Below, piece after piece: positions 1-42,833 of a stretch of DNA of 42,833 nt. The DNA lies in NCBI GenBank assembly GCA_038077975.1, contig JBBUGM010000013.1, positions 1 to 42,833 of the forward strand, in the 5' to 3' direction. The stretch's first letter is position 1; each line of letters begins with the position of its first letter. The notes below the pieces were generated by a model. That model worked only from the letters and a program-made list of their open reading frames with translations, made no database searches and was not told the origin of the DNA. A program made the position numbers and the translations under genes. The stretch comes from Patescibacteria group bacterium. GTDB taxonomy: Bacteria; Patescibacteriota; Minisyncoccia; UBA6257; 2-01-FULL-56-20.

Positions 1-1103
1 TCGAACGCGGCGAGGGCGCGTTCCAAATGCTCCACTACTGGCTGTTCTTCTCCTTCCTCGTCGTGCTTTTCAAAACCAAAGAAGATTGGCGACGGCTTTT
101 TTGGGCCGCGGCAGCCGCCGCGGTTCTGATGATCTTTTACGGCGTTGTTGCCGACCTTGGTCTTGGCCATAGCTTTATCAGTCAATATGTCGGAGGGGCG
201 CCAGAGACCATTTGGGGGAAATTGACTATTGGCCGTTTTCAGGGATCGCTTGGCAATCCTGCCTACACGGCCCCCTATCTTCTTTTCGCGATGTTCTATC
301 TCGTTTCTCTTTGGCTCGGCGACGAGCAAAGGTATAAAGCCAGAAAGCTGATCTATCTCATTCCGCTTGTTCTTTTCTCTTTCTTTTTCTTGAATAGCCA
401 GACAAGGACGACTCTTTTGGGATTTGGATTCGGCGCTATCGTATTTCTCGTGTATTTGATCTTCTCCTTGCCGCGGCTACGTTTGTGGCTCGGTTCGCTG
501 CTTCTTGCGGCGATTATTTTGGGCGGCATGGGTTTTTATTTTCAGCAGTCAGCTTTCGTGAAAAGTTTGCCGGGCGCGAGAGTGTTCGATATTTCTCCAG
601 AGACGAGTTCTCTCAACACTCGTTTCTGGACATGGGGTTCGGCTTGGCGCGGATTTTTGGACAGGCCGATCTTCGGCTGGGGACCGGAAAATTTCAGCGC
701 GGTTTTCGACAAATATTTTGATCCGAGGCACTTTGTTCCGGGGCTGAACACGGAAACATGGTTTGACCGCGCCCACAGCGCCTATCTCGACTATCTTGCC
801 GAAACAGGTATTTTGGGTCTCGGTGCTTACCTCGGAATCTTCGCCGTTTTTTTCATGCTTTTCTTCAAGAGAAGCAAGAATGATTGGAGCGAGGCCCCGG
901 CCGCGAAGAAAGAAATTTCTTTCTTCAAGAGCCGCGAATTTTTGGGGAGCATCGAAAGGGGATTGATGTTAGCTCTCGTTGCCGCCTACATGGTGCAGAA
1001 CATCGCCATCTTCGAAGTTTTGCCGATGTACATAAATTTATTCTTCTTCCTGGGTTTTGCTTTCTATTACTTTTATCGCGCTCCGCTAAACCCTAAACCC
1101 TAA
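1..1103 (+). CDS. O-antigen ligase/polymerase family (Wzy_C) membrane protein, 5'-truncated by the window edge
   Basis: Frame is open from position 3 (ERGEGAFQM). Many TM segments and the motifs RFQGSLGNP, RPIFGWGPENF and FDRAHSAYLDYLAETGILG are typical of Wzy_C. Confidence 0.88.
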   Translation, partial: ERGEGAFQMLHYWLFFSFLVVLFKTKEDWRRLFWAAAAAAVLMIFYGVVADLGLGHSFISQYVGGAPETIWGKLTIGRFQGSLGNPAYTAPYLLFAMFYLVSLWLGDEQRYKARKLIYLIPLVLFSFFFLNSQTRTTLLGFGFGAIVFLVYLIFSLPRLRLWLGSLLLAAIILGGMGFYFQQSAFVKSLPGARVFDISPETSSLNTRFWTWGSAWRGFLDRPIFGWGPENFSAVFDKYFDPRHFVPGLNTETWFDRAHSAYLDYLAETGILGLGAYLGIFAVFFMLFFKRSKNDWSEAPAAKKEISFFKSREFLGSIERGLMLALVAAYMVQNIAIFEVLPMYINLFFFLGFAFYYFYRAPLNPKP

Positions 1104-1107
1104 ACCC
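1087..1107 (+). repeat. Heptamer tandem repeat (TAAACCC)x3 overlapping the ligase stop codon
   Basis: Read directly: c-TAAACCC-TAAACCC-TAAACCC-t-ATG. Confidence 0.9.
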
Positions 1108-1108
1108 T

Positions 1109-1750
1109 ATGCAGAGCTCATCCCTCCAAAAAGTTATATTCCTTGTTATTGCCGTCCTTGCCGCATGGCTTATTTACTACGGCAGTTATTTGCCCATGCG
1201 CAAGTCGCAGGTGTTCATTGATGCCATGCGTTCCGCGCGCGCGGAAGCATCGTCTTTTCAAGACCTTGCGGCGCGGCTTTCGGTTCCGCTTGATGCTCCA
1301 TCGCCCGTTGGCCAGGAAGAGCTCGTGCGCAATACCGCGAACATCATGCTCAATCTTGTAAGTTCGAATAGCGACCCGGCGCTGATCGCGGCAGTTATGG
1401 CATTTATCGAAGAACGCTACGAACCGATCATTACCCGCGAGACGGGAACCAGCTTCGGCCAGAACGTGTATATTATGGGCGCGATAAACGAAGTCGCCTT
1501 CATCAAAACGCAAGACACTAAGTATTATGAGCGCTCGAAATTTTATTTCGAAAAAGCTCTGGAGCTCGGGCCAAAACGTCCACAGCCGCTTTACGGACTT
1601 TTCGACGTTTACCGCATTGGTGGCGATGTGGAAAACGCGAAGCGGATCGCCAGCCAAATTTTGAGCCAGTGGCCGGATGACGCAAAAGTTCAGGCAGGGC
1701 TTGCGGAATTTCTCCAAAAAGTAGATGAGTTCCAGCAGAGCAAGCAGTAG
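1109..1750 (+). CDS. Membrane-anchored TPR-like protein, probably the detached C-terminal part of the ligase
   Basis: N-terminal TM helix; TPR-like helices (YFEKALELGPKRPQPLYGL...AKRIASQILSQWPDD). Confidence 0.7.
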   Translation: MQSSSLQKVIFLVIAVLAAWLIYYGSYLPMRKSQVFIDAMRSARAEASSFQDLAARLSVPLDAPSPVGQEELVRNTANIMLNLVSSNSDPALIAAVMAFIEERYEPIITRETGTSFGQNVYIMGAINEVAFIKTQDTKYYERSKFYFEKALELGPKRPQPLYGLFDVYRIGGDVENAKRIASQILSQWPDDAKVQAGLAEFLQKVDEFQQSKQ

Positions 1751-2234
1751 TGTAATGCCAATATACGAATGCATTCTAATGCTGCTAATAGTGCGAATAA
1801 GAAAAGCGAACTGATTTATCCGGAGCTATCATATGTTATTACCGGTATTTGTTTTAATGTTCATAATGCGCACGGTCGTTACGCGAGAGAAAAGCAATAT
1901 TGCGATTCCATCGAAGAAAGGTTGAAAGAAATTGGCCTATCCTATCGCCGAGAATTTCGTATAGGAGATACCGGAAATTTTGTTGATTTTCTAATCGATG
2001 ACAAAATCATTTTAGAAGCTAAGGCAAAGCGGATAATTACGAAAGAGGATTATTTTCAATTGCAAAGATATCTTCAAGCTTCTCGCGTCAAACTTGGTTT
2101 ACTGGTAAATTTTAGAAGCATGTATATCAAACCCCTAAGGGTTTTAAGAGTAGATAATCCACCGCCAAATAAACTTTTGGATCATTAGCACTATTAGTTG
2201 CATTCGCACGAATTAGTTGATTAGCATTACGCTA
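1748..2234. mobile_element. Putative small element: GxxExxY gene bounded by 51-bp imperfect inverted repeats (1748-1798 / 2184-2234)
   Basis: Ungapped manual alignment of the left arm with the reverse complement of the right arm gives 39/51 identities. Five CnAAT cores have mirrored spacing. Confidence 0.6.
1769..2188 (+). CDS. GxxExxY family protein (PD-(D/E)XK nuclease-like)
   Basis: ELSYVITGICFNVHNAHGRYAREKQY, VDFLIDDKIILEAKA, QLQRYL, GLLVNF; ~130 aa. Confidence 0.88.
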   Translation: MHSNAANSANKKSELIYPELSYVITGICFNVHNAHGRYAREKQYCDSIEERLKEIGLSYRREFRIGDTGNFVDFLIDDKIILEAKAKRIITKEDYFQLQRYLQASRVKLGLLVNFRSMYIKPLRVLRVDNPPPNKLLDH

Positions 2235-2241
2235 ATAATCC

Positions 2242-2271
2242 TTGACTTTTTCGCCCAAACTTTGCTATAAC
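2242..2271 (+). promoter_or_regulatory. Sigma70-like promoter, leaderless gmd
   Basis: TTGACT-18-(TG.)TATAAC, then 7 nt to ATG 2279. Confidence 0.65.
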
Positions 2272-2278
2272 ACAATCA

Positions 2279-3298
2279 ATGAGAAAGGCACTTCTAACGG
2301 GAGTAACGGGCCAAGACGGCTCATATTTGGCCGAGTTTTTACTCGACAAAGGATACGAGGTTCACGGCGTCATGCGCCGCGCCTCCACTTTTAATACCGC
2401 CCGCGTCGAGCACATCTACCAAGATCCTCACGAAGTGGCGAGGCGGTTTCATTTGCACTACGGCGATTTGGCCGATGCAAACACGGTAAGAAAATTGGTT
2501 TACAAGATCCAGCCGGACGAGATCTATAACCTCGGAGCTCAATCGCACGTCCGTGTTTCTTTTGACATTCCGGAATACACCGCGAACATTACCGGCTTGG
2601 GTACTTTGCGGATGCTCGAAGCGGTGAAGGATTACGAAGAGCACACAGGCAAAAAAGTAAAATTTTATCAGGCATCGAGCTCGGAAATGTTCGGCGCTGC
2701 TCCGCCTCTGCAAAACGAAGAAACCAAGTTCCATCCGCGCAGTCCCTACGGTGTTGCCAAGGTTTTTGCCTATAACACGGTGCGAAACTATCGTGAGGCC
2801 TACGGTATATTCGCCGTGAACGGCGTGCTTTTTAATCACGAAAGTCCGCGGCGCGGAGAAACTTTCTTAACGAAAAAAGTGACGCGCGGCATTGCGCGTA
2901 TTTTGGCGGGGTTGGACAAGAAGCTTTATCTTGGCAACCTCGATGCCCGCCGCGACTGGGGTTATGCGCCGGAATACGTCGAGGCGATGTGGAAGATGCT
3001 CCAGCAGCCCGCGCCAGATGATTATGTTATTGGCACAGGAGAATCCCACTCCGTAAGGGAATTTGTAGATAAAGCATTTCGCTTGGTCGGCCTCAACTTC
3101 AAGGACCACGTGGAAATTGACCCGAAATATTTCCGCCCGTCAGAAGTCGACAACTTGATCGCTGATCCCAAGAAAGCCAAAGAGAAACTCGGCTGGCATG
3201 CGAAAACTAATTTCGACGAAATCGTAAAGATAATGCTTGAGCACGATTTGAGGAAACACGGCCTTAACGAGCAGGCGGAGAAGGTACGACTAAGCTAG
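2279..3298 (+). CDS. gmd: GDP-mannose 4,6-dehydratase
   Basis: [60 protein letters not shown]. Confidence 0.97.
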
Positions 3299-3323
3299 AA
3301 AGTAGAAAATAGAAAGTAGAACG
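3296..3323 (+). repeat. Heptamer tandem repeat TAGAAAG/TAGAAAA/TAGAAAG/TAGAACG starting at the gmd stop
   Basis: Read directly; TAG occurs in all three frames. Confidence 0.85.
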
Positions 3324-3347
3324 GCCGCGTCGGATGACGCGGCTTTT
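3324..3347 (+). terminator. Intrinsic terminator
   Basis: GCCGCGTC-GGAT-GACGCGGC followed by TTTT. Confidence 0.7.
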
Positions 3348-3349
3348 CG

Positions 3350-3378
3350 TTGCCAACGGCGAAAAATCTGGATATAAT
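3350..3378 (+). promoter_or_regulatory. Sigma70-like promoter, leaderless fcl
   Basis: TTGCCA-17-TATAAT, then 8 nt to ATG 3387. Confidence 0.7.
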
Positions 3379-3386
3379 GGCCATAT

Positions 3387-4322
3387 ATGCAAAAGGAATC
3401 TAGTATTTACGTTGCTGGCCACCGCGGTCTTGTTGGCTCGGCGATTTTGCGGAAACTACAGGCAGACGGCTATAAGAATTTGATAACGCGCACGCGTGAA
3501 GAGCTTGATCTTTTAGATGCTCGTGCCGTTGCCGATTTCTTCAAAAAAGAAAAACCCGAATACGTTTTTGACGCCGCCGCCAAGGTCGGCGGCATTTTGG
3601 CGAACGACACATATCCCGCGGATTTCATTTATCAAAATTTGACCATCCAAAACAATATCATCCACAACTCTTATCTTGCCAAAGTAAAAAGATTGATGTT
3701 TTTAGGGAGCGTTTGCGTTTATCCGCGGCTTTCGCCCCAGCCCGTTAAGGAAGAATATCTTTTAACGGGGGAACTGGAGCCGACAAACAAGGCATACGCC
3801 ATCGCGAAGATAGCCGGAATAATTATGTGCGAATCGTACAATCGCCAGCATGGCACCGATTTCGTTTCGGTGATGCCCACCAATCTTTACGGCTTAAACG
3901 ATAATTTTGACCTACAGAACTCCCACGTTATCCCGGCCCTACTCCGCAAATTTCACGAAGCGAAAGAGGCGCAGAGCGACAAAGTGACGCTTTGGGGCAC
4001 CGGTTCGGCGCTGCGCGAATTTCTTTACTCGGATGATCTGGCCGACTCCTGCGTTTTTATCATGAACCAGAAAAGCGTCCCCGGACTTCTGAACATCGGC
4101 ACGGGAATCAATATTTCGATAAAGGACCTGGCGGAACTCGTGAAAAAAACGGTTGGTTTCGCCGGCCGAATAGAATGGGATTCTTCCAAGCCCGACGGCA
4201 TGCCGAGAAGAGTTTTAGATATGGCCCGCCTTCATGCCCTTGGCTGGCACCACAAGGTTGAACTTAAGGACGGATTGCGTATGGCATATGAGCAATTTCT
4301 CGCCGGCCGCAAGCAAACTTAA
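3387..4322 (+). CDS. fcl: GDP-L-fucose synthase (epimerase/reductase)
   Basis: [58 protein letters not shown]. Confidence 0.93.
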
Positions 4323-4331
4323 TACTTCCAC

Positions 4332-5417
4332 ATGAAAGTTTCCGTTGAGGGAAAAAAAATCGTTGTTTATGACATTATCGGTCCTTATGCCCGCGAGAAC
4401 GCAGTGTTTGACAAGAATATCATAAAAGAAAATTGGTATCACTATTCGTCCCTCTATTTTTACAAAAAATGCCTTGAGAAGGGAATCCAATTCGTCACGC
4501 CCGACGCTTATTTCGCGCTGCCCGAACCGAGGCCTCAGGCGATATGTGTGCGCGAACGCGATGATACGGATATGACCGTGTCGCTTGCACTACGAAAATC
4601 TGGCGTGAAGCTTGCTGTTATAAGAAGCTCCGAGAATCCGCTTTATGCCTGCCGTTTTTATTGGAATCTTCCGCGGCTTACGAGCCACTTCGACCATTCG
4701 ATTGTGATGCGGGGCGTGAAGGCCTGGGTCGCACCCGCGAGCAAATTCCAGCCGCAGTACACTCCCCACCCATACTATGCGCGCATCCGCGCAGTCAGTG
4801 CGGATTTTCATAAGAACAAATTTATTACTCTCATTCAGGGCAATATCCGCACGCACTGGATGCGTCGCTTATATGTGGATGTAATGAATTTTGTGCGTCC
4901 GATGCCGAATTTCGTTAATCGTGAAGGCTATCGCGACCGAATGGAGGCGATAAAATATTTTTCCCAGTATCCCGATTTCGATCTCTACGGTCGCAAGTGG
5001 GACAGGCCGGTTCGCTACACGCACAAGTATGACGAGGCGATAAAAAAATCTTGGCGCGGCGCGCCCGACGACAAATTCGCCATTCTTCAGCAGTATAAAT
5101 TTTCGCTTGTGTTCGAGAACTCGTACCTGGGCGGATACGTGCAATATATAAACGACTCTCTCTATGCCGGTTCTGTGCCGATTTATTGGGGAGCCCCGGA
5201 TATCGCCGAGATGTATCCGGAAAATTGTTTTATTGACTTCCGTAAATTCGGTTGCGATTTCGCGCGTCTCAATGATTACCTCCGCAACATGGACGAGAGC
5301 GAATACAACGAGTATATTAAGAATATTAACGCGTGGATTTCTTCTCCTGCGGCTTATGAGAGAAGTCAGGAGAAATATGTAAGCGACATGATAAAACTTT
5401 TCGAATCATATTTTTAA
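4332..5417 (+). CDS. GT10 (alpha-1,3/4-fucosyltransferase-like) glycosyltransferase
   Basis: FDLYGRKW and QYKFSLVFENSYLGGY...AGSVPIYWG, the GT10 motif (with an atypical EK position); follows gmd-fcl. Confidence 0.8.
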   Translation: MKVSVEGKKIVVYDIIGPYARENAVFDKNIIKENWYHYSSLYFYKKCLEKGIQFVTPDAYFALPEPRPQAICVRERDDTDMTVSLALRKSGVKLAVIRSSENPLYACRFYWNLPRLTSHFDHSIVMRGVKAWVAPASKFQPQYTPHPYYARIRAVSADFHKNKFITLIQGNIRTHWMRRLYVDVMNFVRPMPNFVNREGYRDRMEAIKYFSQYPDFDLYGRKWDRPVRYTHKYDEAIKKSWRGAPDDKFAILQQYKFSLVFENSYLGGYVQYINDSLYAGSVPIYWGAPDIAEMYPENCFIDFRKFGCDFARLNDYLRNMDESEYNEYIKNINAWISSPAAYERSQEKYVSDMIKLFESYF

Positions 5418-5423
5418 AATGGA

Positions 5424-5538
5424 TCCCGTTAGAAGCCGCGGTCGCGCTGCGATAAAAATGATAATAGTTTATGGAAAAATCTTATAAAATAATTAATTCT
5501 ATGCAGGGCGGGATGACCGCGACCTGCTTCTAACGGGA
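5424..5538. mobile_element. MITE-like hairpin element, copy 1
   Basis: Terminal IR TCCCGTTAGAAGC...GCTTCTAACGGGA. Left 22 bp and right 26 bp are identical to the copy at 12817. Flanked by duplicated ATGGA. Confidence 0.8.
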
Positions 5539-6050
5539 TGGAATTCATAAAAACAAAACTTGACGGAGTACTTCTTATCAAGCCAGATACGCAAGAGGAC
5601 TGCCGCGGCAGTTATACAGAAACCTATAACGAAACTCTTTATAAAAAGAACGGCGTTGCGGTTGATTTTGTTGCAGATGACTGTTCCGTTTCTTCTAAGC
5701 ACGTCCTTCGTGGCTTGCATGGCGATGATAAAACTTGGAAATTAATAGATTGTCGGTATGGAAAATTGTATTTTGTCGTGTTGAATGTCGATGAAAGATC
5801 TTCGCAGTACGGGCAGTGGGAATCGTTCACTCTTTCCGATTCGAACCGTTGGCAGGTGCTTGTGCCGCCGAAATTCGCGAATGGCCACCTCGCGCTTACA
5901 GACAAGACCGTTTTTAATTACAAACAATCCGAATATTACGATCCGAAAGGGCAGTTCACGATCCGCTACGACGACCCGAGGTTCAGAATTTGGTGGCCCG
6001 TAAAAATTCCGATCCTTTCACGTCGCGATGAGGAAGGGCATTATGCCTAG
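5538..6050 (+). CDS. RmlC-family 3,5-epimerase (Cj1430/MlghB/DdahB-like), copy 1
   Basis: VLRGLHGDDKTWKL, VPPKFANGH, QFTIRYDDP, PILSRRD. Confidence 0.85.
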   Translation: MEFIKTKLDGVLLIKPDTQEDCRGSYTETYNETLYKKNGVAVDFVADDCSVSSKHVLRGLHGDDKTWKLIDCRYGKLYFVVLNVDERSSQYGQWESFTLSDSNRWQVLVPPKFANGHLALTDKTVFNYKQSEYYDPKGQFTIRYDDPRFRIWWPVKIPILSRRDEEGHYA

Positions 6051-6082
6051 ACGAACCTTCTTTTCGCGCATATAATATCCGC

Positions 6083-6601
6083 ATGGAGATAGTAAAAACA
6101 AAAATGGACGGCGTTCTCCTTATCAAGCCCGACATGGCCGAGGATTTTCGGGGGGGCCGCACCGAGATCTATAACAAGGCCGATCTCGCGAAGCACGGCG
6201 TTGATGTGGACTTCGTCACGGACGACTGGGCATTCACCTCGAAGCATGTTCTCCGCGGCATTCACGGTGACGATAGAACATGGAAGGTCATGTCCTGTTT
6301 CTACGGCAGGAATTATTCGGTGATCGTAAATTGCGACGAGAAGTCGAAGAATTTCGGGCAATGGGACGCGTTCGTTCTTTCGGACACGAACCGCTGGGCG
6401 GTCGTTGTGCCACCGAAGTACGGCGACATCAATATGGCCCTTAGCGAGAAGACAGTTATCTACTACAAGCAATCCACATATTACAACGCGGACCCGAAGG
6501 GCCAGTTCACCTATAAATGGGACGACCCGCGGTTCAAGATCTGGTTGCCGGTGAAGAACCCCATCCTCTCGCGTCGCGATGAGGAGGGGCACTACGTATA
6601 G
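6083..6601 (+). CDS. RmlC-family 3,5-epimerase (Cj1430/MlghB/DdahB-like), tandem copy 2
   Basis: VLRGIHGDDRTWK, YYKQ, QFTYKWDD, PILSRRD. Clear paralog of 5538, with its own TAGACG-17-TATAAT promoter. Confidence 0.85.
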   Translation: MEIVKTKMDGVLLIKPDMAEDFRGGRTEIYNKADLAKHGVDVDFVTDDWAFTSKHVLRGIHGDDRTWKVMSCFYGRNYSVIVNCDEKSKNFGQWDAFVLSDTNRWAVVVPPKYGDINMALSEKTVIYYKQSTYYNADPKGQFTYKWDDPRFKIWLPVKNPILSRRDEEGHYV

Positions 6602-6656
6602 TTTTGAATAAAATTTTTGATTGACAGCGCAGAGAGTTTTAGTGTAGAAGATAAAT

Positions 6657-7595
6657 ATGGCAAAAGTGCTTGTTACAGGGGGGGCGGGGTATATCGGCTC
6701 GGTTTTGGTGCCGGAGCTTTTGCGCGCCGGGCATGAGGTGACGGTAATAGACAGTTTTCTGTTTAATCAGGTTTCGCTTCTTGACGTAGGCCATTTCAAA
6801 ACCCTAACCGTTGTCCGCGGAGACGTTTGGAATAAAGATTTGATCGCCCAGCACATCAAGGGCAAGGATTTCATCATTCCGCTCGCGGCTTTGGTTGGCG
6901 CCCCTATTTGCGCCCAGGATCCTGTTGCGGCGCGTAAGACGAATCTCGAAGCCATCGAACTCCTGCTTACTCTGCGCGACAAGTCACAGAAGATCATTTT
7001 CCCGAACACGAATAGCGGCTACGGCAGAATGCAGGAGGGCGTGGCGTTTTGCGATGAGACGAGTCCGCTCGAACCGGTTTCGTTCTACGGCCAGCTGAAG
7101 GTGGAAGCGGAGAAAAAATTGCTTGAAGCGGGAAACGCGATAGCCCTGCGCCTTGCGACCGTTTTCGGTATCAGCCCAAGAATGCGCCTCGACTTACTGG
7201 TGAACGATTTTGTTTATCGTGCGGTGAACGATGGCGCAGTCATTCTCTTCGAACCGCACTTCAAGAGAAATTATATTCATATTCGCGATGTCACGCGGGC
7301 TTTTATGCACGCGATGGAGAATTTCGAGAAAATGAAAAATAACGCATATAACGTCGGTCTTTCCGATGCCAACCTAAGCAAATCCGAGCTCTGCGCCGAG
7401 ATTAAAAAACAAGTTCCGAAGTTTGTATACGTCGAATCGAAGATAGGCGAAGACCCCGACAAACGCAACTACATCGTCTCGAACGCGAAGATAGAGGCAA
7501 CCGGTTGGAGGCCGCAAGTAACGCTTCAAGACGGCATCGCCGAGCTCATCAAAGGGTATCAGATCATCAAGCGAAACAATTTCTCGAACGCATGA
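6657..7595 (+). CDS. Extended SDR resembling Campylobacter Cj1427 (GDP-D-glycero-D-manno-heptose C4 dehydrogenase)
   Basis: GGAGYIGS, IIPLAALVGAP, PNTNSGYG, RLATVFGISPRMRLDLLVNDF, IGEDPDKRNY; recalled as characteristic of that subfamily. Confidence 0.8.
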   Translation: MAKVLVTGGAGYIGSVLVPELLRAGHEVTVIDSFLFNQVSLLDVGHFKTLTVVRGDVWNKDLIAQHIKGKDFIIPLAALVGAPICAQDPVAARKTNLEAIELLLTLRDKSQKIIFPNTNSGYGRMQEGVAFCDETSPLEPVSFYGQLKVEAEKKLLEAGNAIALRLATVFGISPRMRLDLLVNDFVYRAVNDGAVILFEPHFKRNYIHIRDVTRAFMHAMENFEKMKNNAYNVGLSDANLSKSELCAEIKKQVPKFVYVESKIGEDPDKRNYIVSNAKIEATGWRPQVTLQDGIAELIKGYQIIKRNNFSNA

Positions 7596-8023
7596 ACAGT
7601 GTCTCTTTGGTTATTCTCGTAATACTTATCGGAATTCCTTTTTGGGGAGGGTGGTCGGTTATTGCGGCGAAAAGCGATCTTAAAGATCCGATCGTGCGCG
7701 CGTTTCTTGTTAACGTTGTTACCGTTGTCGCGCTCCTACCGCTTGTTTGGAGCAGATTACAGAGCGGAACTCTAAATTCGAGAGGGTTTTGGATACTTCT
7801 TGCTGCAGGGGTGCTGAATTTCGGGGGACACATTCTTTTCCCGAAACTCCAAACGATGGCCGGAAGCCAGCTTTCTATCTATATGCCGATCATCATCGGA
7901 TTGAACGTTGCGACGTTTGCCTTGGGCGGAGTGCTTTTTTTAGGCGAGTCGATAACGATCGCGAAAGTTATTTTTACGGCATTAATCCTCGCCGGAACCG
8001 CCGGCCTGATTCTTAATTCGTAA
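7592..8023 (+). CDS. Small multi-pass membrane protein, DMT/EamA-like
   Basis: ATGA overlap with the upstream stop; about 5 hydrophobic helices; GVLFLGESITIAK motif. Confidence 0.7.
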   Translation: MNSVSLVILVILIGIPFWGGWSVIAAKSDLKDPIVRAFLVNVVTVVALLPLVWSRLQSGTLNSRGFWILLAAGVLNFGGHILFPKLQTMAGSQLSIYMPIIIGLNVATFALGGVLFLGESITIAKVIFTALILAGTAGLILNS

Positions 8024-8070
8024 TTATCTCTTGTCCCCTTGATGCGCGAGGGGGCGCTTGCTTTTTAAAG

Positions 8071-8098
8071 AAAAGCTGGTATACTGTAACCAGCTTTT
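8071..8098. promoter_or_regulatory. Perfect 10-bp inverted repeat enclosing a -10 box
   Basis: AAAAGCTGGT-ATACTGTA-ACCAGCTTTT, with TTGCTT-16-TATACT. Confidence 0.45.
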
Positions 8099-8117
8099 TG
8101 GTTTCAAGAGGTGTTCG

Positions 8118-8859
8118 TTGAAAAAAATCTGGGAAGTTTGCCCAATGCTTACTCTGATAACGTACCGGGCCTACGAGGGGATGGAGCTTAATCCTCATAA
8201 TTGGGACCACACATTTCGCGTCGCCCAGCACGGCATTAAACATCGCAGAGGATGACGCTACGGGACGGCTGGGCGGGGCTGCGGGCCTCTGCCATGGCGC
8301 CGACCGTATTCTCGAATATCGGCACAACGCTGGGCCTGCAACTTCCTCGGTAAGCAAAATACCATGGGAAGAAAGCCTTAAGCTTCTGAATGCATGGTTT
8401 GATGAAAGCGGTGAGTTCGGCGACGAAGAGCGGGCAAGGGTTATCGATGCAATCCGCCATCATTCCGGCCCGAATCGCGAGAACAGCGACCCCGTTCTTG
8501 TTCTTTTGCAAGACGCAGATCGCATTACCTGCTCGGATATCGCGGAGCTGATCTTGAACGGCCGATTCATGTCAACCCTGCCGGCCTATGATCCGATCCA
8601 CTTAATGGACGATCAGACGGCTCATCCGTTTAAGGATCCGAGATCGGCGTATCGGAACATGTACCTCCGGTTTGAATGGGCCGATCCAAACAACAAAAAT
8701 TTCGGCGTGCGCCTGCCCAAGGCGCAAGCGTTAATGAAGGAACGCGCCGATGCCTTGCGGGCCTTCGACAGTTTCATGAAACAGAACCGTGAGCAGGCCG
8801 GCATTTGGCCGTATCCCAAGGCATTTCTTGACTTCATCGAGACAACGAAGTCAGGGTGA
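8118..8859 (+). pseudogene. HD-domain protein with a +1 frameshift near 8238-8240
   Basis: PHNWDHTFRVAQH in one frame continues as NIAEDD...GLCHGAD...DAIRHHS...LQDADRI in the next. GAGGTG precedes TTG 8118. Confidence 0.75.
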
Positions 8860-8892
8860 AGCTTCATGTAATTTGGCGCAACAACATCGCAC

Positions 8893-8920
8893 GGCGGGAG
8901 AAATATTCTCCCGCCTTTTT
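8893..8920 (+). terminator. Intrinsic terminator
   Basis: GGCGGGAGAA-ATA-TTCTCCCGCC-TTTTT. Confidence 0.8.
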
Positions 8921-9041
8921 CTTTTTCCGGCAAGCGGGTAAAATTATTACATAAAACATTTATCACTATGCGGATATTTTTGACACCAATGAGGAAAGCG
9001 GCGTATGATACCCATAGTTTTACTGCGGGGTAACTTTAAAC

Positions 9042-10019
9042 ATGCAAAAGTGGCCAAGAAATAAATTCGGAAGTACCAACCTTGTTGTTGCCAGAATTTG
9101 TTGGGGTTGTGGCCCGCTAGGCGGGGTACCGGATTTGGGCTATGTCGTTCCGGAGGAAAGGGCGATCGAAATACTACTCAGAGTTTTTGACAGTCCAATC
9201 AACTTTCTCGACACCGCAAACTTCTACGGTGAGAGCGAAAGTAGGATCGGGAAAGCCATTAAATTGCGGGGCGGATTATCGGAGGGTTTCGTTGTAGCCA
9301 CCAAAGCAGACCGTGACCGACAAACCAATAGCTTCAGCGCTAGCCAAGTCAGGAAGTCGGTAGAGACAAGTTGCTCGCGGTTAGGGCTCAAGCATCTTCC
9401 TCTCGTGTATCTCCACGACCCCGAATACCACCCCCTTTACGTTTCGGACAGAAAGAAAGCGATGCAAGAAATTCTTGCTCCGAATGGTCCCGTGGCCGAA
9501 CTCGAGAAGTTGAGAGACGAAGGTATTATTTCGTACATCGGGATATCGGGCGGTCCCATTAATATGTTGATCGAATTCATTTCTACAGGGAGGTTTGACG
9601 CCTTGATAACCCACAACCGCTGGAATTTGCTTTGGCGAGGAGCCGATCCTCTGATCGACAAGGCAAGGGAGATGGGACTTGGCATAGTTAACGCCGCGGC
9701 ATATGCAAGTGGTATTTTAGCGGCTGGGTCCGTCAACGGAGCTCGTGCTGCATACCAAACTCCGACTACGGAAATAATGAAAAAAGTAAAGGGCATGGAG
9801 TCGGTATGTCAAAAATACAATGTCCCGCTTGCGGCAGCCGCTCTTCAATTTTCTCTTCGCGACAATCGTATTTCTTCAACTGCGGTGGGTATATCACGAG
9901 TGGAAGAAGTAGAGGCAACACTGCGTCTTGCAGAGATTGCTCTGCCAGAAAAGATTTGGTCGGAATTGGACATGTTTGCAATTGGAGATGAAGATCCGGA
10001 AAAAAACAGGTGGAAATAG
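9042..10019 (+). CDS. Aldo/keto reductase (aldose/L-fucose dehydrogenase-like)
   Basis: FLDTANFYGESESRIG, VATK, VYLHDP, PLAAAALQF. TTGACA-18-TATGAT lies upstream. Confidence 0.88.
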   Translation: MQKWPRNKFGSTNLVVARICWGCGPLGGVPDLGYVVPEERAIEILLRVFDSPINFLDTANFYGESESRIGKAIKLRGGLSEGFVVATKADRDRQTNSFSASQVRKSVETSCSRLGLKHLPLVYLHDPEYHPLYVSDRKKAMQEILAPNGPVAELEKLRDEGIISYIGISGGPINMLIEFISTGRFDALITHNRWNLLWRGADPLIDKAREMGLGIVNAAAYASGILAAGSVNGARAAYQTPTTEIMKKVKGMESVCQKYNVPLAAAALQFSLRDNRISSTAVGISRVEEVEATLRLAEIALPEKIWSELDMFAIGDEDPEKNRWK

Positions 10020-10026
10020 TTTACTC

Positions 10027-10056
10027 GGGCGTTGCGCTTTGCGCAACGCCCTTTTT
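10027..10056 (+). terminator. Intrinsic terminator overlapping the next promoter
   Basis: GGGCGTTGCGC-TTT-GCGCAACGCCC-TTTTT. Confidence 0.8.
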
Positions 10057-10075
10057 GCATGATAAAATCAATAGA

Positions 10076-10969
10076 ATGAGGGTCTTTCTTACTGGAGCCA
10101 CAGGTTTTATAGGGAAATGCACACTTGAAGAATTGAAAAAGTGCGGGCATCGTGTTCTTGCGCTTTCCCGTCGAACTCACCGCGAGCGCGGCGTGGATTT
10201 TATTAAGGGAGATCTTGCGAATATCGTGAAATGGAAGGGGCGGCTAAAAAAATTCAAGCCGCAAGCGGCGGTGCATCTTGCCTGGGAAGGCATTCCCGAT
10301 TTTTCATACGAGCGGAGCGTAAAAAATTTAGAGGAGGGTATCGCGCTTTTCTCCGCGCTCGCGGGCGTTGGCTGTAAAAAAATAGTCGCCGCCGGCAGCG
10401 GTTTTGAGTGCGGCAACCGTACGGGCAAGATTTCCGACGCTATCCCGGTCGCGCCGTACAATTCTTTCACCGCGGCGAAGCATTCACTCCATCTTATGGG
10501 AGAGGCGCTTGCCCGGGAACACGAAATGGATTTCATTTGGCTCCGTCCTTACAATCCATATGGCAATGGACAAAGGCCCGGTTCGCTCATACCATACATA
10601 ATGCGCACCGTTGAAGGGGAAATACCTTTGCGCCTCAAGAATCCGTTTGCGCAGGGCGACTTCGTTTATATATCAGATGTGGCGAAGATGTTCGCTGATG
10701 CGATTGCGCGCGGCAAAGGTATCGCGACTTATAACCTCGGCTCCGGCTATCTTACGCCCGTGCGGGAGATTGCAAGGATAGTTTGCAAAGAAATAGGCGC
10801 GAGCGAGGAATACTGCAAAGATTTTGCCCGCACGACGAAAGGAAAGTTTCAGCCCGCCGCCTATGCCGACATTTCACGTGTGCGCAAGGACCTCGGCTGG
10901 CGCCCGAAAGTGGATATGGCAGAGGGGATAAAGAAAACCGTCAAAGAATTTCTAAGTTCTAATTACTAA
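10076..10969 (+). CDS. NAD-dependent epimerase/4-keto reductase (paralog of 20595)
   Basis: Start revised to MRVFLTGATGFIG; HLAWEGIPD. The catalytic Tyr position reads FTAAK rather than YxxxK. Confidence 0.8.
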   Translation: MRVFLTGATGFIGKCTLEELKKCGHRVLALSRRTHRERGVDFIKGDLANIVKWKGRLKKFKPQAAVHLAWEGIPDFSYERSVKNLEEGIALFSALAGVGCKKIVAAGSGFECGNRTGKISDAIPVAPYNSFTAAKHSLHLMGEALAREHEMDFIWLRPYNPYGNGQRPGSLIPYIMRTVEGEIPLRLKNPFAQGDFVYISDVAKMFADAIARGKGIATYNLGSGYLTPVREIARIVCKEIGASEEYCKDFARTTKGKFQPAAYADISRVRKDLGWRPKVDMAEGIKKTVKEFLSSNY

Positions 10970-10977
10970 TTGCTAAT
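10950..10977 (+). repeat. Degenerate heptamer repeat TTCTAAG TTCTAAT TACTAAT TGCTAAT over the stop codon
   Basis: Read directly; TAA occurs in all three frames. Confidence 0.75.
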
Positions 10978-10985
10978 TTTTATTA

Positions 10986-11873
10986 ATGAAAATCATTGTT
11001 ACCGGCTCGGAAAGTTTTGTGGCGCGGGAACTTATCGCGCAGTGCCTTAAGGCGGGCATTGAGGTTTTTGGCTTTGATTTCGCTAAAAATAGCGACCTTC
11101 CTTACGAATTCAAAAAAGGCAACATCAATGACCCTAAGATCGGAGATATTTTCCCCGAAGGCGCGGACGCGATCGTGCACCTTGCGGCGATTTCCCGCCC
11201 GCAGGATTGCGAAGGGAAGCCGTACGAAACCTTCCAAACGAACGTGATGGGGACCCTGAATCTCATGCGCGCGGCGAAGGCGAGGGGCGTGCGCCAGTTC
11301 ATTTTCCCCTCAAGCGACTGGGTGTATGAAAAATTCGCAGAAGGAGAGGAGAAGAACGAGGATTCTTTCATTGATATTGCGGGACATACCTCAGAGTACG
11401 CCCTCTCAAAGCTCGTGAGCGAGGCGAATCTTCGGCAAGCGCACTTGCGCGGAGATTTCATGCCAGTAACTATTCTCCGCTTTGCCATTATCTACGGGCC
11501 GCGTCCGGCGAACTGGGGATCTCTCGAACGCGTCGCGAGCGAAGCGAAGAAAAACGATACTATCGCGTTCTCCGGTTCCAAGAAGTCTGGGCGTTGTTAC
11601 ACGCACGTTACCGACACCGCGCGCGGCATCCGAGCCGCGTTCGGCCGGACGGATTTCCAGATCATCAACATCGCGGGGGACAACCTGATTACATTCGAAG
11701 CTATAGTCCACGGCATCGAGAAGCTGTGCAATAAAAAGATCGCCATCATGGAGAAAGATCCCTCAAACGTTGTTGCGCGCAAGATTTCCAACAAGAAGGC
11801 GAAAGAGCTTCTTGGGTGGGAGCCACAGATCGGCCTCGAGGAGGGGCTGAAGACAATTTTTTCTTACCTATAA
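10986..11873 (+). CDS. NAD-dependent epimerase/dehydratase
   Basis: IVTGSESFVA (degenerate Gly motif), IVHLAA, YALSK, LRFAIIYGP. Confidence 0.82.
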   Translation: MKIIVTGSESFVARELIAQCLKAGIEVFGFDFAKNSDLPYEFKKGNINDPKIGDIFPEGADAIVHLAAISRPQDCEGKPYETFQTNVMGTLNLMRAAKARGVRQFIFPSSDWVYEKFAEGEEKNEDSFIDIAGHTSEYALSKLVSEANLRQAHLRGDFMPVTILRFAIIYGPRPANWGSLERVASEAKKNDTIAFSGSKKSGRCYTHVTDTARGIRAAFGRTDFQIINIAGDNLITFEAIVHGIEKLCNKKIAIMEKDPSNVVARKISNKKAKELLGWEPQIGLEEGLKTIFSYL

Positions 11874-11878
11874 AAAGC

Positions 11879-12808
11879 ATGGCGACGACCGATAAACAAA
11901 AAATTGCCGAGGAAGTAATTCGTTTGCGCTTGAGTCAAATGATCGTAAACGAAGAACATAAAAAGGGGCAGTTCAAGATACCCCTGCATCTTGGCATGGG
12001 GCATGAGGCGGTTGCCGTGGCGGTAAGCGAAATAATGGAGAAGGGCGATAATCTTTTGCCCACGCACCGCAACATTGCCTATAACCTTGCCCGAACGGGA
12101 GCGCTTCGTCCTCTGCTCCACGAATATTTGTTGAAGCCCACGGGATTGAATAAGGGGCGGTCCGGTTCCATGAATCTTTTGAACCCGGAGAGGGGAATTG
12201 TCTACACCTCGAGCATCCTCGGTAATCAGTTTCCTGTCGCAGTGGGCCTTGCGAAGGCAGGGAAGATGGCTGGGAAAAATAACGTGACCATCGTTATGGG
12301 CGGCGACGGCTCGATCGAAGAGGGGACATTTTACGAGAGCATGCTTATGGCGCGGAGCCTAAACCTTCCCGTGATTTTTATCATAGAAAACAACGATTGG
12401 TCGATGTCGACGCGTATTAGCGAGCGCCGTTGCCACATTGACCTTTCGCTTTTTGCGGAATCTTTGGATATCCGTTATGTCCATCTCGATGGCAATGACC
12501 CATATTTTTATACAGACGCCTTAAAAGACATGAGGAAATTTTCTGTAGAGAATAGCGTGCCGGTTTGTGTTGAGATAAAAGTGGTTACGCTTGATAAGTT
12601 TCTCATGAAAACGCCGGAACATCCCGAAGGGGAAGAAATACACCCCCATATGGGAGCTGCTCTTGGGGTGTCATTGGATAAGGGGCCGATCATTCACGAG
12701 AACGCCGACGACCCTATTTTTGTGCTCACAAAGCATATTGAGAGGCCGGCTTTCGATGAAATTGCGCGCAAACAATTGGCTTTATTGCAGAAAGAAATTA
12801 CTCTATAA
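11879..12808 (+). CDS. TPP-dependent dehydrogenase E1 alpha-like subunit (pair 1)
   Basis: HLGMGHEAVAV, THR, GRSGSM, GDGSIEEG...ENN. Start revised to MATTDK. Confidence 0.87.
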   Translation: MATTDKQKIAEEVIRLRLSQMIVNEEHKKGQFKIPLHLGMGHEAVAVAVSEIMEKGDNLLPTHRNIAYNLARTGALRPLLHEYLLKPTGLNKGRSGSMNLLNPERGIVYTSSILGNQFPVAVGLAKAGKMAGKNNVTIVMGGDGSIEEGTFYESMLMARSLNLPVIFIIENNDWSMSTRISERRCHIDLSLFAESLDIRYVHLDGNDPYFYTDALKDMRKFSVENSVPVCVEIKVVTLDKFLMKTPEHPEGEEIHPHMGAALGVSLDKGPIIHENADDPIFVLTKHIERPAFDEIARKQLALLQKEITL

Positions 12809-12816
12809 CGAGATGC

Positions 12817-12932
12817 TCCCGTTAGAAGCCGCGGTCGCTTTTCTAGGCAGCAAAATACTAAAATAAACCATATATAAAATCATTTATCGCAGGCCTCGGT
12901 TTTTTGACGACCGCGACCTGCTTCTAACGGGA
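12817..12932. mobile_element. MITE-like hairpin element, copy 2
   Basis: Same termini as 5424-5538; flanked by duplicated ATGC. Confidence 0.8.
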
Positions 12933-13873
12933 TGCAATACGCGGAATACATAAATTCGGTACTCAAAGAGATCATCGCTTCGCGCGACGGTCTTGTGATT
13001 TACGGTCAGAATGTAACAGAGGGTTCCCGTATCGGCGGCCTTACCAGAGGTTTTGAGAAATTGTTGGAGAAAAAAAAGAATCTGATCGATACGACGAATA
13101 GCGAGAATTCGCTCGTTGGCTTCGGATTCGGTTTGATGCTCGGCGGAGGAGCAGCAGCGTTCTTTATGAAACAACTCGACTTTCTTTTGCTTGGTATTGA
13201 CCAGCTCGTGAACACGTATAATATCATTCGGAATAGCGGGCAGACAAAGGGGTCGTTTACGATCGTGCCGACCGTCGTCGATGTCGCCAACCAGGGGCCG
13301 CACTCGAGTTCCAATAATTTCGCCGATTTTTGCTCGATAGCGAGAATTCAGGGATTCGCCATTACGAACAAATATGACGCGGAGAAAATTCTTACCACCC
13401 ACTTTGGCGCGCCGGGATTTCGGATCATCGGAGTAAGCCACAGGTTTTTGAAGGAAGATATCTTTGACCCGGGAGTGCCTGTGGCCGTCGATAAGGAAAT
13501 GAAGTTCGTGCAATACAAAGACGGCGAAGATGCAACGATAGTTTGCTTTAATTTTTCTTTCCCGTACGGCTGGCGGCTTGGGGTTGAGTTAGAAAAAATA
13601 GGCAAGAAACCGGCGCTCTGGAACGTGAACTATATGACCCCAATCGACTGGGCGCCGATTCTTGCAAGCGCGAAGAAAACGGGAAAACTGGTTGTGATCG
13701 ACGACAGCAACAGCGAAAACTTGTCGTGTTTTTCGCTTTTGGCCGAAGCGCGCAAACTGAATCTTAAAAAAGACGTTGTGATAACATCCAAACCCGTGGA
13801 TAACTGGTTCAGCCCCGTCTCGAGCGTGGCGAGCGTGGATTACGCGAAAGTCGCGCGCGATATCGCCTCTTAA
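12932..13873 (+). CDS. TPP-dependent E1 beta/transketolase C-terminal-like subunit (pair 1), divergent
   Basis: IYGQNV, NSENSLVGFGFGL, QGPHSS, SAKKTGKLVVID; follows the alpha subunit. Confidence 0.8.
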   Translation: MQYAEYINSVLKEIIASRDGLVIYGQNVTEGSRIGGLTRGFEKLLEKKKNLIDTTNSENSLVGFGFGLMLGGGAAAFFMKQLDFLLLGIDQLVNTYNIIRNSGQTKGSFTIVPTVVDVANQGPHSSSNNFADFCSIARIQGFAITNKYDAEKILTTHFGAPGFRIIGVSHRFLKEDIFDPGVPVAVDKEMKFVQYKDGEDATIVCFNFSFPYGWRLGVELEKIGKKPALWNVNYMTPIDWAPILASAKKTGKLVVIDDSNSENLSCFSLLAEARKLNLKKDVVITSKPVDNWFSPVSSVASVDYAKVARDIAS

Positions 13874-13904
13874 TTTTTCGAGCGGAGAGCGACTTCTTGG
13901 AGCT

Positions 13905-14735
13905 ATGGCGCTAAAAAATAAAACGGCATTGATTACCGGCGGCAGCCGGGGCATCGGCCTTGCGGTCGCACAGGCCTTTTTGCGGGAAGGAGCGAGAGTG
14001 ATGCTCGCCGCGCGTTCGGAAGAAGAACTTCTGAAAGCGAAAAAGGAATTCAAAAAAGATTTCGCGAATATCGAGACGTACAGGGCCGATATTTCCTTGC
14101 CGCGCGACGTTACCGCTCTCGTCAAGGATACGATCGGCATGTTTGGCGAGCCGGCAATCTTGGTGAACGCCGCGGGTATTTTTGGTCCGATAGGCGAACT
14201 CGAAAGCATAGATTTCGACGCGTGGAAAAAAACTTTTGAGATCAATGTGTTCGGAATGTTCAATATGATCCAGGCGGTAGCGCCCTTTATGCGCAAGAGC
14301 GGGTACGGGAAGATCATCAATTTCGGCGGTGGCGGCGATGGTCCCTCGCCGCGCTTCAGCGCTTATAGCGCTTCCAAGGGGGCAGTTGCGCGCCTTACGG
14401 AAACAATTGCCGCCGAACTGAAAGATGACCACATTGACGTGAATGCCGTTGCTCCCGGTCCGGTCAATACCAAATTTCTCGACGATGCTCTTGCGGCGGG
14501 AGAGGCGGCCGTTGGCGCCGAACAATATAAAAAACTGCTTAGACAGAAAGAAGAAGGAGGAACTCCGCCTGAACTCGCGGCGGAGCTTTGCGTGTTTTTG
14601 GCTTCAAGCGCCTCAGACGGTCTTACCGGAAAAATTGTGAGCGCGAAATGGGACGACTGGAAAAATTGGGACAGAAAAAAGATCGAAGCGATAATGAATA
14701 AAAATATCTATACATTACGCCGCGTTGTGCGGTAA
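13905..14735 (+). CDS. Classical SDR oxidoreductase
   Basis: TGGSRGIG, LVNAAG, YSASK, VNAVAPG. Confidence 0.9.
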   Translation: MALKNKTALITGGSRGIGLAVAQAFLREGARVMLAARSEEELLKAKKEFKKDFANIETYRADISLPRDVTALVKDTIGMFGEPAILVNAAGIFGPIGELESIDFDAWKKTFEINVFGMFNMIQAVAPFMRKSGYGKIINFGGGGDGPSPRFSAYSASKGAVARLTETIAAELKDDHIDVNAVAPGPVNTKFLDDALAAGEAAVGAEQYKKLLRQKEEGGTPPELAAELCVFLASSASDGLTGKIVSAKWDDWKNWDRKKIEAIMNKNIYTLRRVVR

Positions 14736-14752
14736 TGATATACTTATAACTT

Positions 14753-15559
14753 ATGTTTGAAAGAAATATTGAGCGCTTGTTGAAAGTATTCCTCAATCCC
14801 CAGATTGCCGTAAAGCATATCTGGCGCAGAATTCCTGTTGGTAGTATAGAGCTCAGGGAAAGGTTCGATGCTTTCGAGAGGCCGAGCTATGCTTGGGGCA
14901 TCATCAACGCCGCCAAATTAGCCAGGAATCTTGGCCACAAAAGCGTCTCAGTGATCGAATTTGGCGTCGCAGAAGGTTATGGTCTTATGGATATGGAAAA
15001 AACCGCGATGGCGGCGGGAAAAAAATATGGCATCGAGATCCAGGTGTATGGCTTCGATGTCGGCACCGGGAACGTCGTGTCGAACGATTTTAGAGATATG
15101 CCCTATTATTGGAGACCCGGAGATTACAACATGGGAGAAGGAGGAATGCAAAAAATTTCCAACAAGCTAAAGAAAGCCGAACTGATCGTTGGAGATGTTC
15201 GCAATACAGTGAGAAAGATATATGAAAGGCGCGACTTCGCGCCGATCGGGTTCATTTCTTTCGACCTCGGCTTTTATAACAACACAAAAGATGCGTTGAA
15301 AATTTTTGATACCGACGACAAAAATGTTTTACCGAGAGTGCTTTGCTATTTTGATGACGTGATGGGAGATGGCACTTGTCACAACGAGTTTACCGGGGAA
15401 TTGCTTGCTATCAAGGAGTTTAATAACAACCACGACGATCAAAAGATCGCGAAAGTGAACGGTTTTTCAATTAACAGGATCATAAAAAGTCCTTGGAACG
15501 AAGGGATATACGCGCTTCACCGTTTTCGGCATGCGGATTATAATCGTTTTGGCGCTTGA
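14753..15559 (+). CDS. Putative sugar O-methyltransferase (TylF/MycF-like fold)
   Basis: IEFGVAEGYG, VYGFD, IGFISFD, CYFDD. Confidence 0.55.
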   Translation: MFERNIERLLKVFLNPQIAVKHIWRRIPVGSIELRERFDAFERPSYAWGIINAAKLARNLGHKSVSVIEFGVAEGYGLMDMEKTAMAAGKKYGIEIQVYGFDVGTGNVVSNDFRDMPYYWRPGDYNMGEGGMQKISNKLKKAELIVGDVRNTVRKIYERRDFAPIGFISFDLGFYNNTKDALKIFDTDDKNVLPRVLCYFDDVMGDGTCHNEFTGELLAIKEFNNNHDDQKIAKVNGFSINRIIKSPWNEGIYALHRFRHADYNRFGA

Positions 15560-15672
15560 TCAGAGATAGCGCAACCCGCCTTGACTGCTCGTCGGAACCT
15601 GGATTACATTATATCCTGTGATAGGATAATTGAGTTTTTGGACTTTTCTTATTGTAGTCGGTCTTAATCCCA

Positions 15673-16680
15673 ATGGTCATAACAAAAACCCCATTTCGCG
15701 TTTCTTTCTTCGGCGGCGGTACTGATTATCCAACATGGGTGGATGAGCACGGCGGCGCAACCCTCTCAACAACTATCAATAAGTATTGTTACGTCACCTG
15801 CAGGCACCTGCCGCCTTTTTTCGATTATAACTACCGGATACGTTATAACGAGCAGGAACATGTGAAGACGATCGCGGAGATCCGGCATCCGTCGGTGCGT
15901 GCGTGTCTTGCTTTCACAAACACCAAAGAAAGGATCGAAATGCAGCACAACGGCGACCTGCCGGCGATGTCGGGCCTGGGTTCTAGTTCTTCGTTCACAG
16001 TTGGCCTTTTGCACGCATTATATGCCCTGCGGAATGAGCAAAAAATTTCCAAGAAGCGGCTTGCCGAGGAAGCAATTCATATCGAGCAGAACGTTATAAA
16101 AGAAAATGTCGGTTCGCAGGATCAGATCGCGGCCGCTTTCGGCGGTTTCAACAAAATTGAATTTCGCAAAGGAGGACAGTTTGAAGTTATCCCCGTTTCA
16201 GTATCGCCGGAAACCGCGAGGGCGCTCGAGGGCCGCCTCATGCTTTTCTTCACCGGTTTCGCGCGCAACGCTTCCGAGGTGGCCGCGGAGCAGATCAAAA
16301 ATATCAAGCAAAAAGAACAGGAGCTTCACGCAATGGCAGCAATGGTTCCGGAGGCTGCGCGAATACTCGCCGCCGGTCCGGCGCGGCTCCAAGAATTCGG
16401 CCGCCTTCTTGATGCATCGTGGATCCTCAAACGCGGGCTTTCTTCGAAGATAACGAACAGCCACATCGATGGTATGTATGCCGCGGCAAAAAGCGCGGGA
16501 GCACTGGGCGGCAAAATCTTGGGCGCCGGCGGAGGCGGTTTTATGCTTCTCTACGCGGAACCGGAAGTTCAGCCGCGCATCAGGGAAACACTCGGAAAAT
16601 TTCTTCATGTGCCGTTCCGTTTCGAGAACGAAGGCAGTCAGACGATCTTCAAGCTAGACAACGAAACCTACCTTTCTTAA
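15673..16680 (+). CDS. hddA: D-glycero-alpha-D-manno-heptose-7-phosphate kinase (GHMP family)
   Basis: KTPFRVSFFGGGTD, SGLGSSS, VGSQDQ, GGKILGAGGGG. Confidence 0.9.
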   Translation: MVITKTPFRVSFFGGGTDYPTWVDEHGGATLSTTINKYCYVTCRHLPPFFDYNYRIRYNEQEHVKTIAEIRHPSVRACLAFTNTKERIEMQHNGDLPAMSGLGSSSSFTVGLLHALYALRNEQKISKKRLAEEAIHIEQNVIKENVGSQDQIAAAFGGFNKIEFRKGGQFEVIPVSVSPETARALEGRLMLFFTGFARNASEVAAEQIKNIKQKEQELHAMAAMVPEAARILAAGPARLQEFGRLLDASWILKRGLSSKITNSHIDGMYAAAKSAGALGGKILGAGGGGFMLLYAEPEVQPRIRETLGKFLHVPFRFENEGSQTIFKLDNETYLS

Positions 16681-16860
16681 GGCGAGTTTTTCGAATACCG
16701 ACTTTGTTATTTTGGCGAGAGGATTGGGAACGTGCCCGTGACCCGTGGCTTCAGATCGGCCGAAAGTTATGGCGGAATTCGGCGGATGGCAATTTCTTTA
16801 TATATTGGTCGACAACCTCTAATCATAACGCCGATCGTAATGCTCGCGGTTGGTTTTACG
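16680..16860 (+). pseudogene. hddC: Decayed N-terminus of an HddC-like nucleotidyltransferase
   Basis: Reads TDFVILARGLGTCP*PVASDRPKVMAEFGGWQFLYILVDNL*, then IVMLAVGF in another frame. Matches the ILAGGLGTRL...PK.MA motif. No start codon, internal stops. Confidence 0.72.
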
Positions 16861-16915
16861 GAATTTAAATAATCTAATAGTTGATTTCGATAGATGATAA
16901 TTTTATAATTTCTTT

Positions 16916-18133
16916 ATGCACAAAAAACCCAAAGGAGTAAGAATCCCTTATGCGTTGTCGGTATACGATTCGAGAGAAGAGAAAAAAGTGTTAGGCGTAA
17001 TGCGGGAGCATAGAACAAATATGGGAGTGGAAACACGAGAATTCGAGCGTCGAGTTGCGGAGGCTTTCGGAAAAAAATATGGCATTATGGTGAATTCGGG
17101 GTCATCCGCGAACCTGCTTGCAGTTGAATTACTTGATTTGCCGGCAGGATCGGAAGTGATCACGCCAATTTTGACTTTTTCAACAACTGTTGCGCCGCTC
17201 GTGCAGAAAGGCCTTGTTCCGGTGTTCGCAGATGTTGAAGAAGGAAAATATACCATCAATGTTTCGCAAATAGAATCCCTTATCACCAAAAAGACCAAAG
17301 CATTAATGGTGCCTCTCCTTCTCGGCAATGTGCCAGACCTTCGAAAAATAAAAGCAATTGCCAAGAAGCATAGCCTTCTCTTTGTGGAAGATTCTTGTGA
17401 CACTCTTGGTGCTACGTTGCGCGGGGCGCCCAGCGGAAAATTTTCCGATATTTCTACGACGAGTTTCTTTGGTTCTCATATTATCACCGCCGGAGGCAAT
17501 GGAGGCATGCTCATGGTAAACAGTCCGGCCATGAAGGATAGGGCGAAAGTATTGCGCGGCTGGGGCAGGAGTTCGGCGCTTTTTGGAGAGACAGAAGACA
17601 TCAGCAAGCGTTTTATGGGAAGGTTGGGTAAGCTTCCTTATGATGCAAAATTCATTTTTGATGAGGTTGGTTACAATTTATTACCCGTGGAAATGTGTTC
17701 GGCTTTCGGGAACGCGCAGCTTGATAAATTGAACATCTTTAGAAAAACTCGCGAACATAATTTTTCTTTTCTTTTGAAATTTTTCAAAAAGTATGAGGAA
17801 TTTTTTGTTCTTCCCATTCAAAATCCGGATTCGAAAACGCAATGGATCGCGTTTCCTCTTACAATTAAGAAGAGCGCTCCATTCTCAAGAATAGAGCTTC
17901 TAACATTTTTAGAGGAACACAACATTCAAACTCGTCCAATATTTACCGGTAATATCCTTTCGCAGCCGGGATTTAAAAAAATTTCCCATAGATCGATAAA
18001 AGAAGGATTTCCGATAACAAACGGTATTATGGAAAGGGGTTTTGTTGTTGGTTGTCACCATGGTCTTACGCAAAAACAACTTAATCGCATGACGGAGGCG
18101 GTCCGGAAATTTCTCGAAAAGCACACCTCGTAG
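16916..18133 (+). CDS. PLP-dependent 4-keto-6-deoxysugar 3-dehydratase (RfbH/DdhC-ColD group of the DegT family)
   Basis: VNSGSSANLLA, EDSCDTLG, SFFGSHIITAGGNGG (His in place of Lys), IQTRPIFTGNI. Lacks the Fe-S Cys cluster. Confidence 0.82.
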   Translation: MHKKPKGVRIPYALSVYDSREEKKVLGVMREHRTNMGVETREFERRVAEAFGKKYGIMVNSGSSANLLAVELLDLPAGSEVITPILTFSTTVAPLVQKGLVPVFADVEEGKYTINVSQIESLITKKTKALMVPLLLGNVPDLRKIKAIAKKHSLLFVEDSCDTLGATLRGAPSGKFSDISTTSFFGSHIITAGGNGGMLMVNSPAMKDRAKVLRGWGRSSALFGETEDISKRFMGRLGKLPYDAKFIFDEVGYNLLPVEMCSAFGNAQLDKLNIFRKTREHNFSFLLKFFKKYEEFFVLPIQNPDSKTQWIAFPLTIKKSAPFSRIELLTFLEEHNIQTRPIFTGNILSQPGFKKISHRSIKEGFPITNGIMERGFVVGCHHGLTQKQLNRMTEAVRKFLEKHTS

Positions 18134-18141
18134 CACTTTTT

Positions 18142-18708
18142 ATGAAAATAAAGGAAAAAAAATTTGGCGGATTATTCGAGATATGGCTTGAACCGCACGA
18201 GGACGAGCGCGGTTTTTTTATGCGCACCAATGACGAAAAGGTTTTTAAAGAATATGGGTTAAACAAGAATTGGGTGCAGGAAAGTGAATCCTTCTCAAGA
18301 TTTAAAGGAACCGTTCGGGGTATGCATTTTCAATATCCGCCGCATGTGGAAGCTAAGGCGATAAGGGTTGTAGCGGGTGCAACTTTTTTTGCTTTTGTCG
18401 ATCTTCGAAAGAATTCTCCAACATTGGGGAAATGGGACTCCGCCATCTTATCGGCGGAAAAGAAAAACATGATCATAATACCGCGCGGGTTTGCCAATGG
18501 GACGTGCACGCTTTCGGAGAATTGTACTTTGATTTACAAGATGGACAACTATTTCGATCCCGAAAGTTATGATTCGATAAAATGGGACGATCCTGATGTG
18601 GGCATAGTATGGCCAATCAAAAATCCATCGGTGATTTCGGAACAAGATGGGAAAGCCCAAAGTTTCAAAGAATTTTTAAAGAAGAGTGGCGGTGGGTTGA
18701 GTGTCTAA
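18142..18708 (+). CDS. rfbC: NDP-4-keto-6-deoxysugar 3,5-epimerase (RmlC family)
   Basis: DERGFF, GTVRGMHFQ, VDLRKNSPT, IPRGFANG, WDDPDVGIVWP. Confidence 0.85.
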   Translation: MKIKEKKFGGLFEIWLEPHEDERGFFMRTNDEKVFKEYGLNKNWVQESESFSRFKGTVRGMHFQYPPHVEAKAIRVVAGATFFAFVDLRKNSPTLGKWDSAILSAEKKNMIIIPRGFANGTCTLSENCTLIYKMDNYFDPESYDSIKWDDPDVGIVWPIKNPSVISEQDGKAQSFKEFLKKSGGGLSV

Positions 18709-18767
18709 TTTCAATGTCTTAAAACAAAAACTTGCATTTTTTTGGGTTTTCTCGTAGTATTTTTTCA

Positions 18768-19505
18768 ATGCAGACGATTATCCTTTGCGGCGGTAAGGGC
18801 ACTCGCCTCCGGGAAGAGACGGAATTCAAGCCAAAACCAATGGTCAAGATCGGCGGCAAGCCGATACTGTGGCATATTATGAAGCTTTATGCCCATTATG
18901 GGTTTCGCGATTTTATTTTGACCTTGGGGTACAAAGGGGAAATGATCCGCGATTATTTTTCCGATGAAAATAATTTCCCCGAGGACAAGGGCCGTTTCAA
19001 CATTATCTTCGCTGACACGGGCGATGAAAGCTCGACGGGCGCAAGAATTTTGAAGGCAGGCAAATATGTTAGGGGCGACTCTTTTATGGTTACGTATGGC
19101 GACGGAGTTTCTGATATAGACATACGTAAATTGGTAGACTTTCATAAAAGTAAAAACCTAAAAGCAACCATAACCGCCACTCACCCCTATTCAAAATACG
19201 GTTTAATAAATATTCATAAAGAAAATCATTTAGTCACTGATTTTTATCAGAAACCGTTATTGCACGATTATATTAGTGCTGGCTTCATGGTGTTCGGCAG
19301 GGACGCACTCGGTTATTTCGATGAGGAGGCCATGGAAAATGTGTTCCCAAAGCTCATTAAAGAAAAAACGCTAGCGGCTTATCGACATGATGGTTTTTGG
19401 AAATCCATGGACACCTATACAGAGATGGAAGAGTTAAACGCATTGTGGGAAAATGAGAGGCCTTGGGCGGTTTGGGAGAAAAAACCAACGCTTGCCCAAA
19501 AATGA
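18768..19505 (+). CDS. rfbF: Glucose-1-phosphate cytidylyltransferase
   Basis: ILCGGKGTRLREETEFKPKPMVKIGGKPILWHIMK, TYGDG, GFWKSMDT. Start revised to 18768. Confidence 0.9.
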   Translation: MQTIILCGGKGTRLREETEFKPKPMVKIGGKPILWHIMKLYAHYGFRDFILTLGYKGEMIRDYFSDENNFPEDKGRFNIIFADTGDESSTGARILKAGKYVRGDSFMVTYGDGVSDIDIRKLVDFHKSKNLKATITATHPYSKYGLINIHKENHLVTDFYQKPLLHDYISAGFMVFGRDALGYFDEEAMENVFPKLIKEKTLAAYRHDGFWKSMDTYTEMEELNALWENERPWAVWEKKPTLAQK

Positions 19506-20574
19506 GGGGGATTAAAGATTTTTATAAAGGGAAAAAGGTTTTGGTTACCGGCCACACCGGTTTCAAGGGGGCTTGGCTTGCCGAGATCTTGCTCTACTGC
19601 GGCGCAAAAGTTTCGGGAGTCGGGCTTAAACCGGATACGCGCCCGAATTTGTTCGGCTTGTTACGCCTCGAACGCAAACTTGGCAACCATTTCGCCGATG
19701 TCAGAAATTTTAAAAATCTTCGGACAGTGATTTTAAAAGAAAAGCCGGAAATAGTTTTCCACCTCGCGGCGCAACCCTTGGTTCGGAGAAGTTACGATGA
19801 TCCCCTCTATACGTTTGAGACGAATATTATGGGCACGGCGAATGTACTCCAGGCCGTGAAAGAATACGGCAAAGTTCGATCAGCCGTTATTATCACCACT
19901 GATAAAGTTTATAAACACAAACATCCCGGCCGCGCCTTCGAAGAAGAAGACGAACTCGGTGGTCGCGATCCCTATAGTGCAAGCAAAGCCGCTGCTGAAA
20001 TAGTGATCGATTCTTATGCGCGATCTTTCTTTTCTGCCGAAGATTACGGTGCGGCTCACAAAACTCTGGTGGCTTCTGCGAGGGCCGGGAACGTAATAGG
20101 TGGCGGCGATTGGTCTGAAGATCGATTACTGCCGGATATCGTAAAAAATATTTTTACGAGCGAAGGAAAAATTATTATCCGTAATCCTGGGCACGTGAGA
20201 GCATGGCAGCACGTGCTTGACCCCCTCTGCGGTTATTTATTGCTTGCTCGCGAACTCTACGAAGGCAAAAAAGATTTTCTGGGGGTTGGAATTTCGGGCC
20301 GGATGCCAGCAGTTTCTTATCGGTAGAAAAATTGTTGGGAAAAACACTCCGTATATTGGGAAGGGGGTCGTATTCGATTAAGAAAGGCGCCGCGAAGCAC
20401 GAAGATAATATTTTGAAATTAAACAGCGATAAAGCAAGGAAACTGCTTCATTGGCGGGCAAATTTTGATATCGACGAGACGCTTAGAATGACCCTTGACT
20501 GGTACCGGGGTTTTTATAACGGAGAAGACGCAGCGCATATTACCGACCAGCAGATAGAGTCGTTTTTTGGCTAG
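19502..20574 (+). pseudogene. rfbG: CDP-glucose 4,6-dehydratase with a one-base frameshift at ~20267-20285
   Basis: TGHTGFKGAWL, HLAAQPLVRRSY, DPYSASK, RAGNVIGGGDW. The conserved WNFGP motif and C-terminus lie in the -1 frame after A6/T4/G5 runs. Confidence 0.88.
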
Positions 20575-20594
20575 ATTTTGTTATCTTTATTGTA

Positions 20595-21497
20595 ATGAAA
20601 GTTTTTATTACCGGAGGAACCGGGTTTGTCGGTAGACCGACCGTTGCACGCCTCTTGGAAAGGGGGCACGTGGTTTTTTTGCTTGTTCGGAACTTCGATA
20701 GGGCTACAAAAATTTTCGGCAAAAGTAAGCGCCTAATTTTTGTCAAAGGCGGTTTGTCCCATACTTCGCCGTGGAAGCACACCATTAAAAAATTGAAGCC
20801 GGATGCGTGTATCCATCTTGCATGGGAGGACATTCCTGACTACGGAGTTGATACGAGCGTTAAAAACATGGAGCAGAGCATTGTTTTATTCCGCATCCTT
20901 GGAGAAGCGAAGTGCAAAAGAATAATCGCGACCGGGACATGCTGGGAATATGGTGCCGCAACGGGAAAATTGCGCGAGGATATGGGGCTCAGTCCGATGT
21001 TGCCGTATACGGCCGCGAAGACCGCAGTGCACTGGCTTGGGAAGGAGATCGCGGAACGCGCGGGCATGGAATTTTACTGGACACGCCTTTTTTTTGTATA
21101 TGGTCCGGGGCGAAAATCACCTTCTTTGATTTCGCATTTGATTGCGAGCAAAAAGATAGACAATCATCCCAAACTTGAAAAACCTCTCGACGGGAGAGAT
21201 TTTATTTATGTGGAGGACGTTGCGAATGTGTTGGTAAAACTCGTGGAATCGCGCGGCAAAAACCCTTACGCCGTATATAATATTGGAACGGGCAAATTAA
21301 CTTCGAACGCCCGCATTGCTAATTTGGTTTACGGCAAGAAGATTTTACGCGAGCCCCGGAAACCCAAGGGGTTTTGGGCGGATATTTCAAAAATAAAGAA
21401 AGAGTTAGAGTGGAGGCCGACAATTTTTCCGAAAGAAGGCGTTAAGATGACACTCGAGTATTCAGGAAGGAATAAAGAGGAATATGAATCAAGATAA
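20595..21497 (+). CDS. NAD-dependent epimerase/4-keto reductase (CDP-dideoxysugar synthase-like)
   Basis: TGGTGFVG, HLAWEDIPD, YTAAK, RLFFVYGPG; follows rfbG. Confidence 0.8.
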   Translation: MKVFITGGTGFVGRPTVARLLERGHVVFLLVRNFDRATKIFGKSKRLIFVKGGLSHTSPWKHTIKKLKPDACIHLAWEDIPDYGVDTSVKNMEQSIVLFRILGEAKCKRIIATGTCWEYGAATGKLREDMGLSPMLPYTAAKTAVHWLGKEIAERAGMEFYWTRLFFVYGPGRKSPSLISHLIASKKIDNHPKLEKPLDGRDFIYVEDVANVLVKLVESRGKNPYAVYNIGTGKLTSNARIANLVYGKKILREPRKPKGFWADISKIKKELEWRPTIFPKEGVKMTLEYSGRNKEEYESR

Positions 21498-22341
21498 ATT
21501 AGTAAGCATTGGTTTGGGAACAAGGAATCGTTCCCACTATATCGGGACAGCATTGGACTCCCTTCTTGCGCAAACATACCGGAATTTTGAGTTGGTGATA
21601 TCCGATAACGCTTCTACCGACGATACTCCGCTGATCTGCGAGAAATACACAAGGAAAGACCGGCGCGTAAAATATATATGGCAGAAATCGAACATAGGCC
21701 ACGCCAAGAACTTCGATTTTCTTAAAGAAAACGCCAGAGGCGAGTATTTTATGTGGGCTTCGGATGACGACAAGTGGGCGCCGACTTTTATAGAAAAGTG
21801 TCTCGAGGCCTTGAATGCCAATCCGGATGCAGTAATTGCCACAGCTAACTTCTTTGACTTTGACGATTTGGGCAGAATGCAAAAAGGAGATCCGAAATTA
21901 TTTTTTCCGTTTAAGCATGATTTATACGGCCGCCTCAAAGAATTTATTTTATTACCTATCATCTGTCAAAAAAGTGCACCGATGTTTGGTCTCATGAGGC
22001 GCAAGAAAGTTGCGGATTGTGAATTTAAAGACGAGCCATTTCTTGATTATGACTTCGTTTTTCATTGCCTAACCAAAGGGCGTTTTGTTCTTGTAGATGA
22101 ACCTCTCTTCTATAAGCGTACCAAAAACTTTGTTCTTGACCCGAATCCGAGCCTATTCTTGCGGGCGAAACGGATAGTATCCAATATTAAGACAAGGTTC
22201 ATATTGCTTTTTTCACCACTGTTGTTCCCCAATATGATTTTTATATCGCGCCTGAAAATTTTAACGCCGGGAGAAAAGTTCCAACTTATATTCTGGAACT
22301 TTATGGCGCTTTTGCGCCTGTTCGTCTGGTATAAGGCATAG
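21484..22341 (+). CDS. GT2 glycosyltransferase
   Basis: VSIGLGTRN, ELVISDNASTD, GEYFMWASDDD. Confidence 0.9.
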   Translation: MNQDKLVSIGLGTRNRSHYIGTALDSLLAQTYRNFELVISDNASTDDTPLICEKYTRKDRRVKYIWQKSNIGHAKNFDFLKENARGEYFMWASDDDKWAPTFIEKCLEALNANPDAVIATANFFDFDDLGRMQKGDPKLFFPFKHDLYGRLKEFILLPIICQKSAPMFGLMRRKKVADCEFKDEPFLDYDFVFHCLTKGRFVLVDEPLFYKRTKNFVLDPNPSLFLRAKRIVSNIKTRFILLFSPLLFPNMIFISRLKILTPGEKFQLIFWNFMALLRLFVWYKA

Positions 22342-22349
22342 CGAATGAC

Positions 22350-23120
22350 ATGAGAACAATCAATAATATCGCAAGAAGGGTACGACTCGTGCTAGGGGGT
22401 ATAGCGATGTTCAAGAGCTGGGGTCTATGGCTGGGATATCGCTTCGGCTTTTCTTTTGTGCGGAAGAAGGGCATGGGGCTGTTCCACATTCGAGGCGGAC
22501 CTGCTTTCAAGATCAACTATGCCCAAACGGACGTCGGGACCTTGCAGGAGGTGTGGCTGATGGATCTCTACCAAAAGCACTACAGGGCCAAGCCGGGCGA
22601 CGTCGTTATCGATATCGGCGCGAACTTCGGGGCTTTTGCCGTGCTTGCCGCAAAAAGCGGTGCCACGGTTTATGCTTATGAACCGACGCCGCGCCAGTTC
22701 GATCTTCTTTCGGAGAATACGCGCGGATTACCCGTCCACTGCTACAAACTTGCGGTTGCCGGAAAAAGCGGAGAAATAAATATTTACGAGGCGCCCGGCG
22801 GAGATGCGGGAAACAGTGTAATATATAACGAACACTTGAAGCGGATCCCATTCGTCGCAAAAGCGATCACGCTTCGCGAGATTATCAACGAAACGGGGAG
22901 GTGCGATTTTTTGAAGATCGATTGCGAGGGTTCCGAGGTAGACATTTTGCGGACGGCGCCAAGGGAGATCTTCGCTCGGATAGACAACATCGCTTTGGAA
23001 TATCACGATAATCTTGAAGAAATGAAGCAAATTTTCCGCACGCTTGATTATAAATTCGTTACGCCTGGCAAGGGTAAATACGGATATCTTTATGCTTGGC
23101 GTGGCGGCAGGCCAAATTAA
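22350..23120 (+). CDS. FkbM-family methyltransferase
   Basis: VIDIGANFG, YAYEP, FLKIDCEGSE, LEYH. Confidence 0.9.
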   Translation: MRTINNIARRVRLVLGGIAMFKSWGLWLGYRFGFSFVRKKGMGLFHIRGGPAFKINYAQTDVGTLQEVWLMDLYQKHYRAKPGDVVIDIGANFGAFAVLAAKSGATVYAYEPTPRQFDLLSENTRGLPVHCYKLAVAGKSGEINIYEAPGGDAGNSVIYNEHLKRIPFVAKAITLREIINETGRCDFLKIDCEGSEVDILRTAPREIFARIDNIALEYHDNLEEMKQIFRTLDYKFVTPGKGKYGYLYAWRGGRPN

Positions 23121-23137
23121 CTAAACTCGACACGAAG

Positions 23138-24097
23138 ATGAAAATCGCAAACAAGGATACAGTAAGCGTTATTTTCGCCTCAAACGACAATTACTCCATG
23201 CTTCTCGGGGTTGCTTTGTGTTCCCTCTTCGAGAACAAAAAAGGAGATTACCCAATTAAATTGTATGTTGTTGACTTTGGAATATCAGCCAAGAACAAGG
23301 AGCGTCTTGGAGTGCTGGAGAAGAAATATGATTTTGTCATCAATTACGTCGTTCCCGCGAAGGCGCTTTTTGAAAAAATCCCGAGAGTTCTCCGATTCAA
23401 TATAGACTACGCGCCGATCGAAATCTACCACCACATTTTTCTGGCGCACTTTCTGCCGGCGGAATGCCGCAGAGTGATCGACATTGATGTCGATGTTATT
23501 GTGAGGGGGGACATCGCCGAGGTGTTAAACATCGACCTTGAGGGGAGAGTGCTCGGGGCTATTCCGGACTGTGAGCAGGAAAAAAGGCAGACGCACTTGA
23601 AAAGGTTGCGCGAAGACATCAATTGGCCCGTGGCGCAAGAATTGCCCGCCTATTTCAACGCCGGCGTGGTTTTGGTCGACCTTGAACTTTGGAGAAAATC
23701 CGGAACAGAAGAAAAACTTCTCCGGCTTCTCCGCGAACATCAGGGCAAACTTCGCTATCACGAGCAAGATGCCCTCAATCTTGTGCTTGCGGGCGACTAC
23801 AAAGAGCTTGGCATGAAATACAATTTTATAGCCGCAGCGATACCCGAAAGAGCGTACTCCGAGGAAGAGCCCAACCCGCTTATCGTCCACTTCGCTGGGG
23901 GTGGTAAGCCGTGGTATTTTTTCTCCGCGCTCCCCTACCAGCCGGAATATATTTACTACATCAATAAAACCTCATGGAAGCGCAAGAAGTACCGCAAGGT
24001 AATGGACATTTACTTCGCGAAAAAATACCACATCTATTTTGTGATGTGGCCGATCTGGAGTGTCTATAAAAAAATCAAGAAATATTTCGCGCGATAG
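23138..24097 (+). CDS. GT8 glycosyltransferase
   Basis: FASNDNY, DIDVD, YFNAGV, EQDALN, IVHFAGGGKPW. Confidence 0.9.
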   Translation: MKIANKDTVSVIFASNDNYSMLLGVALCSLFENKKGDYPIKLYVVDFGISAKNKERLGVLEKKYDFVINYVVPAKALFEKIPRVLRFNIDYAPIEIYHHIFLAHFLPAECRRVIDIDVDVIVRGDIAEVLNIDLEGRVLGAIPDCEQEKRQTHLKRLREDINWPVAQELPAYFNAGVVLVDLELWRKSGTEEKLLRLLREHQGKLRYHEQDALNLVLAGDYKELGMKYNFIAAAIPERAYSEEEPNPLIVHFAGGGKPWYFFSALPYQPEYIYYINKTSWKRKKYRKVMDIYFAKKYHIYFVMWPIWSVYKKIKKYFAR

Positions 24098-24112
24098 TTT
24101 GTCGGCTGCGTC

Positions 24113-24598
24113 TTAGTCCTGGTGCAAATTTTTTATTTTTCTGATCAACGCGGACGTTGACCTGCCGTTTATGATAGGCAGAAATACCAGTTCCGCGCCG
24201 ATCTGCTCGAGAACGTGCCTTTCTAGTATTTCCGAAAGTTTCCTGTCCCCGCCTTTTACGTGTATATCCGGTTTTACCTTGGCGAGCCATTCGGTCGGCG
24301 CTCGATCTCCGAAAATAAACACATAATCTACCGACGAGAGCGATCCTATGATCTCGGCCCGCTCTTTTGCCGCTATGATCGGACGGTTTTTACCTTTGAA
24401 TTTTCTTACCGAGCTGTCCGAATTTATTCCGACTATAAGGACATCGCCCAGTGATTTGGCGTGCGTCAGATTTCTGATATGGCCCACATGAATGAGGTCG
24501 AAGCAGCCGTTCGTCGTTACGATCTTCAATCCCTTGGCCTTCGCGCGTTTGGCTATTTTGACGATCTCGCCGAGTTCTTTGATTTTTGAGTTTTTCAT
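24113..24598 (-). CDS. rfaE2: D-glycero-beta-D-manno-heptose-1-phosphate adenylyltransferase (standalone HldE domain II)
   Basis: TNGCFDLIHVGH, VGINSDSSV, KPDIHVKGGD, STS. Confidence 0.87.
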   Translation of the reverse strand: MKNSKIKELGEIVKIAKRAKAKGLKIVTTNGCFDLIHVGHIRNLTHAKSLGDVLIVGINSDSSVRKFKGKNRPIIAAKERAEIIGSLSSVDYVFIFGDRAPTEWLAKVKPDIHVKGGDRKLSEILERHVLEQIGAELVFLPIINGRSTSALIRKIKNLHQD

Positions 24599-25725
24599 TT
24601 GATTGCCTTCGAAATTTCGGGTACTACGTATTTATCAAGAGAGCTTGGTAGAATGTTCTCTGGTTTCAGGTTTTTCACGTAGTTCGCTAAATTTTCGGCG
24701 GCGCGCAAGAGCATCGGCATCGTGATCTGCCGAACTTTATTATCGAGCGCGCCACGGAAAATACCCGGGAAGGCGAGTGAGTTGTTGACCTGGTTCGGAA
24801 AGTCGGACCTTCCGGTTGCGACTATGAATGCTCCTGCCCGCCTCGCCTCATCAGGCATGATTTCCGGGATAGGATTCGCAAGGGCGAAAACGATGGGGTT
24901 TTTATTCATGCTTTTTACCATTTCCGCGCTGAAAAGCCCCGCCTTGCTTACGCCTATAAGGACATCACTCCCTTTTACCGCAGAGCCAAGATTTCCTGAA
25001 GGTTTTTTTGTAAGTTTTGCGAGCTCACGCTTGTATTCGTTGAGATCGTTCCTTGCGGAGGAAATTATTCCCTTACTGTCGCAGACGGTGATGTCCCCGA
25101 AACCGTATTCGGAAAGGATTTTTGCGATGCTTGTTCCCGCCGCCCCCGCGCCGTTTATTACGATTTTTACATCATCTTTTCGGGAGCCGCGGAGCTTTAA
25201 GGCGTTCACGAGTCCCGCGAGCACGACAACCGCACTGCCCCATTGGTCGTCGTGCATTACGGGGATATCGAGTTCCTCTTTGAGCCGCCTTTCGATCTCA
25301 AAACAACGCGGCGCCGCAATGTCTTCAAGATTTATCCCTCCGAAAACCGGCGCGATGTTTTTAACGGTCGCGATAATTTCTTCGACGTCTTGTGTAGCGA
25401 GGCAGATAGGGAAAGCGTCGATGCCGGCAAGTTCTTTAAAGAGCAGGGCTTTGCCCTCCATGACTGGTATCGCGGCTTCTGGCCCTAGGTTGCCGAGGCC
25501 CAAGATGGCCGAGCCGTCGGAGACAACCGCTACGGAATTTCTTTTTATCGTGTATTCATACGCATCGTTTTTATTCTTCCCGATCGCGCGCGCAACCTCC
25601 GCCACGCCGGGAGTATAGGCGAGCGCAAGATCAGATTTATCTTTTAGCGGAACCTTGCCCCCGACCTCGAGTTTGCCGCCGTGTTTTTTGTGGAGCTCCA
25701 AGGATTTTTGATAGACATCGTCCAT
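24595..25725 (-). CDS. NAD(P)-dependent malic enzyme (short form)
   Basis: AYTPGVA, PVMEGKA, GINLEDIAAPRCF, HDDQWG, GAGAAG, ATGRSDFPNQVNN. Confidence 0.95.
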   Translation of the reverse strand: MDDVYQKSLELHKKHGGKLEVGGKVPLKDKSDLALAYTPGVAEVARAIGKNKNDAYEYTIKRNSVAVVSDGSAILGLGNLGPEAAIPVMEGKALLFKELAGIDAFPICLATQDVEEIIATVKNIAPVFGGINLEDIAAPRCFEIERRLKEELDIPVMHDDQWGSAVVVLAGLVNALKLRGSRKDDVKIVINGAGAAGTSIAKILSEYGFGDITVCDSKGIISSARNDLNEYKRELAKLTKKPSGNLGSAVKGSDVLIGVSKAGLFSAEMVKSMNKNPIVFALANPIPEIMPDEARRAGAFIVATGRSDFPNQVNNSLAFPGIFRGALDNKVRQITMPMLLRAAENLANYVKNLKPENILPSSLDKYVVPEISKAIK

Positions 25726-25731
25726 CCGCTT

Positions 25732-25779
25732 ATTACATCACGATTTCGATTTTACGACAATCGCTGTGCATGGTATATT
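25732..25779. promoter_or_regulatory. Overlapping divergent leaderless promoters (malic enzyme/hldC and gmhA)
   Basis: Minus strand: TTGTCG-17-TGTAAT-6-ATG. Plus strand: TTTACG-17-TATATT-7-ATG. Confidence 0.55.
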
Positions 25780-25786
25780 GATTTTT

Positions 25787-26353
25787 ATGGCAGACATATT
25801 GGAAGAGGCTTTCCGAAGGCATAGCGAAGTGATAGCGCAGAGCGTAGAGTTCTTGCCCGATGTTCGCCGCGCGGCCGAACTGCTTTTTGGCGCTGCGAAA
25901 GACGATCGCCAGCTTCTTGTTTGCGGCAACGGCGGCTCGGCCGCGGACGCGCAGCACTTGGCGGCCGAATGGGTCTGCAAATACAAGAAAGACAGGCGTC
26001 CCCTGCGAGCCGTGTCCCTCACAACGAACACATCGGCCTTAACCGCTATCGGCAACGATTACGGGTTCGAAGAAGTGTTTCGACGGCAAGTTGAAGCATT
26101 GGGGGAGAAGGACGACGTTTTGGTCGCAATTTCTACGAGCGGCAAGTCGCCGAATGTTCTCCGCGCGATCACAGAGGCGCGCAAGCGCGGAATGAAAGTA
26201 ATATTTCTAACCGGCGCTAGAGGAGCCGGCCTTGAAAAAATTTGCGACGTGCTTATTGCCGTGCCGTCGGACGAAGTTGCCCGTATACAGGAAGCCCACG
26301 AATTGATTTTCCATACTTGGTGCGAATATATAGACGCATTAATTGCCGTCTAG
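25787..26353 (+). CDS. gmhA: Phosphoheptose isomerase
   Basis: CGNGGSAADAQHLAAE, TAIGNDYGF, ISTSGKSPN, RIQEAH. Start revised to 25787. Confidence 0.95.
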   Translation: MADILEEAFRRHSEVIAQSVEFLPDVRRAAELLFGAAKDDRQLLVCGNGGSAADAQHLAAEWVCKYKKDRRPLRAVSLTTNTSALTAIGNDYGFEEVFRRQVEALGEKDDVLVAISTSGKSPNVLRAITEARKRGMKVIFLTGARGAGLEKICDVLIAVPSDEVARIQEAHELIFHTWCEYIDALIAV

Positions 26354-26393
26354 AGCCTTGTCTTATATTTGAAAAGATCATATTATTGAACAA

Positions 26394-27374
26394 ATGAAAT
26401 ATTTAATAACCGGAATTACCGGCTTTGCCGGGCCGCATTTGGCGAATTTGCTGATCGAAAACGATCACGAAGTTTATGGCTTGGTTCGTTGTTCTAACGG
26501 CATGGAAGCCGACATCCTTGACGTGGTTCCGGACAAAAACTACAGCAAGATAAAATTTTTGTATGGAGATTTGACAAGCCGCAATTTGATCGGCGAGGTT
26601 TTTAAAGATAATAAATTTGACGGAGTATATCACTTGGCGGCTCAAAGCCATCCGCCGACGAGCTTTCTCGACCCGAGAGGAACTTTCGAGGCCAATGCGG
26701 TTGGAACCGTGAACGTTGCCGAAGCGATAGCCGAATATCAGCCAACTTGTCGTTTGATGTTTTGTTCCACGTCGGAAGTATACGGAGCGCCCGCGGAATC
26801 CGCCGGGCTAATCGACGAAAAATTCCCAATTGATCCGGTGAATCCCTACGGCGTAAGCAAAGCCGCGGCCGATCTCTATGTCCGCGAAAGGGCCAAGTCG
26901 CTTAAACTGCCGTTTTTTGTAACGCGGGCGTTTTCTCATACCGGTCCGAGGCGGGGCAAGAATTTTTCGATCTCTTCCGATGCTTACCAGATCGTGCGCA
27001 TCAAAAAAGGATTTCAAGAGCCGGTAATTAACGTGGGAACCTTGTCGAGCAAGCGGGTCATTATGGACGTGACGGATTGTGTTATGGCCTATCACCTTTT
27101 AATGCAGAAGTTCACTCCCGGCGAGGCCTACAACGTGGGCGGCGACAAGCCATACACGATGGGCGAGGTTTTGGACAAGATGCTTGAAATGGAGGGGCTC
27201 ACGGGCAAGATTGAGAAGAGAGTGGATCCGAAATTGGTGAGGCCGATCGATATTCCCGTCCAGATATGCGACACCTCAAAGTGTAGGAAGCTGACTGGTT
27301 GGGCGCCCAAGATCTCCATTGAAGAAACCCTAAGAAACCTTTTGGATTATTGGTACGAGAAGATAAAAAATTAA
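26394..27374 (+). CDS. GDP-sugar 4,6-dehydratase/reductase, DmhA/WcbK-like (GDP-heptose)
   Basis: HLAAQSHPPTSF, CSTSEVYG, PYGVSK, SHTGPRR, RPID; adjacent to gmhA. Confidence 0.7.
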   Translation: MKYLITGITGFAGPHLANLLIENDHEVYGLVRCSNGMEADILDVVPDKNYSKIKFLYGDLTSRNLIGEVFKDNKFDGVYHLAAQSHPPTSFLDPRGTFEANAVGTVNVAEAIAEYQPTCRLMFCSTSEVYGAPAESAGLIDEKFPIDPVNPYGVSKAAADLYVRERAKSLKLPFFVTRAFSHTGPRRGKNFSISSDAYQIVRIKKGFQEPVINVGTLSSKRVIMDVTDCVMAYHLLMQKFTPGEAYNVGGDKPYTMGEVLDKMLEMEGLTGKIEKRVDPKLVRPIDIPVQICDTSKCRKLTGWAPKISIEETLRNLLDYWYEKIKN

Positions 27375-27459
27375 GCCGAAACAAAGCAGTTCTGTTCAAA
27401 GAGCGGCCGAGAAAGTATTGTCCGCGCATGATCGCATATAAATCAATTTTCATTCCTAC

Positions 27460-28278
27460 GTGTCAACAGAAGACAAATCCATTCTTTGGAGTTTTTTCGA
27501 AAAGTCCCACCGGAAAGAAAACACCCTGAACTTTAAGCGGACTATAAATCAAAACTATTTCCAGTGGAAATGGTCTTATATCGATTTGCTTTCGGCTCAA
27601 ATGAAGTTTTTGCTGAAAATTAGTTCCATTTTTACGATTCTTAGGGCGCTAAAGAACTTGCCTCCGTCGGAATTCTGGGGAAGAAGCAATGCTAAAATCT
27701 ATGCTTTTGCCGTCAGGCTCTTGTGGAATTATGCCCAGATAAACGACCGGTTGGGAATAACAAAATTACCCGAACCAGAGATGGGAAATCCCTATCCTGT
27801 AATGTGGGAAGGAAGGCTCATATCGCAGGATCTTGCCAATACGTCGCTAGAGCTGAACTGGCTCGTCGAGCAATTGAAAGACGCATCCGTTTCAAGCGTC
27901 GTAGAAATCGGTGCCGGCTATGGGAGAATGGCATACGCCTTTATTTCTTTCCTGAAAAACGAATATCACATCGTAGATATTGAACCCACAAGGAGCATAT
28001 CAGAAAAGTATCTTTCCTCATTGGGCCTTGCCGTTCAATATGGATTTCCCCGGGAAGCCGATCTCGCCATTTCCATCTCAACATTTCCTGAAATGACGAA
28101 GAAGGCTCAAGATAATTACATTGCAAAGATAACTGAATCTTGCAAATATGTTTATTTCAAACAGTGGACAGCGTGGTTCAATGCGTTCGTCCCTCCCCTA
28201 TCATGGAAGCCCATCAAGAAAGAAATCTGTCCGGTGCAAACTAATTTCACTCAGGCGGTATTTAAGATAATAGTCTGA
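27460..28278 (+). CDS. Putative sugar O-methyltransferase
   Basis: VVEIGAGYGRMA, YHIVDI, ISTFPEM. Start uncertain (GTG). Confidence 0.7.
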   Translation: MSTEDKSILWSFFEKSHRKENTLNFKRTINQNYFQWKWSYIDLLSAQMKFLLKISSIFTILRALKNLPPSEFWGRSNAKIYAFAVRLLWNYAQINDRLGITKLPEPEMGNPYPVMWEGRLISQDLANTSLELNWLVEQLKDASVSSVVEIGAGYGRMAYAFISFLKNEYHIVDIEPTRSISEKYLSSLGLAVQYGFPREADLAISISTFPEMTKKAQDNYIAKITESCKYVYFKQWTAWFNAFVPPLSWKPIKKEICPVQTNFTQAVFKIIV

Positions 28279-28370
28279 ATCTGCATACGAAGCACGCGCA
28301 AGCGGAGAATGCGACTCGAAAAACTTGATTTTTCGCAGTTTTTTTGCATAATAAATAATGAAATATACAC

Positions 28371-29408
28371 ATGAAAGCCGCCGTATTGGAGAAAATAAAT
28401 GCCCCGCTCGTCGTCACGGACGTGGGGCTTGGCGAATTGTCGTTCGGGCAGGTGCTTGTGAAAGTGCTCGTGAGCGGTATTTGCGGCACGCAGCTCCATG
28501 AAATTGCGGGTAACAGGAATAACGCGCAATTCGTTCCTCATTTATTGGGCCATGAGGGATGCGGCATTGTGGAGGACATCGGCACGGGCGTAACGAAAGT
28601 AAAAAAAGGAGACAAAGTCGTTATCCACTGGCGCAAAGGCGACGGCATCGAATCGGAACTCCCTAAATTTATTTTTAAAGGGAAAACCATACGCAGTGGA
28701 CGATCCACAACGTTCAGCGAATATTCGATCGTGTCGGAAAATCGCATTACTCCGGTGCCGCACGAAACTCCGAATGATTTTTGCGCCCTCCTCGGCTGCG
28801 GACTTTCTACGGCGTTAGGCGCGGTGATAAACGAAGCGCAGGTGCGGCCCGGAGAAAGCGTTATGGTCATCGGCCTCGGCGGCCTCGGGGCATGTTTAGT
28901 GAAGGCGGCCCGTTTTGCGCGCGCAAACCCGATAATCGGCGTTGACATTCATGACAGTAAAAAAGACGTGCTCAAATCGCTTCATGGCGATCTCTTCATC
29001 AACTGTGCGAAGGAAGATGTGAAAGATGCGCTCGAGCGTGAACTCGGCATAAAAGAAATCGACGTCATTCTTGAGGCCTCAGGAAACGCAAAAAGCATAG
29101 CGGACACGATCCCGCTTCTTGCGAGCGGCGGGCGCTATATTCTCGTCGGTTATTTGGCGGCGGGAGCGAGAATAGAGATCAAAGACGCCAACAATCTCTT
29201 CGGCACGAGCGAAGGCAAGACGATCAAGGCGACCCAGGGCGGAAGATTTTCACCGAGCAAGGACATTCCGCGTTACATAAAACTTTTCGAGGATGGATCG
29301 TTGGACATAGACAATCTGATCACGCACCGCACGACGTTGGATCATATAAATGAAGCGATCGAGCTGATGCGGGCCGGTAAAGCGAGTCGGATTTTAATTG
29401 ATTTATAG
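28371..29408 (+). CDS. Zinc-binding alcohol dehydrogenase (MDR family)
   Basis: SGICGTQ, LLGHEGCGIV, LGCGLSTALG, GLGGLG. The structural-Zn Cys loop is absent. Confidence 0.9.
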   Translation: MKAAVLEKINAPLVVTDVGLGELSFGQVLVKVLVSGICGTQLHEIAGNRNNAQFVPHLLGHEGCGIVEDIGTGVTKVKKGDKVVIHWRKGDGIESELPKFIFKGKTIRSGRSTTFSEYSIVSENRITPVPHETPNDFCALLGCGLSTALGAVINEAQVRPGESVMVIGLGGLGACLVKAARFARANPIIGVDIHDSKKDVLKSLHGDLFINCAKEDVKDALERELGIKEIDVILEASGNAKSIADTIPLLASGGRYILVGYLAAGARIEIKDANNLFGTSEGKTIKATQGGRFSPSKDIPRYIKLFEDGSLDIDNLITHRTTLDHINEAIELMRAGKASRILIDL

Positions 29409-29411
29409 ACC

Positions 29412-30362
29412 ATGTCAGCACTTTTGGATGCATACAAAAAAATGTTCCTGATACGGGTGGCGGAGGAGGAGCTCGCGGCGTTATTCCTTAAGGACAAGAT
29501 CATGAGTTTCGTGCATTTCTATATCGGCCAAGAGGCGGTGGCTGTTGGTGTTTGTGACGCGCTCCAAAAAGATGATAAGGCCCTAGGGAATCATCGTTCT
29601 CACGGCCATTACTTGGCAAAAGGCGGTGATCTGAAAAAAATGATCTGCGAAATGTTGGGCAAGGAGGAAGGTTCTTCTCATGGTAAAGGCGGGTCTATGC
29701 ATATGATCGATCGATCGGTGAATTTCGTGGGTTCAACGCCAATTTTGGGAGGCATCGTACCGATCGCGTGCGGTACTGCTTTCGAGCAAAAATACCACAA
29801 CAAAAACAGCATAACGGTCGCCTTCTTGGGTGATGGAGCTTTTGAAGAAGGTATTGTGTATGAGACGCTTAACCTCGCCGCGCTCTTTAAACTGCCGTTG
29901 CTCTTGGTGGTCGAAAATAATTTATTCTCAACCAATTCCAAATTGAAAGACAGGCGGGCTGACACGCACCACGTTGAGAAGATCGTAACCGGTTTCGGCG
30001 TCATGTACCTCAAGGCCGACGGAAATGATTATCAGGACGTCTTGGGAAAAGCGAAAAAACTTATAGAGGGCGTCCGAGCCGGCAGCCCCGCGGTTTTGGA
30101 ATGTATGACACATAGGCACCTCGCGCATAGCGGTCCGGTTTTTGAAGAAGAATATCGGGAAGAAGATACCGCAGAGCATAGGTCGGAAAAAGATTCCATC
30201 AAGAAGATGCGGCAGGTCGTTTTGAGGAACGGTGTTTCGGAGAAGGAAATTGTAGGCGCTGAAAACGACACCAAAAAGATCGTTCAAGATAGTATTGATT
30301 TTGCCCTGCACGCGCCTTATCCGCCGAAAGAAAATCTTTATACCGATTTATATGCCCAATAA
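29412..30362 (+). CDS. TPP-dependent dehydrogenase E1 alpha-like subunit (pair 2)
   Basis: HFYIGQEAVAVG, HRSHGHYLAKGG, GKGGSMH, GDGAFEEG...ENN. Confidence 0.9.
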   Translation: MSALLDAYKKMFLIRVAEEELAALFLKDKIMSFVHFYIGQEAVAVGVCDALQKDDKALGNHRSHGHYLAKGGDLKKMICEMLGKEEGSSHGKGGSMHMIDRSVNFVGSTPILGGIVPIACGTAFEQKYHNKNSITVAFLGDGAFEEGIVYETLNLAALFKLPLLLVVENNLFSTNSKLKDRRADTHHVEKIVTGFGVMYLKADGNDYQDVLGKAKKLIEGVRAGSPAVLECMTHRHLAHSGPVFEEEYREEDTAEHRSEKDSIKKMRQVVLRNGVSEKEIVGAENDTKKIVQDSIDFALHAPYPPKENLYTDLYAQ

Positions 30363-31395
30363 CAGAATTCTTAAATATACCGAAGCCATCAAGGAGGCCA
30401 CGGACCAGATGATGGAGAACGACCGCGATATTTTTGTCATTGGTCTTGGTGTTACATACAGGAACGGTGCGGATGGCACCACGTCCGGATTGAACGCCAA
30501 ATATCCCGGGCGAGTTCTCGACGTGCCAAACTCGGAAGGCGGCTGGACCGGCATGGCTGTTGGAGCGGCTATCAATGGACTTCGGCCCATTGTGCATCAC
30601 GGCAGGGTAGAATTTAGTTTGCTCGCCGCTGACCAAATTTTCACGCAGGCGGCAAAATGGAACTATATGTTCGGCGGGGTGAGTAATGTGCCGATCGTGT
30701 TTCGGATAAACGTGGGGAGGCAGTGGGGGAACGGCCCCCAGCACACCCAGGCGCTTTATGGACTGTTCGGTAACGCCCTTGGGTTGAAGGTGGTAATACC
30801 GTCAACACCTCGCATGGCGAAAGGGCTCCTAGTTTCCGCGCTCCGCGATAATAACCCCGTGGTTATTCTTGAGCCACGTTGGAATTTTCAGGTGAAGCAA
30901 GACGTGCCTACCGAGGTTTATGGTGAACCTCTTGGAAAAGCGCGAGTGGCAACGCCGGGAAAAGATATCACGGTGGTCGCATACGGAGATGGCTTCGTCG
31001 CCGCGCACGAAGCGCTTTCTCTTGTCGGAGAAAGCGTTAGCATGGAATTGATCGATCTTGTTTCCCTTAACCCGATCGATTACGAAACAATTATTGCTTC
31101 GGTGCAAAAGACCGGGCGACTGCTTTGCGTAGATACTACGAACGAAGTATTCAATGTCGGATCAGAAATTATCTCCAAAGTCGCGCAGCAAAAGTCCTTG
31201 CGCTTGCTGGATGCGCCGATCTCTCTTGCCTGTCCCAATGTTCCCTGTCCGACATCTACCGCGCTCACAGAATTTTATTATCCGACAAAAGCTGATATCG
31301 CGAATGCGGTGTTGCGCGCCATGCACAAGCCCGAAATTACCCGTGCATTAACGTTTGAGGAATTGCATCTTGCGCCGACAATTACCATCCCGTAA
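30352..31395 (+). CDS. TPP-dependent dehydrogenase E1 beta-like subunit (pair 2)
   Basis: DVPNSEGGWTGMAVGAAINGLRP, GPQHTQ, PGKDITVVA, SVQKTGRLL. Start revised to MPNNRIL. Confidence 0.9.
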   Translation: MPNNRILKYTEAIKEATDQMMENDRDIFVIGLGVTYRNGADGTTSGLNAKYPGRVLDVPNSEGGWTGMAVGAAINGLRPIVHHGRVEFSLLAADQIFTQAAKWNYMFGGVSNVPIVFRINVGRQWGNGPQHTQALYGLFGNALGLKVVIPSTPRMAKGLLVSALRDNNPVVILEPRWNFQVKQDVPTEVYGEPLGKARVATPGKDITVVAYGDGFVAAHEALSLVGESVSMELIDLVSLNPIDYETIIASVQKTGRLLCVDTTNEVFNVGSEIISKVAQQKSLRLLDAPISLACPNVPCPTSTALTEFYYPTKADIANAVLRAMHKPEITRALTFEELHLAPTITIP

Positions 31396-31433
31396 AAAAA
31401 GAGGCGCTGATTCTCCGAAGAGATTCAGCGCCT
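31394..31433 (-). terminator. Terminator between convergent genes
   Basis: AGGCGCTGA.TCTC-CGAA-GAGA.TCAGCGCCT preceded by A7; a C(UUCG)G loop and U-tract on the minus strand. Confidence 0.78.
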
Positions 31434-32266
31434 TAAAGATGTCTGCTTACGGTTGAGCAGAGCATCAAGTGATCGCTACCGGGGGATGGGTCCACATAGA
31501 CGTTTGTGACGTCATACGTGAATTTGCCATCCTTGTCCGGCCAGATCATGATATGGTCGGCCTTGATGCCAAGTTTCGCCGCCGGATGATGCTCGGCGAG
31601 CGTTGTTTTGACGTCTTGCGGCAAACAGTCGCGGCCATCGCTTTCCGCATACCTGCGCAGTACCATGCCCTCCTTGTCCGGGTTGCAATCGGCGGTGTAG
31701 ACGATGCCACCGTGCCTCCGGCCTTGTTCGGCAAGGAAACCGCAGAGTGAGTCGGTACTCCGCATTTGTTCCGGAGAAGAGTTCCCACCGCGCACCCAAA
31801 AGCCATGGTGTGTGGCGATGCGCCAAGGCGCAGGATCACCGGGCTTACAAACCGAACAAGCAACCGCAGCCCAGTTAAGAGACCTAAGCACAAGAGGATC
31901 GACGATGTTGCCTGACCCAATCCGCTCATTGTCATCTCCGACACCTTCGAGATTTCGGATAATGCCGTCTCCCCAAGTGTAGTGGACAGCGATGTCGTTG
32001 AGCGGATACCGTGAGGCGATACAAATGCCCCAAAGCTCCCGCTTGCCCCAGATCTTGTGATTTGCCATGGCGACAAAACAGAAGTGCGGCAGAGGCTGCA
32101 AATACTGGAGCAACGATACCCGAAAATCCTGCAGACACAGAACATCGGGCACCGTCGCACCGGGCTCCGAAAGTCCTTTCAGCCATTTCAGTGTTTGCGG
32201 TTCTTCGTGGGGAGTATTGCCCACGAAGCGGCCGCCGTTCAGCGACCAGACAGTTAACGTGGACAT
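31433..32266 (-). CDS. Endonuclease/exonuclease/phosphatase (EEP) family protein
   Basis: TVWSLN, DVLCLQD, IASRYP, ATHH, ADCN, ADHI, GSDH. Strong SD GGGAGGAGG upstream. Confidence 0.75.
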   Translation of the reverse strand: MSTLTVWSLNGGRFVGNTPHEEPQTLKWLKGLSEPGATVPDVLCLQDFRVSLLQYLQPLPHFCFVAMANHKIWGKRELWGICIASRYPLNDIAVHYTWGDGIIRNLEGVGDDNERIGSGNIVDPLVLRSLNWAAVACSVCKPGDPAPWRIATHHGFWVRGGNSSPEQMRSTDSLCGFLAEQGRRHGGIVYTADCNPDKEGMVLRRYAESDGRDCLPQDVKTTLAEHHPAAKLGIKADHIMIWPDKDGKFTYDVTNVYVDPSPGSDHLMLCSTVSRHL

Positions 32267-32307
32267 CGTGTCCTCCTCCCTGTAAGTTTGAAATTGTAGC
32301 TGGCTTA

Positions 32308-32336
32308 ATTATACATCAAAATCAATATATTGTCAA
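32308..32336 (-). promoter_or_regulatory. Consensus sigma70 promoter for the EEP gene
   Basis: Exact TTGACA-17-TATAAT on the minus strand. Confidence 0.75.
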
Positions 32337-32411
32337 GATTGAGCTTTTTATAGATTTTCTGTATAATAAAGGACATATAAATTAAGTTTTACTTTTCCGC
32401 GGCCTACTAAT

Positions 32412-33434
32412 ATGCATCCTGCGCAGAAATTACAATATCAGGAAGTTGTAGACAAGTTTAAAGCGGCAAAGATCCTCGTTTTCGGGGATATTATGCTCGA
32501 TCTTTATATTCAGGGAGATGTCGAGCGGATCTCTCCCGAGGCGCCGGTGCCGATCGTGTTTGAACGGTCGCGTGAATATTCATTGGGAGGCGCCGGGAAC
32601 GTTGCGGCGAATATCGCCGCACTTGGCGGTAAAGTGACGCTGTTCGGAATTGTCGGTAATGATAGCGAAGGCAAGATGGTCGAGAAAATTTGCCGCCGCA
32701 TGGGCGTCACTCCTCGTTTTATGCGCGTGCCCAAGCGTTCGACTATCTTAAAAACGCGGGTGGTATCGGGGCCTCATCAATTATCCAGGATAGACCGCGA
32801 ACATATCGGCGCAATCACTAAAGATATTGAAAAGAGAGTTGAGCGTTTTGTGAAAAATATAGGCGACCAGGATACGATTATCATTTCTGATTACGCAAAA
32901 GGACTGGTTACGGAGACGGCAATCCGAGCCCTTAAAAAAAGATTTGGAGGAAAAAAGATAATCGCGAATATAAAACCTGTTGCGTATACCGGGATTTTCA
33001 AAGGCGGCACAGACATTCTTTTTAAGGGCGTAGACATCAGACTTTATAGGGGTATCAATACAATTACCATGAATGCGAACGAAGGGAAATTCTTTTCCGG
33101 CGTTGATGCCGCGAGTGACAAGGGAGCGGCCGATGCTTCGCGCTTGCTTAGCAATCGGCTTAATGTTTCCGTAGTGCTTACGAGGGGAGCGCATGGGCTT
33201 ACCGCCCATGATCGCGGACTCAGAAAATCCATTCATGTTACGAACCGTCCGCTGCACGTTTTCGACGTAACAGGGGCGGGCGATACGGTTGTTGCAACGT
33301 TTGCCCTTATGCTCGGCGCCGGCGTGCCGCTATTTAAAGCCGCCGAAGTGGCGAACCATGCCGGTGGAATAGTGGTTGGCCGCCGGGGAACTGCCGTTGT
33401 CCAACTCTCCGACTTGAAGCCTTTTCTCGCTTAA
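32412..33434 (+). CDS. rfaE1: D-glycero-beta-D-manno-heptose-7-phosphate kinase (standalone HldE domain I, PfkB family)
   Basis: GDIMLD, RISPEAPVP, LGGAGNVAAN, ISDYAKG, FDVTGAGDTV. Confidence 0.9.
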   Translation: MHPAQKLQYQEVVDKFKAAKILVFGDIMLDLYIQGDVERISPEAPVPIVFERSREYSLGGAGNVAANIAALGGKVTLFGIVGNDSEGKMVEKICRRMGVTPRFMRVPKRSTILKTRVVSGPHQLSRIDREHIGAITKDIEKRVERFVKNIGDQDTIIISDYAKGLVTETAIRALKKRFGGKKIIANIKPVAYTGIFKGGTDILFKGVDIRLYRGINTITMNANEGKFFSGVDAASDKGAADASRLLSNRLNVSVVLTRGAHGLTAHDRGLRKSIHVTNRPLHVFDVTGAGDTVVATFALMLGAGVPLFKAAEVANHAGGIVVGRRGTAVVQLSDLKPFLA

Positions 33435-33437
33435 GGA

Positions 33438-34721
33438 ATGTTTCGGCATCTAGAAAGTTTTCTGAAATTTTTTATAAAACGCGGAGTGGGCGCTCTGCGG
33501 TCTTTTTTTCTGCTGATTTATGGAGCTCCAGTCAACACCTCTGATTATGAAGGAAGGATGCTTATTATAAACCTGGAGGCTATGGGTGACCTTGTTATTT
33601 TTACTTCGGCCTTAAAACATTACAAAAAAAGATTTCCCGATAAGAAAATCTTTCTGCTGATCAAGGAAAGGGGGATGGAAGAAGTTTTTAAAAACTTCGT
33701 AGATGAGGTTTTGATCCTACAGCACACGAAATTCGTCGCCGACCCCTTTTACGGCTTTAAATTCATAAACAAACTGCGCCGCATCGGTTTTTACAAAGTT
33801 ATTAATCACGATTTTGTTGTCCCGGAGATCGCGGGCAAGATCATCGCGGTCAGCGTCGGCGCGAAAGAAGTCATCGGCCACGCAGGCCAGGAAATGGAAT
33901 ATAATATACCGCACGATATCCAGCAGGTAAGACAGATCAAATTTATACGCGAGAAAATATTGCCTCGCTATACGAAGCTCATTCCGCCCATACGGGAAGA
34001 TTCTGGGAAAGACGGAACGCTGGCCAGCATCTTGCAGCAATATGTATGGATATACGAGTCGGCCACCGGATTTAAAGAAGAGGATTATTCTACGGCGTTG
34101 CCCGGTTTTGAATCCGGTGAGCAAACGAAAGGAGTAATGAGCAAATTCGACCTTAAGTCGAATTCGTATGCGGTTATCAACATCAACTGCAACGCTCCCT
34201 GCCGAACGTGGCCAGCTGAACGTTTTATAAAAATAACAGAGTTTCTTGCTGGCAAAGGATTTAGCATCGTGCTTGTGGGTTCCAAAAGCGAATTTAGGCG
34301 CGTCCAAGAATTTCAGAAAAGTTGTCGTGTGCCAACGAAGAATCTGGCGGGAGAAACTTCATTTTTCGAGCTGGCTGTTCTCGTAAAACATTGCGCCCTT
34401 GTTGTTTCGAATGATACTTCGACGATCCACGTTGCGATTGCCCTGAAGAAACCATCGCTTGGTATTAGTGGCGGCGGGAAATTTGGCCTCTCGGTTCTTT
34501 ACGGCTATCAAGATATAAATGTTTGGGTATACAAGAGGATGGATTGTTATAACGACAATTGGCATTGCGCCTTCAGCGTTCCGTACGATGCACCCTCTCC
34601 CTGTGTTGCGGCCGTGACGACCGAGATGGTTCTCGAAAAACTACAATCGCTCGTCGAATATTTGCGGAAGACCGATCTTTATCCTCGCGAGAAATTCAAG
34701 GCAAGATTTGAATTGGAGTGA
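33438..34721 (+). CDS. GT9 (heptosyltransferase-like) glycosyltransferase
   Basis: EAMGDLVI, RTWPAERF, NLAGETS, VSNDTSTIHVAIAL. Confidence 0.87.
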   Translation: MFRHLESFLKFFIKRGVGALRSFFLLIYGAPVNTSDYEGRMLIINLEAMGDLVIFTSALKHYKKRFPDKKIFLLIKERGMEEVFKNFVDEVLILQHTKFVADPFYGFKFINKLRRIGFYKVINHDFVVPEIAGKIIAVSVGAKEVIGHAGQEMEYNIPHDIQQVRQIKFIREKILPRYTKLIPPIREDSGKDGTLASILQQYVWIYESATGFKEEDYSTALPGFESGEQTKGVMSKFDLKSNSYAVININCNAPCRTWPAERFIKITEFLAGKGFSIVLVGSKSEFRRVQEFQKSCRVPTKNLAGETSFFELAVLVKHCALVVSNDTSTIHVAIALKKPSLGISGGGKFGLSVLYGYQDINVWVYKRMDCYNDNWHCAFSVPYDAPSPCVAAVTTEMVLEKLQSLVEYLRKTDLYPREKFKARFELE

Positions 34722-34742
34722 TTACTCAAAATAAGCTGAAAA

Positions 34743-34823
34743 TATCGCGCTCAAATCCGCCGCATACTCAAAAAATCTCCCGTCGGCCGCGAAACGAAAA
34801 TCTTAGACGTGTGGATGGAAGAA
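34743..34823 (+). pseudogene. Relic of the C-terminus of a methyltransferase homologous to 41552-42277
   Basis: YRAQIRRILKKSPVGRETKILDVWMEE versus YRAQIRRILEKSLVGRETKMLDVWMEE (24/27). Confidence 0.85.
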
Positions 34824-34890
34824 ACTCCCGATCATATTTAGTGAAAGTTTTAGGAGTTGACAAAGAATTGCTTTGCGCTATAATGCAAGC

Positions 34891-36276
34891 ATGATATATG
34901 TACCGCCAGTTTTCGCAAAGTGCGTATCGCTTGTTGCCACGGCGAAGCAGAGAGTGGTTTTGCGGAAGTCTTTTTATATCGCGCTCCTTCTCGGAACGTT
35001 GTTTTTCTTTTCGGTTCTATCGGCCCGCGCCATCCTAGTGGCATGGATACAAAAGTTTCCGATCAATAGTCCGCAGATCGGTTACTATTCTGCGATGGTA
35101 TATGATTCGGATCGCGCCAAAACAGTTTTATTTGGGGGAACCGCTTCTGATTTTGTTTCTTCGAACGAAACTTGGACGTGGGATGGAGAAAATTGGACAA
35201 AACAATCGCCAGTCAATATTCCTCCCGCCAGAGTTGCTACCACAATGGCATATGACAAGGCCAGAGGACAAGTTGTAATGTTCGGTGGCGGGGGCGGCAC
35301 CGTTTATTCCGACACTTGGGTTTGGGATGGTGTTAATTGGTATGAGAAGAATGTAACCGGTCCGCAGGCAAGGGTTCATGCGTCAATGGCGTATGATGCC
35401 GCACGCGGGCAAGTAGTCCTTTTTGGTGGCAGTGTTGGCAGTCCAAGTCCGCTTGGAGATACGTGGGTTTGGGATGGAATTACTTGGACACAGAAATTTC
35501 CGACAACGATTCCGCCCGTAAGATCGCACGCCCGTATGGTTTATGATGAGGTTCGCCAGCAAACGGTGCTTTTTGGCGGATGGAATGGCACTACTTACGC
35601 GAATGACACGTGGGTTTGGGACGGGAATAACTGGACGCAAAAATTTTCTACCAATGCACCTCCTCCCAGGACTGATTATGGCCTTGCGTATAATGCGCAC
35701 ACCCAGCGCGTCGTACTTTTCGGCGGTATTTTGTTCCCAAGCAATCCGGTAGATAACGCAACATGGGAATGGGACGGCGCCAACTGGATGCAAGTCGTTA
35801 CTACTTCTTCGCCATCCGGTCGTGGAGGCCTTGCGATGACTTATGATGCGGCCCGCAATCAAATTGTTTTATTCGGGGGAGTGAGTACCACGGAAATATT
35901 TACAGAAACATGGGTGTTGGGATCACCAATCATTTCTGCTGTGATTGATATCAAGCCAGGAAGTTATCCAAACAGCATCAATCTTGGTTCAAATGGCGTT
36001 ATACCAGTTGCGATTCTTGGTTCATCAACACTCGATGTGACACAAATAAAACTTATAGCGGTCACGCTTGCCAATGCTCCAGTACGATTTAGGAGTAACG
36101 GTCAACCGATGGCAAGCTATTCCGATATCAACGGCGACGGATTCACTGACATTACAGTTCATTTCTCTACAAATGACTTGCAATTATCGCAAGGCGATGT
36201 TCAGGCAGATTTGACCGGCGAGCTTATCGACGGAACTTTGATCGAAGGGTCGGATTCGGTACGTATCGTGCCATAG
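34891..36276 (+). CDS. Membrane-anchored/secreted Kelch-like beta-propeller protein with a C-terminal IDIKPGS domain
   Basis: TM/signal segment; six ~49-aa repeats (M.YD..R...VLFGG...TW.WDG..W); DINGDG Ca-binding-like loop. TTGACA-16-TATAAT-6-ATG fixes the start. Confidence 0.82.
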   Translation: MIYVPPVFAKCVSLVATAKQRVVLRKSFYIALLLGTLFFFSVLSARAILVAWIQKFPINSPQIGYYSAMVYDSDRAKTVLFGGTASDFVSSNETWTWDGENWTKQSPVNIPPARVATTMAYDKARGQVVMFGGGGGTVYSDTWVWDGVNWYEKNVTGPQARVHASMAYDAARGQVVLFGGSVGSPSPLGDTWVWDGITWTQKFPTTIPPVRSHARMVYDEVRQQTVLFGGWNGTTYANDTWVWDGNNWTQKFSTNAPPPRTDYGLAYNAHTQRVVLFGGILFPSNPVDNATWEWDGANWMQVVTTSSPSGRGGLAMTYDAARNQIVLFGGVSTTEIFTETWVLGSPIISAVIDIKPGSYPNSINLGSNGVIPVAILGSSTLDVTQIKLIAVTLANAPVRFRSNGQPMASYSDINGDGFTDITVHFSTNDLQLSQGDVQADLTGELIDGTLIEGSDSVRIVP

Positions 36277-36336
36277 CGATAATCTACATTCTTGCAGTAT
36301 CTTTTTTTACGCCTAACTTAGGCGTATAATTTTTTA

Positions 36337-36501
36337 GTGGCCACAAACAACAATCCGCTTGTTTCGGTCGTCGTTCCCGCCTATAACGCCGAAAAATATT
36401 TACAGAAAGTTCTCGCACTAAGGAAAAGGATATTAGACAATCACGAAGAAATGGTGTTTGTCGACCGCGACGGGAAAGAGGTGTCAAGACGAAAATTTTA
36501 G
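36337..36501 (+). pseudogene. Chimeric relic: GT2 N-terminus joined to an unrelated tail
   Basis: GTG ...NPLVSVVVPAYNAEKYL, then diverges; 54 aa; TATAAT 6 nt upstream. Confidence 0.7.
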
Positions 36502-36642
36502 ATGAAAGTTGTTTATACCGGCATTCGGCACGATGATTATGACTCCGCGCGGCGGGATAGTTTTGAATACGTTAATTTCTATTTGACGCTGAAGAGCGTG
36601 GCGGGAATCGAGCAGCCGCACCATGCAGGAGGAATTCGTTGA
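36502..36642 (+). pseudogene. Relic N-terminus of a glycosyltransferase homologous to 40368-41480
   Basis: MKVVYTGIRHDDYDSARRDSFEYVNFYLTLKSVAGIE versus MKILYAGIRRENYDPRRRDSFEYINFFLTLKAMAGVE (24/37). Confidence 0.85.
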
Positions 36643-36729
36643 CTATCACGTCTCCGGCTTGCGGACACAGGAGGTCTTCAACGCAAAACCGGCTTGATTT
36701 CTAAAATATCAAGCATATAATAGGTAGTA

Positions 36730-37620
36730 ATGAAGTTTTTTAAACAATGGTCGGACAGATTTGGTCTGGCCGCTTCTAGCAAGCTTATTTTCGCGACGAT
36801 TTTTTGTTTTTCCGCTATTGTTGCCTATGCCGTCGCGTCCGAGTTATTTACAACCACATTGTTCAGTGACGCAAACCTCATTTCTTACTACCGCATGGAA
36901 GGTAATTCAAATGATGCAAGAGGCAGTAATGATGGAAGCGATATTGATGTGTCTTATGGCTCCCGCTACGGGAAATTCAATCAAGGAGCAAGTTTTAACG
37001 GCATTTCGAGTTATATTACGAAAAACAATCCTATAGGTCTTCCTATAGGAAACGGCGATATTACAATCACGGGCTGGATCTATTTCACGGCAAATCAATC
37101 ATCGGGTATATCAGGATACGTTTCATGGGGAGCAGAAAGTTCTAACCAAATGGCCGGTTTAGGTTTCGGTCCCCCCGGCCCAAACGGTCTTTTCTGGTTG
37201 GGCTATATCAATGATGCGAGTGTATCATGGAGTTATGCCACTGGAACGTGGTATATGGTATCGGCAACTTACACTGCCTCCTCGAAGCAGGTCCAGTTTT
37301 ACACAAATGGTTCCGCACAGGGCTCAGCAGTTACATTGAGCAACACGCCCAACGTTGGTTCTGTATTCTTGAACATCGGCAAACAGAGGCCGGGAAATGG
37401 TATATATCTAGAGGGTTACGCTGATGACGTTGCTATTTTCTCGCGAGTTCTTTCAGCAAACGAAATCCTCGATCTTTATATTGGTACTTTGCCGAAAACA
37501 TTGGTTAGGATAAATGATCTTACCACAAACGGTGCCGGTAAATCCGGCAAAGTACCTCCTGGTTTATTGATTGCGCCGGGAATAGAAAACAAGCTTTCGA
37601 CCGCTACAATAAGTTTGTGA
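36730..37620 (+). CDS. Secreted/anchored LamG (concanavalin-A-like) domain protein
   Basis: Signal/TM segment, LISYYRMEGNSND, GKFNQGASFNG, WYMVSATY, FYTNG, GYADDVAIFSRVLSANEI. Confidence 0.82.
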   Translation: MKFFKQWSDRFGLAASSKLIFATIFCFSAIVAYAVASELFTTTLFSDANLISYYRMEGNSNDARGSNDGSDIDVSYGSRYGKFNQGASFNGISSYITKNNPIGLPIGNGDITITGWIYFTANQSSGISGYVSWGAESSNQMAGLGFGPPGPNGLFWLGYINDASVSWSYATGTWYMVSATYTASSKQVQFYTNGSAQGSAVTLSNTPNVGSVFLNIGKQRPGNGIYLEGYADDVAIFSRVLSANEILDLYIGTLPKTLVRINDLTTNGAGKSGKVPPGLLIAPGIENKLSTATISL

Positions 37621-37715
37621 AGTAATAAATTAAAACTAAAAACCGCCTCGATAAATCGCGGCAGTTTTTAATTTATTTGTTTTGACAAAAGGCAGCAACT
37701 TTTTATGCTCCTCGT

Positions 37716-37760
37716 ATGGTTATTGCGAATACTCCATTCCGCGTTTTATTCTTTGGCGCC
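37716..37760 (+). pseudogene. Relic N-terminus of an hddA-like kinase with an intact promoter
   Basis: MVIANTPFRVLFFG versus MVITKTPFRVSFFG (11/14); TTGACA-16-TATGCT-6-ATG. Confidence 0.75.
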
Positions 37761-37891
37761 GCGACAGTTTTGAATCCCACACATAAGACATTACCCCGCT
37801 CCGCCAGGGCGGGGCTCCCGCCTGCGCCAGCGCTTCGGCGGGCAGGTGAAATGACGATTTTGGCGCCAAGTTGGGTCGAGAGTTGTCAGCT

Positions 37892-37935
37892 TGTTGACAA
37901 CTTTAGTTTTTATTTATAAGCTAAAGTTGTCAACA
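37892..37935. promoter_or_regulatory. Perfect 15-bp inverted repeat operator spanning the promoter
   Basis: TGTTGACAACTTTAG-14 nt-CTAAAGTTGTCAACA; the left arm contains TTGACA and the right arm ends at the ATG. Confidence 0.75.
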
Positions 37936-38969
37936 TGGATATTGAGCGACTTATTATTTCGCGTCTTTCGAAGAAAAAAGAGCTTCGAATCGCGGATCTT
38001 ATCGGCGAAACTGGTTTTTCCCGCGCCTATCTTAACCGTTTTTTAAAGAAACTTAGAGAAGAAGGGAAAATCGTTCTTATGGGCAGGGCGAATCAGACCC
38101 GTTACGTTTCTGCGTCGCGTCTGCCCGCGGCGAGGCGCGCTATTCTTGCAACCCATAAGATCTTAGATAACAGTGGGTTGTCCGAAGATATCGTACTGGA
38201 TAACGTTAAAAAAGAAACCGGAATTTTTCTTGGCTTGCCGGAACGCATTGCGCGCATGGTTGATTACGCCTTCACCGAAATGTTGAACAACGCCATAGAG
38301 CATTCGAAGTCGAAAAAAATTGAGATTGTCGCAGATCGAAACCGGGAATTCGTGAGCTTCACCGTGCTGGACCGCGGCGTTGGCATTTTCAGGAATATTA
38401 TGAAAAAGCGCAAGCTAAAGAACGAGCTGGAGGCGGTGCAAGATCTTTTGAAGGGAAAACAAACGACTGCTCCGCGGAAACACAGCGGTGAGGGCATTTT
38501 CTTCACCTCAAAGGTTGCCGACGTGCTTACTATTTATAGCGGCCGCAAGGTTTTAAGTTTTAATAATATGGTGGACGATGTATTCGTCAGTGACCGGAAA
38601 AACCCAGTTCCGGGGACGAAAGTATACTTCCTTCTCAATCTTCATTCGAAAAAAACGCTCGAGGCCGTGTTCGGGAAATACACCGATAATGCGTTCGAGT
38701 TCGACCGTACGGAAGCGAAGATCAAATTGTATAAATTGGATTCGGATTTTATTTCTCGTTCCCAGGCAAGACGGGTCTTGAGCGGGCTGGAGAAGTTCGG
38801 GGTCGTAACACTTGATTTTTCCGATGTTGAAACGGTGGGGCAGGGTTTCGCCGACGAGGTGTTCCGGGTTTGGGGCGCCCGTTACCCGAAAGTAAAGATC
38901 ATTCCAAAGAACTACAATGAAAATATCGCTTTTATGATCCACAGAGCGGGAAGCACAAACTTTAAATAA
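37935..38969 (+). CDS. wHTH + HATPase_c + STAS-like (DUF4325) protein
   Basis: N-terminal HTH; TEMLNNAIEHS, DRGVGI, HSGEGIFF; SRSQARR...LDFSDVETVGQGFADEVF. Confidence 0.85.
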   Translation: MDIERLIISRLSKKKELRIADLIGETGFSRAYLNRFLKKLREEGKIVLMGRANQTRYVSASRLPAARRAILATHKILDNSGLSEDIVLDNVKKETGIFLGLPERIARMVDYAFTEMLNNAIEHSKSKKIEIVADRNREFVSFTVLDRGVGIFRNIMKKRKLKNELEAVQDLLKGKQTTAPRKHSGEGIFFTSKVADVLTIYSGRKVLSFNNMVDDVFVSDRKNPVPGTKVYFLLNLHSKKTLEAVFGKYTDNAFEFDRTEAKIKLYKLDSDFISRSQARRVLSGLEKFGVVTLDFSDVETVGQGFADEVFRVWGARYPKVKIIPKNYNENIAFMIHRAGSTNFK

Positions 38970-39125
38970 TAATTATTTGTACGGTGAAAATTACGACCCG
39001 AAGCGACATAGACATTGATATCATTGCGTAGATTTGGCCGCGACCGATCAACCGCCGTTTTGCGTCTTTAGTTTGTTTCTAATATAGTAGAAATGAGGCA
39101 ATAAATTATATCCCAAAATCGAAAC

Positions 39126-39713
39126 ATGACCAAAAAAGAGCTTGTTTGGCGCGAAATCTTGCGCCAGACCATAGAAAACAAGAAACTGGAGTTCACCCAG
39201 AAGCAATTAGCCGAGCGCTTCGGCCTTTCTTTGAGCACCGTCTTTAACGCCCTCAAGATTCCCCGCGAGACGGGAGCCGTTGAGGTGAGCGGAAGAAATT
39301 TTATCGTACGCGATTCGGAAAAGTTTCTTTATATTTGGGCGACGCACAGGAATCTCAAAAAAGAAATAATTTACAAGACGCGCGCCGCTCTTTCGCCGCA
39401 GGAAGCGGAAGGCGTTATGCCGCCCGCAGCCATTTTTGCCTGTTACAGCGCGTATCGTAAAAAATACCGCGAGGCCCCCGCTGATTACGACACGGTTTAC
39501 GTTTACGCCGACGAAGCTACGCTCGCGGAAATTAAAAAAAGATTTCCATTCGAGAATGGCCGGCCAAACATCTTCGTTTTGCGAGCAGATTCGTTTCTCC
39601 GCGAATTCGGCGCGATAACGCCGGACGCGCAAACCTTCGCCGATCTGTGGAATTTGCCGGAATGGTACGCCAGGGATTTTATTGCCGCGCTTAAGCGCAA
39701 AATGTTCGAGTAA
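39126..39713 (+). CDS. wHTH protein, AbiEi-like antitoxin
   Basis: FTQKQLAERFGLSLSTVFNAL HTH and a C-terminal TPDAQTFADLW; paired with a nucleotidyltransferase. Confidence 0.62.
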   Translation: MTKKELVWREILRQTIENKKLEFTQKQLAERFGLSLSTVFNALKIPRETGAVEVSGRNFIVRDSEKFLYIWATHRNLKKEIIYKTRAALSPQEAEGVMPPAAIFACYSAYRKKYREAPADYDTVYVYADEATLAEIKKRFPFENGRPNIFVLRADSFLREFGAITPDAQTFADLWNLPEWYARDFIAALKRKMFE

Positions 39714-39736
39714 TCGCCAATATACGAATATAATCC

Positions 39737-40354
39737 ATGCAGTTTTATCACGACAGCACAACCGATAAAAGCTTCAGGTTTTTATCGGAACTCAAAAAGC
39801 GGTACCGTTTCGTTCTCATCGGCGGTTGGGCAGTTTTCTTGTACACCCACTCTCTAAAGTCAAAAGACATTGATATCGTTTTGGATTATGATGAGCTTGG
39901 CCGCCTGCGCGAAGAATTTATCGCGAATAAAAATGACCGCCTGAAAAAATATGAGATCAAAACCGGAGAATTTGACGTCGATATCTATGTGGCCCATTAT
40001 TCCGACCTCGGATTGCCAGCGGAAAAGATACGAGAAGCGGCTGTCGCGCGGGACGGATTTTTGGCGCCGCCGCTCGAGATGCTTTTATTGCTCAAACTTT
40101 ACGCCTGGCGGGACCGGCGCGGCACCGTGAAAGGCCGCAAAGACGAATTGGATATATTAAGCCTGGCTTTTTTGCCGGAATTTGACTGGCGACGCTACAA
40201 AGCGATGGTTAAAGAATTTACTTTCGTGGCTTACGGCGAAAACCTGACGACGCTTCTCACGGCCGTGAAAAGCGTGCCCGAGCTGAAGCTGAACGATATG
40301 CGAACATCGCGTCTGAAAAAAAGAATTATCGCGGAATTAAGCAGGGAGAATTAA
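39737..40354 (+). CDS. Pol-beta-superfamily nucleotidyltransferase, AbiEii-like toxin
   Basis: VLIGGWAVFLY...SKDIDI, DVDIY, LLKLYAW...RKDELDI. Confidence 0.68.
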   Translation: MQFYHDSTTDKSFRFLSELKKRYRFVLIGGWAVFLYTHSLKSKDIDIVLDYDELGRLREEFIANKNDRLKKYEIKTGEFDVDIYVAHYSDLGLPAEKIREAAVARDGFLAPPLEMLLLLKLYAWRDRRGTVKGRKDELDILSLAFLPEFDWRRYKAMVKEFTFVAYGENLTTLLTAVKSVPELKLNDMRTSRLKKRIIAELSREN

Positions 40355-40367
40355 AATTATGCGCGGG

Positions 40368-41480
40368 ATGAAAATTCTTTATGCCGGCATACGGCGGGAA
40401 AATTATGACCCTCGGCGGAGGGATAGCTTTGAATACATTAATTTTTTCCTCACGCTCAAGGCAATGGCGGGCGTAGAGGTTGTAGAATATCCATTCGACA
40501 GAATTCTTGAAGTCGGGAAAAAGAAGTGGAACGAGGAGCTCTATGAGATCGCGCGGCGCGAGAAACCGGATTTGCTTTTTGCATTCATGTATACGGATGA
40601 ATTAGACATTCGAACACTCCAGCAAATAAAGCAGCTTACAACGTCGGTAGCCTGGTTCGCGGATGATTATTGGCGTTTTTGGAATTATTCGAGGCGTTGG
40701 CCACCATATTTTTCTTACGTTATTACAACTTATTCGCGCGCGGTCGATTGGTATAAAAAGTCAGGATTCGATAACGCGATTCTTTCGCAGTGGGCGTGCA
40801 ATACGAATTTGTACAAGCCGATTGTATTATCCCCCGAGCTTGTCGAGGGGCCATATAAAAAACGTTATCCTTCGACGAGCTCAGGAAATAACGTTTTTGA
40901 AGGTTCCGTCAAAGACATTGACGTCAGCTTTGTCGGCCAAAAGAAATCCGGCCGCGTGAAGATGATAAATTTTCTTAGGCGCGCGGGAATCAACATTCAA
41001 TGTTTTGGCTATGGCTGGCCGAATGGAAAAATTTCTCATGATGACATGCTCAAGATTTTCAGCCGCAGCAAGATATGCCTCAACCTTACCGACAGGAAGT
41101 CGATTTTCGATCCGTCCGTTATCGCGCGTCTTTTTTTGAAAAAGTCCGTGAACCGCATTGTTCCCGACTTTCACTTTCTCGATAATCTCAAAGCTGTGCT
41201 CCATTTCCCGATATTGCACACGCATGCGAGGCCCTTTGAACTCGCCGGTTGCGGCGCGTTTACCATCTCCGGGCGCTCCGAGGATATCGGCAAGTATTAC
41301 GAAGAAGGGAAAGAGATGGTTTTTTACGACTCGCCAAATGATTTGGTAAATAAGATAAAATATTACTTAGCACACGATGCCGAGCGTGTTGCTATCGCCC
41401 GCGCCGGATACGAGCGTACGATAAAAGAACACACTTACGAGCAGAGATTTCGGGAAATATTTCGGCACATTGGTTTTTAG
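40368..41480 (+). CDS. CgeB-like (GT-B) glycosyltransferase
   Basis: AWFADD, DIDVSFVG, SKICLN, RPFELAGCG, GYERTIKEHTYEQR. Alternative start at 40359. Confidence 0.85.
   Translation: MKILYAGIRRENYDPRRRDSFEYINFFLTLKAMAGVEVVEYPFDRILEVGKKKWNEELYEIARREKPDLLFAFMYTDELDIRTLQQIKQLTTSVAWFADDYWRFWNYSRRWPPYFSYVITTYSRAVDWYKKSGFDNAILSQWACNTNLYKPIVLSPELVEGPYKKRYPSTSSGNNVFEGSVKDIDVSFVGQKKSGRVKMINFLRRAGINIQCFGYGWPNGKISHDDMLKIFSRSKICLNLTDRKSIFDPSVIARLFLKKSVNRIVPDFHFLDNLKAVLHFPILHTHARPFELAGCGAFTISGRSEDIGKYYEEGKEMVFYDSPNDLVNKIKYYLAHDAERVAIARAGYERTIKEHTYEQRFREIFRHIGF
40827..40898. repeat. In-frame palindromic (REP-like) insert within the glycosyltransferase
   Basis: CCCGAGCTTGTCGAGGG...CCTTCGACGAGCTCAGG arms (18/24), translated as LSPELVEG...PSTSSG. 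Confidence 0.72.
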
Positions 41481-41551
41481 TTTTTTGTTGTAGTAGCCGT
41501 AAGACGAAAGACGAATAGCGATACGGGCTTCGCAAACGTACAACGATCCAC

Positions 41552-42277
41552 ATGATCGATCCAATTTCAAAAAAACACATAGGGCCGGTTAAGCTCCATT
41601 TGGGCTGTCAGGAAAAATATCTTGAAGGGTACATCAACATTGATCTGCCACCCGAGGCGCATACCGTGCGGGAAGCGAGAGTGGATGTCGAAGCCGATGT
41701 TCGCGAACTCGATTGCCCCGCGGGAAGCGTGGACGAGATCCGCTCGCACCATCTCTTAGAGCATTTTTCCCGGCAGGAAGCACTGCTCTTACTTGCGCGT
41801 TGGCACAAGTGGCTCAAGATCGGCGGACTTTTACACGTGGAAACGCCGGATTTCGAAGAGTCGGCGAAAAAATTCATTGCAGGGAACATCGACGACCAGT
41901 TCCAGCTTGCGCGCCACATATTCGGCTCACACGAGGCCAGTTGGGCATACCACAAGGATTTCTGGTCGGAGAATAAATTTCGCTACGTTTTGAGCGAGCT
42001 TGGATACGGCGATTTCCGTTTTGAGAAAATCTCGAACAATCTTGAAGCGAAAGCGCCGTTCTTGCGCGGCAAGGTTCCTGCCGTGGGCGAAAAGCTTTTA
42101 AAAAATCTTGGACCACTGGGCTTTAACGCTTTGCCGAACATCGTTTGTTACGCGAAGAAGATTAAGAAAGGTTTGGATTATCGCGCCCAGATCCGCCGCA
42201 TACTCGAAAAATCTCTTGTCGGCCGCGAAACAAAAATGCTGGATGTTTGGATGGAGGAAGTTGAGGGGAAAGTTTAA
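41552..42277 (+). CDS. SAM-dependent methyltransferase (type 11-like)
   Basis: KLHLGC, YINID, SVDEIRSHHLLEHF, WLKIGGLLHVETPD. Confidence 0.85.
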   Translation: MIDPISKKHIGPVKLHLGCQEKYLEGYINIDLPPEAHTVREARVDVEADVRELDCPAGSVDEIRSHHLLEHFSRQEALLLLARWHKWLKIGGLLHVETPDFEESAKKFIAGNIDDQFQLARHIFGSHEASWAYHKDFWSENKFRYVLSELGYGDFRFEKISNNLEAKAPFLRGKVPAVGEKLLKNLGPLGFNALPNIVCYAKKIKKGLDYRAQIRRILEKSLVGRETKMLDVWMEEVEGKV

Positions 42278-42324
42278 AGCATTTCGACTTGACGACGGAG
42301 CCGTTGAGTCGTAGGATGACAGGC

Positions 42325-42833
42325 ATGGCGCTAAAACAAAAAACAGTCCTTATTACCGGAGCCGCCGGATTTGTGGGCAGCCGGGTGCTTGAGTGTTTTT
42401 TCAATAAATATCCGGAATATCGGTACGTTGTGCTTGATGCCATGACCTACGCCGGAGACCTACGGAGCATTCCGGACTACATTCAAAAATCTCCGAATTT
42501 TAGGTTTGTGAAGGGAGACGTGCGCGATAAAAAGTTGGTGGATGAACTTGTCGCGCAGGCGAATTATGTTATTCATCTTGCCGCAGAAACGCACGTCACC
42601 CGCTCGATCGTCGATGGTAAGGTTTTTTTTGATACGAATGTGCTTGGTACGGAAAACGTCGCCTCAGCCGTCCGCCGAAGTCCCAACGTAGAACGATTCA
42701 TCTACATTTCAACGAGCGAAGTTTATGGCACTGCCGAAAGCGAGTTTATGGATGAGCGCCATCCTCTGAATCCCCAAAGCCCTTACGCTGCTTCGAAAGC
42801 CGGTGCGGACCGTCTCATTTGTGCTTACCACGC
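42325..42833 (+). CDS. rfbB: dTDP-glucose 4,6-dehydratase, 3'-truncated by the window edge
   Basis: TGAAGFVGS, LDAMTYAGD, HLAAETHV, ISTSEVYG, SPYAASKAG. TTGACG-17-TAGGAT-7-ATG upstream. Confidence 0.9.
   Translation, partial: MALKQKTVLITGAAGFVGSRVLECFFNKYPEYRYVVLDAMTYAGDLRSIPDYIQKSPNFRFVKGDVRDKKLVDELVAQANYVIHLAAETHVTRSIVDGKVFFDTNVLGTENVASAVRRSPNVERFIYISTSEVYGTAESEFMDERHPLNPQSPYAASKAGADRLICAYH

Follow-up and report, generated by a model that had tools for sequence, protein, structure and literature searches.

Two short inserts in the window (the whole 42,833-nt stretch of DNA analysed here) lie exactly at the start codons of two sugar-pathway genes and are probably MITE-like, non-autonomous and internally deleted derivatives of a very small mobile element. 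The element belongs to ultra-small groundwater bacteria of the Patescibacteria type, and its full-length form carries a GIY-YIG nuclease gene. This reading draws on direct observation of the anatomy of the inserts, of the family to which they belong and of sites that are occupied in some genomes but not in others, as well as of the tie to the form that bears the nuclease and of the relations between reading frames. As in MITEs, the inserts are shorter than 300 bp, bear terminal inverted repeats, are flanked by direct repeats that differ between loci, and belong to a set of dispersed copies for which empty sites exist; a related, same-ended candidate for the autonomous element is found in the 274-278-bp GIY-YIG form, whose mobilising role is putative. 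No published description of the family was found in the literature.

Anatomy of the two window copies

The positions of the two copies, their stems and the genes around them are listed in Table 1. Both copies start with the same 22-nt left end, which has exactly two perfect matches in the 771,694-bp source genome (88.6% complete), and finish with the same right end, GACCGCGACCTGCTTCTAACGGGATG. The first of the two copies reads TAA-a-ATGGA, then the element, then ATGGAATTC, and the second TAA-cgag-ATGC, then the element, then ATGCAATAC. The first-pass annotation, which had described identical ends joined in a bulged terminal stem and flanks of ATGGA/ATGGA and ATGC/ATGC, is thus borne out by the sequence, as is its description of intact downstream genes, one opening with MEFIKTK like a paralog that opens with MEIVKTK. 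By contrast with these ends, the AT-rich interiors of about 70 nt could not be aligned with each other by blastn.

Table 1. Positions of the element copies and adjoining features in the window
Feature	Position	Strand	Basis and remarks
GT10-like glycosyltransferase gene upstream of copy 1	4332..5417	+	Pfam PF00852, ORF list; stop TAA 5415-5417
Upstream direct repeat ATGGA, copy 1	5419..5423	+	sequence; original start-codon site, now decoy start
Short upstream frame MDPVR..., copy 1	5419..5487	+	decoy ATG, 22 codons + stop
Element copy 1, 115 bp, T...A (TCCCG...CGGGA)	5424..5538	+	sequence, fold
Copy 1 outer stem arms	5424-5436, 5526-5538	+	fold
Copy 1 inner stem arms	5437-5443, 5515-5521	+	fold
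Copy 1 ACCT bulge	5522-5525	+	fold
Copy 1 AT-rich interior	5444-5514	+	sequence
RmlC-like dTDP-4-dehydrorhamnose 3,5-epimerase, 170 aa, intact	5538..6050	+	Pfam dTDP_sugar_isom
E1 (TPP-dependent dehydrogenase) alpha gene upstream of copy 2	11816..12808	+	Pfam PF00676; stop TAA 12806-12808
Upstream direct repeat ATGC, copy 2	12813..12816	+	sequence; now decoy start
Short upstream frame, copy 2	12813..12866	+	decoy ATG, 17 codons + stop
Element copy 2, 116 bp	12817..12932	+	sequence, fold
Copy 2 outer stem arms	12817-12829, 12920-12932	+	fold
Copy 2 inner stem arms	12830-12836, 12909-12915	+	fold
Copy 2 ACCT bulge	12916-12919	+	fold
E1-beta-like gene, 313 aa, intact	12932..13873	+	weak Pfam Transket_pyr, Transketolase_C

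Each copy folds into a stable structure in which an outer stem of 13 bp and an inner stem of 7 bp are separated on the 3' arm by an ACCT bulge of 4 nt, with free energies of -47.9 kcal/mol for copy 1 and -46.8 kcal/mol for copy 2 (z = -5.9 in each case; none of 200 shuffled sequences was as stable). Searching the whole window against Rfam gave no match at the gathering threshold, and no promoter-like or terminator-like site was seen on the sense strand inside either copy.

Upstream of copy 1, the ATGGA repeat begins 1 nt past the TAA of the GT10-like gene, while at the other end the ATG of the epimerase gene (5538-5540) is made up of the last base pair of the stem and the second ATGGA repeat. 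The frame opened by the upstream repeat, which corresponds to the nuclease frame of full-length elements, stops 50 nt ahead of the real ATG; its counterpart in copy 2 stops 65 nt ahead. These 22- and 17-codon stubs are the only frames in the two copies, neither of which holds a complete gene. The E1-beta-like protein matches Transket_pyr and Transketolase_C at E values of about 1e-5, under the curated cut-offs. Scanning of the 47 window ORFs revealed none matching transposase, integrase or GIY-YIG families, in line with the earlier remark that the window holds no transposase, and none of the eight GIY-YIG matches in the genome lies on the contig of the window.

Copies in related genomes and unoccupied junctions

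The source genome holds five copies, three more than the two first noticed. Each lies flush with the start codon of an unrelated gene, namely, the RmlC-like, E1 beta, rplR, PBP-like and membrane protein genes, with repeats of ATGGA, ATGC, ATGAA, ATGA and ATGAA, respectively. A search for the exact termini CCCGTTAGA...TCTAACGGG detected 98 copies, spread over 17 of the 41 related genomes examined, as compared to none with a reversed-pattern control; together with the start-codon position of all five copies in the source genome, this places the association beyond chance. Copies were also present in 33 of 401 genomes in a phylum-wide sample, and metagenome contigs contained many more with the same ends.

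A total of 86 distinct copies was considered, with 13 of the 18 from genome G036 left out. The proposal that such elements sit at start codons held, with 65 of the 86 abutting an ATG (64 copies) or GTG (one copy) at the head of an ORF of 60 aa or more. In this group of 65, a direct repeat of 4-6 nt was retained in 46 (5 nt in 40, 4 nt in five and 6 nt in one), the remaining 19 showing 1 nt or less. Counting against the main reading, repeat length is variable, ranging from 3-4 to 5-6 nt, and some repeats lack an ATG (GTTTAC, GTAAAC, ATTTA and ATAAA). The bulge arm faces the gene in 48 of the 65 copies and away from it in four, with no call in 13; this agrees with full-length elements, in which the nuclease and the host gene point the same way.

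Comparison of the 86 copies also addresses where the element ends. Most of them (76) end in a T:A pair and eight in a C:G pair, and stem pairs 10-12 are each formed in 83 copies by two to four pair types, i.e., they covary. Since the terminal T...A belongs to the stem as one of its pairs, the element can be taken to end with the A of the downstream ATG, which would leave TGGA (4 nt) as the duplication proper of copy 1 and TGC (3 nt) as that of copy 2.

The same or nearly the same interior was found at separate loci with different flanks in genomes G010 (L046 and L049) and G028 (L017, L072 and L081), a sequence pattern indicative of recent movement. The interiors of the five copies in the source genome match neither one another, nor the 86 copies, nor the seven full-length elements described below; blastn matches were confined to the outermost 21-39 nt at either end. 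A recent burst would not be expected to look like this, and the main reading does not account for conserved ends in a genome without the nuclease.

Empty sites, expected if the inserts are mobile, were found at both orthologous junctions considered. The L6-L18 junction, which with its insert measures 132 nt in the source genome, carries the element in none of 28 relatives, with the gap being 34 nt or less in 21 of these, including a genome of the same genus. The sole E1-beta ortholog found, 47% identical and encoded in G036, adjoins E1 alpha, the two genes overlapping with no insert between them. In metagenome contigs, no joint removing either window copy was seen, a weak negative since contigs drop rare variants. 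With locus-specific repeats elsewhere, empty junctions and a longer coding form, the earlier view of a non-autonomous mobile element located at start codons, with an ATG-containing duplication, stands.

The nuclease-bearing form and a possible route of insertion

Six of the 41 genomes contain longer elements bounded by these termini, seven in all and 274-278 bp in length, and all six also hold the short form. A longer copy, which the first-pass annotation had suggested looking for, therefore exists in relatives, encoding a GIY-YIG nuclease in place of a transposase. This single-domain protein of 86-94 aa is the only gene product of the element; its ORF is intact in five of the seven elements and frameshifted in two. 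Pfam GIY-YIG matched all five proteins tested (E values of 6e-20 to 9e-14), spanning residues 1-69 or 9-77, and the best solved relative is UPF0213 BH0048 (1zg2, E 9e-8). Where the ORF is intact (five copies), a TGA supplied by the flank comes directly after its final sense codon, and the C-terminal frame of the two frameshifted copies enters that TGA as well, such that the nuclease stop overlaps the host-gene ATG. At the other end, three of the seven copies lack an ATG of their own near the 5' end of the ORF, the frame being open from the duplicated host ATG.

Traces of this gene persist in short copies. The right arm of short copies resembles the 3' coding end of the full-length form (92-96% identity over 21-24 nt in the C27 copy), and short copies in G010 retain the nuclease ATG and ACGGAAAC (LRK) codons. 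Since relatives harbour a nuclease-bearing form that shares their ends, the window copies are best seen as its non-autonomous derivatives. Against this, no full-length copy was found in the 88.6%-complete source genome, with none of its eight GIY-YIG matches being flanked by the termini, and 11 of the 17 genomes with short copies, including G036 with its 18, yielded no full-length copy in the size range searched.

As such, the following route can be proposed. The full element, 275-278 bp long, reads T-CCCGTTAGA-NNN ... NNN-TCTAACGGG-A, with 13-bp pairing termini around a single GIY-YIG gene, and would insert at a start codon, mostly ATGAA, producing a direct repeat of 4-5 nt. After insertion, the old ATG and the ribosome-binding context of the host lead into the element (ATG AAT CCC GTT AGA, or MNPVR...), and so straight into the nuclease frame, whose end (...CTA ACG GGA TGA) overlaps the rebuilt host ATG; this ATGA stop/start overlap would hand ribosomes to the host gene. 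The window copies have probably lost the nuclease gene, and they keep both ends as a 20-bp bulged hairpin, with the bulge at the position of the C-terminal codons of the nuclease (F-L in full-length elements) and with a decoy ATG opening a short frame that ends in the loop. Translation of this short frame may melt the hairpin and so permit re-initiation at the real ATG. The nuclease is the putative mobilising enzyme, and the copies in the source genome may now be stranded or reliant on an unassembled nuclease gene. ATGAA is found at 42 of the 65 insertion sites, as compared to 36 of 231 gene starts in a crude background, which points to a preference for the sequence in addition to selection. 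As to the regulatory role that the first-pass annotation suggested the hairpin could have, the insert on the single-copy, essential rplR gene shows only that insertion is compatible with expression.

It is tentatively suggested, at somewhat less than even confidence, that the 275-bp form is in itself a complete transposon, autonomous and with a bare GIY-YIG domain as its only protein, borrowing the host ribosome-binding site and ATG. GIY-YIG nucleases are hydrolytic enzymes, and we know of no strand-transfer activity among them. If the suggestion is true, the absence of a promoter and ribosome-binding site within the element would be the reason for its docking on start codons, and even essential genes would tolerate it since the ribosome is handed back through the ATGA overlap. 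It would then represent a new class of prokaryotic transposon with parasitism at the level of translation, to our knowledge the smallest transposon known, with the window copies as non-coding descendants that have been left stranded.

It is unlikely that the inserts are ordinary MITEs moved by a conventional DDE or HUH transposase encoded elsewhere or in other community members, with the GIY-YIG gene as a passenger or nested selfish gene. Terminal inverted repeats with short direct repeats are the classical DDE signature, the 11 genomes with short copies alone fit such a source, and the many same-ended metagenome copies mean that trans-acting functions could reside in other genomes. Yet in G018 (98% complete), the 24 terminus pairs are spaced only at 66-69, 101, 110-122 and 275 bp, none lying more than 275 bp apart, while nested cargo would hardly encode an ORF that runs through the right terminus and, in three of seven cases, begins in the duplicated host ATG.

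Homing in place of transposition, whereby the nuclease would cut empty ATGAA sites that are then repaired from an occupied copy, with the repeat being pre-existing microhomology and not the product of a staggered cut, is considered very improbable. GIY-YIG enzymes are known above all for their role in homing, and both the ATGAA enrichment and the varying repeat length suit such a process, but repair from an ATGAA-flanked donor would not yield the ATGGA, ATGCG, ATGTA, ATGAG and ATGC repeats that are matched on both sides, and 5 nt is very short for recombinational repair. Least probable of all is a host cis-regulatory or RNA-processing structure (an RNase III-type stem or translational attenuator) that arose at these junctions or was recruited to them and is not currently mobile: very stable, covarying stems, ends conserved where interiors are not, the same termini bracketing a tRNA-Ala gene in two families and an insert tolerated by rplR are all in its favor, but locus-specific repeats, empty junctions, identical copies across loci and a same-ended coding form oppose it, as do the Rfam and promoter/terminator results for the window given above.

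Comparison with known systems

The inserts, here read as derivatives of a GIY-YIG element, resemble Correia/CREE, ERIC and RUP elements, as these are treated in the available part of a 2024 MITE review (PMC10969869), in being short, non-coding and multicopy, with terminal inverted repeats and target duplication, and in folding in mRNA, often upstream of genes; the terms "start codon" and "GIY" do not appear in that part. They differ from these families in docking exactly on a start codon, in rebuilding the ATG and in having a 275-bp GIY-YIG parent. Correia elements duplicate TA, and we know of no coding parent for them.

IS200/IS605 and REP/REPIN systems rely on a Y1 HUH transposase and leave their target unduplicated; their hairpins are subterminal, without pairing between the two ends. 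Derivation of the inserts from IS200/IS605 (as PATEs) or from REP/REPIN is not supported, given the direct repeats and mutually pairing ends seen here. Common to these systems and the present element is a fixed orientation to an asymmetric 4-5-nt target. IS200/IS605 PATEs and REP/REPIN-RAYT are also very small, with hairpin ends recognised as single-stranded DNA and gene-less derivatives, as touched on in the available text of PMC11893778.

Free-standing GIY-YIG homing genes, such as those of I-TevI and the Seg proteins, are likewise selfish nuclease genes in compact genomes. Homing enzymes possess a separate DNA-binding domain and one cognate site, with no inverted repeats or duplications. 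Unlike I-TevI and Seg proteins, the protein of the element consists of nothing but the catalytic domain, and insertion affects many genes that are unrelated to one another.

Rickettsia palindromic elements, as far as the available part of the review relates (PMC10969869), are also palindromic repeats in reduced genomes that survive by keeping frames usable, inserting in frame within genes and being translated in the host protein. The present element instead precedes the first codon, and reading into the host protein is seen in none of the 46 copies that keep their upstream ATG intact.

Also comparable are the Ssn single-stranded-DNA nucleases with their NTS/SRM hairpin repeats (Chenal et al., 2025; PMC11893778), at least as described in the available part of that paper, from which the terms "start codon" and "Patescibacteria" are absent. 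There, NTS/SRM are self-contained hairpins of about 30 bp with an ATTCCC-N8-GGGAAT core, scattered around genes. Identity with this motif was rejected, since ATTCCC and GGGAAT are absent from both window copies, the termini of which read TCCCGTTAGA. Unlike NTS/SRM, the ends of the present element pair across its whole length and directly adjoin start codons, where a direct repeat is seen; its ORF is embedded in the translation of the host gene. In both systems, a single-domain GIY-YIG gene of about 90 aa lies between hairpin-forming repeats, of which there are also many copies without the gene, and the NTS-ssnA-NTS layout was likened to an insertion sequence by its authors (PMC11893778, available part). 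The Ssn-type size of a single-domain GIY-YIG protein (about 90-100 aa) is matched not in the window but in its full-length relatives, at 86-94 aa.

Two hairpin elements in the polysaccharide cluster

Within the window, a 42.8-kb cluster of genes for sugar nucleotides and surface polysaccharide, the two hairpin elements described in the first-pass annotation were confirmed in position, in the identity of their ends and in their bulged terminal stem. Across the 771,694-bp genome, the 22-nt left end gave exactly two perfect matches; the copies are also identical in their 26-nt right end, and their interiors, AT-rich and of about 70 nt, do not align to each other. The predicted fold of each copy comprises an outer stem of 13 bp and an inner stem of 7 bp, separated on the 3' arm by a 4-nt bulge (ACCT); the free energies are -47.9 and -46.8 kcal/mol (z = -5.9), with none of 200 shuffled sequences folding equally well. 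Copy 1 lies between TAA-a-ATGGA and ATGGAATTC, and copy 2 between TAA-cgag-ATGC and ATGCAATAC. Sequence and ORFs alike bear out the claimed flanking repeats and the integrity of both downstream genes, namely, that encoding a 170-aa RmlC-like epimerase 3' of copy 1, with a GT10-like glycosyltransferase as 5' neighbor, and that encoding a 313-aa E1-beta-like protein 3' of copy 2, preceded by E1 alpha (E1 alpha and beta being subunits of a TPP-dependent dehydrogenase).

When 47 window ORFs were scanned, no match to transposase, integrase or GIY-YIG families was obtained, in agreement with the earlier statement that the window contains no transposase; at gathering thresholds, Rfam gave no match across the whole window. 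Scanning for promoters and terminators in the surroundings of the two copies yielded no sense-strand promoter-like site inside either one and only a weak antisense site within copy 1, with counts for the region falling inside the shuffle range. As such, an internal outward promoter was dropped. Integron attC sites present the order R''...R', and the order GTTAGAA...TTCTAAC seen here is the reverse, such that an attC site is ruled out by sequence. An archaeal-type bulge-helix-bulge and translational bypassing were also considered, with no support for either.

Elsewhere in the window, a 139-aa ORF at the edge of the polysaccharide cluster (1769-2185) contains a PD-(D/E)XK_3 nuclease domain (PF13366). 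At 10986-11077, the start of an NAD-epimerase gene, summed metagenome contig depth rises to 43-85, as compared to 17-24 in the adjoining bins, probably reflecting a conserved N-terminal motif common to other organisms.

Further copies, start-codon docking and empty sites

A genome-wide motif scan (33 contigs; 88.6% complete) revealed three further full-size copies, with stems presenting compensatory changes relative to the window copies.

Start-codon elements and sibling mini-elements in this genome (C, contig)
Feature	Coordinates	Position	Direct repeat
Element copy 1	window 5424-5538	start of RmlC-like epimerase gene	ATGGA
Element copy 2	window 12817-12932	start of E1 beta gene	ATGC
Third copy	C11:27898-28015	flush with rplR (L18) start, directly after rplF	ATGAA
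Fourth copy	C27:50696-50821	flush with start of PBP-like gene	ATGA
Fifth copy	C31:34576-34689	flush with start of 202-aa membrane protein gene	ATGAA
Sibling mini-element with GIY-YIG gene	C31:19555-19810
Sibling mini-element with GIY-YIG gene	C8:203-458
Sibling mini-element with GIY-YIG gene	C11:10234-10529
Sibling mini-element with GIY-YIG gene	C11:82116-82396
Gene-less relative of sibling mini-elements	C31:36545-36641
Gene-less relative of sibling mini-elements	C17:4176-4283
Gene-less relative of sibling mini-elements	C3:1760-1793

Among 41 related genomes, 17 contain the pattern CCCGTTAGA-N85-115-TCTAACGGG, with 98 occurrences overall and up to 18 in a single genome, and the reversed-pattern control gave none. 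In a phylum-wide sample, the CCCGTTAGA...TCTAACGGG pattern was present in 33 of 401 genomes. In total, 86 distinct copies were collected, with 13 of the 18 copies of one genome (G036) being left out. Because identical or near-identical whole copies are found at different loci and with different flanks in two genomes (G010 and G028), short copies, i.e., those lacking a gene, do move as units.

Searching the genome and its relatives with the termini upheld the association with start codons, at which all five copies of this genome lie. Across the collection, 65 of the 86 copies adjoin the ATG (64) or GTG (1) of an ORF of at least 60 aa, and six more adjoin an ATG with a shorter frame. As to whether other copies lie at random and lack duplications, 46 of the 65 gene-start copies retain a direct repeat (5 nt in 40, 4 nt in five and 6 nt in one; decayed or absent in 19), with the downstream ATG being kept in all 65; the remaining 15 copies have other flanks, some of these being clear non-ATG repeats (GTTTAC, GTAAAC, ATTTA and ATAAA). 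The site is ATGAA in 42 of these 65 copies vs. 36 of 231 ATG starts crudely predicted in this genome on the basis of a Shine-Dalgarno-like motif, an excess that suggests a sequence preference beyond start-codon position. The background is a rough one, and related genomes are not independent.

Covariation was assessed beyond the nine stem bases fixed by the search pattern. Each of pairs 10-12 forms in 83 of the 86 copies, with several pair types in use, and the terminal pair is T:A in 76 and C:G in eight. As these pairs covary, the outer stem is 13 bp long, and with the terminal pair included, the element can be read as ending on the first base of the start codon that follows it. The duplication can accordingly be read either as 5 nt or as 4 nt plus the last base of the element, both of which fit the sequence.

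Empty sites, sought as proposed in the first-pass annotation, were found. The junction between rplF and rplR (L6-L18) measures 132 nt in this genome. Of 40 matches, 30 loci were fetched and 28 relatives were scored, none of which carries the element at this junction; in 21 of the 28, a same-genus genome included, no more than 34 nt separate the two genes. In another relative (G016), a hairpin of a different family, TCCCTCACCCTTTAAAGAT...ATCTTTAAAGGGTGAGGG, lies flush with the rplR ATG at this junction (locus L149, contig C3), apparently having struck this start codon independently. Four other relatives show palindromic spacers here, with lengths of 70-101 nt. For E1 beta, a single ortholog was identified among 40 relatives (G036; 47% identity), where the alpha and beta genes overlap with no insert between them. 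The window itself contains another E1 alpha/beta pair (29412-31392), which shows strong Pfam matches, overlapping called ORFs and no element, and which serves as an internal paralogous 'empty' junction. DNA searches with both window regions gave no match in the same-genus genome G001; as the sugar cluster is not conserved there, this genome offers no close empty site for either window copy.

Independent metagenome contigs from four groundwater DNA runs were also considered; all four runs belong to a single study, from which this DNA may itself derive. Copy 1 is spanned by contigs X3 record 18 and X4 record 26, and copy 2 by X3 record 24 and X4 record 31. Among the joints listed, none deletes either window copy. 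The same contigs contain many other copies, alike only in their ends.

Related termini were seen in other settings. In this genome, hairpins of 34-80 bp with the same core termini (C1:13403-13452, C7:1794-1843, C3:8909-8988, C22:4023-4056 and C1:18170-18258) mostly have C:G as their terminal pair and do not directly adjoin long-ORF starts; similar short hairpins, namely, four pairs of 66-69 bp, exist in G018. A tRNA-Ala(CGC) gene lies inside CCCGTTAGA...TCTAACGGG termini at L016:1501-1610 (G025:C4:1730-1839), and a closely similar tRNA-like sequence lies inside the same termini in G036 (C9:34629-34746), a genome of a different family. Such a tRNA could be cargo, or the termini a processing stem. 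The same termini also surround an insert of about 110 nt, GC-rich and with strong structure, at L062:1201-1327 (G038:C3) and L067/L073 (G036:C3:6031-6158), flanked by ATAAA repeats and adjoining no long ORF.

The nuclease-bearing form

The first-pass annotation had proposed looking for a longer copy carrying a transposase. A longer form with the same termini exists, although its gene encodes a GIY-YIG nuclease. Among the GIY-YIG matches in five copy-rich genomes, five are bounded by exactly these termini, and a direct pattern search revealed seven elements of 274-278 bp in six of the 41 genomes, all six of which also contain short copies. The ORF is intact in five of the seven (86-94 aa) and frameshifted in two. 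All five nucleases tested matched Pfam GIY-YIG (E 6e-20 to 9e-14), the nearest solved structure by sequence being UPF0213 protein BH0048 (1zg2; E 9e-8); with four nucleases, NCBIfam gave nothing above cut-off. Pairs of these termini in G018 (24, in addition to 16 solo ends) span only 66-69, 101, 110-122 and 275 bp, and that genome contains no longer element with these ends.

The nuclease ORF passes through the right terminus (...RFLSLTG = ...CTG TCT CTA ACG GGA) and its stop is a TGA formed with the flank, hence overlapping the ATG of the host gene. In three of the seven elements, the ORF has no ATG of its own at the 5' end, with the frame being open from the duplicated host ATG (ATG AAT/AGT CCC GTT AGA, i.e., M-N/S-P-V-R...). 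Full-length elements and host genes are co-oriented; 48 short copies share this orientation, four are opposite and 13 are undetermined. In position, the bulge of the short copies corresponds to F-L codons close to the C-terminal end of the nuclease. Over 21-24 nt, the C27 copy has a right arm 92-96% identical to full-length 3' ends, and short copies in G010 keep the nuclease start and its LRK codons.

This genome contains eight GIY-YIG matches, seven of them small, none bounded by these termini, and the pattern search detected no full-length copy in the 88.6% complete assembly. Its five copies have intact ends and interiors that match nothing. The intact ends may reflect a cognate nuclease in the unassembled 11%, action of a sibling nuclease, or a host-level reason. 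In the sibling mini-elements, a 76-108-aa GIY-YIG gene lies between other inverted repeats (CCGAGCACATAAGTTAT, CCCCCTCACTCGAAAA and CCCTCC(A/T)AACTTTTTATACC). Two sibling families adjoin a common sequence of about 70 nt, TGCTCAATTTTG..., 5' of unrelated genes, and the third has a GGAGGG end 14 nt before the next ATG.

Translation through the insert and relation to known systems

An intact upstream ATG is present in 46 short copies. In 18 of these, the frame from that codon crosses the whole element, ending at the TAA of TCTAACGGG, 4 nt short of the ATG, in ten and at an ATGA overlap in eight; read-through into the host protein was seen in none of the 46. Of the remaining frames, the two in the sense direction are open across the element in four and one copies, and the three antisense frames in nine, ten and none. 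The short frames of the window copies end within the loop, at distances of 50 and 65 nt from the real ATG, and that of the rplR copy ends 42 nt before it. Since rplR is single-copy here, its expression evidently tolerates such a hairpin arrangement. The hairpin could melt as the short frame is translated, with re-initiation at the real ATG; alternatively, initiation could take place afresh once the 3' arm is freed.

The feature is thus real, its original reading is supported, and it is classified here as a non-autonomous inverted-repeat element. The parent of the short copies may represent a new transposon class. If the GIY-YIG protein mobilizes these elements, this class would be distinct from the DDE, HUH, serine and tyrosine families, and the minimum size for autonomous elements would have to be lowered. 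Start-codon docking offers a selfish element a way to persist where non-coding DNA is almost absent, the start codon being the one position where a 4-5-nt duplication rebuilds what insertion destroys, with host translation signals obtained for free. Decoy starts, i.e., the upstream duplicated ATGs, together with very stable hairpins over true starts, will mislead gene callers and expression models in Patescibacteria. Such nucleases may also serve as sequence- or structure-specific tools, as is argued for the Ssn enzymes (PMC11893778).

Neither inverted-repeat elements with a GIY-YIG gene nor MITEs that dock on start codons were found to be described in the main text of the literature considered, including PMC11893778, PMC12455944 and PMC10969869. 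Correia-type MITEs likewise place a hairpin in mRNA but show neither start-codon docking nor a nuclease parent, and neither 'start codon' nor 'GIY' occurs in a 2024 MITE review (PMC10969869). The nearest published system found is Ssn/NTS, in which a bare GIY-YIG nuclease that cuts single-stranded DNA is flanked by hairpin repeats, with the authors commenting on the IS-like layout (PMC11893778). 'Start codon' and 'Patescibacteria' do not occur in the text of that paper, the supplementary homolog lists of which could include Patescibacteria. Despite the shared combination of GIY-YIG nuclease and hairpin repeats, the repeat structure and motif of Ssn/NTS are unlike those of the start-codon elements.
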